From IMG/VR virus record IMGVR_UViG_3300049846_000236, positions 1 to 56,702 of that record: 56,702 nucleotides of DNA. One strand, written 5' to 3'. The position numbers were made by a program, and so were the translations under genes. Shown here in pieces: positions 1-56,702 of the stretch (position 1 is the stretch's first letter; every line of letters begins with the position of its first letter). This DNA comes from a virus. Lineage: Duplodnaviria; Caudoviricetes. Under the pieces are notes generated by a model. The model saw nothing but the letters and a program-made list of their open reading frames with translations. It was not told where the DNA came from and made no database searches.

Positions 1-1465
1 AGTCCTCGAACGAGTCCACCGTCTTAAGTGCCTTGTTTACCTCACCCAGCGGAACGTGGAACACTCTAGCGGTATCGCGCAACACACCCTTATCCTTGAA
101 GTATGAATAGGTGGCGATGCTGGCTACATTCTTAAACTTCCGTGCCAGATATTCCTTTACCTCTCCGCGACGGGTGTCCTGAAAATCGGTGTCAATATCT
201 GGGAAGTCGTTACGCTCCTCGTTGATGAACCTCGCAAAGAGCAGGCCGTACTTGATTGGGTCAACCTGTGTAATACCTAGTAGGTAGCACACCAGGCTTC
301 CTGCCGCGCTACCGCGCCCAGGACCAACGAGAATCCCCTTGCTGTTCGCCCACTTGATCATATCGGCTTCGATCAGGAAGTAAGACGAGAACCTCTTGTT
401 CTTGATTACCTCCAACTCGATGCCAAGACGCTTGACATATTCCTCGTTCTTGTCCAGCCCACGCTTTTTCATAGCAGCGTTGCACATAGATACGAGCCTG
501 TCATCAGGGTCGGTCTTTGGCACAGGCAGCAATTCTAGATTCTTATTGTAGTCGTAGTCCCCAACCTCATCAGCAATTGCCACTGTGTTCTCGAAGATAT
601 CCTCACGAGTAATTCCCTGCTCTGCCAGAGTCTTGGCCGCATCCATTCGTGACTGAATAAACACGTCAATCTCAGCGAATGAAATGGGGCGGTCAGGGTA
701 CAGGTAGTTGTATCTCTCGAATACGTCCTTGATTTCCTTAGACTTGGCGTAGGTGGCACCGTCAGCCAACTTCGGCTTCGTGGACAGAATCAGGAGCGCC
801 TCTTCTACGGCCCTCTGGTCCTCTGTGGCAAAGTGGCAGTCGCTCGTGACTACCGGCTTCACACTGTAAAGGTCTGCCAATTCTAGAAGCGTGTGATTCA
901 ATTCGGCAGGGTTATGTGGCTGAATCTCCACATAAAAGTTCTGATCGAAGTTATCCTTGAACCAGCGCATCCACCTGTGAGCGTTGTCCATATCTCCGCG
1001 CTCGATAGCCTTGGATACAATTCCATTCATGCATCCAGACAGCACAATAAGGCCGTCAGCATTCTCTGAGAGAACCTCGGCGTCAATTCGTGGCTTGCGA
1101 TAAAATCCTTCCGTCCAGGCAACCTCTGACAACCTATTCATATTTGCCAGACCCTTCTGATTCTTGGCTAGAAGGATAATGTGATTGAATACCTGGGTAT
1201 TGTCGTCGCGGTTCTTGACAGCGCGACGGTCGAAACGGTCTGTCTCAGAAATGTATGCCTCGACTCCGAGGATTGGCTTTAGGCCTGCTTCCTTAGCGGC
1301 CTCCTGTGCCTCTCTGTGGACCGACAGCGTTCCGTGGTCTGTGAATGCTAGGGCGTGGTGGCCGATACTCTTGGCGGCGTCCAGCAACTCTGCTGGCGTA
1401 CACAGCCCGTCCATAAGTGAATACTGCGAATGGCAGTGAAGATGTACAAAATCTCCTGCGTACAA
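1..1465 (-). CDS. dnaE: DNA polymerase III alpha subunit (family C), 3' end outside window
   Basis: Not in the ORF track because it has no stop in the window. Manual translation from TTG at 1465 (GAGGAG RBS upstream) gives MYAGDFVHLHCHSQYSLMDG (PHP motif), later GPGRGSAAGSLVCYLLGIT and FPDIDTDF (catalytic Asp motif). The same frame reaches position 2. Confidence 0.95.
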   Translation of the reverse strand, partial: MYAGDFVHLHCHSQYSLMDGLCTPAELLDAAKSIGHHALAFTDHGTLSVHREAQEAAKEAGLKPILGVEAYISETDRFDRRAVKNRDDNTQVFNHIILLAKNQKGLANMNRLSEVAWTEGFYRKPRIDAEVLSENADGLIVLSGCMNGIVSKAIERGDMDNAHRWMRWFKDNFDQNFYVEIQPHNPAELNHTLLELADLYSVKPVVTSDCHFATEDQRAVEEALLILSTKPKLADGATYAKSKEIKDVFERYNYLYPDRPISFAEIDVFIQSRMDAAKTLAEQGITREDIFENTVAIADEVGDYDYNKNLELLPVPKTDPDDRLVSMCNAAMKKRGLDKNEEYVKRLGIELEVIKNKRFSSYFLIEADMIKWANSKGILVGPGRGSAAGSLVCYLLGITQVDPIKYGLLFARFINEERNDFPDIDTDFQDTRRGEVKEYLARKFKNVASIATYSYFKDKGVLRDTARVFHVPLGEVNKALKTVDSFED

Positions 1466-1466
1466 A

Positions 1467-1625
1467 CTAATCTCTCCTCAATATTGCGATTACCGCAATC
1501 GTAGTGAGTCCCGTTACTCCAACAACGACATACGGGATCTCGATAACTAAGTATCCTATTAAAACTACTAGTGCAAATAGTACCAGAAGTGTGAATGCAC
1601 CAGCAAGTATCTTTTCAAAGAACAT
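1467..1625 (-). CDS. small membrane protein (two hydrophobic segments)
   Basis: Likely start MFFEKIL after an AGGAG RBS; hydrophobic sequence. The ORF-track start at 1679 runs through a terminator hairpin. Confidence 0.55.
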   Translation of the reverse strand: MFFEKILAGAFTLLVLFALVVLIGYLVIEIPYVVVGVTGLTTIAVIAILRRD

Positions 1626-1642
1626 AATATCTCCTAATGAGT

Positions 1643-1666
1643 GAGGGGCCGGTTTCCCGGCCCCTC
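1643..1666 (-). terminator. GC-rich hairpin downstream of ssb
   Basis: GAGGGGCCGG-tttc-CCGGCCCCTC, a perfect 10-bp stem just after the ssb stop; weak U-tract. Confidence 0.55.
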
Positions 1667-1672
1667 CCCCAA

Positions 1673-2362
1673 TTACCAAGCGATATCTGTGGTATCCTCT
1701 GAGGAACCTGAGTCCTCTTCCTTCTCCATGCCGTAGAACTTGGCCTGCTCCTCGTAAGGAACGCTGCGGGTGCAGATAGCCTCTAGGTCATAGAGTTCGT
1801 AGTGGCTCACATCTTCGTCATCCTTATTTGGTAGAACCACAAGGCTGTACGAGGTGTTGTTGAAGCCTCCACCGTTCCTCTTGATACGGAACTGGTTTTC
1901 AGTGATACCGCCGTACTCATTGGAAATCTCAATAAGAGTCGGGGTGATCGACTTCGGGCCAATGCCCTGGCGCAGAATGGCAACATACGGGTCACCGTCA
2001 ACCGGCGTTACAAGAACGTTGGCGTACAGGCTCGTCTTGCCGTACCACGAATTCGAGCGCTCTTCCTTAGGAAGAGCGTTGTCCTTCCTGTTCATTTCAC
2101 ATGCGAAGCACTTACCCTCATCTGCTGTGCAGAGAGCCTTTGTGCGGAAATCTCCTGGTGCGGAGTGCTCGATGGCAACTAGAACGCTGCCCTTCTCCGG
2201 ATTGAATGATGCTGAATTCTCATCAAACTCTTGGAGGAACCTTACCTTGGCCGATTGGCCATCTTCCAACTTAAACCACTTTGCCCTCGGAGTGTCATCC
2301 GAGTCCTTGTTGCTCTTGTCAACCAACTTCGAAATTGCGTCAATACCTTTTACTAATCCCAT
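1673..2362 (-). CDS. single-stranded DNA-binding protein (gp32-like)
   Basis: KWFKLEDGQSAKVRFL N-terminal motif, C-x8-C-x2-C Zn site, acidic C-tail ending DTTDIAW; lies between primase and polymerase. Confidence 0.75.
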   Translation of the reverse strand: MGLVKGIDAISKLVDKSNKDSDDTPRAKWFKLEDGQSAKVRFLQEFDENSASFNPEKGSVLVAIEHSAPGDFRTKALCTADEGKCFACEMNRKDNALPKEERSNSWYGKTSLYANVLVTPVDGDPYVAILRQGIGPKSITPTLIEISNEYGGITENQFRIKRNGGGFNNTSYSLVVLPNKDDEDVSHYELYDLEAICTRSVPYEEQAKFYGMEKEEDSGSSEDTTDIAW

Positions 2363-2418
2363 TTTATTATTATCTCCTAGTTATGTAGTTGGGCGCATTA
2401 GTGGCCCTGTAGATACTA

Positions 2419-3438
2419 TTATACCATTGATCCAGCATACTCAAAATGGGAAATAGCATTGTTGATGCACTGTGCTACTGCCTCTTCACCGTGTGATTCG
2501 AGTATGTCTGTAGCGTCCTTTAAGTCACCGGGGTATGTCTGCTTCCAACTGTATTGGGCCAGCAGAATCTCTTTGTGCCTACCTAGACGCTTAATCATTT
2601 TCTCGATGTATGCCTTACCAGCAACATCGTAATCTCTGTTGTCAACGAACAGGATAATCCTGTCAAAGTACCTGGCGAGCAGGTTATACTTCTCGTCTGA
2701 CATTGCCGTTCCAAGGCAGGCCACCACGTTTGGGAAGCCTGACTGGTACACCGACATTGCATCAAACGATGACTCGACAACGATCACTGTCGAACCGATG
2801 CGCTTAGCCCGGTGTAGGTTAAAGAAAACTTTTGAGGTTGGCAGGCCGACACTGTTCTTGAATGCCTTGCCAGTAATCGACCTACCAACCACCCCAACAG
2901 GGATGCCATTTGCTGAATGAACCGGGACTGCAACCATATTACGCTTAGCGGAATATCCGATCTTAAACTTCTCTACGGTGTCATCCGTGAATCCTCTACC
3001 ATTCATGTAAACCATACCGGGGTTGCCGGGGACTAAAATGTCCTTGTGCATCCTGTCGAGGGTTTCCTGACTAAATTCTGTGAACTCGGGTGTGTCAGAC
3101 AGAACGATAGTCAGGTCTTCCTCGAAATTATCCTGCTCGGAAGGGCTGTGGTTCAGGATAAACCTTGTGGCCTCGAAAGCGTTTCTACCCGTTACCTTAC
3201 CTACAAGGTCGAGCAGCGTACCGGATGCGCCACATGCAGCGTTGAAACAAATATATCCGTCCTTGGTCTTGGACACGCTCATGCTTGGCGTGTTCCTATT
3301 GCCGTGAATAGGACAGAAGCAGAGAAAATCGTGGCCAGTCTCGGTGACAATCGTGACACCAATATCCCGAAGGATCGCCTTTACTTGGCGTTCGGAGTAT
3401 TTTTTGGTATCAGTTTGCTCCCGCTGAAACCTTCCCAT
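2419..3438 (-). CDS. dnaG: DNA primase
   Basis: CHC2 zinc finger (CPIH...CFNAAC) and TOPRIM motifs (VVESSFDAM, FVDNRD, KDATD). Start placed at MGRFQ (3438). Confidence 0.9.
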   Translation of the reverse strand: MGRFQREQTDTKKYSERQVKAILRDIGVTIVTETGHDFLCFCPIHGNRNTPSMSVSKTKDGYICFNAACGASGTLLDLVGKVTGRNAFEATRFILNHSPSEQDNFEEDLTIVLSDTPEFTEFSQETLDRMHKDILVPGNPGMVYMNGRGFTDDTVEKFKIGYSAKRNMVAVPVHSANGIPVGVVGRSITGKAFKNSVGLPTSKVFFNLHRAKRIGSTVIVVESSFDAMSVYQSGFPNVVACLGTAMSDEKYNLLARYFDRIILFVDNRDYDVAGKAYIEKMIKRLGRHKEILLAQYSWKQTYPGDLKDATDILESHGEEAVAQCINNAISHFEYAGSMV

Positions 3439-3677
3439 TGATATGCCCTTTTCTTCCCTAAATAGATTCCATAGACAGAGAGGGCAAACAGCCATCTGTC
3501 GTTATCAGCATCGTACTCTGTCGCCCATTGTGTGTCAAGATCCAATACCGGGACGTATCCCTTGGACCTCAAATCATGCACAAGCAGGGACTCATACTGA
3601 GCCCTTATGCGGGGAATGTCTGAGTCTTGCCTCAGAACCCCGTCGATACTGAACTTGCTGATGTTCTTATGTTTCAT
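3381..3677 (-). CDS. hypothetical protein between helicase and primase
   Basis: 98-aa ORF in operon context, overlapping the primase start. Confidence 0.65.
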   Translation of the reverse strand: MKHKNISKFSIDGVLRQDSDIPRIRAQYESLLVHDLRSKGYVPVLDLDTQWATEYDADNDRWLFALSVYGIYLGKKRAYQWEGFSGSKLIPKNTPNAK

Positions 3678-3700
3678 TCAGGCATAATTCTGTAGGGGAG

Positions 3701-4930
3701 TTAATCGATTTCCTCGAAACTCTCCTCAATTATACCCTCATTCAGATTAACATTCAAATATACGTTGAACTCTGTTCCGTGCCTATTCTTGCGGGACACC
3801 ACCTCAATAATGTCGGTGTCCTGGTGTCTGTGGACAGACATAGCCATATCAGCATCATATTCGATTGCCTTTGACCAGGCCACCTGGCTCAGAAGCGGCG
3901 GGGTATCCTGGGTGTTGGTGTCATCCATAGTCACAGCAGAGATAGCCATGACGGGAATATTATTCCTCGTGGCCATCAACTTCAATTCTCTGGACAGGTT
4001 CATCATCCTAGGCGTCAGACTCTCAGACATTCTATTGTCCGAAAGCAACTGCATATAGTCACAGACCACTAGATCGGGCTTGTGCTGGTCAATCTTGGAC
4101 TGAATAACCGCAGGGGTGATCTCGCCCTCACCGGACGCATTGGACACGATTGGGAAACTCTGTCGATCCTCTAGAGTTTTCTTAGCCCAATTCCTGAACT
4201 CGTCAGGGTCCACATCACCCTTCTGAAAATCTGACACCCGGAACAAACCGGACGCCATAAGCGCATAGATCCTGTTACGCATATCGTCTGCGCTCATCTC
4301 AGCGGACACGATCATGGGCTTGAATCCCTGCTGCCAGGCCTTGACCGCCAGGTAAGCGGTGAACCACGTCTTACCCCTCGACGGATACCCGATCACTACA
4401 ATGTAGTGACCAGGAGCCATTCCGGTGGGGTAGGACAAATCAATGGAGTCGAAGCCGGTCTTGATACCAGGAGAACCTCCCATTTCCAGAGAGCGCTTCC
4501 TGACCGCCTCCATGTGGACCTCTGCCTCTTTCCAGTCAGTCAGGTCCATATCCTTGATAGCGTGAGTGTGCTTGGCAATATCTGAAAGGTCAGCCTCAAG
4601 ATTGGTAATGACCTTCTCGACTGGATTGCTCTTAAGCCTCTGCCCAGCCTTCATCAGCGCGTCCCTGAGACGTGCGCTGGCATAGTCGTTCTTTAGGTTA
4701 TCCAGATAATACTGGGTCGGTGATGTTACCGGAACCGCATCAAAATCCCTGAACTTGTCCTGCAACTGGTCAATCGAGGGAACCTCACGATACTTATTCC
4801 AGTGGTCTTTGATCTCTTCCCATACGTCGCCGTGTGACTCAAATAGTCTGTCTACATCTGCATCTACGATAAGTGTGCCAATATCCTTGTTCTCGCACAG
4901 CGCGGAGATAACTGCTGCTTCGTTGTTAAT
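3701..4930 (-). CDS. dnaB: replicative DnaB-like helicase (probable ATT start at 4930)
   Basis: Walker A GYPSRGKT, SAEMS, Walker B VVCDYMQL, IEYDAD and KNRHG motifs. The frame stays open upstream of the ORF-track start (4765) to an ATT at 4930, preceded by GAGGAG and overlapping the upstream stop. Confidence 0.92.
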   Translation of the reverse strand: MNNEAAVISALCENKDIGTLIVDADVDRLFESHGDVWEEIKDHWNKYREVPSIDQLQDKFRDFDAVPVTSPTQYYLDNLKNDYASARLRDALMKAGQRLKSNPVEKVITNLEADLSDIAKHTHAIKDMDLTDWKEAEVHMEAVRKRSLEMGGSPGIKTGFDSIDLSYPTGMAPGHYIVVIGYPSRGKTWFTAYLAVKAWQQGFKPMIVSAEMSADDMRNRIYALMASGLFRVSDFQKGDVDPDEFRNWAKKTLEDRQSFPIVSNASGEGEITPAVIQSKIDQHKPDLVVCDYMQLLSDNRMSESLTPRMMNLSRELKLMATRNNIPVMAISAVTMDDTNTQDTPPLLSQVAWSKAIEYDADMAMSVHRHQDTDIIEVVSRKNRHGTEFNVYLNVNLNEGIIEESFEEID

Positions 4931-5270
4931 TTTTCTGCTCCTCCACTCTTCTCTTCGTGTTCCTCAACAGTGTAGCACGACGCTCTTTGTCAGCCGTGAT
5001 GATGGTTAAATTGTTATCTAACTTATCAAAGTTCTTGTAGAAGAACTCTAGGGAGTGGTCAGTCTTGGTGCGGAAGTAGTATTCCAACACCTCACCGGCG
5101 CGTTCAGCGCCGAGACTATCAACCACGTCAGCCATACCCCACTTAGCAGAGTACCTATTTACTACCGGCTTCCTGCCATGCACCTCCCTATATAGGGCGA
5201 TGTACCTAGAAATCAAAATGTACGCTAGGCGGTGCTTCTCTTTATCGCTTAGTTCTCTTAGGTCTGACAT
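4926..5270 (-). CDS. hypothetical protein (possible helicase loader/replication accessory)
   Basis: 114-aa ORF translationally coupled to dnaB; function inferred from position only. Confidence 0.65.
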   Translation of the reverse strand: MSDLRELSDKEKHRLAYILISRYIALYREVHGRKPVVNRYSAKWGMADVVDSLGAERAGEVLEYYFRTKTDHSLEFFYKNFDKLDNNLTIITADKERRATLLRNTKRRVEEQKN

Positions 5271-5496
5271 AAATCTCTTCCACCTCTGCCTTAGTATTTT
5301 CCATCTTCTCCATCAACTTCGCCTGGACGTACTCGTAGATTCGCTCTACGGCCTCGTCTGTGGTTTCCTCGGCGCGAACATGGTCCGTCAGACCAATACT
5401 AACATTGACAGAATTATAGTTCCAAGTCGATTTGAAACTAAGGTTTATCTCAACCTTCGGGGGAGTTGGTGGAGGGCTCAGCCTCTTCTTTTCCAT
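5242..5496 (-). CDS. hypothetical protein
   Basis: Start MEKKRL after an AGGAGG RBS; C-terminal coiled coil. Confidence 0.65.
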   Translation of the reverse strand: MEKKRLSPPPTPPKVEINLSFKSTWNYNSVNVSIGLTDHVRAEETTDEAVERIYEYVQAKLMEKMENTKAEVEEIYVRPKRTKR

Positions 5497-5791
5497 GATT
5501 GTGTCCTCCTGTAAATCCGAATACTGCCTCTTGATCGTGCTTCCCAGCGAAGGTAGCAGCCTCTTCCTGATCACTATACACCAACTCGACCCCATGTGTC
5601 AAGAGTTGGTTTCCAATCTCTGCCCAGGCATTCGCAATCTCTATCATCTGAGCAGACTCTTCGCGCTGCATGGCAAACTTTTGAGCATACGCAAGCGCAT
5701 CCATCGCTGACACATAGGCCAACGGAGCGTTGATATTTACTACTATCGACTCTTCCTCGTGAACATGCTTCTTTTTCTTTTTCTTTGCCAT
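5450..5791 (-). CDS. hypothetical protein with basic N-terminus
   Basis: ATG overlaps the upstream stop (TAATG); begins MAKKKKKKH. Confidence 0.6.
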   Translation of the reverse strand: MAKKKKKKHVHEEESIVVNINAPLAYVSAMDALAYAQKFAMQREESAQMIEIANAWAEIGNQLLTHGVELVYSDQEEAATFAGKHDQEAVFGFTGGHNHGKEEAEPSTNSPEG

Positions 5792-6306
5792 TACCAATCT
5801 TCCGCTAGGTATACAGGGACAAACTCTCCGTCCTCTGTCCGGGCGTACAACTGCATATCATGCTTCACAGCAGCGCGAACATCAGACTTGCCAAGAACAT
5901 TCTTGGGCTTGATCAATCCATCCTTACGGGGGCGCCCCAGGTGCTTATTTGCCATGACCTCCTGAATCTGGAAGATATTTTCTTCCGAGAAGATCCTCCG
6001 CACCGGCCTACCGTCTACCTGAGAGTATAGCATACCGTCTGATTCTATCTCACCTGCCATTAGGTAGTTGTGAATCTGGCGGGTGGTACGGTTGACGATT
6101 TTGGACACCTGACCGATGGTGAAGCCGCGTGAAGCGTGCCGCCTTACATCTGACCATGCAAACATTCGCATGGTACTATCCTCTAGACATAAGGCGACCG
6201 CCTCATCACGAGCATAGATAACTCGAACAAGTTTATATAGTTTTCCGTCGATGAAGAAATATTTCCATTTCTTCTTCAACTTAACTACGCTTGGTCGCTT
6301 AGCCAA
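5791..6306 (-). CDS. MerR-like helix-turn-helix DNA-binding protein
   Basis: FTIGQVSKIVNRTTRQIHNY HTH, followed by RIFSEENI and an AT-hook-like GRPRK. Confidence 0.7.
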   Translation of the reverse strand: MAKRPSVVKLKKKWKYFFIDGKLYKLVRVIYARDEAVALCLEDSTMRMFAWSDVRRHASRGFTIGQVSKIVNRTTRQIHNYLMAGEIESDGMLYSQVDGRPVRRIFSEENIFQIQEVMANKHLGRPRKDGLIKPKNVLGKSDVRAAVKHDMQLYARTEDGEFVPVYLAEDW

Positions 6307-6465
6307 CTATGCTTTGCTCCTCTCATAGAGCCATCGTCCAAACGGGTTGTCGTATTTACTGACGTACACTCTCTTGCCACACATGATGCAAAATACATCA
6401 ATTTTGTTAGCCTCAGAGAACATGGCGTCAACATACATACGACCACCACATTTCTTGCAGTGCAT
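6307..6465 (-). CDS. small zinc-ribbon protein (52 aa)
   Basis: Below the ORF-track cut-off. MHCKKCGGRMYVD...VFCIMCGKR has two CxxC motifs; TAATG coupling to the upstream gene. Confidence 0.75.
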   Translation of the reverse strand: MHCKKCGGRMYVDAMFSEANKIDVFCIMCGKRVYVSKYDNPFGRWLYERSKA

Positions 6466-6761
6466 TACGCCTTCTTAATTGAGGTGGCGTTCTTGATAGC
6501 AGTGTCGAGGCCTGTCGGGTTGTAGAAGCCTGAGTACGCAGCAACAGCAGCAACGAAGATTGCAATGGCTGACGTTCCCCAAGTCTCTAGCGATAGTCCC
6601 TCAGCAGACTGAGCAGCAACCACGACACCAGTAATACCGGCGAGAACGGTGGCTACTACAGCGTTAACCTTAGAAGACCACCCCTGCTGCTTTACAAGAG
6701 CCGCTACAATCGGAAAGAAAACTCCGATAAAGGCGCTCACCTGTACTAGATTCTCATTCAT
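6465..6761 (-). CDS. putative holin
   Basis: 98 aa, about 3 TM helices, basic C-terminus, GGAGG RBS. Confidence 0.55.
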   Translation of the reverse strand: MNENLVQVSAFIGVFFPIVAALVKQQGWSSKVNAVVATVLAGITGVVVAAQSAEGLSLETWGTSAIAIFVAAVAAYSGFYNPTGLDTAIKNATSIKKA

Positions 6762-6789
6762 TAATTTGTTTCCTCCTCTTTATATGTCA

Positions 6790-7548
6790 TTAGGCGGTGT
6801 ATTTCTTTCCACCCACAAAACAAATATACCCCTCATCAGTTTCTTTGATCGGAACTAGTTCAAGAAAATGTTGCCCACCTGAAATATATCCATAAAGAAA
6901 TCCCTGTTGCCAGTTCCTCTGATTGGAGTAATCTGCCTTCTCAACCTTCATCATGTGACCGATTTCATACCCTTCCAGGCGCTGACCGGTAATTTCGTAG
7001 GTCTTGAAGTAGTCCCCGAGCCTGTGCGAGTGGCCCCTGATCAGGGACACCCCCCAGGAGTCAATGTCTGCCTTCACGGATTCGCCGGAGTGCTTAGAAA
7101 CGGCTACGCCGTGGTGGACGTACATATCGTTAAACCTGTTGTAAGGAAGATCGCCATAGTAGTGAAACTCCACTCCATAGTCACTGTGCTTGTACAGTGT
7201 ATCAGGCGTGATCTGTCCTGCGAATTGCGGGGCATTGTCCTTGATAAACTTGTCGTGCCTAGTCCAGCCGTGGTTGCCGTCGAACAAATGGATATCTCCC
7301 TTAGGAGCAATACCTCTAATTGTTTCCAAGAACTCTCTCGTAGCCTTGGCACCGGCCTCATCCACGCTGATCATTTTCTCAGGCCCAACCGCCCAGCGAG
7401 AGGTACTGTCGGAGTCATCAAGGTCGCCCACAAGGTCAATCATGTGGGGCTTGAAGCCCTTTAGTACACTCAGCCAAAGGTTGACAGCCCTATCGTCCTG
7501 TAGTGGAAACTGAATGTCACTACAGGCCAGATATCTTAAATCCGACAT
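6790..7548 (-). CDS. calcineurin-like metallophosphoesterase
   Basis: SDIQFP, VGDLDD, GNHG, HHG and GHSH motifs. Confidence 0.85.
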   Translation of the reverse strand: MSDLRYLACSDIQFPLQDDRAVNLWLSVLKGFKPHMIDLVGDLDDSDSTSRWAVGPEKMISVDEAGAKATREFLETIRGIAPKGDIHLFDGNHGWTRHDKFIKDNAPQFAGQITPDTLYKHSDYGVEFHYYGDLPYNRFNDMYVHHGVAVSKHSGESVKADIDSWGVSLIRGHSHRLGDYFKTYEITGQRLEGYEIGHMMKVEKADYSNQRNWQQGFLYGYISGGQHFLELVPIKETDEGYICFVGGKKYTA

Positions 7549-7796
7549 TTATCTCCTTTTTGGAAGTTACATTCCGCGTGGGCCGACTGTACGTTATCGT
7601 AAGTGTGTGCGCCACCGATGGCCACTGGAACGATGTGATCCAGAGTTGCAGCCTTTGGGTGCGGTAGTCTAAGTGTACTATCAATCGGCTCATCGCACAA
7701 CTTGCAAATCCACCCATCCCGCTCAAACACCAGAAGCCGGTCAACCTTGTCCCCGCGCATATAAATGCGTCGTCTGCGTGGGGAATACTTTCTCAA
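7536..7796 (-). CDS. HNH endonuclease
   Basis: ERDGWICKLC...TLDHIVPVAIGGAHTYDNVQSAHAECNFQKG. Confidence 0.88.
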   Translation of the reverse strand: MRKYSPRRRRIYMRGDKVDRLLVFERDGWICKLCDEPIDSTLRLPHPKAATLDHIVPVAIGGAHTYDNVQSAHAECNFQKGDKCRI

Positions 7797-8227
7797 GCGG
7801 TGGCTTTTGGTCCTACCAAGACGATAGACAGCCCCCTGAGGTCAATGTCTCCGGTTGTAGCACCGACCGACCTCACGCTCACTACCGCCCCATCGCCATC
7901 AAGTGACGAGATCGATGCCATAAGAGGCTTGTTTGCGATTGGTAGCACAGACATTGCTGGCTGCTTAGAAAATGACACAGGGAAGTTGACGCTAACGTTC
8001 TTGTCAGTTTCACCCTCACGAATTGTCATCGTGTCAAAAATTTTAATGAATCCTATAACCTGAACGTTGTCCCCATCTCTGGAGTCCTTACGCTGGTTGC
8101 CATCGGTTGACCGCCGAACCCAAAGTACCCTGGCAGTCTGATCCTTTAGTTCTTTCAGATACTCGATCATATCATTGAACGGATCAACACTTACAGGGGT
8201 ACCCTCATAGAAATCGCTCAGAGCCAT
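7793..8227 (-). CDS. hypothetical (possible small tail/lectin-like protein)
   Basis: VSVNFPVSFSKQPAM resembles gp53/H-lectin-type tail-fibre C-terminal motifs. Confidence 0.6.
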   Translation of the reverse strand: MALSDFYEGTPVSVDPFNDMIEYLKELKDQTARVLWVRRSTDGNQRKDSRDGDNVQVIGFIKIFDTMTIREGETDKNVSVNFPVSFSKQPAMSVLPIANKPLMASISSLDGDGAVVSVRSVGATTGDIDLRGLSIVLVGPKATA

Positions 8228-8622
8228 TAAATTTCCTCGCCGTCAAGATGGAATTCAGCCTCGGCGTCCGAAACTTCGATCACTTGCGAGTAATCAAACC
8301 CGTAATCGCCCAGAGGGGCGGTGACCAGACATTTCTTAGCATTGCTGATTATGTATATTTTACCATCTTTGGCGTTCTGAATCAAGGTTCCGTCTCTGAA
8401 CCCGAGTGTTCCGACAATTTTGCGTGGGAACGAATCGGCCAACCTATCCAGAGGATAGACGGGAAGCCCCCATGATGCCAAGGCCCGGTCACTATAGAAT
8501 CTATATCCATTACCACCCTTAGCCATAAATACTATAGAACCCCAAGAATAGACTAATCCATCAATTACCTTATCTATAGGATAATATAAAATTTCTTGAT
8601 CTCTTTGTTTCTTAAAGAACAT
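8227..8622 (-). CDS. hypothetical protein
   Basis: 131-aa ORF; leaderless start 6 nt after a consensus promoter. Confidence 0.7.
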   Translation of the reverse strand: MFFKKQRDQEILYYPIDKVIDGLVYSWGSIVFMAKGGNGYRFYSDRALASWGLPVYPLDRLADSFPRKIVGTLGFRDGTLIQNAKDGKIYIISNAKKCLVTAPLGDYGFDYSQVIEVSDAEAEFHLDGEEI

Positions 8623-8628
8623 ATCTAT

Positions 8629-8657
8629 ATGGTAGCCCCTCGCTAATAGCCTGTCAA
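8629..8657 (-). promoter_or_regulatory. sigmaA-type promoter for the accessory/replication operon
   Basis: TTGACA-17 nt-TACCAT on the minus strand, with ATG 6 nt downstream. Confidence 0.75.
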
Positions 8658-8663
8658 GTCGTT

Positions 8664-11600
8664 TTAGGCCTGCTTCTTATACTTGATTCTCAGCACCGGG
8701 CGCTTAGAGTTTGCAACGCCTCGGAAATAGGTCACAAAGTCCGTGTTTCCGGACGGTGCGGGCCCAAGCAGGATGCCCTTGGTGTTACCGTTTGCCCAGG
8801 CAGAGTATGGGAATGAAGCGTCTCCTAGATCAACCCACTTACCAGTTCCAGGCTTCCAGTTAGACTCCCTCTTAAGATCAGAACTCTTTCCTGTAATGCC
8901 AGCCCACGTTGATTGTTCGTTGGCGGCGTCGTGCTTTCCAATAACTGCCGTAGCCCCGTTGTTGTTGTATGTAGCGTACATGTACATATAAAGATCAACG
9001 TCGAGGACGGTTGCACCAGAAAGATCGGTTTGAATTCGTGATGAATCAAAGGCGAAGGCCGACTTATAGTCTAGACCGGAGTTACCGGCTACAAACACGT
9101 AATCGTTTTCACCATTAAGTTTGTTTCCGGCACCGTCATAAATTGCAGACCACTCACAGTTATAGGTCTTGGTGTAAACCTTCCAGTTGTCCTGAGTAGT
9201 GTTGCTTCCACGGTCAATTCCGGTATCTTCAATATATGGCCCAATGTCTTCAATCCATAGTTGAACTGGATCAATGGAGCCTAGGATCTGAGCCGCTGAC
9301 GCAGCCGAGCCGTTCTGAAATAGTGTTACTCTAAAATCTTCTACACCATCACCAGCGGCTAGCCTATAAATTCTGTGAAGAGATAGTGTCGGCCTTCCGT
9401 CAACACCAGCAATTGTATGCTGCCCCCTGGCCCTGGTCAGAATGGCCGAAGTGTTTGTTGGCCTTGTTCCGTCGGTTGTATATCTCAACTTAACGTTCAT
9501 GGAGTTACCGCTACCCGGAGGGGCAACGGTAAATGTAGAAGTATGAATCCTATAAGTCCTACCCCTCTGCAACTGCGCCTGAACTTCAAGATAAGGGTCT
9601 TCACCGGTTCCAGTGACACCAGCATCAGTACCTCTTCCTCCGAAGGCGACCACGCCTCGCCCAGTGTCAGTAATAAACGTATCAATGGGGACGCCGTTAA
9701 TTTCAAGTTCTTCAGTCTCCACCTTCTGAAAACTTGCAGCGCCGTCAGCACCGATGAGTGCCATTGTCTCCCCGGCATCCCTAATTTGAAGGAATGATCC
9801 TCCTCCGACTGGCTCCCCTAGAAGGCTGATGGTTTCCTCGCCGTCCTCGTCCCACATTCGGAGGCCAGCACCAGTAAGTTCTACAGAACCGTAACCGTTC
9901 TGCATCACCCAGGCGTCATCAATATACGCTGATGAAGTATTTGTTGATCCAACGTTCTTAAATTTTAAGCGAATCCAGGTCTGGCCAGATGTTGTCGTAT
10001 AGTCTCCCTGCAACTTATCAGCCCTTGAAAGGTCTGGCTTAGCGTATATTACTCCGGTTCCATTAGTTGTTAAGGCTAGGGCGGCACCGCCCACGGTAGA
10101 AGCCACCTGAAACGTCGTTGCTGTCGCTCCTACTACATAGTACCTTGTATTAGGAGAAATTCCAGTGGTGCCGGTAATTGTCTTAAACATGACAGAATCG
10201 CCGTTGACAAAATTGTGGCCTTTCGGATACACGACAGCCCCACCACCGTTTACCCCAGTGGTGAAAGTTGTGGCTGCCCCACCCACACTTGTAGAAACTT
10301 GAAGGGTCGTTGATGTTGGATTTATTACATAGTATCGAGTGTTTGTTGAAATACCTGTCGTATCTATCATTGTAGAAAATGCAATGGCATCACCAGATTG
10401 ATAAGAATGTCCATTTTTAAAAGTAAAAACATCCCCTGTATCAGTTGTAGAACATGAAACTAGTAGCATAGTACCAGTTCCATTTCCTGTGGCTAAGTTT
10501 ATTGCCGAGCCTGACTTAGAAACAGACAGAGAAAATGTATTTCCTGAAACATTCACGAGATAGTACCTAAGGTTTGCAGAGATTCCAGTTGTTGTTGAGA
10601 CAGAACTGAAATAAACCAAATCATTTTCTTCGAACGTGTGTCCTTCGGTGTCCGCAATTGTTACTAGGTCATTAGAAATATTAAATGTTGCAGCCCAGGT
10701 GTTGGTGTCGGGCGGTACCGCTGCAAGGACCTGATCTCCGGAGTCCGTGAAAATGGCCGAATGCTCAGTCCCAGTGTTTGCCGCAACGCTAGACCACGCC
10801 GGGGTCACCGCCTGCTCCGTCCACGGACCAGTAGACGCTCCTGCAGTCTCAACAACCATAGTCATCCTTGCGTGGGCGTCTCCAGTGTAATATCCTCCAA
10901 CACGGTATGTATTTCCTACAACGGCTGGGATCGGGTCTGAGTAAGCATAGGTTCCTGCCTGCCCGCCTATACAGTCAAGGCGCAACTTCGACAGACCCGC
11001 TCTAGGGGTAACTCCACCAGTCAAATACTCTACTCCGTAAAGAGAAGTAGAATCTGGAGAAGTTCTTCCGAACGTCCACCCTGGATATGCCTCATTGTCT
11101 CCATATGTTCCTGCAGAAACAGCACCCTCCCCGACCTGCTCAAATGCTGGGTTAGCCAAGAGGTTCGAAGCCAGGGTTCCTGAGTAAAACTTGTTCGATG
11201 AAATCGCTCCCGCCGAGATTTTATCCGCAGTAATAGCGCTTGATGCAATCTGTGCAGCAGTAATTGTATTCGTAGAGATCCTGTCCGCATTTAGCGAACC
11301 TGTAATAATCTGGGCACCATCAATAACTGTTGATGGCTTTACATATCCAGACGGAAGATTGCTCGCACCAACCTGCTCCTCCATCATTACTCCATCTATG
11401 TACTGCCTCTGTGTTCCTGTAGCAGCCCCAAATGTGACTAGTAGTTGTACAGTAGTATCAGAGGCGGCAGTAAAAGTACCGGCAACCCTTCTCCATCCAC
11501 CGGCTGTTGCAGTCGTTGTGACAACTCCGTCAACTGTAATGTTTGATAGTGTAGTGTTTGATCCACCGTTCGGCTTGTATCCAGGGCTAACAGTCATGTT

Positions 11601-14600
11601 TTGAGCAACGTATAGGTACATTGAAACAATATATGTCTTACCGCTAAGAACAGGGATATTGTATGTTGTAGCGCTCTGTGCAAATCTAATTCCCTGGCCA
11701 GCAGCGTTAATGTCAATAAAGGCGCTTCTTGTACCGAACTTGAACTGTGTTGCGGAAGTTCCAGTAAGTACCGGAGCACTGATCTGTCCGAAGTTTAATG
11801 AATTTCCGGAGTCATAGAGAGTTGCGGTTGCTTCGAAGTCAGAGAATTCTACTGGAACCATGTTCGCCCCAGTCCCCCCGATTTGTAGAGCAGCAGCCTT
11901 AATTGTTCCAGTATTAATTGTAAGGCCTGAATTATCTAGTTGCCAACCCGTTGCTCCCCCTGAAGTCACATAGGAGTCTGACCTCACTTTTCCACCAGTT
12001 CCCTGAACTGTCAACGTTCCGGGGGTATTGTCACTCTTTCCAATTGTTAGGTCAGTTACAACAGCGCTGTTTGCCTCTAGTCTGTCAGCGTTTACCGTTC
12101 CGGTTAGAATTCCGTTTCCATCGATTACAGTTGCCGTAGAGGATACGAACTGTGATGGTGCCGTTGCTCCTGTTCCAAGACCCTTTTCCACCATTACATC
12201 ATCGACATAAAGTGTTCCTGTGGCCGACAAGTTTGCCACACCAACTTGTAATCCGGTAGCGTTAGTTCCGGCGGGCACCACAAACGCCGCAGAAATTCTG
12301 GTCCATCCAGTAGTTGTTACGTTAAGCGCCGCCGAGTTTTGAACGGTCGGAGTCGGGGTCTCGTTTGTCTTAAACCTAATAAGAACAGTCTTATTCGCCG
12401 TTGTAGTTCTAGCGTACATAGAAACAATATATGTTTCTCCGGGGGCAGCAAGAATATTGTAAGATGTTGTAGTTGGCGCGAAGTACGTTTCTGTTGTTGT
12501 GCTAGACGTTACAATAGAAAGGTATTGTGTTCCAGAGCGCGGACCAGGGGAACCGCTATTGGTAACGCTTGTAGTCGCAGAAGTGTTTGCAAACAGCGAG
12601 GTGTATGTGCTTGGACGATTCTCAAAGCCGCAGTATTCAATTGGAACAATATTAGCGCCGAGGGACGTGATTCCAAGTCTTCCGGCGTTGATTGTGCCAG
12701 CATTAATCTTAACGGCATCTAGATCGTTAATTTTAGCATTGGTAATAGCAGCATCAGTAATATTTGCAGTATTGATAAGTCCAGGTGTTGCTGTCTGCTG
12801 AGTAGATGCTGTTGCAGACTCGTTGCCGTTCCAGTCAACGGCTTTAGTCCTAACATACCAGGTCTGTGTAGACCCTCCTCCGGAGGTTGGAATCTGAAAA
12901 GTTCCTACAGAAGAAACTCCAACCGAGTAATCCAACTGCCCGATTAGGTTGGTTGCTCCGGGGGTGAATCCATTAGAGGTGCTAGCATAGACATTATAGT
13001 ATCTAACATCTCCATCGGCGTCATTTGCAGTGCTAGGCTGTGTCACCTGAATATTCTGAGTGTTGCTAACTACCGACGTCGCAGTAGGCGTAGAAGGTAG
13101 TCCAGTATCTTTAGCAACAGTAATTGGAGAACCTGTAGCAGCAACCCATGATCCAGAGTTTCCAAGTGTTCCGTTAAGATCATAGCAGATAACTTCTACA
13201 GTATATGCGCTACCTGGAACTAGGTTTCTTAGCGTATACGATGTAGAAGTGTTCGGATTTGCCATCTTTCCAACATCAATTTCAGTATTGGTTCCGGCTC
13301 CAATCCTGTAACGAATCTTAGTTCCAGCATAAATGATAGAGTTCGGTGTGGTCCAGTTAACATTTACCATCGCCGTCCTCTTGGTTGGGTCTGCCGGATC
13401 TAAAGCCCCTCCGTTAACCGTTACTGAGGTTGGTGCTCCGACATTTGTTACAGACTGAGAAACTTCACCAGAATAAGCCCCATACCTACCGAACACGTCA
13501 AGAACCCTGGTCCTGTAGTAGTATGTTCCAGCGAACGCCGAAGAAATTTGATGTGTGAACGTCGATCCCAGTCCACTGTACACAATCTTTGTGGGGTTAA
13601 CGGTCGTCGCTGTAGATGCGTATACCTCAATCTGTGCAGTTATTTCATTAGGGTCTGTGATAGCACCCCAGGTAAGGACAATTCCGTCTGCGCTGAGTGT
13701 TGGAGAGTTAAGTGTAGGGGCTGCCGGTGTAGAAGGGGCAGCAGTAAAGGCAGAGTTTTTTGTTAGGGCAGTAGAGGTAAGTCCGCTAGGCCCAACAGAG
13801 TACACACTGATAAGTGTAGGTGTGTATGGCCAGTTTACACCAAACTCTTTTCCATGCTCAGGGTCAATGTCGAAGAAGGTTCCAGTTGTCCAGTATGTTT
13901 TCATAACACTGTTTGCAGTAAGTTCTATCTTGTACTGAGCAATATCTGTTGCTGACGGTGTTGTAGATGCTGTCCATGAAATTCGGTAACTTGCGCCCAC
14001 CCAGGATTCTACCAGTGAAGTTGGAGGGTTTGGAGTGCTATATGAAGGACTAATACCACCGGGAGTGGCACTTTGCTCCGACGACCATGTAGTCTGTCCG
14101 AAGATATCCTTGGCTCCTACCCTATAGTATCTAGTTGGAGATCCTACAGCATGGTTAAATGCTAGACTATTTCCTCGATAAATTTCTGTTCCGGTGACCG
14201 GCGGGTTGGCCATGCTAGAGGTGTGCGATTGTAGGACATATTCTACTGTGTCATTACTTGAAGATGCTGTCCACTGTAGATTGACTCCACCGGAGTATGC
14301 TGTTGCTGTCAGGGTCGCCGGAGCGCTCGGAGCAGCATTTGTAGAGTTACCAGTCAGAGCCGTTGTAGATCTATTATTTGTAGTATCACGAGAATAAATT
14401 TTTACATAAATTGTTGACACTGGGGTGCCAGAGAACGCATCAACATTCATCTTGTATGTAAATTCAAATTGATGGGCCCTATCCTTAGCGATTAGATCGA
14501 TAGGTTTATTGTATTCTGGAATATTGTATGTAACATCTGGAGTTGTTCCATCATTACTAATTTCAAGAACGTAATCTTTCATATCGTTAAGGACTGTTCC

Positions 14601-14834
14601 GTTGGCATTATATAGTGGTGCCGTCCAGTTGATGACAAACGAGTCTATTGTCGGAGTTATTGTTAATCCGGTTGGGGGGTTAGGGTTTTTATCCTGTGTA
14701 CCGTTAACCGTATCAGAGAATACGTCGATTTCATAGGTTGGTGACCATTCACCGGCCTGACCGTCGAAAATACCACGAACACGAACGTCATACTTAAATC
14801 CTGGCGCTAGGCCATTGATACCTAGTTCTGTCAC
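8664..14834 (-). CDS. large tail fibre / host-recognition protein (FN3 repeats, CBM-like jelly rolls, IxAxxI fibre repeats)
   Basis: Multiple PxxPTxL...WT...YYRV FN3-like units, three N[IML]xP..FE...Y[IV]D CBM_4_9-like units, ITAAQIASSAITADKI repeats; last gene of the tail module. Confidence 0.85.
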   Translation of the reverse strand: MTELGINGLAPGFKYDVRVRGIFDGQAGEWSPTYEIDVFSDTVNGTQDKNPNPPTGLTITPTIDSFVINWTAPLYNANGTVLNDMKDYVLEISNDGTTPDVTYNIPEYNKPIDLIAKDRAHQFEFTYKMNVDAFSGTPVSTIYVKIYSRDTTNNRSTTALTGNSTNAAPSAPATLTATAYSGGVNLQWTASSSNDTVEYVLQSHTSSMANPPVTGTEIYRGNSLAFNHAVGSPTRYYRVGAKDIFGQTTWSSEQSATPGGISPSYSTPNPPTSLVESWVGASYRISWTASTTPSATDIAQYKIELTANSVMKTYWTTGTFFDIDPEHGKEFGVNWPYTPTLISVYSVGPSGLTSTALTKNSAFTAAPSTPAAPTLNSPTLSADGIVLTWGAITDPNEITAQIEVYASTATTVNPTKIVYSGLGSTFTHQISSAFAGTYYYRTRVLDVFGRYGAYSGEVSQSVTNVGAPTSVTVNGGALDPADPTKRTAMVNVNWTTPNSIIYAGTKIRYRIGAGTNTEIDVGKMANPNTSTSYTLRNLVPGSAYTVEVICYDLNGTLGNSGSWVAATGSPITVAKDTGLPSTPTATSVVSNTQNIQVTQPSTANDADGDVRYYNVYASTSNGFTPGATNLIGQLDYSVGVSSVGTFQIPTSGGGSTQTWYVRTKAVDWNGNESATASTQQTATPGLINTANITDAAITNAKINDLDAVKINAGTINAGRLGITSLGANIVPIEYCGFENRPSTYTSLFANTSATTSVTNSGSPGPRSGTQYLSIVTSSTTTETYFAPTTTSYNILAAPGETYIVSMYARTTTANKTVLIRFKTNETPTPTVQNSAALNVTTTGWTRISAAFVVPAGTNATGLQVGVANLSATGTLYVDDVMVEKGLGTGATAPSQFVSSTATVIDGNGILTGTVNADRLEANSAVVTDLTIGKSDNTPGTLTVQGTGGKVRSDSYVTSGGATGWQLDNSGLTINTGTIKAAALQIGGTGANMVPVEFSDFEATATLYDSGNSLNFGQISAPVLTGTSATQFKFGTRSAFIDINAAGQGIRFAQSATTYNIPVLSGKTYIVSMYLYVAQNMTVSPGYKPNGGSNTTLSNITVDGVVTTTATAGGWRRVAGTFTAASDTTVQLLVTFGAATGTQRQYIDGVMMEEQVGASNLPSGYVKPSTVIDGAQIITGSLNADRISTNTITAAQIASSAITADKISAGAISSNKFYSGTLASNLLANPAFEQVGEGAVSAGTYGDNEAYPGWTFGRTSPDSTSLYGVEYLTGGVTPRAGLSKLRLDCIGGQAGTYAYSDPIPAVVGNTYRVGGYYTGDAHARMTMVVETAGASTGPWTEQAVTPAWSSVAANTGTEHSAIFTDSGDQVLAAVPPDTNTWAATFNISNDLVTIADTEGHTFEENDLVYFSSVSTTTGISANLRYYLVNVSGNTFSLSVSKSGSAINLATGNGTGTMLLVSCSTTDTGDVFTFKNGHSYQSGDAIAFSTMIDTTGISTNTRYYVINPTSTTLQVSTSVGGAATTFTTGVNGGGAVVYPKGHNFVNGDSVMFKTITGTTGISPNTRYYVVGATATTFQVASTVGGAALALTTNGTGVIYAKPDLSRADKLQGDYTTTSGQTWIRLKFKNVGSTNTSSAYIDDAWVMQNGYGSVELTGAGLRMWDEDGEETISLLGEPVGGGSFLQIRDAGETMALIGADGAASFQKVETEELEINGVPIDTFITDTGRGVVAFGGRGTDAGVTGTGEDPYLEVQAQLQRGRTYRIHTSTFTVAPPGSGNSMNVKLRYTTDGTRPTNTSAILTRARGQHTIAGVDGRPTLSLHRIYRLAAGDGVEDFRVTLFQNGSAASAAQILGSIDPVQLWIEDIGPYIEDTGIDRGSNTTQDNWKVYTKTYNCEWSAIYDGAGNKLNGENDYVFVAGNSGLDYKSAFAFDSSRIQTDLSGATVLDVDLYMYMYATYNNNGATAVIGKHDAANEQSTWAGITGKSSDLKRESNWKPGTGKWVDLGDASFPYSAWANGNTKGILLGPAPSGNTDFVTYFRGVANSKRPVLRIKYKKQA

Positions 14835-16021
14835 AGGTTAAACACCAACTTATATTCGATATCCATTACCTTTCCGGCGCTCTTGATGGCTAGCGGAGGA
14901 GCATAGTAAACACCTGTTCCATCAGCAGTTAATAGATCAATGGCTGCGCCGCCAACTGTCAGTGCGACCTGAAATGTATTGGTTGTTGGATTAACAACAT
15001 AGTATTTTGTATTCGCTGAAATTCCAGTGGTGGTAGTAACCGTCTTGAAGATAATTTCATCTCCGGCACGGAGGCCATGATTATTGTATGTAACAGTATT
15101 TGGAGTGGCTTGGAACGTACATGAAATTTCAGTACCAGCAGCAACCCTGGAAACAAGCACTGAGTTTAGGTTAAGGTCGTCCTTGTCGAGCATTCCAATG
15201 AAGTCCCATGCACCCTGACCGTATGCAGAGGTTCCAGCAGAAGCCGAACCGTTTGTACGAACAGTGATCTTGACTATATTAGACCAGTCGAATGCAGCAT
15301 TTGATAGAGTAAAGTTACCCTTATTTACCCTATAGATATTGTACTGTGCCACACCTTCCGCCGGAACGTGTGTGGTAACGTTGGTCGTTGGAATTGTTGC
15401 AGTATAGCCAGCGCCATCAGTAAATGTAAGTACGAGAGTAGACAACTTAGCGGTCCATGAAATGTGACCGAACACTACCTGGTCTGTGGAAGAATATCCA
15501 CTAAGATCTAGGTTCTTGTAGTAGTCATAACTGATCCAGCCGCTGTTGGTCTGGATGCTCGCGTACTCATATTCTGTTCCAACCCTGGCAGGTGCGTATG
15601 AATATGCGTCTGTCTGCACAACAGTACCGCTGGTAGAGGCTGTCCAAGTTTCGTAGGGCGCGAAGGTGGTGATGATCTGTGTGGCATATGCACCTGTTAG
15701 ACTATCTAGTTTCAGGGTCGAAAGTCCACTCTCATAAATTCTACCGGCCCAGTTTGAGTCTAGTGTGGCCTTAAATAGCACGGTCTGGTTGGTGTAATCA
15801 ACAGACTTCATAATCACCGGAGCCGCAGCCGTCTGGTACCCCAGTCTCATATCTCCCACAACTGGGGCGGTCCCATCGAGCCCCACGAGAATTGACCCAG
15901 CATAGTCCGGAACCATCTTGGCCAGGTACCTGAGAACAGCCGACTTACCAGCCGTTGTAATCAGATTATCTCTCTGACCGACTAGTTCGCCATCCTCATA
16001 GAAAGAAAATGTACCCTTCAT
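14831..16021 (-). CDS. minor tail/baseplate protein
   Basis: N-terminal NLITTAGK...L motif typical of actinophage tail proteins; carries one copy of the TTGISxNTxYYV module. Confidence 0.7.
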   Translation of the reverse strand: MKGTFSFYEDGELVGQRDNLITTAGKSAVLRYLAKMVPDYAGSILVGLDGTAPVVGDMRLGYQTAAAPVIMKSVDYTNQTVLFKATLDSNWAGRIYESGLSTLKLDSLTGAYATQIITTFAPYETWTASTSGTVVQTDAYSYAPARVGTEYEYASIQTNSGWISYDYYKNLDLSGYSSTDQVVFGHISWTAKLSTLVLTFTDGAGYTATIPTTNVTTHVPAEGVAQYNIYRVNKGNFTLSNAAFDWSNIVKITVRTNGSASAGTSAYGQGAWDFIGMLDKDDLNLNSVLVSRVAAGTEISCTFQATPNTVTYNNHGLRAGDEIIFKTVTTTTGISANTKYYVVNPTTNTFQVALTVGGAAIDLLTADGTGVYYAPPLAIKSAGKVMDIEYKLVFNL

Positions 16022-16362
16022 TGCTTTGCCCAGATCACCTCGTATTTAGTAGCACCAACGTCTGAAACGTCGAATTTGATATCGTACACAACCTCGCCAG
16101 TCGCCAAAACCCTGCGGGTCTTGGTAACGCTGGTCAAGTCTATTGTCGGTACCGGATAAAAACCAGTTCCGGTGGTATCAATCGGCAGTTCTAGCCCCGC
16201 TAGGCTGCCATCCAGATCTGGGTCGATGTATCCAACATCGCCCTCTACAAGAACATCGTCAAAGTCGTCAACATCTACGGTGTCAACGTAGGCCTCGTTA
16301 ATCTCTAGAGACTGGGCCTTGGTGTCTTCTACGGTAATCTTGGGAGGTAGTTTTTCCGCCAT
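16018..16362 (-). CDS. small acidic tail protein
   Basis: Located in the tail operon; leaderless start after its own promoter. Confidence 0.6.
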   Translation of the reverse strand: MAEKLPPKITVEDTKAQSLEINEAYVDTVDVDDFDDVLVEGDVGYIDPDLDGSLAGLELPIDTTGTGFYPVPTIDLTSVTKTRRVLATGEVVYDIKFDVSDVGATKYEVIWAKQ

Positions 16363-16369
16363 ATCTCAA

Positions 16370-16398
16370 ATTCTAGCATATCAGACAGCATAAATCAA
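16370..16398 (-). promoter_or_regulatory. promoter (extended -10)
   Basis: TTGATT-17-TAGAAT with TG at -15/-14; ATG 7 nt downstream. Confidence 0.55.
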
Positions 16399-19300
16399 AC
16401 GGAGTCTACGGCCTGCGTGGTGTAGCCAGGAGGCTTAGCGGCGTTGGCCTCTACGCTATCATCGTTAGTTGTGTAGTTCTTGGCTGGTGGGCTGGTAATT
16501 CTCATCGACATAGAAATATTAGTGTCCAGACCATTGTTCCAACTGTTAGAAACCTTGGTTACCACATAGGTAAAGTTAGCAATCCTCTTACCGGGCCAGT
16601 ACACGCTCACAATGTCACCCACCTGGATTAGAGGGTTTCCATAAATTTCAAGATCATAATTGCTGGTCTGGGTTCCGAACCTGTCCCTAATAAACTTTCC
16701 AAGGTCTTCCGCCGACTCTCGGCGTTGAATCCAGGTACCAGTCAACTCCACAGTCTTTTCACCGAACTGATCAATAAGATCCTTGTCTTTATAGTCTAGA
16801 GTCTGCTCAGCACCCAGGAACAGCGTGCTTCCCGCAATTAGGAAGGTTTCATTTCTTCTGGCGTCAGCAACATTAGTCTCCCTCTCTCCGTTAACCATCT
16901 GCAACTTCTCGCTTCTATTGTGGAGCGTGAACGATGCCCCGAGAGGACGCTTCTTATAACGACTCACCATAACATTCTTATTACTTGAAATGATTTCCTG
17001 TGAGGTGGCTGGCATCTCAAAGTCCGCCTTGTAGTGGGCGATCTCTCTGGCCGTAGCCCACCCGCCGTGGTTAAAGTTGTAAACCCAACACCTAGCGTCG
17101 CTCTTCCTGCTCATCCAATGCTGCAAATACTTGTTGAACAACTTATCCCCAGGAGCAGCCTTATCGCTATGTGCCTTGTCCTTACGGGAAAGGTTATACA
17201 GGTACCCTCGCTTGTAGTCATTAATTCCAACCGTATTCACAACATAGAATTTGTCCACAAGAACCTTGCCGTCGCCCTTGACGAAGAATTGTGCCTTCTT
17301 AGTTCTTGAGAGTGTGGCGTCAGACTTATCCGCCCACTCGCCTACGAAGTTTCCGTTAATGAATACGGCGAAGCGCCAATCCTTGTCATTTCCTGTAACC
17401 AGAACCTCTAGATACGTCCAGTCTGTCTTAGTTATCCTCGGAGACTCGTATGTCTTTTCCTGGCGGTAGTCTGCGAACTGAACGAAGTCAATTGTTCTTG
17501 GCAGTTGCTTCTCCCCGCCGGTTCCATTTACCCTGACAACATTCACGTCGGAGGCTAGCGTGCTCAGATTAACCCTGTCACCGTCAACGCCCGGAAGAGG
17601 TCCGAAGATTTGCGGTGCCACAGAAATATGGTATCCCCCTGCGAAGTGATTTCCTGTGGGGAAGATTACGACTCCAATTTCAGGGTCATCACCGTCAGCG
17701 AACTTAAACTTCACACCAACCCTGTCATACTTATCGTATGAGGCACTGTCCTTCCAGATCTTATACCTAGAACCTCCGGTGAAGTTTGTGGTGATCTTTA
17801 GGTACCCGCCCTTGTCGCCGCCACTGTCTCTCCTGACAAACTTGATCGGAGCCATATCGTTCTGGCCTGTTCCGGAGTCCTTAGCAAACTTCATGCACTT
17901 CCAGTTCTGCCTGAACTCGTAGTAGATTGCGTTAATTCCAGCAGCAGCAGGGTCGGGAAGTCTTAGCCAGCCGGTGAAGGTTGGCCTAATTCCGTTGTTC
18001 TGTTCAATGGCGTAGATCATATCTGTGTCGCTAGATACCCATACGGTTCCCCCGCCAAACAACTGATACTTCTTGGCGTCGTATTCGTACATCTTTCCGG
18101 TGTCTTCAACAACGAATCTTCCACGGTATTTGAACAGGGTGTCATCAACTGTTTGCACCTTGATTTGTGTAGCACCCTGCGCGAAACTCTGAATAATCTC
18201 TGCAGCACCAACAAACATGGGATCTTCTGCCTTCCACATCGGAGCCCTGGTTGTTCTCCTGTGTCCACGGGCTGTAAAGAACTTGTTGGCAGCCTTGTAC
18301 TTGACCTTAGCCCAGTTAAAGATTTCAGATTCCTTACGCTGATCTGAAATAATGTTAGATAGGTGAGCGCCAGACGGAACTCCGTATAGCGTCAGGTCTG
18401 ATGTGGTGCCAGACGGCAACTCTGAGTCCCTATCAAATAGGTACTTGCGTGTAGTGATCTGTAGCCTTCCGAATTCATCAAAGTAGACCGCCAACTGGAA
18501 GGAACTTGCGATCTCCTGAATAATCTCCCAGACCTTTTTATCTGGGTCAGCCCAGAACCACTCAATCATATAGTCGTCTTCGGTGGCGGTTGACCTGTTA
18601 ACGTCAGCCCTTCCGAACCCGGCTCCGTCGCACAGAAGCCAGATTGCAGCGAACGCTGGGATATTAGTAACAAGCGTCTCCTGAGCATTGGTTTCCTGTA
18701 GAGCCTTCGAGTAGTCAACGAGGTTGACTGTGGTGGTGTCCTGGCTCTCCGAGGTCCAGTTATCGCTTACCATTGTCAATTGGCGAACGGTCCTGTCTGT
18801 GGCTGTTCCACCGATACTAGAGTTATAGATTAGGTTGACCTGGAACTCTACGAACTCGTCAAGTTTTCCGTTTAGTAGCGACTGTGAACTTACGGTGTCG
18901 AGGAAGCCATCGTCGTTAGAGAATACAATGTTTCCGGTATTTGTGGAAGCAGAGCCAATCATCAGGTCGCCGTTCTCCATGCCCAACTCGTTGTCAACAG
19001 AATATGACTCTGTTCTTTCTGAAAGGTCAATGACTAGGCGAGGAGTAAACTCGATAAGTTCTAGGCTGGCATTGACAGCATTTTCTGTTGCAGCAGACGG
19101 TAGAATTCTAAGCATAGAGTCAACCGACATTCTGATGCCCTGAATTGATACGCTGTTCGGCGCTGCTGTTGTGTAGTAGACTGGTGTGGTGGTCCATGTT
19201 CCACCGGCTGCCGGTCGATAAATCTCCACGATTCCGTTATCCGAACAGTTAATTCCTGTTGCTACAGTGGTCCACGAACCTGAAATCTTAACCTCGAACT

Positions 19301-19877
19301 TAATACCCTGTGGATTTCCGATATGTGTATTCATCTTGGCGACAAGTTTATTAGCATCTACCGCTGTGTCGAACTCGATAGTTACTCTAAGCGCTCTAGA
19401 ACCATCTGCGAGTTTGCAGGAAAACTGTCCCGGTGTCCTACCATTAGCGTCAGTCTTGGCTAGCGTTCTAGCACTAGAAATCCAGTATTGGAAAACATTG
19501 TCCCTACCGGCAAAGTAGCAGCGAGGATACTTCTTGTTATCTGTACGCTTAGTTTCGTTTAGCGAATACTTAGCGAACTTAACGGTATTAACGCCCTCCT
19601 GGTTTTGCGTAGAGTAATTGGTGCCCCAGGAGTCGTACAGTGTCGAGTAAACAATTCCTGGGTCGCGCTGTGGCCTCGTAATGGAGGTAATTGGGAACAG
19701 ATCGTCGTATCCACGGTCCACACCCCACGCCTTCTGCTCATCGGTTTGAGTAGTCCTTGGGAAGTCGGCTGTTACTGTGGTATACCTAATCATGTTCCAC
19801 TCACCAAGAACCTGCGGAACAGCGTTGTTGGTGCTGGTATCCTCAATAGCCGTTTTAATAAACGGCTTGGAAATCAT
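16395..19877 (-). CDS. minor tail protein (tail tip/hub)
   Basis: 1160 aa, second gene after the tape measure; VYFDEFGRLQI and GNPLIQVGDIVSV motifs of phage tail hub proteins. Confidence 0.8.
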   Translation of the reverse strand: MISKPFIKTAIEDTSTNNAVPQVLGEWNMIRYTTVTADFPRTTQTDEQKAWGVDRGYDDLFPITSITRPQRDPGIVYSTLYDSWGTNYSTQNQEGVNTVKFAKYSLNETKRTDNKKYPRCYFAGRDNVFQYWISSARTLAKTDANGRTPGQFSCKLADGSRALRVTIEFDTAVDANKLVAKMNTHIGNPQGIKFEVKISGSWTTVATGINCSDNGIVEIYRPAAGGTWTTTPVYYTTAAPNSVSIQGIRMSVDSMLRILPSAATENAVNASLELIEFTPRLVIDLSERTESYSVDNELGMENGDLMIGSASTNTGNIVFSNDDGFLDTVSSQSLLNGKLDEFVEFQVNLIYNSSIGGTATDRTVRQLTMVSDNWTSESQDTTTVNLVDYSKALQETNAQETLVTNIPAFAAIWLLCDGAGFGRADVNRSTATEDDYMIEWFWADPDKKVWEIIQEIASSFQLAVYFDEFGRLQITTRKYLFDRDSELPSGTTSDLTLYGVPSGAHLSNIISDQRKESEIFNWAKVKYKAANKFFTARGHRRTTRAPMWKAEDPMFVGAAEIIQSFAQGATQIKVQTVDDTLFKYRGRFVVEDTGKMYEYDAKKYQLFGGGTVWVSSDTDMIYAIEQNNGIRPTFTGWLRLPDPAAAGINAIYYEFRQNWKCMKFAKDSGTGQNDMAPIKFVRRDSGGDKGGYLKITTNFTGGSRYKIWKDSASYDKYDRVGVKFKFADGDDPEIGVVIFPTGNHFAGGYHISVAPQIFGPLPGVDGDRVNLSTLASDVNVVRVNGTGGEKQLPRTIDFVQFADYRQEKTYESPRITKTDWTYLEVLVTGNDKDWRFAVFINGNFVGEWADKSDATLSRTKKAQFFVKGDGKVLVDKFYVVNTVGINDYKRGYLYNLSRKDKAHSDKAAPGDKLFNKYLQHWMSRKSDARCWVYNFNHGGWATAREIAHYKADFEMPATSQEIISSNKNVMVSRYKKRPLGASFTLHNRSEKLQMVNGERETNVADARRNETFLIAGSTLFLGAEQTLDYKDKDLIDQFGEKTVELTGTWIQRRESAEDLGKFIRDRFGTQTSNYDLEIYGNPLIQVGDIVSVYWPGKRIANFTYVVTKVSNSWNNGLDTNISMSMRITSPPAKNYTTNDDSVEANAAKPPGYTTQAVDSV

Positions 19878-20362
19878 ACTTCCTCCAAGGAAAGGCTAAC
19901 GTTCCAGAGGTCCGTTATTACAGAAACTCCTCTTTCCATCCTGACATTACGCTTTGCAATGTCGTAGGAGAAGTCAGAAAACCTCATGGTATATCTGTCA
20001 CCGGCTGAAATGACCGCTGACTCTAATGTGCCTCTTGCTGCTAGGTCGCGGCTGTAAAGGAATACATAAAATTCCTTGTCATAGTATGATCGGTAAAAGT
20101 CTAGAAGATCCCAGCCGCCCTTGTATCCGTCGAGTGTGTGCTGATATGTCGCTGGGAGGCCGTCCCACGAAACCTGAAAGGAAGTTTTCTGTGCTACAAC
20201 GTATGAACGCATTGTTCCATTTACAGTGCGCTTACGGTTTTCAATGATTTCCTCGGTAGCATTTAGTTCGCTGCGGTTATGCTCAGAAAGGAAGCCGTCC
20301 TTGGCACCGGCTCCGGTGTCCTTAAAGTAGATAAGACTGTTTACGGGTAGAGTCAATGGCAT
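19874..20362 (-). CDS. distal tail protein-like
   Basis: Immediately follows the tape measure; C-terminal WNVSLSLEEV. Confidence 0.7.
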   Translation of the reverse strand: MPLTLPVNSLIYFKDTGAGAKDGFLSEHNRSELNATEEIIENRKRTVNGTMRSYVVAQKTSFQVSWDGLPATYQHTLDGYKGGWDLLDFYRSYYDKEFYVFLYSRDLAARGTLESAVISAGDRYTMRFSDFSYDIAKRNVRMERGVSVITDLWNVSLSLEEV

Positions 20363-23300
20363 TAGATTCTCCTACTCCTTCCGCTTCTAACCTGCTGCTT
20401 CCTTTCGTGCTTCACAACGAAACGCTCGAAGGCACGCTCAAGGTCAACCTCGGAACTTAGATTTTCAATGGTCACATCAAAATTATACTCGTTTCCGCCC
20501 ATGTTTGCAATATTCTTCTCGAACTTGTCAGTCAGGGCGCTCGTAAGTACGGTTTCCCCCTTGTGAAGATTAGCAACCGTGTTATCATAGTTGATTCTGC
20601 CGCCCTTGCGTAGACCGGGAATTCCCAGGGTGTGCGGATCTGCCTGGTTCGAATATGAGCCTCCCCTTCTGGCCTCGAAGTGAAGGTGGGGACCGAATGA
20701 ATTTCCTGTATTTCCAGAGTATCCAATAATCTGACCAGCCTTAATCATTCCAGAATCTGCCTTGTCACGGCTGAGGTGAGCATAAACAAACCCGAATCCA
20801 TTAGCATCTAGCATGTACCAGTTACCATATGATCCAAATGCGAACGGCTGGTTTGTCAGTTTACCGCTGGTAACCGCTCTCAGCGGTGTTCCCTCTGGCA
20901 TTGGAATGTCTGTTCCGGTTCCGCCGTGCTGTGCGAGTGTCCTTCCAACCTGGTAATTTCCGACCCAAGGCTTAGTGTAACCCTCATTGGCAGACATTCC
21001 AGAGAGCACTGCGCGAGCCTCGTCCTCCCACTTTGCGTATGCGTCAGGATATGCACTAACCTGAACTCTCTGAGCGGCTTCTGCTAGACCTAACTGGTCC
21101 CTGTCCTTAATCGCTAGCAGCCTGCTAAAGAACTTCCTAGAAGCATACTTCGGATTGGTAATTTGCTTAGGAGTTCCCCAGCCCATTGACGGACGCTGCT
21201 GGAACAGTCCTAGCGAGTCGTGGTCTACAGCAGTCTTGTAATTGTGTAGAGTTGACTCCTGCATGGCCGTCATAAGACCAATGATAAGGTCTCTGTGTGT
21301 TGCACCCATATTTTTTCCGACACTTACAATGATTGCTGCGTTCCTCAACTGCTCTGCACTAAATGCTGTTCCGCCATAATTTCCAGGGGCCCCGGCAGAC
21401 ATATCGTAGTCACCACCCCGCCCCGTAGCAGACTTAAGCAGCGCTACGAGCATGGCCATTGGAGCAGCAACAGAAGCAGACTCTAGCATTGCCGATGCTG
21501 TAAGAGTATTAGTCATATCACCAACGATACCACCCTTGGCGAACGCAGGTATGCTTCCGCTGTTAATTCCGTCAAGCGTGGTCTTACCGTACTTCTTTAC
21601 GGAGGCTGCTCGGATAACATACTCCCCATTAGAGAGTCTTGCGGGAATAGAGTCAGAGGTCCCTGATCCCGGCCCGGTAATAAACCCTCCAGTCGCGTGG
21701 CCGTCCTGCGGACGGTGACTCATCATCTGCTTGAATGTCGTAGGCTTTGGAACACCATTCTTCACCCACTCCATAAGGGTGCTTGCCAGGTCGGGATCAA
21801 TATTCATGTTATCGATAAGTGCTGTCGTTATTCCATTCCAATTACCACTCTGAATTGAATTACGAATCTCACTGGCAGCGGTCTTTCCAACCTTTCCAAA
21901 CGCCGACTCCCACACCTTAATAAAGGCATCAGCCTGCCCCCTGCTATCAGCACCGATAAGTTCTAGGGACCTCTTCATCTTCTCTCTCATATTGGTGTTA
22001 GCGTTTTCCCAAATTCTTTGAATCTTATCAGCAAGATTCTGGTACTCCTCCTGCTCATCGTCAACGGTATTCTTTAGTGCTTTAAGTTCCGCCTGCTGAG
22101 CGTCACGGAAATCATCTAGATTTTCATCAATGGCCTCTGCTCGCCTGTCAAGAACTTCCATCTGGTGTTCTAGTTGTCGGTTCTCCTGACGGATAGCCTT
22201 CAACTTCTCCTTGATTGGAGCAATTTCTTCCTTACGCTTCTGATTAAGTTTTTTAATCTTCTCCTCTGCGCGAGCAGCAGACTTTTCCCGCTCCGACTCC
22301 TGCTCCCTCTGCTTCTTAATAGCATCCATATCGAGACGAATACGAGCAGCCTCGAAGAGTTGACCAGTAGCAATGGCCTCCTCGTATGAGATTTCCATAT
22401 TTCGCATTTCCTGACGGCGCTGGAATCTCTCCTCTTCCTTGTCAAAGGCAGCCTGCTTCTTCTCTTCCGCACGCTCTATCTGGGCAATTTCTCTGTCGTA
22501 ATATTTCTCAATCTTATCTATGTCGCGTTGGTAGGCCGCAGCGCGCTTATCCAATAGATCAATCTGATCCTGAATTGCGTCCTGTTGGTCCTGAATTGCT
22601 TCCTTAGCCCTTTCAGCCTGCCTTTCCTCTGCGGCTAGAGCACGCTCCTGCTCCTTAATTAAATCATCCACATCCTCCTGCGTAACACTCGGCTCAGGAA
22701 TCATTGCTGCGAACGCGGTTGGCATAGCATCGCCCATAGCACTAAATATTCCAGGTAGGTTGGCTGCCGCGTCATTCGCATCAAGCAGGGTTTGAACAAG
22801 GGCCGCCGATCCGGTTAGGACGTCCCTCTGTGCTGCATATACAAGATCGTAACCGTTGGGTAGGCTATTTCCAACAATATCTGCAACGCCAGCGGCCCCA
22901 GACCTATATGCTTCAAAGAATTCTCTCAAGTCTTGGGTGGGCAGGGCTTCCAGGAACGCGGCCCTTTGATCCGCACTCCACTCCCCAAAAATGGTCTTCA
23001 TATCATCTGTCATATTGCCAGAGAGCCCGAATTGGCTGATAAGATCTATTGTTTTTCCATCTTCATTTTGGTAGACTAGGCTACCCCAATCGATACCCTT
23101 CTGCTCAGCGAGAGTCGTAGCCATCTTGTTAATTCTATTCCAGTATTCTTCAATTACCTCTTCTGGCTCCGCCCCCTTTTTAAGACCAGCGGTCATGGCT
23201 TCGCCCTCAGACTGCCCCCATTCGTATGCTCGCTGATTAGACTCTGCCTCGTGCTTGTCCTGGTTCCACCACCACCCCCCGCCCCAGGTTCCCAACTGAT

Positions 23301-26300
23301 CTGAGCCGAGCGAATCCGCAGTCTGCTGTAGAGCACTCTGCAGGCTATCCTTCGCAGCCTTTCTAGTGTCTACGCCTTCCAGCCTGGTCTGTACAGTAAG
23401 AATATTGCCCTTCTTATCTGCCTGCATTTGAATAGAATCAATAATGTTCTTAGCCTTCTCAGCAGACATTCCAGACATAAGCAACTTATCGTAAATAATT
23501 ATGGCAGCGGTTGCAGCCTCTTCCGCAGTAGCATCAGCCATTGCTGCGATTTGTTCTGAGAAGTTATCTGTTACCTTCTGGTTAAACTCATCCAGTTTTC
23601 TTGGAGCATCCTGTGGTATAAAGTCTGAGTTGATCCATCCTGAAACACCAAAATCTAGAGTCTTCCACTTCTTAACATTGAATGCTTCTCCAATTTCTTG
23701 TTCCAGTTGTGTTCCTACGAACTGGGATGCCAGAGCCCATTCCTTCTTAAAGTCTTCTGCAGCCTTTCTTCCAGCCTCCGTCACCTTATCATAAATTACT
23801 GATGCAGCCCCGGCAGCAACAGCACCGGCAGCCATTCCCCAGGGCCCTCCGATCATTCCGACCATGCTTCCCATCATTGCGGCGTTGGAAGCATTTGAAA
23901 TCATAGAATCCTGAGGTGCTACCATAGAACCAATCATCGGAAGCATCATGGCAGCACTTCCTACGCCCATAGCGGTCTTACCACTAAACTTACTCATCCA
24001 TCCACCGCTGCCCTTAGCGTCAGTCTGAGCCTTTTCAAGAGCCAGTTGTTCAAGTTCCTCTAGGGTGGACGCCTGCTCCGCTGTCAGGCCAGCCTTGGTA
24101 AACGTTAGTTTCTGCTCTTCGTTGAGTAGTCCTGAATTTCTAAGTTGAGCAATCTTTTGTTCCGCAGAAAGATCAGACTGTGCAATCTTTAGGCCCTCTC
24201 TCTGCAGTGCGAGTTCTTCCTTCTCCATAGCCTTCTGCTGCTCAAGCACGAGCCTCTGATTTCTATAATGCAGTTGGGCTTCCTGATGCATTTTCTTTTC
24301 TATTGCTGCACGCTCCATAGCCTCATCAGTAGTTTGCTTAGCCAGGGCATTAATAGTTTTGGCACTAGATTCAGACATATCTCCAGTTCTAGCACTTATT
24401 GGCACACCGGTTACTCCAGCGCCTGGTACAGCCCTGAATCCACCATTGGCCATCTGCTTGGACACACCCATGAGTTCCCCGGTAGCCCTGTCAATTGCTA
24501 CTAGATACTGCTGTCCCTCACTTTCCATAAGTTGGAACTTTATAGTGGTCTCATCGATCTGCTGGGTCATTCTGGTCATTGCCGCAGCAACGCTCTCCAT
24601 AGGAATTTGCTGTGCAAGATTCGCGCTGGTATCTCCAACATGCCTTGCAAGGCTGTCGATCATAGTGTTGTATCTGCGCTGAGCAACACCTGTCTTTTTG
24701 GTTTCTACCGCCTGCTCTTCAAGAATTTGGGTCGCGGCGTTAGTTGCAGCAATTAGTTTTTGATCTGCTACCATCCAACTGTCTGAGAGTCCCCTCGGCT
24801 GACTTGGAAGAACCTCTCGGTCTGCTGCATAATCTCCGGGGCCATATCTAACACCCTTAAAGTTGCTTGAAGTTCCAATAGTTGGTTGATCAGAGAAGTA
24901 GCCGCTTCCATACCTTAATTCTGTAGAACTTTTAACCGCCCTAACATATGCCCTTTCAGCGGCCAGTGCGTCTTTGCTATTGGTCGCAGCCGCCTTTGCC
25001 TCCATCTGTGTAACTTCTTTCCACGCATTAATTTTCTGCTGAGTTTCTAAGGTATCCCCAAGAGCCGCCTTAATTTTAGCGCTCTGAATAGCAATAAACT
25101 TATCAAGGTCTGCTGCAGCCCTCAAGTCTCCGGTCGGCCTTGAGACTGAGAAGAACGGCATTGTGTCCTTGGCAATATCATTTTGCTCCTTAGAGGCGAA
25201 GCCCCACCCCATCGTATCAAAGTTGTACGCTCTTCCGGTCGGTGGAACGTAGCCCATTTCCTTCATAAGCATTTCACGCATACCAGGAGTTTGTAGAGAT
25301 GTGTCTAGGGATCGAGGAATAAAGTGCGCTCTTGACATTGGCACTGTTCCGGACTGCCAACCGGAGTGTGTGGTTGACCAGGGCCCGCCGGTTAGATCAG
25401 ACTTGGCCACGACCGCCGCAGCAGCGGTTGCGGAAGCAGTAGTAGAGGCGGTGTTACTAAGCCCCTGATAGGCCATCTTTAATTCTTCAATACCTCTAGT
25501 CAGAACCTTCTGAGCAGTGGTCTGATCGTACATGCTCTTTGTAAGTTGATCAATTGCATTGTCAGCCTGGAAAGATTCTGCTGTAAGCATTTCGAAGGTT
25601 CGGGATATACCCTTGCCAGAGGTCATTGACTTAAATCCGTTGCTAAGCCTTAGTACACCCTTAAGAATCATACCAAGCATGTTTCCGAATAGACCCATAA
25701 GCATGATGACAGGACCAATAGCAGCAGCGGCCATTCCAAGATACTTAACTATTTGCAAAAGCCATTCATTGTCTTGAAGGAATCCGAAAACCTTGTTAAG
25801 CCCTTTTAGTGCCCATGTTCCAAGTTTCAAAAGATCTTCTCCGACCTCAGCAATATTAATTTTAAAGGTCTCCCAGGCTCTCGTCCACTGTCCAGAAACA
25901 GAGTCTGCCTGCGCTGCAACTTCCTGATCGGCCAACTTTCCAAGGTTCTCCATACTTGTGCCCATAAGGTCTAGAACCTTTTGAGTTTGAGAACCCTGCG
26001 CCCCAAGGTTATTGAAAAATGCGTTCATCCTTGCGAACTGATATTTACCGAATAGTTTGGTGATTACCTGCTGGCGCGCTAGGTCGTCTAGCCCCTGCAA
26101 CTCTTTCTGAAAGGCCATAAGTGTTGGAGTAAGTTCACCAGCATTGTCCTTGACAATTTTTGGAAGATTAATTCCAAATTCTTTCATGAATTCGGTAGCA
26201 GCCTTCGGAGGAGCAATAATGCTAGAAAGACCTGACTTTAGAGCGTTAGCACCTTCCGCCGCGCTAATTCCACCTTCTCTCATGGCTACCATATATAGTG

Positions 26301-27369
26301 CGAGGTCTTCTACGCTTCCCCCCAGACCCTCTACAACGGTTCCGGCGCGTGGAATAGCCTCTACCAGATCCTGCAGAGATGCCGACGTTTGGTTTTCTAC
26401 CGCGTTCAGGAATAGAACAGAGTCAGCAACCTCATCTGTGGACATTTTGAATGCTGACTGTAGAGCAACGGTAGCCTTCATTGCCTCCTGGCGGTCAACC
26501 TCGCCAAGCGTTGCAAGTTTCGTAGTCTGCTCGGTCATTCTCATAAGGTCGTTGCCTTCAAATCCGGTAGCAGCAAGGTCGGCCATTAGAGCGGCGGTTT
26601 CGGTTCCCGCCTGTCCATACGCCTTAGCCATATCTTTAGTCATGGCAATTGCTGACTCTCTGACCATTTCAGACTGCTTCTTGAAGTCATCCCCGAATGT
26701 AAACCCAGAGCCATAAACCTTCTGCAATCTTACAAGTTCCTGATCAAGGTCCTTGAATGTCTTAGCGGCTAGTCCACCAGCAATCATAAGCGGAACGGTA
26801 AAACCAACCATCAACTGACGACCGGCCCACTGAGTATTCTTACCCCAGTTAACCATTTGCGTAGCACCTTGCTGTGCCGTGGCATTAAAGACTTCCCAAG
26901 ACTTGTTTGCTACACGCATCTGCGTTGTGAAGTCTTTATTCAGTCCGGTCGGGGTAAGAACCCTTGCGGTGGCCCTGCCTGTCGAGTCAACGCCCTGCGG
27001 CATAAGAACCGAGTTCTGCATTTGGACCTGCTGCCTGGCCAGACTGCGAATAAGGCTCTCACGCCCAGTAACATACCTCTTGGTTTCTGTAAACGCCTGA
27101 CGCATTGTCAACTGTTGACGTGCTAAGGCGTCGGAGAAGATGTCTGTGTGAGACTTCATCGTAACCATCTGCTGAGTGAACTGTCCAGAAGTTGTCAGCA
27201 TCCTGCCGAACTGAGCATTTGCAGCCTGTAGATCGATGTTAGACATGCTTCGATCAACAGCAGTCATGCTGCCTGCGACAGCCATCAACTCTGCGTTAAG
27301 AGTCTGAACCTGCTTGTGCAGGCTAGACAGGTTACCAGTTACAAGAAAATCAATCTTTACCTGACTCAT
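20362..27369 (-). CDS. tape measure protein with C-terminal lytic transglycosylase-like and M23 peptidase domains
   Basis: 2335 aa, Ala/Gln-rich helical and coiled-coil sequence with a TP901-type TMP core. TAMQES...SLGLFQQRPSMGWG (transglycosylase-like) and HGGTGTD...YAHL...GPHLHFE (M23). Confidence 0.93.
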   Translation of the reverse strand: MSQVKIDFLVTGNLSSLHKQVQTLNAELMAVAGSMTAVDRSMSNIDLQAANAQFGRMLTTSGQFTQQMVTMKSHTDIFSDALARQQLTMRQAFTETKRYVTGRESLIRSLARQQVQMQNSVLMPQGVDSTGRATARVLTPTGLNKDFTTQMRVANKSWEVFNATAQQGATQMVNWGKNTQWAGRQLMVGFTVPLMIAGGLAAKTFKDLDQELVRLQKVYGSGFTFGDDFKKQSEMVRESAIAMTKDMAKAYGQAGTETAALMADLAATGFEGNDLMRMTEQTTKLATLGEVDRQEAMKATVALQSAFKMSTDEVADSVLFLNAVENQTSASLQDLVEAIPRAGTVVEGLGGSVEDLALYMVAMREGGISAAEGANALKSGLSSIIAPPKAATEFMKEFGINLPKIVKDNAGELTPTLMAFQKELQGLDDLARQQVITKLFGKYQFARMNAFFNNLGAQGSQTQKVLDLMGTSMENLGKLADQEVAAQADSVSGQWTRAWETFKINIAEVGEDLLKLGTWALKGLNKVFGFLQDNEWLLQIVKYLGMAAAAIGPVIMLMGLFGNMLGMILKGVLRLSNGFKSMTSGKGISRTFEMLTAESFQADNAIDQLTKSMYDQTTAQKVLTRGIEELKMAYQGLSNTASTTASATAAAAVVAKSDLTGGPWSTTHSGWQSGTVPMSRAHFIPRSLDTSLQTPGMREMLMKEMGYVPPTGRAYNFDTMGWGFASKEQNDIAKDTMPFFSVSRPTGDLRAAADLDKFIAIQSAKIKAALGDTLETQQKINAWKEVTQMEAKAAATNSKDALAAERAYVRAVKSSTELRYGSGYFSDQPTIGTSSNFKGVRYGPGDYAADREVLPSQPRGLSDSWMVADQKLIAATNAATQILEEQAVETKKTGVAQRRYNTMIDSLARHVGDTSANLAQQIPMESVAAAMTRMTQQIDETTIKFQLMESEGQQYLVAIDRATGELMGVSKQMANGGFRAVPGAGVTGVPISARTGDMSESSAKTINALAKQTTDEAMERAAIEKKMHQEAQLHYRNQRLVLEQQKAMEKEELALQREGLKIAQSDLSAEQKIAQLRNSGLLNEEQKLTFTKAGLTAEQASTLEELEQLALEKAQTDAKGSGGWMSKFSGKTAMGVGSAAMMLPMIGSMVAPQDSMISNASNAAMMGSMVGMIGGPWGMAAGAVAAGAASVIYDKVTEAGRKAAEDFKKEWALASQFVGTQLEQEIGEAFNVKKWKTLDFGVSGWINSDFIPQDAPRKLDEFNQKVTDNFSEQIAAMADATAEEAATAAIIIYDKLLMSGMSAEKAKNIIDSIQMQADKKGNILTVQTRLEGVDTRKAAKDSLQSALQQTADSLGSDQLGTWGGGWWWNQDKHEAESNQRAYEWGQSEGEAMTAGLKKGAEPEEVIEEYWNRINKMATTLAEQKGIDWGSLVYQNEDGKTIDLISQFGLSGNMTDDMKTIFGEWSADQRAAFLEALPTQDLREFFEAYRSGAAGVADIVGNSLPNGYDLVYAAQRDVLTGSAALVQTLLDANDAAANLPGIFSAMGDAMPTAFAAMIPEPSVTQEDVDDLIKEQERALAAEERQAERAKEAIQDQQDAIQDQIDLLDKRAAAYQRDIDKIEKYYDREIAQIERAEEKKQAAFDKEEERFQRRQEMRNMEISYEEAIATGQLFEAARIRLDMDAIKKQREQESEREKSAARAEEKIKKLNQKRKEEIAPIKEKLKAIRQENRQLEHQMEVLDRRAEAIDENLDDFRDAQQAELKALKNTVDDEQEEYQNLADKIQRIWENANTNMREKMKRSLELIGADSRGQADAFIKVWESAFGKVGKTAASEIRNSIQSGNWNGITTALIDNMNIDPDLASTLMEWVKNGVPKPTTFKQMMSHRPQDGHATGGFITGPGSGTSDSIPARLSNGEYVIRAASVKKYGKTTLDGINSGSIPAFAKGGIVGDMTNTLTASAMLESASVAAPMAMLVALLKSATGRGGDYDMSAGAPGNYGGTAFSAEQLRNAAIIVSVGKNMGATHRDLIIGLMTAMQESTLHNYKTAVDHDSLGLFQQRPSMGWGTPKQITNPKYASRKFFSRLLAIKDRDQLGLAEAAQRVQVSAYPDAYAKWEDEARAVLSGMSANEGYTKPWVGNYQVGRTLAQHGGTGTDIPMPEGTPLRAVTSGKLTNQPFAFGSYGNWYMLDANGFGFVYAHLSRDKADSGMIKAGQIIGYSGNTGNSFGPHLHFEARRGGSYSNQADPHTLGIPGLRKGGRINYDNTVANLHKGETVLTSALTDKFEKNIANMGGNEYNFDVTIENLSSEVDLERAFERFVVKHERKQQVRSGRSRRI

Positions 27370-27749
27370 ACGATGTTGTAGTTAAGACCTCCTTCGATTC
27401 CGATTCCAAACCCTTCCTCATGTGCAATATTTCCGCTAAGACCTAGGATATCGTCAGGGTCACCGCCCTGTGCGCGAATAGCCGCATCACGCCTGATCTG
27501 CTCGAAGGTGCGGGGGCCTTCCTCTCCCGGCTCGTCCGGAATTGAAACCCCCTGCATTGCTGCATGGAACTTGTAGTCCTTCCACTTAGCCCTGCGGGAA
27601 GCCTCCAGGGTGGCTAGCAATTCTGGCATAGACAACTTCTCTTCGAGTTCCTCGTAATTTTCCCAGTGCCCGAGTAAAAATGCCTCTGCCTCCATTTCTG
27701 CTAGGTTTAGATCAGCCCAGGTAGGGCCGCTTCCCCCCGTAGATTTGGG
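27366..27749 (-). CDS. tail assembly chaperone, -1 frameshifted C-terminal extension (gpGT-like)
   Basis: The -1 frame is open from the slippery heptamer CCCAAAT (27749-27743) through TWADLNLAEMEAEAFLLGHW to the stop at 27366. Confidence 0.8.
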   Translation of the reverse strand, partial: PKSTGGSGPTWADLNLAEMEAEAFLLGHWENYEELEEKLSMPELLATLEASRRAKWKDYKFHAAMQGVSIPDEPGEEGPRTFEQIRRDAAIRAQGGDPDDILGLSGNIAHEEGFGIGIEGGLNYNIV

Positions 27750-28084
27750 CCACCGAGGGAAATACCTGCTGCCACCTCCAGAATCTTCCAGATGGTCGGA
27801 ATGTCTAGAGCCTCTTCAAACTTGTCATTATCCTTCACCAGATCTGGGAGTTGCTTCTCCAAGCAAATCTTAGTTGCTTCAATTAGAAATGAGAGATTGT
27901 CCTCGTCATCATTAGAAATCGGATTGTCAGAAGACTCTTCTGCCCCATCCTCCTTAACGACCTTGTTCATATCCTCAATAACCTTCATTACTTTACGAAG
28001 ACGCTTTAGATCGAGCGGGCGCACCTGTACTTCTGTGCCGTCCTGCAATTCTAGATCCAAAATGTCATATACAGTAGTTGCCAA
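27707..28084 (-). CDS. tail assembly chaperone (gpG-like)
   Basis: Between major tail protein and tape measure; TTG start after AGGAGG. Confidence 0.85.
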   Translation of the reverse strand: MATTVYDILDLELQDGTEVQVRPLDLKRLRKVMKVIEDMNKVVKEDGAEESSDNPISNDDEDNLSFLIEATKICLEKQLPDLVKDNDKFEEALDIPTIWKILEVAAGISLGGPNLRGEAALPGLI

Positions 28085-28108
28085 AATGACCTCCTTATTG
28101 TCTATCTA

Positions 28109-28137
28109 ATTATATGGTAAAGGGCATATAAACGCAA
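28109..28137 (-). promoter_or_regulatory. promoter for chaperone/tape measure
   Basis: TTGCGT-17-TATAAT directly abutting the upstream terminator hairpin. Confidence 0.6.
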
Positions 28138-28163
28138 GGCGGGCACCCATTTGGGTGCCCGCC
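28138..28163 (-). terminator. terminator after major tail protein
   Basis: GGCGGGCACCC-4 nt-GGGTGCCCGCC, a perfect 11-bp stem followed by TTGCGTTT. Confidence 0.7.
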
Positions 28164-28185
28164 AAGCAACTACTGTATTTAGTTA

Positions 28186-28890
28186 TTAGGAAACATCTAC
28201 TACTCGACCATAAGAAGAGTAAGATGCAAGTGTGTCTGGAAGGAGACGGAACGACACCGGGAAAACCGTTGCCTCGCTGCGGCGCATTGCGCTGCTGGAA
28301 GCCTCTACGGATAGAGCACGGGTTGCCAAGTATACACGCTGCTTGTATGTAGTAGCCGTGTTCGGAGCGTTTCCAACGAATAGTAGACACTTTTCAATCG
28401 GAGCCTCACCGAGAGCACCACCAGACATACGAACCTCTTCACCAGCAGTACCGGTGAACTTAGTTCCTGTGCCCTGTGCCCAAACTGTTAGAAGGTTGTC
28501 CAGTGTTGCCTCCGCGAATGTGGTAGCAACAGAAACTGTCATCTTCTGCTTGAACAACTTAGCAGCGTCTAGCAACTGGTCAACCTCAACCTCACCGAAG
28601 TCAGGCTGGTACTGTACCTCTACACCCTCCTGAGTAAGACCAACGTCCTTGAACTGAATGTTACCTGCTGGGGCTGGAGAGGTACCTCCTGCACCAGTCA
28701 TAGCAACCGGAGTTGCAGCACCAGAAGATCCGCTAAGGCCGCTAACCCATCCACGGAAGTCCTTTGTGGGACCTACGGCACCCTTAACAACGGTCCATAC
28801 CTGGTCGCCATTTCCTGCGAAGTCGTGAGAGTATGTTCCAACGGCTAGGTTGGCTGCACCAACGAGAATATTGCTTGTACTTTGCGACAT
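28186..28890 (-). CDS. major tail (tube) protein
   Basis: NILVGAA...DVGLTQEGVEVQYQP...EVEVDQ motifs; strong GGAGGTG RBS; position before the chaperone. Confidence 0.9.
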   Translation of the reverse strand: MSQSTSNILVGAANLAVGTYSHDFAGNGDQVWTVVKGAVGPTKDFRGWVSGLSGSSGAATPVAMTGAGGTSPAPAGNIQFKDVGLTQEGVEVQYQPDFGEVEVDQLLDAAKLFKQKMTVSVATTFAEATLDNLLTVWAQGTGTKFTGTAGEEVRMSGGALGEAPIEKCLLFVGNAPNTATTYKQRVYLATRALSVEASSSAMRRSEATVFPVSFRLLPDTLASYSSYGRVVDVS

Positions 28891-28962
28891 ATTTTATATT
28901 TCACCTCCCTGTGTCATGGGTTATTTCTTGCTTCGCCAGTTCTTATAGTACCGTGAATATTC

Positions 28963-29475
28963 TTATGAAGCAAACCTGCCGTTAGCGCCGACCGGCCTTG
29001 TGTACTGGTAAGAAATGACCATATTTAATCCATACCTGCCGAGCACCATATCAATATTGCTGCTTGGTAGGCCCATCATAATGTCAAAATAGTGGAACTT
29101 GTATGTTGTGCTGATCTGATTTACGTCCTCCGCTGTCAGGTCAAATCTGCGGAACAGATCGTAAAGGAAGTCTTTAACCTCCATTAACTTTTCAACGTCA
29201 TAGTCGTAAATCCATAGCACCACTTCATCTCTACAATTCCAGTATTCAGTGTCATACCCGCCTGGAACTAGAATGTCGTATACAATAAATGGTGCATCTT
29301 CTGGTAGGCCTACCGGCGCGTCAGACTTATTTCCGAAGGCCTCTGGGATCTGCTGAATTGGGACAATTGGGGACGAACTGGCATAATCTGACTCATTAAA
29401 AATGCCAGAGGAATACAGTTCGTTGATCATCCACTGACGAACCGTATAGAATGCGCTGTTAGAATAATCAACCAC
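28963..29475 (-). CDS. tail terminator-like protein
   Basis: APFIVYD motif; gene immediately upstream of the major tail protein. Confidence 0.7.
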   Translation of the reverse strand: MVDYSNSAFYTVRQWMINELYSSGIFNESDYASSSPIVPIQQIPEAFGNKSDAPVGLPEDAPFIVYDILVPGGYDTEYWNCRDEVVLWIYDYDVEKLMEVKDFLYDLFRRFDLTAEDVNQISTTYKFHYFDIMMGLPSSNIDMVLGRYGLNMVISYQYTRPVGANGRFAS

Positions 29476-30298
29476 TTGGCGTCAACGCCTCTGTCATCCG
29501 ACTTGCAATTGCGTTTGCATATCCATCAGACGGAGTGCTTACAGAGAGCATGACCGATGCACGGTTAGCAGCCTTGGCAGCCTTGGTTCCGTAATTAGAC
29601 ATATCGCGGTTAACTTCCTGACCTCCGACTCCAGCGAAAAAGGACTCGGTTGCCGCCTGTAGGCCGTGGTACGTTGGTAGTCGGGAGTAGTCAATCATCA
29701 CCGGCTTGGCCGTGAAGGTCAGTCCCGAGAGTGTCTTTCTTCCGTTAATCGGATTATCAAATGCTAGGTACTGTGAAATCGTTGGCCTAATAACAACCTT
29801 CTGACCGTATTCCATCACCATAGCCTTATTGAAGAATACATGGCGCTTCTCAACAGTTTTTCCTGTTGGACCGGGGGTTGCCTGAGCCTCGGTCAAGGGA
29901 ACTAGCGTCTTGGATGGCCTAAACTCTAGCCTCATAGAAAAATTCGCCTTGCCACGACTCATTGGGGGGATCTTAAGGTCGAACAATCTTCCGCTGGTCT
30001 GTCCAACCTTTCCCCACTCATATGCGTGATGCATCGACTTCTTATTGGCCGATGCCATAGCGTTCACATAGGGGAGATACTTTCTTTTTACAGAGTTCTC
30101 GATAGTGCGCTGAATATTTTTCTGTCCCTTGGGAGATGAGATAGCCCATGCTACCGTAGCAATAGAGTTGGCAATTGCCTGTGACATTAGTGGCAGTTCA
30201 TTCACTCCGCGCAACTTTCTACCAGAAATTTTTGTCGATACCGGAGCCGTCAGTCTATAGTTATTAAACTCTCTGAACAGTGCGTCTAGATCGTTCAT
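29468..30298 (-). CDS. neck/tail completion protein
   Basis: Synteny in the head-tail joining module; HHAYEW and FFNKAMVMEYG motifs. Confidence 0.65.
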   Translation of the reverse strand: MNDLDALFREFNNYRLTAPVSTKISGRKLRGVNELPLMSQAIANSIATVAWAISSPKGQKNIQRTIENSVKRKYLPYVNAMASANKKSMHHAYEWGKVGQTSGRLFDLKIPPMSRGKANFSMRLEFRPSKTLVPLTEAQATPGPTGKTVEKRHVFFNKAMVMEYGQKVVIRPTISQYLAFDNPINGRKTLSGLTFTAKPVMIDYSRLPTYHGLQAATESFFAGVGGQEVNRDMSNYGTKAAKAANRASVMLSVSTPSDGYANAIASRMTEALTPSG

Positions 30299-30768
30299 AT
30301 TACGACCACCTGACTAGTTTCAGAAGAGTTGATCTGGACTGTATCAACGCTAGAATCACCTGGCAGCCTGACATTAACCTCAGACAAGTTGCAGAGAATG
30401 TCGTACTCCATGAATGATCCGAATGGCTCATAGGTCGGTGTTACTCCGATAACAATAAACTGGATCCTGTCGTCAAGGTAGTATTGTCCGTCGGCGTCCC
30501 TAATTTTTGTTAGAATATCTCCCTCTCGCATCTTATATGCACTTTTTACTCGGAGGTAGTGGTATTCATCCAATTTGTTTCCCCAGTCCTGCTCTGTTCC
30601 GGAGTCCTTACCCCTTAGGTTGGCCAGGCCACGAGCGATAAGAGGGACCTCTTGGTATTCTGAGTAGACAGCCTTAACCTGCCCGCTTCTAGTGTTTTGC
30701 TCGGTGGTCTTAGCATAAACTCTACCGGTCATGTTATACTTTCCAGAAGTTAAGCAGCCACCGATCAT
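30295..30768 (-). CDS. head-tail joining (stopper-like) protein
   Basis: Size and synteny after the adaptor. Confidence 0.65.
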   Translation of the reverse strand: MIGGCLTSGKYNMTGRVYAKTTEQNTRSGQVKAVYSEYQEVPLIARGLANLRGKDSGTEQDWGNKLDEYHYLRVKSAYKMREGDILTKIRDADGQYYLDDRIQFIVIGVTPTYEPFGSFMEYDILCNLSEVNVRLPGDSSVDTVQINSSETSQVVVI

Positions 30769-31646
30769 ATAGCCACCATGTTAATAGATCTAAAGTCTGA
30801 AAGGATTTGATCAGCGAAAAAGTTACCAGTGCCCTGGAACTGCTTTTGATTAAATACAATTCTCCAGTCGGAAGCATTGATTTGTTCCACGAAGCGCTTC
30901 TTCCAGGCCGTTTCCTTACAGAAATAGTCCTCGACTAGAAGTTGGGCGACAAAGTTAACCTCGTCAGGAACCTGCTCCCACCCATAGACACCCGAGAGCG
31001 AGTACCACTTGTACTTGTTCCAAACTGTGCTAGATGGTCCATCGGACCAGACAGGAACCTCATCAAACTTATAAGCCCTGAGCCCGTAGTTTGTGTCAGT
31101 AATCTCTACGTTCCTTCCGAAATCATTGACGCTCGGGGTCCACACAACCTCATCTTCAAGTTTAATCTCTGTTAAACTAATAATCCTCTGCGGAAGAACG
31201 AGCACCTCCTTGTCGTTACCGTGCATTTTTATTATGTCCGAACGCTTACCGAATGACTGCCCAGTATAATTATTTATCATATACCTGGCAAACAACTCTG
31301 CGTTCTCTACCTCGGCATTTGTCTCGTCTGGGAATTTGGCCTTCATTTCATAAAAATTGACGTATGGAGTTACTACGTTAATATAGTCGGTTTTACCAGA
31401 TGTTTCTCCGGAAACCGTATATTGCCAGGTGACACTAATCTGACACTCAAGGAGGGATTCGTCCAGTTCGGTCAGCACATAATAAACTCCAGTAGATTCG
31501 TGTACTGCTGTTCCGGTTCTTGGCGTGTTTCCAGAGCCCACGACTGTCACAGAGTACGTTGGATTATAGTCAGAATCAGTTGGAACACCGTCCTGATAAA
31601 TCTTTAGATAGACCTTTTCAGTCGTGTTTACATAGATTTGCTTCAT
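30765..31646 (-). CDS. head-tail adaptor with N-terminal Ig-like extension
   Basis: PYV...A..MINNYTGQSF and YGWEQVPDEV adaptor motifs. Confidence 0.75.
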   Translation of the reverse strand: MKQIYVNTTEKVYLKIYQDGVPTDSDYNPTYSVTVVGSGNTPRTGTAVHESTGVYYVLTELDESLLECQISVTWQYTVSGETSGKTDYINVVTPYVNFYEMKAKFPDETNAEVENAELFARYMINNYTGQSFGKRSDIIKMHGNDKEVLVLPQRIISLTEIKLEDEVVWTPSVNDFGRNVEITDTNYGLRAYKFDEVPVWSDGPSSTVWNKYKWYSLSGVYGWEQVPDEVNFVAQLLVEDYFCKETAWKKRFVEQINASDWRIVFNQKQFQGTGNFFADQILSDFRSINMVAI

Positions 31647-31697
31647 GGAAACTCCCTAAATAAGATAAAATCATTGTATCATATCGAGCGTCTAAAT

Positions 31698-34600
31698 TCA
31701 CCATACAGAGACTCCGCCGCCGGTGGTCCCCTCAGAAACAGAAACAGATTGTCCTGTCGTACCCTCTACATTAACCTCTCCAAATACGACTGTAGTAACA
31801 CTAGATGAATCAATAGCGCTAATCGTAGAGAAGTCAGAGCCAGTTACAGAAATTTGAGTAATTTCTTCAACCACTACCGACTCTGAACCCTGGATTACCC
31901 CAGAATCGCTGGCCGACTTCGATACAACACCAACTATTTCAACAGTAGAAACGTCTGACCCATTTATTCCACCAGAGTCAAATACCTGAACAAGCGCTGA
32001 GACCGCAACTGATTCAGAAGAGGTCAGGGAACTAGAGTCTGATGCCGCAACAGGGATCTGTGCGAAGGTGCCCGAGTCGGTACCGATTACCTGGCCTATA
32101 TCGGTGGTGCTAAGTGTTACATATGTTCCAACGCTTTCTGTACTAGAAATTGTTCCAGTGTCAGAGATGTTCGCCCTTGCCGCAATTGCTACAGACTCAG
32201 AAGATGAAATGCTACCGCTGTCACTGGTTGACTTTGTGTCAAAGACCGTCAGCACGGTTGCAGAATCTGAACCTTGAATTACACCACTATCTGATCCCGG
32301 TAGGCTGTTAAATACCGTAACCGTGGTGTCTGTTCCAACCAGCGTGCCGGTGTCTGTCGCAGACAGGGCAATCGGTGTCTGGAATGCCCCAGAGTCGGCG
32401 GCTGCAATATTTGAGGTGTCAGAGGCTGCAACAGATACCGTTCCGAAGGCTGCCGTTTCAGAAGAATTCAGGGTTCCAGTATCAGAGGAAGTTACAGACA
32501 CTACCACAATAGCGGTCTCGCTGGATGATAGTGTTCCTGTATCAGAAGCAGTAATATCAGAAACTCCAGAGGCTACAACGGATGCAGAGTCGGATCCGGA
32601 AATTGTTCCAGAGTCACTTGTGGATATTGGAACCATAATTGCAGACGAATCTGTTCCAACAACCGCTCCCGTGTCTGTGGTAGAATTCTTAAATACGTTT
32701 GCAGAGTCAGAACCGCTAACTGTGCTGGAATCTGTAGATGAGAACGATGCCGTTACCGACGCGATATCACTTCCAGAAATTGTCCCGGTATCACTGGCAG
32801 AAACCGTAATATTTCCAGAAATATCAATTGTCGCCGTGTCTGTTCCTACAATTACTCCAGAGTCAGACCCTGGATAATTAACAAAGATGAAGGCGCTATC
32901 TGTTCCAGAAATAGTGCTGGAGTCTGCTGCTGTTACCGACACTGTGGCAAACGAGCCGGTATCTGTTCCTACCACCGCACCAGTGTCTGTGGTTGACAGC
33001 GTGACATAAAATGCAGTGGTCTCTGTGGCGGAAATCGTGCCAGTATCAGTTGTTGATGTAGAAACTGCCGTTGCTACAGATTCAGTCGAAACTATTGCTC
33101 CGGAATCAGTTGCAGAAATTGGAACCTGAGTCGTCACAGATTCAGAAGAACTTATCGTTCCGGTATCTGTTGTGCTAAATGATGCTCTCGTTGCTACTGA
33201 CTCTGTTCCGGTTACCGCGCTCGTATCGGTCGTAGACATTGTTATGCTTGTTGAAATAGCAGCATCTGTTCCAGTTATTGCTCCGGTGTCGGTTGTCGAA
33301 ATTGATACTGCTATTACTGACGAATCGGTGCCAGTTATTGTACTAGAGTCAGAGGCAGATACCGCTACCGTAGCGAACGTTCCGACGTCAGTTCCGGTAA
33401 TTGCATTAGAGTCTGATACTGTAATTGTTACCAGGGAGATGGACCCTGAGTCTGTTCCAACAACCACGCCAGAATCTGTAGTGCTTAACGAAACCGCCGT
33501 CGATACAGACTCTGCAAGGACCAGGGTCCCTGTATCAGAAGCATTTACAGATATCGTTCCAGTAATTTGGACATTTGATGTTTCAGATACAGAAATTGTG
33601 CCTGTGTCCGACCCTGGATAATCTGCTCTGGTTGATACAGACTCAGAAGAAGATATCGCTCCAGTGTCACTGGCTGCCACGGCCACCGTCGAGAATGTGC
33701 CTACGTCAGAGCCAGAGATTACTCCGGAGTCGGTGGTTGACAGGGTTGCAGACGTTGCTACGGATTCACTAGAAGAGATGGCCCCTGTATCAGTGGTTGA
33801 TAATGTCACGCTTGTTGATGTAACCGTATCTGTACCAGTTATGGCTCCAGTGTCTGTTGTAGAGAATGATGCGACAGGGCTAGAAGATTCAGAACTTGCA
33901 AGGGTTCCTGTATCTGCTGCCGTGATCGGGATTGTTCCGAATACATAAGATTCAGTAGAGGAAATTGTTCCGGTATCCGAGGCCGTTGTCGTTGCAGTTA
34001 TCGCTACCGACTCAGTGAGCGCTACAGTTCCAGTATCAGAAGCGCTGGCTGGAGTTATATCTAGGCCTGGCTTAATTGCAAGCACCAACACTACCCTGTT
34101 TGTGGTTGACTGATCGTATCCTCCGTCGGTGGTTGCTCCAACCTGAACACTGGCCCCTCCGGTAACCTCCTTCTGGTTTATAGCGGTGGCGAATGTTGGT
34201 GTTGCAGCAGCGTTTAGAGATGTTTCTACTACCTCAGAATATCCCGTTGGCGCAGTTTGTGTAGTTGTGCCTGTATTATTTACTCTCCAAGAGTGGAATG
34301 CTAAGATCAGGTCGTCTGCTGTAACCGGTGTGGTCGCAGAGGTACCCCAAGTTGACGAGGCTGTTCCAGATGCGACAGCCGTTTCTTGTACATCCACCCC
34401 TCCGTCGTTTTCTACAATTACAACACCAATCGACCATTTCTGGGAGTTTGTCAGTGTCCATGAAACATTCGTTCCTGAGTCAGATGAGGCTAGGGACTTT
34501 CTATATACCTTCTGCTGTAGAACTGTTGAAGATGACGTAAAGTCCAGAAGGGTCCACCCGGACGGGTCTCCACGGTCAGTGGCGGTGTTTGCCTCCACGA

Positions 34601-37235
34601 CCATGTAAGCAACATCTCCGGTGTTGATTCCGCTCGGAAGTGTCACATTTGTTGCCGAGGATGCTCCAGTTCCAGAGTTATTACTTGCAGAACTTTTAAC
34701 TACCGGTCCCTTTCTTACCGTCACAGATTCAGATAGTGAAATTGTTCCGGAGTCGCTGGCAGAGATTGGCACGAATGTTGCTGAACTGTCCGTTCCAACG
34801 ACTGCACCCGTATCTGTTGTAGAAAATGAAACATTGGTTGTTACAGACTCTGTTAATGCTAGTGTACCTGTATCAGAAGCGGAGGTTACAATTGTCCCTA
34901 GAGTTCCTACGTCAGAACCCACAATTGTTCCGGAATCAGTTGTAGACATTGTAATGCTAGTTGACGCCACAGAATCAGTACCGACAACTGTTCCAGTATC
35001 AGTTGTTGGGACGGTGGCTAGCAACGTCATATTATCTGTTACACTTATAGTTCCAGTATCTGTGGCTGATGTAACAACCTGTACCGATGCCGTGTCTGTT
35101 CCTACAATTGTTCCGGTGTCAGTAATTGTAGATGTTACCAGAATGGATGCAGATTCGGTTGCCGAAAGGGTTCCGGTATCGCTGGCAGACTTATTGGTTG
35201 ATCCACCTACCGACGTGCTCATTGTAATTCTGTTGATATTGTTTACATAATCATATCCAGTAAAATCAATAGTTACTGTGGTTCCGTCGTCGGTGAAGTC
35301 TAGAATACCGTATTGCTTATAGGTTGCTGCGTCTGCTGCGGTAGGGTATGCACCCTGAGACCAGGTTGATCCTCCTCGCACAGTAGCAGAGTTGTTTACT
35401 GGTGCCACCTGAATGGCGGGGAAGCCACCCGGAGCATTTGTGCCATTGTCTGCTGCTAGGAAGTGAGAGTCTCCTGAGACAAAGTACAGTCCGGTGATGT
35501 TGTTGGAGGAGATGTAGTTCAGAAGTTCTGTTCTTTCTGTACTGTACTTGGCCCAGGTATCATCAGTTGTCGTGGTTCCGTGCCACACCATTCCAGACAT
35601 TACTACCTTAACCGGTTCAGTAGCATTTAGAAGTTCTGATTTTAGCCACGCCTTTTGAGTGGTTCCGAGCATGGTTTTGGACGAGTTATCTGTGGCTGCC
35701 GGGTCTGATCTGTGAGCGCGGACGTCTAGAATAATAAATCTGATTCTTCCAATTGTGAAGGCATGTTCTAGTGAGTCCGATACCGGAAGTGTATATGTTG
35801 GAAACATTTCTCTGACTGTAGCCTGCACCGCAGGAATACCTGGCGCTGTACCATCAATATTGTTACCGCTATAATCGTGATCGTCTGGCATATAGACCAG
35901 GGCGGTGTCTCTCAATGATGCCCTTATTGCCTGCTTCTCCATTGCCACCCTCATGGCGGTTCTTGCTAGGTTTTGGTCATTAGTTCCGATATCTTCGTAG
36001 TGGATATCTCCCATATTCAGCCAGAAGGCCGGTCTAGTCGATCTGCTGGCTGAGTGGTACAGGGCTTCACCGGCTGAACCAGAAGTGATACACGATCCTA
36101 GGTGTACCGTGAAGTTTGTTGCCGTACCAGCGGCATTTGGAGTTTTTACAGCACCCTTAGAGTTTTTGTCATAATATCTCTGTCCGAGATTATCCTCTAG
36201 AAAGTAGTAATACTGAGTATTTGCTGACAGCGTTCCTGTCGTAAATTTGGTAAATCCATTCGTACCAGTGTTCTGATAAGAAGTATAGGTTACTCCAGTT
36301 GCGAATGTTGAGTCGGTGGTGTATCCCATTCGAGCATTAGTTACTCCGAGGGTGTGGAATGTGACAGAGAATTGTGTTGCTGTTAGTCCTCCTGCTACGC
36401 GACTTAGAACAGTTCCGGCGTATGCTGTCTGACCAATCCAGTCATCGAACGACATTGCAATATCATCCATCCACATTTCCTGGGTAACTGCGGCGGTGTT
36501 ACCCCATCTGACCTCATCAAAGTGAGGTCCGGTATTCCTTGCGGTATAAGCCCAGGTTTCTGTCGCGGTCGCAGACTGTGGACTGTTGTATAGGCGCATA
36601 TCGACGGTTCCCGTCGTAGCGTTTGTGAAAACCTTACCTTCTATTCTTACCCATTGCCCCAAGGAGATGCTTGTTGTTGACAGTCCCATCGACGTATTTG
36701 CAGCATCGTAACTTTGCACCTTTCCGCCGGTGCTGATGTTCAGGCCGAAGACCAGGGTGTTTGTATTATCATAAAATGCTGCTATTCTTCTGGTAGTTGA
36801 TGGGTTGGCATCCATCCACAAATACAATCTAAAGTAGAAGGTCGTTGGAGGAGTCTCTCCTATTTGGAAGGCATCCCATCTAGTATAAGCGTTGGTTGTT
36901 GCATTAATATGCATAGACCTAGTTCCGTTAACGGACCTGCTTGTGTCATAAGTTAGGGCCGATCCGGTGTCAGAAATTAGAGAGAATGAGTCTCCACCTC
37001 CCCTAGAGGTGGTGGTAGTAACAAGTGCTCCGTTGGCACCATTTTCAAATGTCTGCCTCAGTAGGTGCTTTGTTGGCTCTACAATTACAATCTGGGCGGT
37101 ATCTGTGCCGACTAGGGTTCCTGTATCTGTAGTGCTTGGGGTTAGGGTAGAGGGCTGATTGAATAGAACAGTTTCAATAGCGGGGTTTGGCTGCGCTATT
37201 GGCTGAATTCTAAAGGCTCTACCCAGTCTAGCCAT
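31698..37235 (-). CDS. giant putative virion fibre/decoration protein: lectin-like N-domain, PhoD-type phosphatase domain and about 40 Thr/Ser-rich repeats
   Basis: PhoD motifs GSC, GDIHYED, DDHD, LDVRAHR, MLGTTQKAWL and SGDSH at about 36410-35230; repeats of about 21-22 aa (S[AT][ST]D[TS]G[TA]IxxxES/D). Confidence 0.8.
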   Translation of the reverse strand: MARLGRAFRIQPIAQPNPAIETVLFNQPSTLTPSTTDTGTLVGTDTAQIVIVEPTKHLLRQTFENGANGALVTTTTSRGGGDSFSLISDTGSALTYDTSRSVNGTRSMHINATTNAYTRWDAFQIGETPPTTFYFRLYLWMDANPSTTRRIAAFYDNTNTLVFGLNISTGGKVQSYDAANTSMGLSTTSISLGQWVRIEGKVFTNATTGTVDMRLYNSPQSATATETWAYTARNTGPHFDEVRWGNTAAVTQEMWMDDIAMSFDDWIGQTAYAGTVLSRVAGGLTATQFSVTFHTLGVTNARMGYTTDSTFATGVTYTSYQNTGTNGFTKFTTGTLSANTQYYYFLEDNLGQRYYDKNSKGAVKTPNAAGTATNFTVHLGSCITSGSAGEALYHSASRSTRPAFWLNMGDIHYEDIGTNDQNLARTAMRVAMEKQAIRASLRDTALVYMPDDHDYSGNNIDGTAPGIPAVQATVREMFPTYTLPVSDSLEHAFTIGRIRFIILDVRAHRSDPAATDNSSKTMLGTTQKAWLKSELLNATEPVKVVMSGMVWHGTTTTDDTWAKYSTERTELLNYISSNNITGLYFVSGDSHFLAADNGTNAPGGFPAIQVAPVNNSATVRGGSTWSQGAYPTAADAATYKQYGILDFTDDGTTVTIDFTGYDYVNNINRITMSTSVGGSTNKSASDTGTLSATESASILVTSTITDTGTIVGTDTASVQVVTSATDTGTISVTDNMTLLATVPTTDTGTVVGTDSVASTSITMSTTDSGTIVGSDVGTLGTIVTSASDTGTLALTESVTTNVSFSTTDTGAVVGTDSSATFVPISASDSGTISLSESVTVRKGPVVKSSASNNSGTGASSATNVTLPSGINTGDVAYMVVEANTATDRGDPSGWTLLDFTSSSTVLQQKVYRKSLASSDSGTNVSWTLTNSQKWSIGVVIVENDGGVDVQETAVASGTASSTWGTSATTPVTADDLILAFHSWRVNNTGTTTQTAPTGYSEVVETSLNAAATPTFATAINQKEVTGGASVQVGATTDGGYDQSTTNRVVLVLAIKPGLDITPASASDTGTVALTESVAITATTTASDTGTISSTESYVFGTIPITAADTGTLASSESSSPVASFSTTDTGAITGTDTVTSTSVTLSTTDTGAISSSESVATSATLSTTDSGVISGSDVGTFSTVAVAASDTGAISSSESVSTRADYPGSDTGTISVSETSNVQITGTISVNASDTGTLVLAESVSTAVSLSTTDSGVVVGTDSGSISLVTITVSDSNAITGTDVGTFATVAVSASDSSTITGTDSSVIAVSISTTDTGAITGTDAAISTSITMSTTDTSAVTGTESVATRASFSTTDTGTISSSESVTTQVPISATDSGAIVSTESVATAVSTSTTDTGTISATETTAFYVTLSTTDTGAVVGTDTGSFATVSVTAADSSTISGTDSAFIFVNYPGSDSGVIVGTDTATIDISGNITVSASDTGTISGSDIASVTASFSSTDSSTVSGSDSANVFKNSTTDTGAVVGTDSSAIMVPISTSDSGTISGSDSASVVASGVSDITASDTGTLSSSETAIVVVSVTSSDTGTLNSSETAAFGTVSVAASDTSNIAAADSGAFQTPIALSATDTGTLVGTDTTVTVFNSLPGSDSGVIQGSDSATVLTVFDTKSTSDSGSISSSESVAIAARANISDTGTISSTESVGTYVTLSTTDIGQVIGTDSGTFAQIPVAASDSSSLTSSESVAVSALVQVFDSGGINGSDVSTVEIVGVVSKSASDSGVIQGSESVVVEEITQISVTGSDFSTISAIDSSSVTTVVFGEVNVEGTTGQSVSVSEGTTGGGVSVW
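31760..35200 (-). repeat. degenerate tandem protein repeats (about 63-69 bp) in two blocks
   Basis: Recurring SASDTGT/STTDTGA units at about 35200-34720 and 34060-31760, separated by a globular domain. Confidence 0.8.
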
Positions 37236-37238
37236 TTG

Positions 37239-37991
37239 TTACCACCTACTTGACCTGTGGCTGGCAGGAGTCCACAGTTGGGCTGATTTTGCCTCGTTCC
37301 AGCCGAAAATGGTATCTACAGTTGGTTGAAATGCTACTGCTGTTGCAAGTACCCTAGACGATACTGTCGCTGATGGGGTAATTGCTGCTGCTGCTACCGC
37401 ACCCGCCGTACCTTGGACAAGGCTGGACACTTCGGTTCCGTGGCCTGTACCGGAGGTGGTATGGTCATCAGAGCGCTCAGTATATGTAGCAACAGTAAAT
37501 GTGTGTGCGGTATCGTTAACACGCATACCAATACCAATAACAAGTGCGTTGTTGGTTGCTGTGGTAATAGTTGGAATGTTAAAAGATGTTGTGGCTGCCG
37601 CGTCTGTTGGGGTTGCAGCGATTGCATCACGAGTTTGGGTCGCCCCGCTGAATGCCAAAATTCTTGCAGTTGCAGAGTCACCAGTGGTACCGGTAGTTAG
37701 GGATGACCACTGGAAGGATGCGTCGTCGCTTGTGCTTCCGTCAGCAATTCTGGTAAACACATAAATGCGCCCCCCGGATGCCGTTGCCGATGTTACTGGA
37801 AATCCGGTGACAAGATTCCAGTTGGTCGGGGTGGCACAGGCATTAGTAATACCTCTGGCATTGGTAACAAGCACCAAGAGGTCGCCCTGCCTGCGAGCGG
37901 TGGGCGCTGTTGGTGCCAGGGTGGTCGGAGTTGCCACGTTGTTGGCGGTAGCAACCATCGTTCCCGCTGCGATGAAGGCCGGAACAGCCAT
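37239..37991 (-). CDS. putative virion structural/decoration protein
   Basis: Ala/Thr-rich; GDLLVLV...PTNW and GIGMR motifs resemble the internal globular domain of the 1845-aa protein. Confidence 0.6.
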   Translation of the reverse strand: MAVPAFIAAGTMVATANNVATPTTLAPTAPTARRQGDLLVLVTNARGITNACATPTNWNLVTGFPVTSATASGGRIYVFTRIADGSTSDDASFQWSSLTTGTTGDSATARILAFSGATQTRDAIAATPTDAAATTSFNIPTITTATNNALVIGIGMRVNDTAHTFTVATYTERSDDHTTSGTGHGTEVSSLVQGTAGAVAAAAITPSATVSSRVLATAVAFQPTVDTIFGWNEAKSAQLWTPASHRSSRW

Positions 37992-37994
37992 ATC

Positions 37995-38483
37995 TTATTC
38001 TTCCCAACGCACACTATATGCGACACCAGATGTAAGTGTCTGCGTAGGTGTAAGTTTCAGCCTAAAAATCGCGCTCGGCGGAACGTACATTTCATCTCCT
38101 AGAGGGAAGAAAACTTCATATCCTCCCAGGCAGGAAACATACATAGAAACGTATGGGTCTGCAGAAGTTGATGACGGAGCCCAGGTTCCCTCTACTGTAA
38201 TGGTATGCTTAACAGTCGCAGCCGAGTTCTGGCTCGCATGAGCAGCACCCCACTTGGCAATGTTGGCGGCAGTAATCTGTGTTCCAGTTGCTGTAGCACC
38301 ACCGGCAATGTCCACTCCATATTCTACAAGGACGGGGACGTCAGAGGTAGTAACACCCTTAAACCATACCCCAATTTCCTTAATTTTAGCGTCACCTGTA
38401 GCGGGAGGAACAATTTCTATCAAACTCTTAGCGGTTGTTCCGGTAAGAGTGATAGCGTTCTGACTTACTTGATAGGTTGACAT
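37995..38483 (-). CDS. putative virion structural protein
   Basis: Start MSTYQV after AAAGGAG; C-terminal WEE; first gene of the three-gene cassette. Confidence 0.65.
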   Translation of the reverse strand: MSTYQVSQNAITLTGTTAKSLIEIVPPATGDAKIKEIGVWFKGVTTSDVPVLVEYGVDIAGGATATGTQITAANIAKWGAAHASQNSAATVKHTITVEGTWAPSSTSADPYVSMYVSCLGGYEVFFPLGDEMYVPPSAIFRLKLTPTQTLTSGVAYSVRWEE

Positions 38484-38499
38484 TTTTCTCCTTTCATAA

Positions 38500-38540
38500 T
38501 AAAAGCCGCACCCAGGCATGAATATGTGCCTAGGTACGGC
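38500..38540 (-). terminator. terminator-like hairpin in the 5' leader of the 38483 gene
   Basis: GCCGTACCTAGGCA-8 nt-TGCCTGGGTGCGGC (14 bp, two G-U pairs that form only on the minus strand) followed by TTTTATT. Confidence 0.6.
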
Positions 38541-38581
38541 GGTTCATCTTTCGATGCCTACTATAACATCTAGTTGCTACT

Positions 38582-38610
38582 ATTTTAACACACTGTTTAT
38601 TAAAAAGGAA
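38582..38610 (-). promoter_or_regulatory. promoter of the PhoD-fibre cassette
   Basis: TG-x-TAAAAT extended -10; degenerate -35 (TTCCTT) at 17 nt within the upstream terminator tail. Confidence 0.5.
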
Positions 38611-38629
38611 AGGCCACCCGAAGGTGGCC
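38602..38629 (-). terminator. intrinsic terminator
   Basis: GGCCACC-TTCG-GGTGGCC followed by TTTCCTTTTT. Confidence 0.8.
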
Positions 38630-38647
38630 AATCCACAACCAGAGCCG

Positions 38648-39028
38648 TCAGACGGTGATGGTTAGAGTAGCGGTGAACTGCCAAGTCTGTGTGCCTGGCT
38701 TGGTTCCCAACGATTCAACCTTACGGCTAAGCATTGTTCCAGCAGATGAAGCATTGAAGATGCCCCACTCCTGCCAAGCAAAGTTCGCCTCTGAGGTTCC
38801 AAACGTTGAGCGGAATGTCAAGACGTTTGTTGCCTGCTGAGGATAGGTTGCGTCCATTCCCTTACGCAACTTGTTAGATGCTGCCTGCAGGTCTGTGTAT
38901 GTCAGAGGGGTTGCGTTGGTGGTCGAGTCCCCCACGCCAATGTAGGCGTTGGTGTTATCGAATAGAGTTCCCGTACCAGCGAAAATCTTCGTAACAATAT
39001 AATCTCTACCAGCGTTAACTAGTGGCAT
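38648..39028 (-). CDS. small virion structural protein
   Basis: AYIGVGD...STFGTSEANFAWQEWGIFNASSAGTML motif common in phage fibre-base proteins. Confidence 0.7.
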   Translation of the reverse strand: MPLVNAGRDYIVTKIFAGTGTLFDNTNAYIGVGDSTTNATPLTYTDLQAASNKLRKGMDATYPQQATNVLTFRSTFGTSEANFAWQEWGIFNASSAGTMLSRKVESLGTKPGTQTWQFTATLTITV

Positions 39029-39213
39029 TAAGAATTACCTCCCTCCAAGAACAGATGTTCTACGATTTCTCCATTATGAATTACCACGGTTTCAATCGGC
39101 TCTCCGGCCTCACCGTTGGCAATTTGTTCTTCTGTAAAGTCGCCATCGTACTTGTGAAGAACAATGTGCTCATCAATAACTGCCTCTGAAAGATCTGGAA
39201 TAGCCTCTGTCAT
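39028..39213 (-). CDS. small acidic protein
   Basis: Translationally coupled on both sides (ATGA and TAATG). Confidence 0.6.
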   Translation of the reverse strand: MTEAIPDLSEAVIDEHIVLHKYDGDFTEEQIANGEAGEPIETVVIHNGEIVEHLFLEGGNS

Positions 39214-39596
39214 GAGTAATACTCCTGAGCCTCTCTAGGTGTTGCCTGACGGAATCCGCGTTCCCTGTCAAAGATCTCCTGGGCGTCCTCGGCACTCATA
39301 ACAACGTATGGGTGCTCCCTGGTGAACCTATATCCTAGAACCTCGAAGGTTCCGTTTCCGCGCTCCATCTTGACTACAACCTCTGGGCCCTCAATCTTCT
39401 TGGCAGCCGGGACAGCCGGTGCCGTGGGCAGTTCTTCATGCTCTGCACCGATAAAGTTAGCATATACTTCCTCGCTGACTCCCTCTTCGGCCAGGGCTGC
39501 AATGATATCAGCCTTTTTGGTGACTCCATCTAGGTCCACACCAAATTCCTCTGCGACCTCTCGCAGTTCGGCTACCTTCATTTTCTGTAAAGACAT
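39210..39596 (-). CDS. Rho-N/HeH-like domain protein after the capsid gene
   Basis: LQKMKVAELREVAEEFGVDLDGVTKKADII; start after AAGGAGG. Confidence 0.7.
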   Translation of the reverse strand: MSLQKMKVAELREVAEEFGVDLDGVTKKADIIAALAEEGVSEEVYANFIGAEHEELPTAPAVPAAKKIEGPEVVVKMERGNGTFEVLGYRFTREHPYVVMSAEDAQEIFDRERGFRQATPREAQEYYS

Positions 39597-39621
39597 TAAA
39601 ACCTCCTTGTTTCTAGTATAG

Positions 39622-39650
39622 ATTATAGCAGTTGGAGGGTTATGTGGCAA
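39622..39650 (-). promoter_or_regulatory. sigmaA-type promoter
   Basis: TTGCCA-17-TATAAT with extended TG. Confidence 0.7.
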
Positions 39651-39656
39651 AGTAAT

Positions 39657-39682
39657 AGCGGGGGCGGTTGCCCGCCCCCGCT
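39657..39682 (-). terminator. terminator after major capsid gene
   Basis: AGCGGGGGCGG-4 nt-CCGCCCCCGCT, an 11-bp stem followed by ATTACTTT. Confidence 0.7.
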
Positions 39683-39698
39683 GATCACTTTAGACAGA

Positions 39699-40700
39699 TC
39701 AGGTCGAAACCTTAACATCGCGTACAACAACCCAAGCGTCCAGATTCTCGATCTGAACACCTACGCGGGTGTACATCGTGTACTCAGTTGTGTCCTTCTT
39801 CTGTGCAAACTGGCTGTATACCTGGATCTCACGCTTGATACCGACAATCCTGTTGTTCGGGAATGTTAGTTCAATGTATCCGTGGTCACCTGATGCACCG
39901 GAGTACGATCCTGCTACGTCTTCCTTCTGTAGAGCAACCTCTACAACAGGAATTCCGAAAGCGTAAGGATACGATCCACCAGAGTTGCCCTGCGGTCCAG
40001 CAACTGTTCCAGTGATGATACCAGAGGCGATAGCCTCAGGAGTACCACCGTCTACGTTCAAGCCATTAGATAGGCTGTAGAGGTAGTCCTGGATTAGATT
40101 GCTGCCCGTGTAGAAGCGCAACTGGTTACGACGCTGCTTGTACTTACGAGGAAGGTTCTTGAGAGCCTTGTTGAATGCCGCACGGTTAATTGCACCTCCA
40201 CCGTGGGAAACAACGTGAGCGCCTGCAAGAGCGCGAACGTGCCAACCATCGAAAGCCTTGTACAGCGGATCGCTGGTTAGAGAGTCGTCACCGTTGATGC
40301 ATAGATCCTCAATGTCGTTACCGGCCTGAGTAGCCATCAACTGTGCGATGTGATCCTCTAGACCGTTGCCCTCGATGTTGTCCTCAAGGGACTCTGTTGA
40401 GAGTTCCCAGTCAAGACGCAACTTCTTGGTTGTAAGCGAAATCTTTGTGAACGTAGCACCAGCGTTAACTCCGTCGTCTACGGCTTCTGTAGCAACGCGT
40501 ACCAACTTCGTTCCAACTCCTACCTTGTCAATGTCAACGGTGTCGGAGCGCATACGAATTGTACGAGCGGTCGGAAGAAGAGAAGTAGCATCCCACATGT
40601 AGTCGATAAAACGGCTAGACTGTTCTGCGTTAAGTAGACCACCACTTCCGGCACTAACGTCCGAAGTGGCAATTACCTTTTCAAGCAATTCGTTACCCAT
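39699..40700 (-). CDS. major capsid protein (HK97 fold)
   Basis: GGLLNAEQSSRFID, ELSTESLEDNIEG and GNDIEDLCING motifs; strong AGGAGGTG RBS. Confidence 0.93.
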   Translation of the reverse strand: MGNELLEKVIATSDVSAGSGGLLNAEQSSRFIDYMWDATSLLPTARTIRMRSDTVDIDKVGVGTKLVRVATEAVDDGVNAGATFTKISLTTKKLRLDWELSTESLEDNIEGNGLEDHIAQLMATQAGNDIEDLCINGDDSLTSDPLYKAFDGWHVRALAGAHVVSHGGGAINRAAFNKALKNLPRKYKQRRNQLRFYTGSNLIQDYLYSLSNGLNVDGGTPEAIASGIITGTVAGPQGNSGGSYPYAFGIPVVEVALQKEDVAGSYSGASGDHGYIELTFPNNRIVGIKREIQVYSQFAQKKDTTEYTMYTRVGVQIENLDAWVVVRDVKVST

Positions 40701-40724
40701 ATTATATTTTCACCTCCTGTATTT

Positions 40725-42062
40725 TTAGTTTGTAATGGAACTTGCGCTGGCGAAGCGTCCACCCCATGAAAATCCCTTTGTTACCGGCTCTGAATCTAGA
40801 TCATCACCGGACTTCTTCGTGGCAGTTGCGTTTTCGAGAGCATCTACATGCTTAGCAACTTCGTCAACCTTTCCAGCAACCTCTGCCACAGTTGCGGTGA
40901 TCGACTCCAAAGTCTTAATAACGGCATCCAATACTGGTGCCGACTTTTCTACAGAGGCTGCTGTCTCCGCGAGAGTACCTTCGATTGCGCTAATAGACTT
41001 CTCTAGAGCACTAAGGTCTACCGCCGGAACTTCTGCGACCTCCTCAGGCGTCTCGTCAGCAGACTTTTCTACAGTCTCCTCTGCGACAACCTCTTCCACC
41101 GACTCTTCAACGTCAGCGGCCTTTTCTACAGCCTCCTCGGTCACAGGCTCTACGACCTCATCAACCTCGGCAGCCTTTTCTACAGTTTCTACGTCAGACA
41201 TACTTACACCTCCTTCACTTTTAACTGCTGTGTCATTATTATCTCCGACATTTTCTTCGTTTGCAAACTCAGAGTTCTGCTTGACCTTTTCCTTGCCAAG
41301 TTCTTCCTTGATTTGCTGTGATGTAATGACGGACTTAGAAGTCCAATTATCCACAAACTTCTTAAGTTCAGCAGTTACCTTGGCAACGTCAGTTACCTCG
41401 ATCCACCCGATATTTTCCATCGGGGAGTCACACGCGCTACAAGAGACGATTTCGTCTGCGCTGGCCTTGGCCACCTCGTCAGTACCACACCAGAAAACGT
41501 TCTGTGTCTCTACCTCAGTAGCCATACCCTTGGCTACCAGGGAGTCACCGACCTTCGTAATGGATAGTACGTTGGCGTACTGGTTCGCCGGGTTGTCCAC
41601 GAGCGAAAGTTCAATAAGATCAAGTTCGGTGATGAATCGAATGCTCTTTTCGAGATCTGGAATATACTCGGTGTGAGCGTTCTTTACATATCCACCAATG
41701 GAAAAACCTGAGAGAGTTCCATCTAGAACCTTCTCCCAGGTGTCCTGAGCGCCTCTAGAAACGTAGGCAGTGACGAAGATTCCTTCGTATGCCGCTCCTG
41801 TCTTGGCGTCATAAAATGTCTCTTGGTTGAATGTCACCATTCTACCGGCTGCAATTGGCTGGTGCATTTCACGGATATTTCCACGGAAACGACTAAAAGC
41901 GTCTACCGAAGCCTCAAGCGTCACAACCTCGTCATGTTGATCAACGTTGTTCAGCGAGGCGAAGCCGGAAACTAGACGCTGCTCCTCATTCACCTTGGCG
42001 ATTGGCATTACGACCTTTACGTCGTCGCCATTAGTTACCCAATAAGCCTTTTCAATTGCCAT
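40725..42062 (-). CDS. prohead protease fused to acidic scaffold
   Basis: VSGFAS...D, IREMH, LSGFSIGG and ELSLVDNPAN (HK97-type protease); E/V/A-rich C-terminal half. Confidence 0.9.
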   Translation of the reverse strand: MAIEKAYWVTNGDDVKVVMPIAKVNEEQRLVSGFASLNNVDQHDEVVTLEASVDAFSRFRGNIREMHQPIAAGRMVTFNQETFYDAKTGAAYEGIFVTAYVSRGAQDTWEKVLDGTLSGFSIGGYVKNAHTEYIPDLEKSIRFITELDLIELSLVDNPANQYANVLSITKVGDSLVAKGMATEVETQNVFWCGTDEVAKASADEIVSCSACDSPMENIGWIEVTDVAKVTAELKKFVDNWTSKSVITSQQIKEELGKEKVKQNSEFANEENVGDNNDTAVKSEGGVSMSDVETVEKAAEVDEVVEPVTEEAVEKAADVEESVEEVVAEETVEKSADETPEEVAEVPAVDLSALEKSISAIEGTLAETAASVEKSAPVLDAVIKTLESITATVAEVAGKVDEVAKHVDALENATATKKSGDDLDSEPVTKGFSWGGRFASASSITN

Positions 42063-42067
42063 AGTAT

Positions 42068-42526
42068 TTAAATATTACTACGATTTCTTTTATCACGCAA
42101 CCCGGCATCTTTACAGAAAACGGACCAGACGTAGAATTCGTAGATGCTAAATAGGGTGAAGAATCCATAAACTATAACTGCTGTGGATTGTGGTGCTGTC
42201 ATTATCCAACTTGCAGTGATAAACGCCCAGTATGCCGCCCCAACGATATCCATGTTTTTAAGAACTATATACTTTCTGTACCAGATGCATACAATGTCTA
42301 TCAGCCCTAAAAAGACTAGTATAGTGCCCAGCCAGGTTTCCATAGGGTGTCCGTAAATTGGTGCTAGGGCATCATTGGCTCCGGCCAGTGAAATGAACGA
42401 GAAACTCTCAAATGGGAGTAGCAGCCAGAGTCCAAAGACGATCTGAAATACGCCTATTACGAATCCGTCAGAATCGAGAGGCTTGGCAATTCCCTGCCGA
42501 CCAAATATTTCTTTGAAACGTGTCAC
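42068..42526 (-). CDS. multi-pass membrane protein
   Basis: About four hydrophobic helices; sits between portal and protease. Confidence 0.6.
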   Translation of the reverse strand: MTRFKEIFGRQGIAKPLDSDGFVIGVFQIVFGLWLLLPFESFSFISLAGANDALAPIYGHPMETWLGTILVFLGLIDIVCIWYRKYIVLKNMDIVGAAYWAFITASWIMTAPQSTAVIVYGFFTLFSIYEFYVWSVFCKDAGLRDKRNRSNI

Positions 42527-42557
42527 ATTTCAACGTAGTCTTTTGACTGTCCTCCAA

Positions 42558-44081
42558 TTAGGCTTGCGCCCTTCCTTCTCCCTTTGGTTGACGGGCTTCT
42601 CCCGAAGTATCTGCCGCGTTTCCACTTCGCTGCTGATCCCTCTGCCTGTTACCATTGGCTGTTGTGTTTTGTTCTGCTCTCGCCTGAGCGGTGAGAGCAA
42701 CAGGCTCATCGCCTCCGTCAAGGCTCGGCAGGTTAAGTTCCGAACGAACCTCGTTCGGTACAAGTACCTGAATCCTGACTAGGCGCTCCCAGATCTTGCT
42801 CTGAGTGTCTGCGTCCGTTAGAGAAATCTCGTTGAACTTAATAGCGAGCGCATCCGTCTGCTCTTTAATTATACGATCAATTCTTTTCGATAGCAAATCC
42901 TGCATTGGCTTTACTACCTGCTCAGAGAATGTTTTGTCTGCATCTCTAGCAATAGCAAGGGACACTCCCTCAGAAACAGACACCTTGGTAATCGGAACGC
43001 GGTTAACCGCCAACACCTCATCACGGTTAGCCTTGCGGTAGTTGTTGAATGAAGAGTCCTGAATGCCGTTCTCTACCTCGTGCATCTTGAATTCAGACTT
43101 GGTAGATTCGGTATCCTCGGGAATCGGAATATATAGGCTTCGGTGATTACCGGCCATTCCCTTAATGCCCTCTAGGAACTCTAGAAGTTTGCGCTCTGAC
43201 TTCTCGCTTAGCCTGCCGCCCTTGATCGTAACGATATAGCGCGGAACAGCCTTGTTTTCGAAATAGTCAAGGTTGTAGCGGCTTGAAAACTCTGCTCCGG
43301 CGATGGCGTTCTTGGCTGCGATAACATTCGGAACACCATAAAATGTATTGGTCGGAGAGTAATTTTTAATATGAATGATTTCATTCGGGTTGGCGTCAGA
43401 GCCGATAGGATTCTTAGTCTCCGTGTCACCGTAGTTTCTGAAAAATACTGCGTCCTTGCCAACAATCTGCAGGAACCCGTCCCGCTTGGCACGAACTCGT
43501 ACGGTTGTGGCTGGAATATGTCCGATAAATCCAATTGTTCCATTAATGTTACGTCCAATTTCAATGTATCCATTTCCGGTTGTCTCGAAATCTACATAAA
43601 CCTTTAGGAGCACCTCTGAGAAGGATTCCGGCTCGGTGACTGTATCTAGCCACTCATGCATTTCACGCTTTAGCCTTAGGAATCTCTTACGAGCCTTCTC
43701 TAGAGCAGACTTGGAGTTGATATCCTCCATCTTCTCTTTCAGTGTGGCTGACTCTGTGAAGTCATAGCCCTGCCCCACAACAGAAACAGCCTTGGCGTTG
43801 ATTGCTGCATAGTTGTATGGGTTGATCTCGTACAACTTAGCCAAATAGTCAAGGTTGTATGGGGGCTGCTTCACCTGGAATAGAGAATATCCGGTTACCT
43901 CGCCGTCCTCTAGTTTCTTGGACTCTGCGCGAGTAACCTTCTTCTTAAATGTTGGGGACAGTCCGCCAAGGGACTTGACCAGAGAGATTCCGCCCTCGAA
44001 CTGGTCGGTAGTCTTCTGAACACCCTCGCCAGCCTGCTTTACTCCGAAGTCTCTCGGATTAAATACTTCAACCTCTTCCAT
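42558..44081 (-). CDS. portal protein (PBSX/HK97-like)
   Basis: DFETTGNGYIEI, NEIIHIK...FYGVP, YFENKAVP and PNEVRSELNLPSLDGGD motifs. Confidence 0.92.
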   Translation of the reverse strand: MEEVEVFNPRDFGVKQAGEGVQKTTDQFEGGISLVKSLGGLSPTFKKKVTRAESKKLEDGEVTGYSLFQVKQPPYNLDYLAKLYEINPYNYAAINAKAVSVVGQGYDFTESATLKEKMEDINSKSALEKARKRFLRLKREMHEWLDTVTEPESFSEVLLKVYVDFETTGNGYIEIGRNINGTIGFIGHIPATTVRVRAKRDGFLQIVGKDAVFFRNYGDTETKNPIGSDANPNEIIHIKNYSPTNTFYGVPNVIAAKNAIAGAEFSSRYNLDYFENKAVPRYIVTIKGGRLSEKSERKLLEFLEGIKGMAGNHRSLYIPIPEDTESTKSEFKMHEVENGIQDSSFNNYRKANRDEVLAVNRVPITKVSVSEGVSLAIARDADKTFSEQVVKPMQDLLSKRIDRIIKEQTDALAIKFNEISLTDADTQSKIWERLVRIQVLVPNEVRSELNLPSLDGGDEPVALTAQARAEQNTTANGNRQRDQQRSGNAADTSGEARQPKGEGRAQA

Positions 44082-44418
44082 TAGCCTTATCCCTCAAATC
44101 GTCAGCGTAGAAGCCAACATCGTATTCGTCTGGCACAAGGCCCTCAGAGGCCCTAGCCAACTGCTCTTCATATTCCTCGTCGCTCACCTTTCTGTGACCG
44201 GGGAAGAACTGTGGCTCTCCCTCGTCAATTCCGAACGACTTAACTGCCGCCCTCAACTCAGCAATTCTCCTAACATCTCCGAATTCGGAGGCGATGCTGA
44301 GGAAGTTTCGGTCCTCGTCTGCGATATAGGCCCCATTTGGCATCTTCCAGAGGTAAACGCCGAACCTATCGCCGGGACTATCGTGTACAATCTTCTTGCC
44401 CTTTGGTGTAAGTTTCAT
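44068..44418 (-). CDS. hypothetical protein upstream of portal
   Basis: 116 aa; leaderless start 6 nt after TGGTACAAT. Confidence 0.7.
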   Translation of the reverse strand: MKLTPKGKKIVHDSPGDRFGVYLWKMPNGAYIADEDRNFLSIASEFGDVRRIAELRAAVKSFGIDEGEPQFFPGHRKVSDEEYEEQLARASEGLVPDEYDVGFYADDLRDKANGRG

Positions 44419-44475
44419 ATCATCATTGTACCAAATTACTGGTTATTGGGCAGGTTTTGTCCAACTGGCGTTCCG

Positions 44476-47400
44476 TCACACCGAAATTGTCTGGCTATTC
44501 CAAATGTTTGAGTAGTATCTTGGGAGAGAATCTGCTACTGTACGGCTTCCTGGGGCATCCGAGAATGACCCTGTAGTTACATCACCGAGATAGGCCTTGT
44601 AGTTGGCCAGTACCTGCTGGGCTGTAAATGTCTGTGAATAATATGAAACATTTTGGTATCTAGCAGACGACTGTGTTCCAGCGGGGGCTGGAATTCCAAA
44701 ATTCATATTAGCGGTAATAAGGTTAATCTGCGTAGAGGCATTGGTCAGAACGATGTGGTGCCATCTGTTATACCAGGTTGTAGACGTTGCAGCGTTCGCA
44801 GTGGAAACTCCATCAACATATAGTGTTGTAAATCCTGTGGTAGTAAATCCGCCAACGTCATAATACCTCATAGAGTGCTCAGTTCCGTCATAGTAGACAT
44901 AATAACCCTGTGTTTCTGGATAAAGCCAGAACTCTACGGTTCTTATGAGCGGGGTTGGTCCAGCAGTGGTCGCACCGGATCCGCCAGTAGGAATAGACGT
45001 GTTTGTAGTATCATTTACTGGATCTAGTATGATAACTGAGGTGCTTGCCGTAACCCTAGCCCCATTTTCTACATCCTGTCTTATCATTGGTAAATTCTTA
45101 TTAAAGAAGTTTCTCCTGGTTCCTGATTCTAGCAAATCTAAAGAGTTTTCAGAATACTGAACTGAGTCATAGAATCCAATTAATTGTAGTTCGTTTAGTT
45201 TAACCGGATTATAATATGAGTCATCTGTTGTTAGAACCACCTTAGCATAGTTTGCTGTTGGAAGGTTAGTAGGGAACGAGGTGGAGACAAACTCTCTTCC
45301 ATTTGTGGGTGCTGTGTATGACGTGTCATCTACAGATGTTGTTACGGAGATGTTTGAGTTTCTCGGACTCCAATATATTTGTGTTTGCTGAACACTTTCT
45401 GTTCCATCTGATCCCGTTAGAGCAGAAACCTTTACTAATCCAGATTGAGATACATTAAGGCTAGAGCCAAGTTTCGCAGTGAACCCATTTACAGAAGTCT
45501 TATTTGATGTAAACAGGGAAGAATCCTGAACCTCTGGATACAGTTTAAGCAACTTGAAATAGTTATTCCAGGTTCTTAATTCGTCAGCACCGGCCCCCAG
45601 GTGCAGGTATGAATTTTCATCAAACTGCGGGGCTTTTACGCCATTATCAAAGGCGATTTGAGCGGGGCTGGATGTTGTATTAACATATAGACTAAGAATT
45701 CCAAGCCCCCACTCAACGTAGAAGTACGGCATAGTTGCAAGCAGCGAGGAAATGGCTCCCCATGAAGCCTCTGTTGTTGTCAAGTCACCGGCAGTGTTTA
45801 GGTACTTGTATCGAAGGTATAGGTTCTTGTCGGACTTCTTGACAATTTCAATCACGCTATCACCAGCAGTGTTAGAAATTGATGCCAGGCACTGCTCTTG
45901 AATATTATCATTTTCTATGGCAGTAAAGTCTGCGTGGAATCCAAACGCCCCTTGACTTTTTCCTAAGTACCTACCCGCGTTCCTAACCTTAATAAACATC
46001 GAATCCCGAAGATTGATCTCGTCAATATTATACGCGCCCTCGTAATAATTAGTCTCTGCTCCAAGGTAGACAGCCGCCGAATCAATGTAGTGTAACTCAT
46101 TCGCTGCAGCGGTAGAGAAAACCTGAACGCCAAGCCTGCATGACACCGCGCCGACTGGTGCCGTAGCGGTAACGGTGTGCTTAGTCCATGCGGAGGTTGA
46201 GTTTGTTGTTCCAGATCCGCTGACCGCGCTTAAGAACCCCCCGCTCTGATTGTAAAAGTAAATATCTGCCCCTACAGACCTGGTAAGAGATCCCGCGAGG
46301 CTATGAAGTACGCCAGAAATTTTCTGACCAGGGACAATTCCTGATATCCCTGTCTGCCAGTACAACTGCATCGTTCCGGCTGCGTTGGAAGACATTCTTG
46401 CACTTCCGCCAGCATTATGCATAATTGTCGGAGCATGAGCGGCGGTGCAGTTAGTTCCAGCGACCCAACTGTTTAGACCACCATCAACTCTTGATGCCAG
46501 CGTCCCAACGAGGTTCTTTGGATAGTCGGAAGCATCAATTCCGGGTGGAATCCTATAGTCATTTGGCTCATTCCATGTTGTTGAAGAGCCCTCTCTGACC
46601 ATTAGTTCATCAAACCAATATGAGTCCCCGGACACCGGGTTTGTAGAAACTATTCCAATAGTACACGAGGCCGCATTTGCTGGGGCCGTAGCAGTAACTG
46701 CTCTACTCTCCCAAGTATTAGCAACAGCGGTTACGCTGTGTACGTTAGAAACAATATAGGCTCCCCCCGCAGTCCACCAGTCAATAGCGACCTGAGTGTT
46801 TCTGGCGGCAGAGCATCTAATTCTTGCTGTTGCGGTATAAGTCTTTCCCGGCTCCACCGCTGGGCCTGCTCCTCCTGCAATTCCAAAGTTTGTTTGTGCT
46901 ACTCCGGTGCCACTTGTGTATGTAACCTTAAAAGCGTATGATCCTGAATACACCTGGTCTGTTGCTGCTGTAAAGGTATAGGTAAGCGCACCTGGATTAT
47001 ATGTATTTGTAATTCCAGTTGTAACTCCGTTTTCTGCTGTAGCCTGATTCCAGGTCAACAAGTTCCCATAATAACTTGGAGATGTTCTAAGTTCCACCGG
47101 AGGGATTTTCTTAAGACCAACGGAGCCATCATCATTTACAATTACATCGGTAAGTGTGATTGCATTAGACTTCCACCCCAGAGAAGCACCCGACCAGTCG
47201 AAGATTTTAGTTCTATCCTCATCATTGATCTTAATGATCTTTCCACCGAGTGAATTGACAATATCGACCTCTGCAACATTTGGAGTTGACATAAAATAGT
47301 GGTTATTGATTGACGTAGGATCTAGAGCCTGACGATAGAAAGAGACCCCATCAATAATAAACTCTGCAGTTTCAGTTGCTGTCGGAGGCCTATTTGCCAT

Positions 47401-47991
47401 AGTAACGAAGTTGGCTGTTGTATGAGACCAGCCTGGCCCCTGTGAAAGATCTGCTGAATCGACCAACTTCCCATCTACATAGAGGGAAATTTTTGTTGTA
47501 TCATATACCGCTATCACATGATATGTTCTACCGGGCTCCAAATATTTTTGTGTCACTGCCCTAAATGTAGCCGGTGAGGTATCGCTGCCGTTGCTAACTA
47601 CAAACCTGAGACTATTATTTACACAATAAATTCCATTTTCCATTACATAGGCAGACGAGGCTGCTTGTGGGGCAAAAAGGATGCTCTCTCTGGTCCCGCC
47701 GACCGGCTGGAAGGTAAATTCAACGCTAAATGGAATGTGGTTCCTATTTACCTCCCACGCCTCCATAGCGGGGTAAGTTAGTTTGTGGTTTGAGTTATAA
47801 AACCTGTACGCAATATCGCTGCTAGAACCGGTGACCAGCGGACGATAACCCCTATCAATCAGATCTGTTGCTTCTGTGATAGTGGCTGTCTTACCATTTC
47901 CTGAAAGGTCTGTTTCCGAAGTTCCTGATGGGGCGGTGATCATCCAGAAGCCAGCAGGCCTATCGGCTAGTACGGTTTGGACATAACTCAT
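44476..47991 (-). CDS. LamG/concanavalin-like and CBM-containing virion protein
   Basis: MSYVQTVLADRPAGFW start; FSVEF...YHVIAVYD...LYVDG (LamG); two CBM_4_9-like units; C-terminal TVEFW...WHHIV LamG-like unit. Confidence 0.8.
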   Translation of the reverse strand: MSYVQTVLADRPAGFWMITAPSGTSETDLSGNGKTATITEATDLIDRGYRPLVTGSSSDIAYRFYNSNHKLTYPAMEAWEVNRNHIPFSVEFTFQPVGGTRESILFAPQAASSAYVMENGIYCVNNSLRFVVSNGSDTSPATFRAVTQKYLEPGRTYHVIAVYDTTKISLYVDGKLVDSADLSQGPGWSHTTANFVTMANRPPTATETAEFIIDGVSFYRQALDPTSINNHYFMSTPNVAEVDIVNSLGGKIIKINDEDRTKIFDWSGASLGWKSNAITLTDVIVNDDGSVGLKKIPPVELRTSPSYYGNLLTWNQATAENGVTTGITNTYNPGALTYTFTAATDQVYSGSYAFKVTYTSGTGVAQTNFGIAGGAGPAVEPGKTYTATARIRCSAARNTQVAIDWWTAGGAYIVSNVHSVTAVANTWESRAVTATAPANAASCTIGIVSTNPVSGDSYWFDELMVREGSSTTWNEPNDYRIPPGIDASDYPKNLVGTLASRVDGGLNSWVAGTNCTAAHAPTIMHNAGGSARMSSNAAGTMQLYWQTGISGIVPGQKISGVLHSLAGSLTRSVGADIYFYNQSGGFLSAVSGSGTTNSTSAWTKHTVTATAPVGAVSCRLGVQVFSTAAANELHYIDSAAVYLGAETNYYEGAYNIDEINLRDSMFIKVRNAGRYLGKSQGAFGFHADFTAIENDNIQEQCLASISNTAGDSVIEIVKKSDKNLYLRYKYLNTAGDLTTTEASWGAISSLLATMPYFYVEWGLGILSLYVNTTSSPAQIAFDNGVKAPQFDENSYLHLGAGADELRTWNNYFKLLKLYPEVQDSSLFTSNKTSVNGFTAKLGSSLNVSQSGLVKVSALTGSDGTESVQQTQIYWSPRNSNISVTTSVDDTSYTAPTNGREFVSTSFPTNLPTANYAKVVLTTDDSYYNPVKLNELQLIGFYDSVQYSENSLDLLESGTRRNFFNKNLPMIRQDVENGARVTASTSVIILDPVNDTTNTSIPTGGSGATTAGPTPLIRTVEFWLYPETQGYYVYYDGTEHSMRYYDVGGFTTTGFTTLYVDGVSTANAATSTTWYNRWHHIVLTNASTQINLITANMNFGIPAPAGTQSSARYQNVSYYSQTFTAQQVLANYKAYLGDVTTGSFSDAPGSRTVADSLPRYYSNIWNSQTISV

Positions 47992-47998
47992 ATCCTTG

Positions 47999-48027
47999 AT
48001 TATATCGCTGATTGGGGTAAAAAGCAA
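47999..48027 (-). promoter_or_regulatory. promoter for LamG gene (leaderless)
   Basis: TTGCTT-17-TATAAT; ATG 7 nt downstream; the -35 overlaps the terminator tail. Confidence 0.65.
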
Positions 48028-48057
48028 TTACCCCCGGAGATCATCCGGGGGTAACGC
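48019..48057 (-). terminator. intrinsic terminator
   Basis: TTACCCCCGGA-5 nt-TCCGGGGGTAA stem followed by TTGCTTTTT. Confidence 0.8.
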
Positions 48058-48158
48058 TGTAACTACCATCCTAAGGCGCACTGCACTTAGGCCCAACGAG
48101 TTCTCCGCGCCTCAGCACGGGCGGACCCGTTCTACCCGTACCACCACAGTACGGGGGA
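48058..48158 (-). ncRNA. candidate structured RNA between endolysin stop and terminator
   Basis: Hairpins CCCGTAC/GTACGGG and ACGGG/CCCGT, plus a long stem CCGTGCTGAGGCGC/GCGCCTTAGGATGG; family not recognised. Confidence 0.35.
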
Positions 48159-48752
48159 TTATCTCCTAAAGAGATTGCGGAGTTTCTTACGAGCGTCCGA
48201 CAATTTCTTGGAAAGACTAGTGATCTGCCTTCTCGTAGCCTCTACTGCAACCCAAAGATTGTAGTTGAAAATGGTTCTCTTAATATTCGGTGGGAACCAT
48301 GTTGGGTCGTCCCCTCCACCGGCCAGACCATCCTGGTGAATATAGTAGTCATCTACCTGTCCAGGGACATACTGACCAACAGGGGCAACCCACTTCTGCT
48401 TGTATTTTGGAAGCGAAATCATATGAATGTGATATGAGAATCCCTGCGCGGGGGTGCGAACCCAGGCAGCCCAACCGTTCTTACGGAGGAACTTCTGAGC
48501 CTCGTACCAGTCCATTCCAACAATCTGTACGTCGAGTACAGCATCCTTATCGTGGGTGCCAGCACTTGCCTCTACAGTTGTGTTGTATGAACCCTGAATA
48601 ATACGCAGGACATACTGCTTCCTGTTCTTCTCACCGAGTTTTCTTAGGCGATACTTAGTACGGTCTAGGTGCTCGGCGGTGCGCTTGGAGCACTTAAACT
48701 GTGTGCCATAAATGTTCGGCTGCGAGTAATAGACAATATCTGATTGTGCCAT
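48159..48752 (-). CDS. putative endolysin (Zn peptidase, M15-like)
   Basis: QGSYN...SAGTHD..AVLD...WAAWVR...HIH motif typical of actinophage lysins; leaderless after TGATATAAT. Confidence 0.7.
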   Translation of the reverse strand: MAQSDIVYYSQPNIYGTQFKCSKRTAEHLDRTKYRLRKLGEKNRKQYVLRIIQGSYNTTVEASAGTHDKDAVLDVQIVGMDWYEAQKFLRKNGWAAWVRTPAQGFSYHIHMISLPKYKQKWVAPVGQYVPGQVDDYYIHQDGLAGGGDDPTWFPPNIKRTIFNYNLWVAVEATRRQITSLSKKLSDARKKLRNLFRR

Positions 48753-48764
48753 ACTGCAATTATA

Positions 48765-50726
48765 TCATGCAGAAATTTCGATTGCACTGGTCAGATCGAC
48801 TACATCACAGTTTCCGGCGGTGCAAGCCAGTTCCTGACTTCCGGTGGTTGAATCGATCAACTCGTAAAGTGCTAGGTCGGACCAACGGATCTCAGCGGGC
48901 ATCTTAGCCTTTAGAGCGTTGTATTCTTCCTCAGAAACTGGCTGGTACGGGGCCTGCTGGTAGGTGTGATCGTCGTATGGCAAGAATGACAGGCCACCAA
49001 CGTCCTCCCAGTTTTCGTAGATCCATGCGGCTACATCGACCCACTCCTCGTCGCGTACCGAAACGGTGATCGACGGATTGTGCTCAGTCCAGTGCTTTTT
49101 GTAGACCTTCCAAATGTTGAGGTGGTCAATTGCACTGATATCACGACCGACCTTGGCATTTTCTGGTGCCTTGATCGGGAAGGAGAACACTGTCGAGGTT
49201 TCCGGGGCCATGAGGTCAGCCTCATATGGGATTCCGATTTCCTTAAGGAATACCGTCAGCGGATCCTTATTATCTGCACGAACTGTGCGAATGTAGAAGT
49301 TGCTGTACCAGAAGTGCATTCCAGAGGATACCTCGGTCAACTGAGATACTGTGCCGGAAGGCTTGACAGTGGTAATTGCCGTCGATGGGTTAATACCCAT
49401 CTGCTTGGCAACGAGCGCGTTAGTCTCGATTGCCAACTCGCGCAATTCGTCTAGCCACGCTGCGGCCTTGTCGAGTCCCTCAGAGCCATTAAGAACCGGG
49501 TGTGCCATCTGACCTGTGAGAGAAACACCGAGCAGGCGCTCCTCTTCACAGTTATCTCTCCATACCTTACGAAGATACTTAAAATTAGTCAGTGACGACT
49601 GAATCGTACCCAATACGGCTGCTGTTGCGACCTTAGACTTAAGGTCTTGAAGGCGGTCTGTGTCTCTGACAACGACTTCTGTAAGGTTACAAAACTGGTT
49701 CGGACGGAGGAGAATTTCTCCACAAGGATTGGTAAATGCAACCTTAGAACCGTCGCGGCGTCCGTTACTGGAAGCGTGCCTACGGTTTCCTTCCTTATTG
49801 AAGATTCCTCGCTCACCGGACTGACTCTCCCATAGGTGACTCCATTCTGTTAGGAACTGCCCAACTGAGGGCTTAGTGTTGTAAACCGCCGAGTTGTTGG
49901 CTAGACGGCGCTGGGGCTCTGTCTCCCACCACTTACCGGACTTGGCCTTGGCCATATCGAAATCACCCAGGTCAGACCCAGAAATCATGGCAGAACGACG
50001 AACACCGCCAACTACTACGACCTCCCCGATCTTACACATAATGTCGTGGGCTTCGATTGGCTGCAACTTGCGTCCTGCTGCATTGGTGAAAATGCCAACT
50101 ACGAACTCGAATAGGTCTGCTAGCGGTTCCGGCCCGCTGGCGCGGCCACCGAAAGTCTTTAGCCGAGCACCGGCAGGACGCACCTTGTCCATGTTCCAGG
50201 TGGGAATCTGACCTGCGTAGAGCATGGCAATAAGTTCACGAAGCGCACGAGCCCAACCTGCCTTAGAATCCTCTACGACAATAACTGTGTCAGAGTTCTC
50301 GAAGTGCTCATTAACTGCGGGGAGTTGTGATACATACTCCTGCTCAACAGAAAAGCCTACTCCGGTTCCGCACATAAGAACATACATTGCTTCATCGAAC
50401 GCACGAATAGAATCAACTGCGATGAAGGAGCAGTTGTATCCAGCGGTGTGGTCACGCTCTAGTGCTGGCCCTGCTGTCATGAGGGCACGCATCGAAGGCA
50501 TTACCTCATGGTTAAGGATCGACTGCCTAGCGCCTTCCTTAAACTTGTCATTCTTCCAGCCATAAGTCTTACTGGCGTAGTCAAACATAAACTCTGTGTA
50601 ACGGTCAACCGTCTCACTCCACGTTTCACGACGGTTCTCTTCCTCGATCCAACGCGCATACCGCGACACCGCGATAAAATTTCGATAGGGGTCGATGATC
50701 GAGCCCTTCTCGTCTACCAATTTCAT
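48765..50726 (-). CDS. nrdJ: class II (adenosylcobalamin-dependent) ribonucleotide reductase
   Basis: PSMR, YNCSF, GTGVGFS, GGVRRSAMI, TNPCGEI, CNLTE, VKPSGTVSQL and C-terminal CTAGNC. Confidence 0.95.
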   Translation of the reverse strand: MKLVDEKGSIIDPYRNFIAVSRYARWIEEENRRETWSETVDRYTEFMFDYASKTYGWKNDKFKEGARQSILNHEVMPSMRALMTAGPALERDHTAGYNCSFIAVDSIRAFDEAMYVLMCGTGVGFSVEQEYVSQLPAVNEHFENSDTVIVVEDSKAGWARALRELIAMLYAGQIPTWNMDKVRPAGARLKTFGGRASGPEPLADLFEFVVGIFTNAAGRKLQPIEAHDIMCKIGEVVVVGGVRRSAMISGSDLGDFDMAKAKSGKWWETEPQRRLANNSAVYNTKPSVGQFLTEWSHLWESQSGERGIFNKEGNRRHASSNGRRDGSKVAFTNPCGEILLRPNQFCNLTEVVVRDTDRLQDLKSKVATAAVLGTIQSSLTNFKYLRKVWRDNCEEERLLGVSLTGQMAHPVLNGSEGLDKAAAWLDELRELAIETNALVAKQMGINPSTAITTVKPSGTVSQLTEVSSGMHFWYSNFYIRTVRADNKDPLTVFLKEIGIPYEADLMAPETSTVFSFPIKAPENAKVGRDISAIDHLNIWKVYKKHWTEHNPSITVSVRDEEWVDVAAWIYENWEDVGGLSFLPYDDHTYQQAPYQPVSEEEYNALKAKMPAEIRWSDLALYELIDSTTGSQELACTAGNCDVVDLTSAIEISA

Positions 50727-50814
50727 ATAAAGTTCTCCCTAAAGTGCGCGTTCCAGCGCCAAAGATTTTGATGTTCTAACTAGTATACCACCGCTACTTT
50801 AGGTGATCAGATCG

Positions 50815-51801
50815 TTACGAAAATTTTTCAACGATGTGATCGAACGCGGTGCGAGTCACTTCTAACCAATCATAGTGCTCATGAATTTCCGGCGCAACTT
50901 GGAAAGCCTTTTCGGAAAACGTCTCGTAGTCGTCTGCAACTCTCTGCATCTGTTCCTTTAGAGACTCGAAGTTAGGCTCTAGCACCTTGCCAGGGTGAAC
51001 GTCTGGCCACAGTGAGTCCACCTCGCGGTCTGCAACGTCTAGACCGACCGAGAATTGACTGTATGGGGCCCAAGTAGGGTTAAGAATTGTAGGCATTCCT
51101 GAGGCCATCGCTTGAAGCGGGATGAACCCAAAGCCCTCACCGTAGGAAGGGTACAAAAGAACATGATGTTGGTTGTAAAGTGCTACCATTTCATCTCCGG
51201 AGATAACCTCCTTGATTACCTTAACATTTTTCTTTAGATCCGCTGGTCCTGCGAGGCTGCCGTCTGGCAACTTGGCCCGGACAGTTGAATAACCGTTCGC
51301 CTTGATGGTAAGTTGATACCTAGGATCTTCCCCGAAGACCTCCATGAATGCATCGAACACCATTTGTCCACACTTGCGGTGTGCCGGTTCTCCTACATGT
51401 AAAAATTTGAGTCTACTAGCAGGCTTCGGCCTTCTAAAAGGTTGCCAAACATGCTCAATTCCATGTTCGTAAACAAAGAGGGGTTTAGTAACTCCGGCAT
51501 CTCTAAAAACCTTTTTACACCAGGGGGAAGTTGTCCACACTTCATCACAATTATTCATAGCATCTACCCATCCATCGTGTAATGCTGTAGATTCCCAGGG
51601 GGTATATCCAATGGTATACTGTCCTGGGTGCCACTGGAAATAATAAGGCTGGGTAAAGTTAAGTAGTACAGGGCTGCCCGGATGATTAAACGGAGTAGTA
51701 TGTCCTAGTTCCTGAAGCGATTTTACTATGTTGTATCCGGCATATCCATACCCCTGGGTAATTTCCAATCCCCCAGCGTGAGTGTGAAAGGCTATCTCCA
51801 T
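50815..51801 (-). CDS. glycosyltransferase (GT-B, GT4-like)
   Basis: YTPWEST, RKCG and YPSYGEGFGFIPLQAMASGMP; start MEIAF after AGGAG. Confidence 0.88.
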   Translation of the reverse strand: MEIAFHTHAGGLEITQGYGYAGYNIVKSLQELGHTTPFNHPGSPVLLNFTQPYYFQWHPGQYTIGYTPWESTALHDGWVDAMNNCDEVWTTSPWCKKVFRDAGVTKPLFVYEHGIEHVWQPFRRPKPASRLKFLHVGEPAHRKCGQMVFDAFMEVFGEDPRYQLTIKANGYSTVRAKLPDGSLAGPADLKKNVKVIKEVISGDEMVALYNQHHVLLYPSYGEGFGFIPLQAMASGMPTILNPTWAPYSQFSVGLDVADREVDSLWPDVHPGKVLEPNFESLKEQMQRVADDYETFSEKAFQVAPEIHEHYDWLEVTRTAFDHIVEKFS

Positions 51802-51892
51802 CGTTCTCCTTGTGTAGGACAACATTCTACCAATCTTTTGGCCCTAAAGCCACTTTGTATATGTATTCATGATCATGCATACCAATTCACAG

Positions 51893-51921
51893 TTGACACA
51901 GGAAGCCGGAACCCCTAAAAT
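51893..51921 (+). promoter_or_regulatory. consensus sigmaA promoter
   Basis: TTGACA-17-TAAAAT; ATG 6 nt downstream. Confidence 0.8.
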
Positions 51922-51927
51922 AGTATT

Positions 51928-52206
51928 ATGTTAGTAGGAAATACTATAGTATCAGGAATTCATAGATATAGAAGAGAATATGTAGATACTAATATTCTAC
52001 CTGATCTATATTGTTCCAAAAATGACGGCACGCACCTTCCATTGGTAGTCCGAGTAGACAACCATGACAACGTATACTTATACTGTTTGTCCTGTGACTT
52101 TGAGAAGCGTGCCGGTCTTGTGACCTTGGACACACTCATGCGCCTAATGCGCTGGCGAGACTTGAATCCGTCACTGCCCTTCCTTGACACTGAAATAACC
52201 GTCTGA
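51928..52206 (+). CDS. hypothetical protein (possible Zn-binding)
   Basis: C...H and CLSC motifs; leaderless start. Confidence 0.65.
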   Translation: MLVGNTIVSGIHRYRREYVDTNILPDLYCSKNDGTHLPLVVRVDNHDNVYLYCLSCDFEKRAGLVTLDTLMRLMRWRDLNPSLPFLDTEITV

Positions 52207-52212
52207 TAGACT
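52184..52212 (+). promoter_or_regulatory. consensus sigmaA promoter
   Basis: TTGACA-17-TAGACT. Confidence 0.8.
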
Positions 52213-52245
52213 AGTTACTCCTTCTGTGTTGCGGAAGGAGAAAAC

Positions 52246-52845
52246 ATGACGAAAATAATGGCAATATCCCTCGTCCCCGTTCTGATGGTTGTAGGATTTC
52301 TTGCACATCAGGAGACACCGAGGCCAAGCCAAGATGCTAAGTCTGTCGCTATCGACGCAACACCGCCTGTTAAAAACAATGAGTCCGCCAAGGACTTGCA
52401 GCGCAGAAGGACAGCAGTATTACTACAGGCCTCCCGCGATAAAGAGCGGGAGAATAGAATTTGGCGTCGTGAGAGAGCGGAGGCCAGAGCAGAAGCGCGA
52501 GCAGAACGTAGAGCAGCAATTGCCGAACGTGAAGCGGAGGCCGAAGCAGCAACCCGAGCAGGAACACGCTCAGGGTCGAGCACTTTGCCCGACCTGTTGT
52601 TGTTAATTAGAGAGCATGAGTCTGGTGGAAATTATCAGGCTTATAACCCTTCGGGGTGTATTGGTGGGTGCTATGGAGCATACCAGATGACAGCAGAATA
52701 CATGGATGATTGGGCCCGCGAAGCGGGATACCCTGATTATGCGTATGTTGGATTCTGGCCCGCCGAGATACAGGATGCGGTGGCTCTCTATAAATTCAAT
52801 CAGACTGGTGGTGCCCTATGGTGCGACTGGACCGATTATTGTTGA
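52246..52845 (+). CDS. secreted lysozyme-like transglycosylase (Rpf/SceD-like) with coiled-coil linker
   Basis: N-terminal signal/TM segment, ERAEARAE coiled coil, IREHESGGNYQAYN...GAYQM...QDAVA...W. Confidence 0.75.
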   Translation: MTKIMAISLVPVLMVVGFLAHQETPRPSQDAKSVAIDATPPVKNNESAKDLQRRRTAVLLQASRDKERENRIWRRERAEARAEARAERRAAIAEREAEAEAATRAGTRSGSSTLPDLLLLIREHESGGNYQAYNPSGCIGGCYGAYQMTAEYMDDWAREAGYPDYAYVGFWPAEIQDAVALYKFNQTGGALWCDWTDYC

Positions 52846-52869
52846 TTACTCCATGTGAGTGAACGGCTA

Positions 52870-52898
52870 TTGACAGTTACCCCCATTCTTGATAGAGT
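52870..52898 (+). promoter_or_regulatory. consensus sigmaA promoter embedded in an inverted repeat
   Basis: TTGACA-17-TAGAGT; inverted repeat CAGTTACCCCCA/TGGGGGTAACTG spans 52874-52909. Confidence 0.7.
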
Positions 52899-52929
52899 GG
52901 GGGTAACTGCTATCCAAGGGAGGATAACT

Positions 52930-53787
52930 ATGAAGAGGATCACACTGATTCTTAGCACCATGCTAGTAGCATTTCTTATGGGTGGTTCCTGGGCTTGGGC
53001 CGGGGAAACTCCTTCGTCCGATGACGACTGTACCACTGAAACTACCGGTTGGGTTCTTGAATCGCCCGGCCAGGATTGGACCCAGGTAGATCAGCGCACC
53101 GTTGTCGATGAGGAAGCCTGGGACGAGACTGTTGTTGATGTAGAAGCACAGCATTATTCTCTAAAAGGCAATTCTGGAATCGGAAAGGACGAAATTCCAG
53201 TGTTTCCTGCTGATTACTGGCAGGCCAACGCGCCATTAGAGCCACACTATCAGGGACACGGACTACCAGCATCGAATGTTGATGGCAGCGATTATATAGA
53301 AGGTCAGTCTGGCCTTCACTATACATCACAGGGCTCCGAGGGTCTTCGTGACTGGTTCTACTTCCAGGCGGAAGAGAGCCACGTTGTGCATCACGATGCT
53401 GTGACACACGAAGAGTTTGTATTTTCCAAGACAACGTGTGATAACCCGCACCCGCAGACTATTGCTTTGCGTGCTCACAAGTCAACGTGTGAGGGGAACT
53501 TCATGGCTACCATCACTATTACTACGCTTGACGGAAAGGTAATTTCTAAAGAGCGTAGCAAGTGGGTTAAGGTATCTAATCTCACCCATGCTCAGAAGGT
53601 TCAGTTGGAGTGTCTGACTCCGATCAAGCCTGAACCTACGCCAGACAAGCCTGAGGGGGCTGTGCCGGTCGCTGAGGAATTGCCCCACACCGGAGGCAAC
53701 CTCGCCCTCGCTGGAATTGCTGGGGCTCTCCTGGCAGCGGGAAGCGGCCTTGTGTGGTTTAGCCGCCGCCGCTTGACAGACGTGTGA
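52930..53787 (+). CDS. sortase-anchored (LPXTG) cell-surface protein
   Basis: Signal peptide MKRITLILS...AWA; Pro-rich linker; LPHTG, hydrophobic helix and RRR tail; start after GGAGGA. Confidence 0.85.
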   Translation: MKRITLILSTMLVAFLMGGSWAWAGETPSSDDDCTTETTGWVLESPGQDWTQVDQRTVVDEEAWDETVVDVEAQHYSLKGNSGIGKDEIPVFPADYWQANAPLEPHYQGHGLPASNVDGSDYIEGQSGLHYTSQGSEGLRDWFYFQAEESHVVHHDAVTHEEFVFSKTTCDNPHPQTIALRAHKSTCEGNFMATITITTLDGKVISKERSKWVKVSNLTHAQKVQLECLTPIKPEPTPDKPEGAVPVAEELPHTGGNLALAGIAGALLAAGSGLVWFSRRRLTDV

Positions 53788-53801
53788 GTAGATGGTAAGA
53801 T
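53773..53801 (+). promoter_or_regulatory. consensus sigmaA promoter of the tRNA/RNase P operon
   Basis: TTGACA-17-TAAGAT with extended TG. Confidence 0.8.
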
Positions 53802-53867
53802 AGATCCATCATCTTGTTGCGAAACATGATAAGGCCGTGAGTGGGGGCTAAAATACTCACTCATCAC

Positions 53868-53938
53868 GCCAGATTAGCATAGTGGCAGTGCGGTGCTCTT
53901 GTAAAGCATTGGCGACAGTTCGATTCTGTCATCTGGCT
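53868..53938 (+). tRNA. tRNA-Thr(UGU), no encoded CCA
   Basis: Acceptor GCCAGAT/ATCTGGC; anticodon arm GTGCT-CTTGTAA-AGCAT; T arm GACAG-TTCGATT-CTGTC. Confidence 0.92.
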
Positions 53939-53939
53939 C

Positions 53940-54031
53940 GGTCGTGTAACGTTATTGTTGGCTCCGTGCGGTGCCCGGTCTTGATCACTCTGGGTAAAAA
54001 GCCAAGGCGGGTTGAGTTCCCCCCACGATCT
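53940..54031 (+). ncRNA. tRNA-like RNA with expanded anticodon arm
   Basis: Acceptor GGTCGTG/CACGATC; TTGGCT/AGCCAA stem enclosing about 36 nt; T-like arm GCGGG-TTGAGTT-CCCCC; wedged between two tRNAs with 1-2 nt spacers. Confidence 0.55.
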
Positions 54032-54033
54032 AT

Positions 54034-54104
54034 GCCTCTTTAGTTTAATGGTAGAACATCTGTTTCGTAATCAGATAGTCGGAGTTCGATTCTCCGTCGA
54101 GGCT
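54034..54104 (+). tRNA. tRNA-Thr(CGU), no encoded CCA
   Basis: D arm GTTT-AATGGTA-GAAC; anticodon loop TT-CGT-AA; T arm CGGAG-TTCGATT-CTCCG; two mismatches at the base of the acceptor stem. Confidence 0.85.
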
Positions 54105-54171
54105 CGTGAATAAATATGACGGACTCACTCTGGCAGAAAAAATGTTAGCCGTGGCATTGGAGCCCGTAGAA

Positions 54172-54397
54172 GAACTTGTGACCGAGGCACCGCAGGAAAC
54201 TGAGGAAAGTCCGGACTCCTAAATGGAACCGTGTGGCCAGCCCTTAATCAGGCCCCACTAAGCCGAAACTTAAAAAGCAATGGTGCAGGGTAGGAGCAAC
54301 CTCAAGCAGATATGGCGTGCCATTTCGTTTACATATCGGGTAGAGGGCAAAGATGGATGGTGCCTCTCGACAGAATCCGGCTTATAGGTCACAATTC
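54172..54397 (+). ncRNA. rnpB: RNase P RNA (compact bacterial type-A catalytic domain, reduced S-domain)
   Basis: GAGGAAAGTCCGGACTCC (54202-) and ACAGAATCCGGCTTA (54370-) signatures. P1 TTGTGACC/GGTCACAA, P2 GAGGCACCG/TGGTGCCTC, P3 CAG-GAAA-CTG, P5 CTCCTA/TAGGAG, P6 AAATGG/CCATTT, P15 CCTC/GAGG with GGGTA, P16 GATATG/CATATC, and AGATGGAT before the P2 3' strand. Confidence 0.9.
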
Positions 54398-54422
54398 ATG
54401 TAACTACTAACAAGGGAAATAA

Positions 54423-55367
54423 ATGTTTACAACCATTTTGCTGGCTGTACTTATTCTTACAATTATCGTCGGTGTTATCGTTTGGGGTCGCATTGATGCT
54501 TCCCAATCGGCAGACCACGAACTTACAAAGAAAGTTGTTGGATGGTCTACTGTTGGTGTTGGTGTGCTGACAGCGGCTCTTCTTATTTTCTCGACACTTG
54601 TTATCGTTCCGACCCGCGAGGTGGGTATTAAGTTGACCTTCGCCAAGCCTGTCGGTACATTGTCGAATGGTCTGCACGTCAAGGCCCCCTGGCAGAGTGT
54701 TGAGCACATGGATGCTGCCATTCAGACGGATAACCACGTCAAGGACGGTGGAGAGACTTCTGACGGTTCGCATAGCCTTTCTTGTGTGACCACCCGCATC
54801 GCTCACCAGGCTGTCGCCTGCGTAGACGTTACTATCAGGTGGCGTATTATTGACGACCAGGCGGCGCAGTTGTTCCAGAACTACCGTACCTTCGGAAATG
54901 TTCGGGACTCTCTAGTAACTCGTGACCTTAATTCAGCAGTGAATGCCACTATGGAAACATATGACGTGCTTTCTGTTGATGAGAACGGTCAGGCTACCGC
55001 GCCTGAACTGTCAGAGGTCGCTAAGTCTGTCATGGAGGAAATGAACGCTCAGATTGGCGATCAGATCGAGGTTCTACAGGTTATTATCCCCGTTGTCCAC
55101 TTTGACGACGCCACTCAGAGTCGCGTCAATGCTCTACAGAGCCAGATTGCTCAGACCCGTATTGCAGAGCAGGCAGAGCGTACCGCTATTGCCCAGGCCA
55201 AGGCCAACAAGGAACTCGCCGCTTCGGTTTCTAACGATCCAAACGTGCTAGTGTCTAAGTGCCTTGATCTTCTGAACGAGTCTATTACTAAGGGGTATCC
55301 CCTTCCAGCCGGGTTCTCCTGCTGGGGTGCATCTAGTGCTATTGTGGTACCATCTGCTAAGTCATAA
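54423..55367 (+). CDS. SPFH/band 7 (prohibitin-like) membrane protein
   Basis: Two N-terminal TM helices, IVPTREVGIKLTFAKP...GLHVKAPWQSV, and a C-terminal AEQAE coiled coil. Confidence 0.88.
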   Translation: MFTTILLAVLILTIIVGVIVWGRIDASQSADHELTKKVVGWSTVGVGVLTAALLIFSTLVIVPTREVGIKLTFAKPVGTLSNGLHVKAPWQSVEHMDAAIQTDNHVKDGGETSDGSHSLSCVTTRIAHQAVACVDVTIRWRIIDDQAAQLFQNYRTFGNVRDSLVTRDLNSAVNATMETYDVLSVDENGQATAPELSEVAKSVMEEMNAQIGDQIEVLQVIIPVVHFDDATQSRVNALQSQIAQTRIAEQAERTAIAQAKANKELAASVSNDPNVLVSKCLDLLNESITKGYPLPAGFSCWGASSAIVVPSAKS

Positions 55368-55422
55368 CCAGAAATGTGATAAACTAGTCTGTAGACTAGT
55401 CTAACACAGGAGGTGTTTATTT

Positions 55423-55575
55423 ATGGCAGCAGAAACAGCAGCACAGCGTTACGCCCGTGATTGGGCTTCGCAGAGCACGGAACGCAAGGACCGTGGACTT
55501 GATGCACAGCCAAACGAGCGCACCGACCGTCTTTACGTTCACAACGGATCGACTTCGGTTAACAAGAACAACTAA
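55423..55575 (+). CDS. small hypothetical protein (50 aa)
   Basis: AGGAGGT RBS; MAAETAAQRYARDWASQ...NKNN; below the ORF-track cut-off. Confidence 0.6.
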   Translation: MAAETAAQRYARDWASQSTERKDRGLDAQPNERTDRLYVHNGSTSVNKNN

Positions 55576-55608
55576 ACCGCCCGGTGGGTGCGGTAAAACC
55601 CACCACTT

Positions 55609-55682
55609 GCCAGCGTAGTATAACGGTATTACACAAACTTGGTACGTTTGTGAAGGGAGTTCGACTCTCCCCGTTGGCTCCA
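55609..55682 (+). tRNA. tRNA-Thr(GGU) with encoded CCA
   Basis: Acceptor GCCAGCG/CGTTGGC-T-CCA; anticodon arm CAAAC-TTGGTAC-GTTTG; T arm GGGAG-TTCGACT-CTCCC. Confidence 0.93.
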
Positions 55683-55702
55683 TAAAATTTTGGAGGGATA
55701 TT

Positions 55703-56062
55703 GTGGAAGTAGTTGCTTTAGTTGTATCAGTAGCGTCCCTTATCCTCGTATTGCGTATTTTAAAGACTGAAAGAGATCACAACGTAGAGGTTGTGAGGGA
55801 ATTAAAGTCTCTCGACAAGAAACTGGATAACCAGGAGAGCACGGTCGGAAATCTGTCTAGTAGGCTTAGTCTGTTGCTTAGGATGCTCCGTCAGCACATG
55901 AAGGATGGGGAAATTTTGGTGCAGGTCGGTACAGCGAATGACAGGAAATTGATCAACGCTCTACAGGCTGCCGGAATTTATGTACAGTTCGACGAGTTCC
56001 CTCAGACAGAATTGGGTAGGTCTAAAGTTATTGCAGAAATGTTGCATGGAGAGGAGATCTAA
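55703..56062 (+). CDS. membrane-anchored coiled-coil hypothetical protein
   Basis: GGAGGG RBS, N-terminal TM segment, coiled coil. Confidence 0.65.
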   Translation: MEVVALVVSVASLILVLRILKTERDHNVEVVRELKSLDKKLDNQESTVGNLSSRLSLLLRMLRQHMKDGEILVQVGTANDRKLINALQAAGIYVQFDEFPQTELGRSKVIAEMLHGEEI

Positions 56063-56253
56063 TGGATAAGGTTTTCATCTTCAAAGACGTTGCCGGGGAA
56101 TACCGCTGGACACGCAAATCTGCCAATGGTAGAATCGTAGCAGACTCCTCAGAGGGCTACAACAACAAGGAAGATTGTGTTGATATGGCTTTAAGGATCA
56201 ACAAGGGCGCAGAGTTCTTTGTTGACGGCGTTTCGATTGCTAAGAGCCTGTGA
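56062..56253 (+). CDS. YegP/DUF1508-like protein
   Basis: FKDVAGEYRWTRKSANGRIVADSSEGYNNKEDC pattern. Confidence 0.75.
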   Translation: MDKVFIFKDVAGEYRWTRKSANGRIVADSSEGYNNKEDCVDMALRINKGAEFFVDGVSIAKSL

Positions 56254-56320
56254 ATTGGCTCCCGTCGATAGTTCTGGCTTCTGAGTTTTACATTGTATAC
56301 CTACAAGTGACAGGAAGGTT

Positions 56321-56686
56321 ATGAGAATTCTCATTACCGGCGGTCGTAACTGGACCGACAGGGAAACAATTATGCACGCATTACTAGAGGCCGCTCGTGG
56401 ACTTCATTGGGAAGATGTGACCGTAGTACATGGGGGCGCTCCTGGTGCAGACACAATTGCTGCTGAACTAGCGCATGGATTCGGTATGAATGTAGAAATA
56501 CACATGGCTAATTGGCAGGAATTTCATCGGGCAGCCGGTCCCATTCGCAATCAGGCGATGGTAGATGCTGGTGCCGATATCTGTCTGGCGTTTCTGATGC
56601 CCAATTCTAAGGGTACCGCCGACTGTGTTCATAGGGCTAAAAAGGCCGGAATCAAGGTTAGGGAGTATTACAGTGAACAAGTTTAG
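56321..56686 (+). CDS. SLOG superfamily (YspA/DUF2493-like) protein
   Basis: MRILITGGRNW, VVHGGAPGAD, AAGPIRNQAM and SKGTADC motifs. Confidence 0.85.
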   Translation: MRILITGGRNWTDRETIMHALLEAARGLHWEDVTVVHGGAPGADTIAAELAHGFGMNVEIHMANWQEFHRAAGPIRNQAMVDAGADICLAFLMPNSKGTADCVHRAKKAGIKVREYYSEQV

Positions 56687-56702
56687 GAAAAAGCCAGTAG
56701 TA
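56673..56702 (+). CDS. start of next phage gene (partial)
   Basis: GTG after AGGGAG; MNKFRKKPVV resembles a common phage protein N-terminus. Confidence 0.45.
   Translation, partial: MNKFRKKPVV

Follow-up and report, generated by a model that had tools for sequence, protein, structure and literature searches.

A miniature RNase P RNA of bacterial class A type in the tRNA cluster of a tailed phage

Introduction

Only two ribozymes are universal; RNase P RNA is one of them and is regarded as a housekeeping gene of the cell. In the bacterial RNA, the GGU of the P15/16 loop pairs with the 3'-RCCA of tRNA. The type T RNase P RNA of the Thermoproteaceae (Pyrobaculum) is a natural RNA of about 200 nt that has lost most of its specificity domain; it has an archaeal core and archaeal proteins and is not known to carry a bacterial P15-P17/GGU module. 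Engineered mini RNase P RNAs, Min 1 and Micro P, are also known.

In the accessible portion of PMC8172020, the type T family is cited as having no P12, the RNase P RNAs of Patescibacteria (CPR) as having no P12, P13, P14 or P18, and the RNA of Mycoplasma fermentans as reduced. Bacterial RnpA binds mainly the catalytic domain (C-domain), and the isolated E. coli C-domain is active with the protein (PMC2615603, open excerpt). According to the same excerpt, this isolated C-domain (Ecat) equalled a chimera whose rate in the holoenzyme assay was over 1000-fold below that of wild type (PMC2615603). The only viral precedent found in the open-access literature is the RNase P-like RNA of camelpox virus, which is discussed as a possible decoy in the available part of PMC3001073. 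No description of a phage-encoded RNase P RNA was found in open-access papers and bioRxiv, and the accessible text of a 2024 review (PMC11143913) mentions none.

Here we describe an RNA of about 220 nt encoded by a large, uncultured tailed phage. It shares with bacterial class A RNase P RNA (RF00010; the E. coli M1 RNA type) the whole catalytic domain, including regions I and V of P4, P6/P16/P17, the P15 loop with GGU, and joiners of the J5/15 and J18/2 type. Unlike class A RNAs, it has about 66 nt in place of P7-P14, no P18 and a P3 of 3 bp with a GNRA loop, and it is phage-encoded and lies within a tRNA cluster. It is similar in size to type T RNA and has likewise lost most of the specificity domain, but it is bacterial in kind, with P15-P17, P6 and the GGU loop. 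Reduced cellular forms (CPR, Mycoplasma fermentans, Elusimicrobia, Shapirobacteria) are also of similar size and have lost P13, P14 and P18; those found in this study keep ACAGARAC...GUGAAA(C), have 0-2 tRNAs nearby and score at most 75 bits with the sub-family model described below, whereas the sub-family of the phage RNA has none of these motifs and its members score 153-214 bits. Isolated or engineered catalytic domains such as Ecat keep the protein-binding site and some activity, so pre-tRNA cleavage is within the reach of an RNA of such a size; these are laboratory constructs that are much slower than wild type, whereas the phage RNA is natural, conserved and equipped with a replacement module of its own. 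Like the camelpox RNA it is virus-encoded and resembles RNase P RNA, but the camelpox RNA belongs to a eukaryotic poxvirus and resembles the nuclear RNA, while the RNA described here belongs to a tailed phage, has a bacterial type-A core and conserves the catalytic and substrate-binding nucleotides. The other RNAs of large-phage tRNA arrays (tRNAs, tmRNA, GOLLD) occupy the same genomic niche and belong to different families with different functions.

Results

Identity and architecture of the RNA

The DNA analysed, referred to as the window, covers positions 1 to 56,702 of an IMG/VR virus record. Comparison of the window with Rfam by Infernal returned a match to RF00010 (bacterial RNase P class A) that ran end to end, from model position 1 to 367, across 54174-54400 of the + strand. 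The match scored 80.3 bits, with E values of 1.7e-24 for the 1-kb stretch 53700-54700 and 2.3e-26 for the whole record. A first-pass annotation, made from the letters alone, had proposed a phage-encoded RNase P ribozyme here. The computational checks it had suggested all turned out in favour of this proposal, among them the covariance-model hit, though with a score under the RF00010 gathering score of 100 bits. This shortfall results from deleted modules (the specificity domain and P18) and not from mismatches in the core. Because the score is under the gathering threshold, a default Rfam scan of the window returned three tRNAs only, and the RNase P RNA surfaced in E-value mode. The best clan member for the window was bact_a in a best-of-clan listing that gives the type T model no separate score. 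With the sub-family's own models the RNA scored 196 bits (R1) and 186.5 bits (R2). The only ORFs that overlap it, on either strand, are of 32-40 aa.

Measured from the 5' end of P1 to its 3' end, the RNA spans 54176-54394, which is 219 nt compared with 367 model positions. Its parts are listed in Table 1. The two P4 strands named by the first-pass annotation were located at 54202-54215 (GAGGAAAGTCCGG(A), the sole match in the window at one mismatch or fewer, with 0.04 expected by chance) and at 54370-54384 (ACAGAATCCGGCTTA). They form the P4 pseudoknot with its bulged U, in which 54207-15 pairs with 54376-83. Direct reading of the window recovered all the other elements that had been proposed: P1, P2, P3, P5, P6, P15, P16, P17, the GGU and the AGAUGGAU joiner. 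The GGU lies at 54339-41 inside CGGGUA (54337-42), in the P15/16 internal loop, and CGGGUA is invariant in 11 of 11 sub-family sequences. P16/P17 with the P6 pseudoknot, which connects J5/7 to the P17 loop, is a hallmark of type A and is present. In the RF00010 alignment, the consensus is matched by GAGGAAAGUCCGG, GGAGCAA, CGGGUA, AGAUGGAUG and ACAGAAUCCGGCUUA, and all catalytic-core motifs agree with it. The catalytic domain is therefore kept whole: P1-P5, the P4 and P6 pseudoknots, P15-P17 with GGU, and the conserved joiners.

Table 1. Positions in the window of the RNase P RNA, its parts and the neighbouring tRNA and promoter-like features.
Feature	Position	Strand	Basis or support
Promoter-like site TTGACA-17-TAAGAT, TG before second hexamer	53773..53801	+	consensus scan only, 10/12
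tRNA-Thr (UGU), upstream of RNA	53868..53939	+	Rfam scan
tRNA-Thr (CGU), ends 68 nt before RNA	54034..54105	+	Rfam scan
Miniature RNase P RNA gene	54174..54400	+	Rfam RF00010 match
P1	54176-83 pairs with 54387-94	+	88.6% paired in sub-family, 7/8 pairs covarying
P2	54184-91 pairs with 54359-66	+	86.2% paired in sub-family, 6/8 pairs covarying
P3, very short: CAG, GAAA loop, CUG (3 bp)	54193..54202	+	90.9% paired in sub-family
J3/4 and P4 5' strand GAGGAAAGUCCGGA, conserved region I	54202..54215	+	invariant in 11/11
P5 5' strand CUCC, partner GGAG 54293-96	54216..54219	+	93.2% paired, 2 pairs changed on both sides
P6 pseudoknot 5' strand AAAUGG, partner CCAUUU 54320-25 in P17 loop	54221..54226	+	98.4% paired
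Specificity-domain remnant (replaces P7-P14)	54227..54292	+	Rfam alignment, sub-family alignment
J5/15 GCAA, P15, P16, P17, internal loop CGGGUA	54297..54348	+	Rfam alignment, window structure
P15	54300-03 pairs with 54343-46	+	74.4% paired in sub-family
P16	54309-14 pairs with 54332-37	+	70% paired in sub-family
P17	54315-17 pairs with 54326-28	+	100% paired in sub-family
J15/2 joiner AAAGAUGGAU, conserved region IV	54349..54358	+	AG..GAU invariant
J2/4 and P4 3' strand CGACAGAAUCCGGCUUA, conserved region V	54367..54386	+	Rfam alignment, sub-family alignment
tRNA-Thr (GGU), downstream of RNA, encoded CCA 55680-82	55609..55682	+	Rfam scan

The same alignment showed what has been lost. Most of the model's P3 is deleted, and P18, the hairpin that docks into P8, is absent, its 24 model positions aligning to 0 nt. 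The canonical specificity domain, P7-P14, is missing, and conserved regions II and III with it. The loss of the specificity domain together with P18, on which the first-pass annotation did not remark, is the most unusual feature of this RNA. Extra hairpins were seen at the P18 position in one of the 11 sub-family members (L052).

A sub-family with covarying helices

A motif specific to the window's form re-found three IMG/VR loci (L002-L004) and picked up 11 metagenome loci. Together with the window, ten relatives located on viral and metagenome contigs make up a tight sub-family. With model R1, full-length members of the sub-family scored 153-214 bits and all other viral and cellular forms at most 80 bits; an interrupted copy (L044) and a truncated copy (L048) scored about 101-103 bits. 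The alignment used for covariation held 11 sequences: the window, L002, L003, L004, L043, L045, L046, L049, L051, L052 and L053. Four were left out: L047 shares its contig with L002, L050 is one base away from L043, L048 runs off a contig end, and L044 is interrupted by an HNH-type ORF.

The window-derived structure was counted on a plain, unfitted MAFFT alignment of these sequences. P4 was 100% paired, P5 93.2%, P6 98.4%, the GUGG/CCAC helix described below 100% and P17 100%, and all six P6 pairs were changed on both sides. Covariation of the whole structure was 0.305 compared with 0.121 in shuffles, and none of 500 shuffles reached as high. P1-P3 were out of register in the MAFFT alignment, in model R1 and in alignment A2, because strand lengths differ among the members (the window's P3 is 2 nt shorter), and R2 with A3 was used instead. 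In the R2 realignment, where the nested helices are fitted to the model and P4 and P6 lie outside it and are hence unfitted, 88.5% of cells were paired compared with 73.0% in shuffles, and 31 of 57 pairs were changed on both sides. Its covariation was 0.493, compared with 0.186 in shuffles (0/500 as high) and at most 0.125 when partners were slid. The closing P4 pair covaries as well, with G-C in eight sequences and one case each of A-U (in the window), G-U and U-A. The change from CCGGG/CCCGG to CCGGA/UCCGG that the first-pass annotation had read as compensatory is therefore genuine, and covariation among homologues is strong, the P4 and P6 pseudoknots included.

A test that needs no alignment set the energy of the duplex formed by a sequence's two strands against that of duplexes with strands swapped between sequences. 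For P6, 11 of 11 sequences paired best with their own partner, with a mean of -10.7 compared with -4.2 kcal/mol. The own partner also ranked first in 8 of 11 for P2, which is not recognisable in L046, and in 7 of 11 for P1, the remaining four having one or two partners that were better or equal. RNAalifold picked P1, P4 and P6 de novo, and the minimum free energy fold of the single window sequence gave P1, P2, P3, P5 and P15-P17, at an energy that is not unusual (z = -0.49). Among the 11 sequences the substrate-binding nucleotides GCAAC, CGGGUA, AG..GAU and ACA.AA.CCGGCUUA were invariant. Some copies in the sub-family, such as L046 without P2 and the interrupted L044, may be decaying.

Homology, architecture and covariation of the RNA are established by these results, and the window RNA is almost certainly a genuine homologue of RNase P RNA that is under selection in a phage.

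A conserved remnant replaces the specificity domain

In the RF00010 alignment, the model stretches that correspond to P7-P14, of 15, 15 and 110 positions, shrink to 20, 18 and 26 nt in the window. About 73 nt separate the two P5 strands, and the remnant itself is about 66-70 nt long. Three elements remain in it: a short P7, a single capped helix and some 30 nt of conserved sequence. P7 is formed by ACC at 54228-30 and GGU at 54289-91. When the sub-family was inspected by eye, the CC/GG core of P7 was invariant, and its extensions varied yet remained complementary (AUAGCC/GGCUAU in L002, CUCC/GGAG in L049, CAGCCC/GGGUUG in L051). The helix of GUGG (54233-36) with CCAC (54255-58) is 100% paired but invariant, and its cap is a hairpin that varies in length from 5 to about 31 nt.

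The conserved stretch reads CACUAAGCC-GAAA-CUUAAAAAGCA-AUGGUG in the window. Across the 11 sequences the remnant follows the pattern CACUAAGCC..A..UAA.AA..A and has 22 invariant columns from C59 to G118. The ACAGARAC...GUGAAA motifs of short cellular forms are not present in the window's sub-family. A hairpin of AAG with CUU within the remnant was considered and rejected, as by eye it fails in L003 and L004. Conservation of the remnant without obvious Watson-Crick pairing suggests, from the alignment, a tertiary or binding module.

Distribution in viruses and cellular genomes

IMG/VR was scanned for the pair of P4 motifs, first closely and then more widely spaced. Both exact motifs were found at 59 loci, of which 29 are in tRNA arrays. 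The fraction in arrays was 10/10 at P4-motif distances of 159-223 nt (each with at least four tRNAs within 2 kb), 3/6 at 236-256 nt, 8/19 at 259-288 nt and 8/24 at 290-318 nt. RNase P RNA is thus not unique to the window's phage, since 29 other IMG/VR loci carry RNase P-like RNAs inside tRNA arrays. Around the remaining 30 loci there are 0-1 tRNAs, and these loci resemble host flanks.

The short spacing accounts for ten of the IMG/VR loci. All nine short-form loci that were scanned with Rfam gave end-to-end RF00010 matches, of 207-281 nt, and two of the nine exceeded the gathering score (L006, 118.5 bits; L010, 136.2 bits). The tenth, L011, matches model R1 and sits among 22 tRNAs. The array of L002 holds GOLLD (199.7 bits) and tmRNA (93 bits) beside the RNase P RNA, and L003 and L007 also have tmRNA. 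The window's portal protein has a homologue in only one of the ten short-form records (L002, 52% identity), which places one RNA sub-family in unrelated phage backbones.

Among cultured phages, the whole genomes of five Streptomyces phage relatives were searched, and none of the five carried a match to RF00010 or to R1. The RNA is therefore dispensable in the Streptomyces-phage lineage. A blastn search with 53800-54450 against 50,697 cultured-phage records gave no match, by a method that is blind to conserved motifs of 13-15 nt. In 185,579 species genomes, short P4 spacing was found in 31 contigs, all with 0-2 tRNAs nearby. Three of these (L018, L024, L038) were set aside because runs of N make their spacing uninformative, and the remaining loci (in Elusimicrobia, Shapirobacteria and other MAGs) are cellular RNAs that are reduced but built differently. 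The Elusimicrobia short forms have conserved tRNA-Met/Val neighbours.

Phage context of the window

The record is estimated to be 44% complete, and the RNA lies 2.3 kb from its end. The window encodes a portal, a head protease, a structural (capsid) protein, a ribonucleotide reductase (RNR) and a glycosyltransferase, as well as a primase and a DnaB-type helicase; many ORFs neighbouring the RNA have no family match. The portal is 52-54% identical to portals of 120-134-kb Streptomyces phages of the Stanwilliamsviridae, and the ORF immediately upstream of the tRNAs bears an LPXTG motif. Portal identity and this motif both fit a host that is Gram-positive and probably actinobacterial, in agreement with the actinobacterial RnpA that the first-pass annotation had named for its assay.

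The stretch is fully present in DNA runs of three studies and partly in others, and four runs were compared with 46000-56702 of the window. In run X4, one DNA contig of 16,087 nt covers 46000-52953 and 53640-56702, from RNR through the RNA, with 21 differences across the last 3,063 nt; X4 was flagged as a possible source sample and is not fully independent. Between the covered parts, 686 nt are replaced by 713 other letters, and the contig therefore represents a variant strain. In run X5, a contig of 1,311 nt (54238-55548) joins the RNA to the next ORF. Contigs from other runs thus link the locus with phage genes, the contiguity on which the first-pass annotation depended, and make a host-DNA chimera very unlikely.

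These data bear on whether the element is a working phage gene at all, or instead a decaying fragment of host rnpB, mis-assembled host DNA or the remnant of an attachment site. Such an origin would be in line with the score under the Rfam threshold, with a window that holds about 44% of its genome and ends 2.3 kb from the element, and with the 30 other IMG/VR loci whose full-size RNase P RNA, with 0-1 tRNAs nearby, resembles host flanks. A decaying fragment, however, would lose the compensatory changes seen at 31 of 57 pairs in 11 sequences, and this covariation speaks against a pseudogene. The X4 and X5 contigs, which extend beyond the RNA in both directions into phage genes, speak against a host chimera, GC is even across the window (0.45-0.51), and at least three other large viral contigs carry the sub-family in their tRNA arrays. 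The presence of both the 5' and the 3' half of the gene is unlike an attP fragment. We regard this explanation as highly improbable. The phage context of the RNA and its recurrence in other phages are, like its homology, established.

tRNA neighbourhood and transcription

Three tRNA-Thr genes lie within 1.3 kb in the window, on the + strand like the RNA. Members of the sub-family adjoin tRNA genes of the same strand, on both sides in L004, L045 and L053, and in L003 a tRNA-Leu begins 5 nt past the RNase P RNA. At most loci the RNA is flanked by tRNAs alone. The placement is that of a phage tRNA-array gene: phage-encoded, on the same strand as the clustered tRNA genes and adjacent to them. CCA is encoded by one of the three window tRNAs and by 11 of 134 tRNAs across eight loci; because so few tRNAs encode it, the GGU-CCA contact would need prior addition of CCA.

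The promoter-like site upstream of the first tRNA (53773-53801) is a candidate start of a shared tRNA/RNase P RNA transcript, and no terminator-like site was found on the + strand after the RNA. In metatranscriptome run X19, a contig of 197 nt covers 54188-54381 with 11 differences, and in the 10.7 kb around it 27 of 30 bins are uncovered. This is a single contig of low depth, derived from a relative with 94% identity and of a kind that cannot show transcript ends, and it gives a weak hint that a close relative of the window RNA is an abundant RNA. RNA run X21 covers one tRNA-Thr identical to the window's, with flanks that are unlike, and nothing of the RNase P RNA. Most RNA runs contained less than 0.1 of the stretch's words.

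Protein partner

The gene for the protein subunit, rnpA (PF00825), was found in none of four viral records, namely the window, L002 (89% complete), L003 (96%) and L004 (89%), in a search in which control genomes scored. The first-pass annotation had noted no rnpA-like ORF in the window; that absence holds there and extends to the three near-complete related records. With no rnpA recovered from the phage side, host RnpA is the proposed partner. In the RF00010 alignment, the parts of the C-domain that contact RnpA agree with the consensus.

The same absence allows another arrangement, in which the ribozyme works without host RnpA, either alone or with an unrecognised phage protein that also replaces the specificity domain. 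The remnant of about 66 nt with its 22 invariant columns could serve as a binding platform for such a protein, and many neighbouring ORFs have no family match. No candidate protein was found, however. The carriers have unrelated backbones, so that a shared cofactor would have to travel with the RNA, yet the flanks are mostly tRNAs only, and the contact regions for RnpA itself still match the consensus. We consider this arrangement quite unlikely and favour a ribozyme that uses host RnpA.

Discussion

We propose that the window RNA is a phage-encoded, miniaturised RNase P RNA that probably acts as a working ribozyme with host RnpA; we infer its catalysis and its partner. The RNA would be transcribed together with the phage tRNA genes and would then be released by tRNA end-processing enzymes, possibly by RNase P itself at the 3' side. 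It would bind host RnpA and, during infection, would cut the 5' leaders off phage pre-tRNAs and possibly off those of the host. Co-transcription is suggested by the shared strand and the candidate promoter, and the RNA would presumably benefit the phage.

A derivative of RNase P RNA need not be an enzyme, and the RNA could instead be a decoy or sponge for host RnpA, pre-tRNAs or both, which would halt or redirect tRNA maturation in the host as the phage takes over. The loss of the specificity domain and P18 would suit a decoy, as would the dispensability of the RNA in cultured relatives. The isolated C-domain is a poor enzyme yet retains the protein-binding site (PMC2615603, open excerpt), and a role of this kind has been proposed for the RNase P-like RNA in camelpox virus (PMC3001073, available part). 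A protein sponge, however, needs neither the invariant bulged U of P4, GCAA of J5/15, GGU of P15/16 and AG..GAU joiner nor a covarying P6, and the location in tRNA arrays, adjoining tRNA genes, suits a role in processing. On this evidence a decoy is unlikely, and a ribozyme that matures tRNA remains our preferred reading.

Because the isolated C-domain is so slow, efficient function of the phage RNA would need compensation by the remnant module or by a partner. One tentative and rather doubtful possibility is that the module of about 66 nt, CC-GUGG...CCAC-UAAGCC...UAAAAAGCA...GGUG, is a compact substitute for the specificity domain of about 200 nt. It would give large phages a minimal, efficient RNase P of their own and free the maturation of tRNA arrays from the host RNase P RNA. 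If so, the RNA would be of use during, for example, degradation of host RNA or an attack by host defences on the tRNA supply; it would be the smallest efficient natural RNase P RNA of bacterial type and would represent a new class of phage takeover gene.

Phage annotation pipelines overlook such genes because default Rfam thresholds miss them. The extreme reduction of this RNA is a natural experiment on minimal RNase P, and an RNA so short lends itself readily to synthesis, mutagenesis and the solving of its structure. The sub-family and the 29 loci in tRNA arrays provide material for biochemistry and make roles in tRNA supply, takeover and counter-defence testable against one another. For the RNase P field as for the phage field the finding is of high interest: a phage-borne RNase P RNA would add a tRNA-maturing enzyme to the translation functions, such as tRNAs and tmRNA, that large phages carry.

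The window and its variation in other sequencing runs

The only tRNAs in the window are three tRNA-Thr isoacceptors (UGU, CGU and GGU), which are listed below with three very long ORFs.

tRNA genes and very long ORFs of the window
Feature	Window position	Strand	Region
tRNA-Thr (UGU)	53868-53939		
tRNA-Thr (CGU)	54034-54105		
tRNA-Thr (GGU)	55609-55682		
Very long ORF, 2056 aa	8664-14834	minus	structural region
Very long ORF, 2335 aa	20362-27369	minus	structural region
Very long ORF, 1845 aa	31698-37235	minus	structural region

A tRNA identical to tRNA-Thr (UGU), with different flanks, was found on a contig of the metatranscriptome run X21.

The window was compared with matching DNA contigs from two other runs, X4 and X5. 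Within an ORF with an LPXTG motif (52855-53787), 686 nt of the window (52953-53640) are replaced in the X4 contig by 713 unrelated letters, and the sequences that flank the replaced stretch are ~99% identical between the two. The stretch resembles a hypervariable cassette of a putative surface protein. One X5 contig matched the window at 90% or more over positions 54202-54389 only, and the letters differed beyond both ends. This pattern suggests that the same community contains a related miniature RNase P RNA whose P1-P3 strands differ.

Viral and metagenomic relatives

In the viral locus L002, the tRNA array carries GOLLD RNA (199.7 bits) and tmRNA (93 bits), at 2438-2853 and 6827-7195, beside the RNase P RNA, and tmRNA matches were also identified in two further viral loci, L003 and L007. 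A member of the window's RNase P RNA sub-family lies among 14 tRNAs on L050, a metagenome contig of 791,393 bases, and is near-identical to the member on metagenome locus L043. This 791-kb contig represents either a phage of very large size or a prophage-bearing chromosome.

In another metagenome locus, L044 (147-867), the sub-family RNase P RNA gene is broken after CACTAAGCCC by an insert of ~470-490 nt. The insert gave no intron match in Rfam. It holds an ORF of 176 aa at 212-742, in which zinc-finger and HNH-like motifs are present (...CIDCG...EFDH...CRNCH). This ORF may encode a homing endonuclease, possibly inside an intron.

Reduced cellular forms and loci with 288-nt P4 spacing

Elusimicrobia-type MAGs (L012, L013, L021, L025, L026, L029, L032 and L037) have in common a reduced RNase P RNA of ~240 nt, with a tRNA-Met/tRNA-Val pair conserved ~0.6-1.5 kb away, and this RNA looks like a reduced cellular form found across the whole lineage. 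An rnpB-like copy on a Pseudomonas sp. isolate contig (L042:1172-1410) has normal P8/P9 and P15-P18, but the central part of its specificity domain is missing. Possibly the isolate genome carries this RNA as a second copy that has suffered a deletion.

The two P4 motifs are exactly 288 nt apart in ten IMG/VR viral loci (L066, L067, L069, L071-L073, L076, L077, L079 and L080). Within the locus, seven of them contain no tRNA and two a single one; L077 lies in a tRNA array. In several, the RNA is close to one end of the locus. These loci may be proviruses that adjoin the host rnpB, and that gene could be an integration hot spot.

Follow-up and report, generated by a model that had tools for sequence, protein, structure and literature searches.

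RNase P RNA counts as a ribozyme of cellular housekeeping. We found no published RNase P RNA encoded by a phage or virus in the full-text literature, where few subscription journals are covered and an earlier description is possible; two RNase P gene-finder papers nowhere contain the words 'phage', 'virus' or 'viral', and in the accessible part of one review phage RNAs appear as RNase P substrates only (PMC11143913). Two described systems come closest to the RNA reported here. The type T RNAs of the Thermoproteaceae have a normal catalytic domain and have lost most of the specificity domain (S-domain), with P10 either absent or ending in a small loop and P7-P9 surviving only as stubs; their core has a 3-bp P2, a shortened P15 and a 2-nt linker between P5 and P15, and they work with several archaeal proteins (PMC3579882, sections available). 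The other is a laboratory construct, Eco CP RPR, the E. coli type-A catalytic domain without S-domain and P18, which still cleaves substrates at lower efficiency, with and without protein, and the protein can act together with it; P18 links the two domains through P8 and contributes nothing once the S-domain is gone (PMC5839562, sections available).

The stretch of DNA analysed here, the window, is a whole IMG/VR record of 56,702 bp, estimated to be 44% complete, with genes for a portal, head protease, capsid protein, ribonucleotide reductase, primase and DnaB-like helicase. Near its 3' end it carries a small RNase P RNA, which we compare with these systems and with a set of relatives.

The RNA and its domains

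An Rfam covariance search with E-value reporting matched the bacterial class A RNase P family, RF00010, to 54174-54400 on the + strand at 80.3 bits (E 1.7e-24), over model positions 1-367 and so from end to end. The match is 227 nt long; the initial annotation of the locus had put the length at about 226 nt. The curated gathering cut-off for RF00010 is 100 bits, and the RNA is therefore absent from a standard Rfam scan: at gathering thresholds the window yields three tRNAs and nothing else. Four relatives (below) also miss the cut-off, at 71.7-84.9 bits. With scores of this order, phage RNase P RNA genes are overlooked by standard Rfam annotation. The elements of the RNA, and the evidence placing them, are as follows.

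54174-54400, + strand: miniature RNase P RNA (Rfam RF00010 match)
54176-54394, + strand: ribozyme from P1 to P1, 219 nt (helix coordinates)
54176-54183 and 54185-54191, + strand: 5' strands of P1 and of P2 (covariation)
54193-54202, + strand: P3, a short hairpin with a GAAA loop (covariation)
54202-54214, + strand: CR-I / P4 5' strand, GAGGAAAGUCCGG (RF00010 alignment)
54216-54219 and 54223-54226, + strand: 5' strands of P5 and of P6 (AUGG) (covariation)
54228-54291, + strand: S-domain remnant, 64 nt (covariation)
54228-54230 / 54289-54291, + strand: P7 of the remnant
54233-54258, + strand: hairpin a of the remnant, with conserved base GUGG/CCAC
54262-54265 / 54281-54284, + strand: stem of hairpin b of the remnant, its apical loop UUAAAAA lying within 54266-54280
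54293-54346, + strand: P5 3' strand (54293-54296), J5/15 and P15-P16-P17 (RF00010 alignment and covariation)
54320-54323 and 54338-54343, + strand: P6 3' strand CCAU, and GGGUAG in L15
54347-54358, + strand: J15/2, GCAAAGAUGGAU, the P18 site, without a hairpin
54359-54394, + strand: span of the P2 3' strand, J2/4 with the P4 3' strand, and the P1 3' strand
54370-54384 and 54387-54394, + strand: J2/4 with the P4 3' strand, ACAGAAUCCGGCUUA, and the P1 3' strand

Judged by its sequence, this is an RNase P RNA of the bacterial type-A kind with a complete catalytic domain. CR-I (GAGGAAAGUCCGG), GGAGCAA, CGGGUAG, AGAUGGAUGG and ACAGAAUCCGGCUUA all lie on the RF00010 consensus. Like type A, the RNA has P1-P5, a P4 pseudoknot formed by CR-I with CR-V (ACAGAA.CCGGCUUA), the P6 pseudoknot, a 7-bp P2, P15-P17, GGU in L15 and the J5/15 and J15/2 motifs. 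Unlike type A, it does without P8-P14, CR-II/CR-III and P18, its P3 in the window has only 3 bp, and it is a phage-encoded RNA of 227 nt, set within tRNA arrays, whose score is 80.3 as against 100 bits. In three defining respects the RNA thus falls short of type A: it scores under the threshold, and it lacks both P18 and the S-domain with its CR-II/CR-III.

The P8, P9 and P10-P14 blocks of RF00010 (15 + 15 + 110 positions) correspond in the window to 20 + 18 + 26 nt, the 140 model positions of the P7-P14 specificity domain being reduced to 64 nt. The 24-position block of P18, the hairpin between P15 and P2, corresponds to 0 nt, here and in every row of the alignment of relatives described below, and the initial report that P18 is absent holds. 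From the P6 5' strand (54223-54226) to the P5 3' strand (54293-54296) there are 66 nt, one more than the ~65 first estimated. The CR-II and CR-III motifs, said to be unrecognizable here, were found together by regular expression at 0 of the 21 loci of the class, and the rare lone CR-II-like or CR-III-like matches fall outside the S-domain remnant. The RF00010 match and the alignment thus bear out the original description of a minimised bacterial-type RNase P RNA without a canonical S-domain or P18. The loss of P19 that accompanied it is uninformative, since the Rfam type-A model has an unpaired insert at that place and no helix.

The likeness to type T, as described in the sections available, is an analogy only: most of the S-domain is gone and P10 is truncated or missing. 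Unlike in type T, P2 in the window RNA has 7 bp and P15 has 4 bp, the linker is CAA, of 3 nt, and the phage RNA is viral, with a bacterial core (P6, P16/P17) and a different remnant that is conserved in sequence. Within the clan it matches the bacterial type A family best, and the archaeal core is lacking; the resemblance is one of convergence, not membership. The Eco CP RPR construct, as far as its available description goes, has no S-remnant, whereas the phage RNA keeps a conserved junction and apical loop.

Relatives and conservation of the fold

Public collections were scanned for two P4 strands lying 140-170 nt apart, a distance much exceeded in full-size type-A RNAs. The scan returned 3 viral contigs (115-203 kb), 69 metagenome loci and 34 loci in species-representative genomes. 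Of these 106 loci, 21 have an S-region like that of the window: 18 are metagenomic and 3 viral, L017 being a duplicate of L002, and none is one of the 34 species-representative loci. Altogether 20 homologues besides the window RNA make up a family of 21 distinct sequences, all of which, the window included, went into a covariance model, R1. Run over 100 of the 108 sources (leaving out L001, which is the window again, L017, and L102-L107, which have other S-regions), R1 gave 169.6-214.6 bits for the 21 family members and at most 95.8 bits for all else. A sample of 151 cellular genomes from the phylum to which a MAG titled Acidimicrobiia belongs yielded no family member: R1 scores there peaked at 71.7 bits, and the matches span ~320-350 nt, as full-size RNAs do. 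One of these genomes, flagged as unpublished, enters this negative count and no other result.

BLASTN against 50,697 phage records returned nothing for the window RNA region, the surrounding 16.7 kb or the L003 copy, and the downstream ORF (54423-55367) as query brought up no related viral loci. A first pattern in which GGAGCAA was required had no match, a loop-motif pattern gave nothing new, and a remnant-motif pattern found the same three viral contigs and no others. With the L070 copy as query, BLASTN hits fell in four phages of Microbacterium foliorum, ~192-195 kb in size, with identities of 86-93.5%; A3Wally, Big4 and Zooman are among these cultured carriers. The A3Wally copy, at record positions ~93852-94072, scores 209.7 bits with R1 and occupies an unannotated gap between tRNA genes ending at 93854 and starting at 94071, and in all four records a flanking tRNA is the only annotated feature under the match. 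An unannotated gene in cultured phages of M. foliorum, a harmless soil bacterium, brings biochemistry, knock-outs and structural work within reach now.

The spacing pattern also picks up small cellular RNase P RNAs of similar size, likewise with 140-170 nt between the P4 strands. They differ from the phage family in scoring at most 96 bits with R1, and in that CR-II-like and CR-III-like motifs occur together at 26 of the 34 genome loci and at 27 of the 51 metagenome loci outside the family. The genome loci (L074-L107) with such motifs kept come from MAGs titled Shapirobacteria, Patescibacteria, Dojkabacteria and Elusimicrobia; several other hits in this set are artefacts of N runs in the assemblies. 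An AT-rich class of small RNAs (L013, L026, L036, L040, L058 and L066; also L006, L021, L027, L041, L044 and L053), with ~30-35% GC, RF00010-like (61.2 bits in L013) and situated between tRNA-Arg and tRNA-Gly, was on account of this position considered as a second phage class and then dropped: L013 carries 16S and 23S rRNA genes and is therefore read as cellular or organellar, and the likely source of the class is a reduced cellular genome or an organelle rather than a phage. Two short metagenome contigs with dense same-strand tRNA arrays, L047 (438-676, - strand) and L051 (842-1082, - strand), contain small RF00010-like RNAs of 52 and 69.7 bits whose S-regions are unlike that of the phage family; these are possibly additional phage-type minimal forms.

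Compensatory changes can be read directly from plain MAFFT rows in P1, P2, P5, P6, P15, P16 and P17, the P6 pseudoknot for example appearing as AUGG/CCAU, GCAA/UUGC, CCAA/UUGG, AUGA/UCAU, AUCA/UGAU, AUAA/UUAU and ACAA/UUGU. In an alignment of the 21 sequences fitted to the model, with P4 and P6 added as pseudoknots (A3), 92.2% of 1155 cells hold standard pairs, against 72.1% after shuffling (0 of 500 shuffles reach the observed value), and 38 of the 56 pairs show changes on both sides; with the 3' partners slid by 1-3 columns as a control, 31-44% are paired. Taken helix by helix, P1, P2, P3, P5, P6, P15, P16 and P17 are paired in 84-100% of cells, with compensatory changes in each. The search pattern itself accounts for part of the invariance of P4, CR-I and CR-V within the family, an ascertainment effect; the P4 pseudoknot with CR-I and CR-V is present also in the A3Wally copy, which BLAST found, and motifs lying outside the pattern (GCAAC; CGGGU and GGC in L15/P15; AG..GAU in J15/2) occur in at least 20 of the 21 sequences. 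The initial annotation had named a decaying pseudogene without covariation as the case that would speak against it. Covariation extends across the 21 sequences, and indicates that the miniature RNA is under selection and evolutionarily maintained, not a decaying copy.

The S-domain remnant is, on the same kind of evidence, a conserved three-way junction of P7, a variable hairpin a and a long hairpin b. P7 reads (G)CC/GG(C), with variants CUC/GAG, CCC/GGG and UCC/GGA. The base of hairpin a is paired in 21 of 21 sequences, as GUGG/CCAC, GUGG/UCAC, CUGG/CCAG, GUAG/CUAC or GCAG/CUGC, a register that is 100% paired with compensatory changes in 3 of its 4 pairs; the tip of the hairpin differs among members in length and in type of loop, and UAA or GAA follows. 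In 15 of the 21 sequences the lower stem of hairpin b, GCNC/GNGY (found as GCCC/GGGU, GCAC/GUGC, GCUC/GAGC, GCUC/GAGU, GCCG/UGGY and GCCA/UGGU), is fully formed, with four pairs at one fixed offset; shuffling partners between sequences gives a mean of 9.1, with 15 reached in 2 of 1000 shuffles. The lower stem is topped by an A-A mismatch, then an R-Y pair (G-U in 6 sequences, G-C in 4, A-U in 2, A-C in 8 and A-G in 1 at this position), a closing C-G pair (18/21) and the heptaloop YUAARAA. Jointly the three remnant helices are 85.7% paired, against 74.9% shuffled and 21-59% slid, with both-sided changes in 8 of 13 pairs. Minimum-free-energy folding of single sequences returns the three-way junction for some of them only, and the junction therefore rests on covariation.

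This junction replaces the loose short hairpins in which the remnant was originally drawn and which, taken together, are 62.4% paired in the family. The first of them, GTG.GGCC/GGCC.CAC, does exist in the window, but its register is 63.6% paired among the relatives, which keep GUGG/CCAC; neither TAAG/CTTA (77% paired, with no compensatory change) nor GCA/TGC (40% paired) is retained.

tRNA linkage and phage carriers

In the window the RNA is accompanied by three tRNA genes, preceded by a candidate promoter.

53773-53801, + strand: sigma-70-like promoter candidate, TTGACA-17-TAAGAT with TG (consensus match only)
53868-53939, + strand: tRNA-Thr(UGU) (Rfam, ARAGORN)
54034-54105, + strand: tRNA-Thr(CGU), ending 70 nt before ribozyme P1 (Rfam, ARAGORN)
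55609-55682, + strand: tRNA-Thr(GGU), downstream, after ORF 54423-55367 (ARAGORN)

The promoter candidate lies upstream of the first tRNA, and a consensus scan found no terminator-like site on the + strand before 55800; the tRNAs, the ribozyme and the ORF may form one transcription unit. All three tRNA-Thr genes appear canonical. The initial annotation had alluded to a neighbouring tRNA-like RNA; in the inter-tRNA spacer (53940-54033, 94 nt) and the spacer before the ribozyme (54106-54173, 68 nt), ARAGORN and Rfam (E up to 10) found no tRNA or other RNA.

Across the 21 family loci, 164 tRNAs lie on the ribozyme strand and 0 on the opposite strand, with at least one tRNA at 19 loci and up to 29 at one; at 18 of the 20 homologue loci, as in the window, every tRNA is on the strand of the RNA. 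At 11 of the 21 loci a tRNA ends no more than 17 nt upstream of P1 or starts no more than 8 nt downstream, and in the A3Wally group tRNA-Arg genes flank the RNA on both sides with -1 and 3-6 nt to spare. With flanks this tight, the RNA would be freed by the ordinary processing of tRNA ends, to which RNase P contributes by cleaving the downstream tRNA. The window RNA is separated by 70 nt from the upstream tRNA, and the ORF, not a tRNA, comes next. RnpA (PF00825) was found in 0 of five phage records, among them a 96%-complete contig and the 194.7-kb genome of A3Wally, which is complete; each of these five phage records, the window's included, has exactly one RF00010 match.

The window capsid protein is ~68% identical to those of ~130-kb Streptomyces phages of the Stanwilliamsviridae. 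The Streptomyces phages Moab, Bmoc and Gilson have no counterpart of the RNA, the sole model match being one of 14.2 bits, and the ribozyme gene is therefore accessory. Among the other carriers a homologue of the window capsid protein was found only in the L002 phage (58% identity), with none in the L003, L004 and A3Wally records; the RNA is accordingly present in at least three capsid lineages.

The window stretch is contained in DNA sequencing runs from freshwater and sediment, and in RNA runs only in small shares. One 197-nt metatranscriptome contig from sediment, belonging to a 94%-identical relative, covers 54188-54381 with 11 differences at a depth of 4.3; it could be a hint of expression, at most a weak one, DNA carry-over being possible. 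The remaining RNA contigs cover only the universally conserved core (54351-54388) and come from other organisms.

Genes annotated as RNA ligase and ADP-ribosyltransferase lie directly downstream of the tRNA/ribozyme array of A3Wally (94833-96663; L112 3986-5816), and two HNH endonuclease genes are scattered among its tRNAs. The 115-kb phage contig L002 has a GOLLD RNA (199.7 bits) and a tmRNA (93 bits), at 2438-2853 and 6827-7195, with 18 tRNAs, all in one orientation; contig L003 begins within a tmRNA. L023 and L049, the two family members with no tRNA nearby, both adjoin pilin-like genes with an N-terminal methylation motif, L023 having in addition an R2K ATP-grasp gene and L049 a gene with an ADP-ribosyltransferase domain. 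The metagenomic contig of L023 measures 885,359 bp, an unusual size for a carrier of the phage-type ribozyme.

Function and alternative readings

We think it probable that the RNA is an active phage-encoded ribozyme which, with host RnpA, processes the phage tRNA transcripts. The tailed phage of the window would then encode its own catalytically competent RNase P RNA, its S-domain pared down to a small three-way junction that the family conserves, and P18, which normally partners P8, removed alongside. The joint loss of S-domain and P18 matches the idleness of P18 in the E. coli RNA once the S-domain has gone, and the same E. coli work makes catalysis by such a core plausible (PMC5839562, sections available). 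The ribozyme RNA would share its transcripts with the phage tRNAs and, in many relatives, tRNA processing would excise it directly. With RnpA missing from the phages, its partner is probably the host protein, and the holoenzyme would cut the 5' leaders and spacers of polycistronic phage tRNA transcripts. The phage might gain extra RNase P capacity during infection, or independence from the host RNA subunit. Counting against this reading are the RF00010 score below the cut-off, the accessory nature of the gene and, in the window, the 70 nt to the upstream tRNA and the lack of a downstream tRNA flank; in addition, RNase P RNAs without an S-domain are poor enzymes in vitro (PMC5839562, sections available).

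The missing CR-II/CR-III elbow readers, the invariant new loop and the tmRNA genes within or next to the tRNA arrays of L002 and L003 would also suit a retargeted nuclease, whose new S-module shifts its substrates to host mRNAs or sRNAs, tRNA-like RNAs or tmRNA precursors. We judge this unlikely: the RNA is strictly on the same strand within ordinary tRNA arrays, the neighbouring tRNAs score as canonical, and no candidate for an alternative substrate was found.

A shade less likely again is a decoy, or sponge, that binds the host RNase P protein without useful catalysis, starving the host holoenzyme and helping to shut down host tRNA maturation. In the T. maritima holoenzyme structure RnpA reportedly contacts P2-P4, J2/4 and J18/2, and these presumed contact regions are intact in the phage RNA; the phages have no RnpA of their own, and loss of the S-domain would reduce activity (PMC5839562, sections available). 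A decoy, however, has no need of P6, P15-P17 or the CGGGUAG of L15, all of them conserved or covarying, and their conservation argues against a pure decoy; moreover, the phage tRNAs, as many as 29 per locus, themselves require RNase P. That the RNA is a functionless, decaying relic of a captured host rnpB is highly improbable in spite of its sub-threshold Rfam score, its large deletions and its absence from close cultured relatives of the window phage, since covariation argues against it, with compensatory changes in every helix across 21 sequences, the same deletions are common to phage lineages with unrelated capsid proteins, and the remnant has invariant positions.

An active phage RNase P RNA, the reading we prefer, would join tRNAs and tmRNA among the translation-related functions of large phages, and would show, as an experiment run by nature, how small a bacterial-type RNase P evolution will tolerate; the lack of CR-II/CR-III and P18 bears on how recognition is divided among S-domain, protein and core. 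A fuller version, which we offer tentatively, combines several elements in one claim: that there is a first virus-encoded family of RNase P ribozymes, in which the pair of interleaved T-loops of the bacterial S-domain has given way to a single small, invariant module, the hairpin with the A-A mismatch and the YUAARAA heptaloop, on a three-way junction, that this module newly reads the tRNA elbow or braces the core, and that members of the family in at least three unrelated capsid lineages, with host RnpA, mature their own tRNA arrays.

The YUAARAA loop may be a replacement specificity module; with a conserved junction and an invariant apical loop in place, a loss of specificity is therefore not established. 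T-loops share the pentad consensus U-N-N-R-A, with a U-A reverse-Hoogsteen pair. The apical loop contains UAARA in 18 of 21 sequences and UAAUGA in the other 3, a five-letter degenerate match that cannot establish a T-loop fold. A register of the simple T-loop kind, in which loop positions 1 and 5 pair, is at odds with the many members that have C at the first and/or G at the fifth position, and was rejected on that ground. In 21 of 21 sequences the purine at the fifth loop position is the same base as the purine of the R-Y pair two steps below (11 A/A and 10 G/G, spread over several sub-groups), which could reflect a base triple or shared ancestry.
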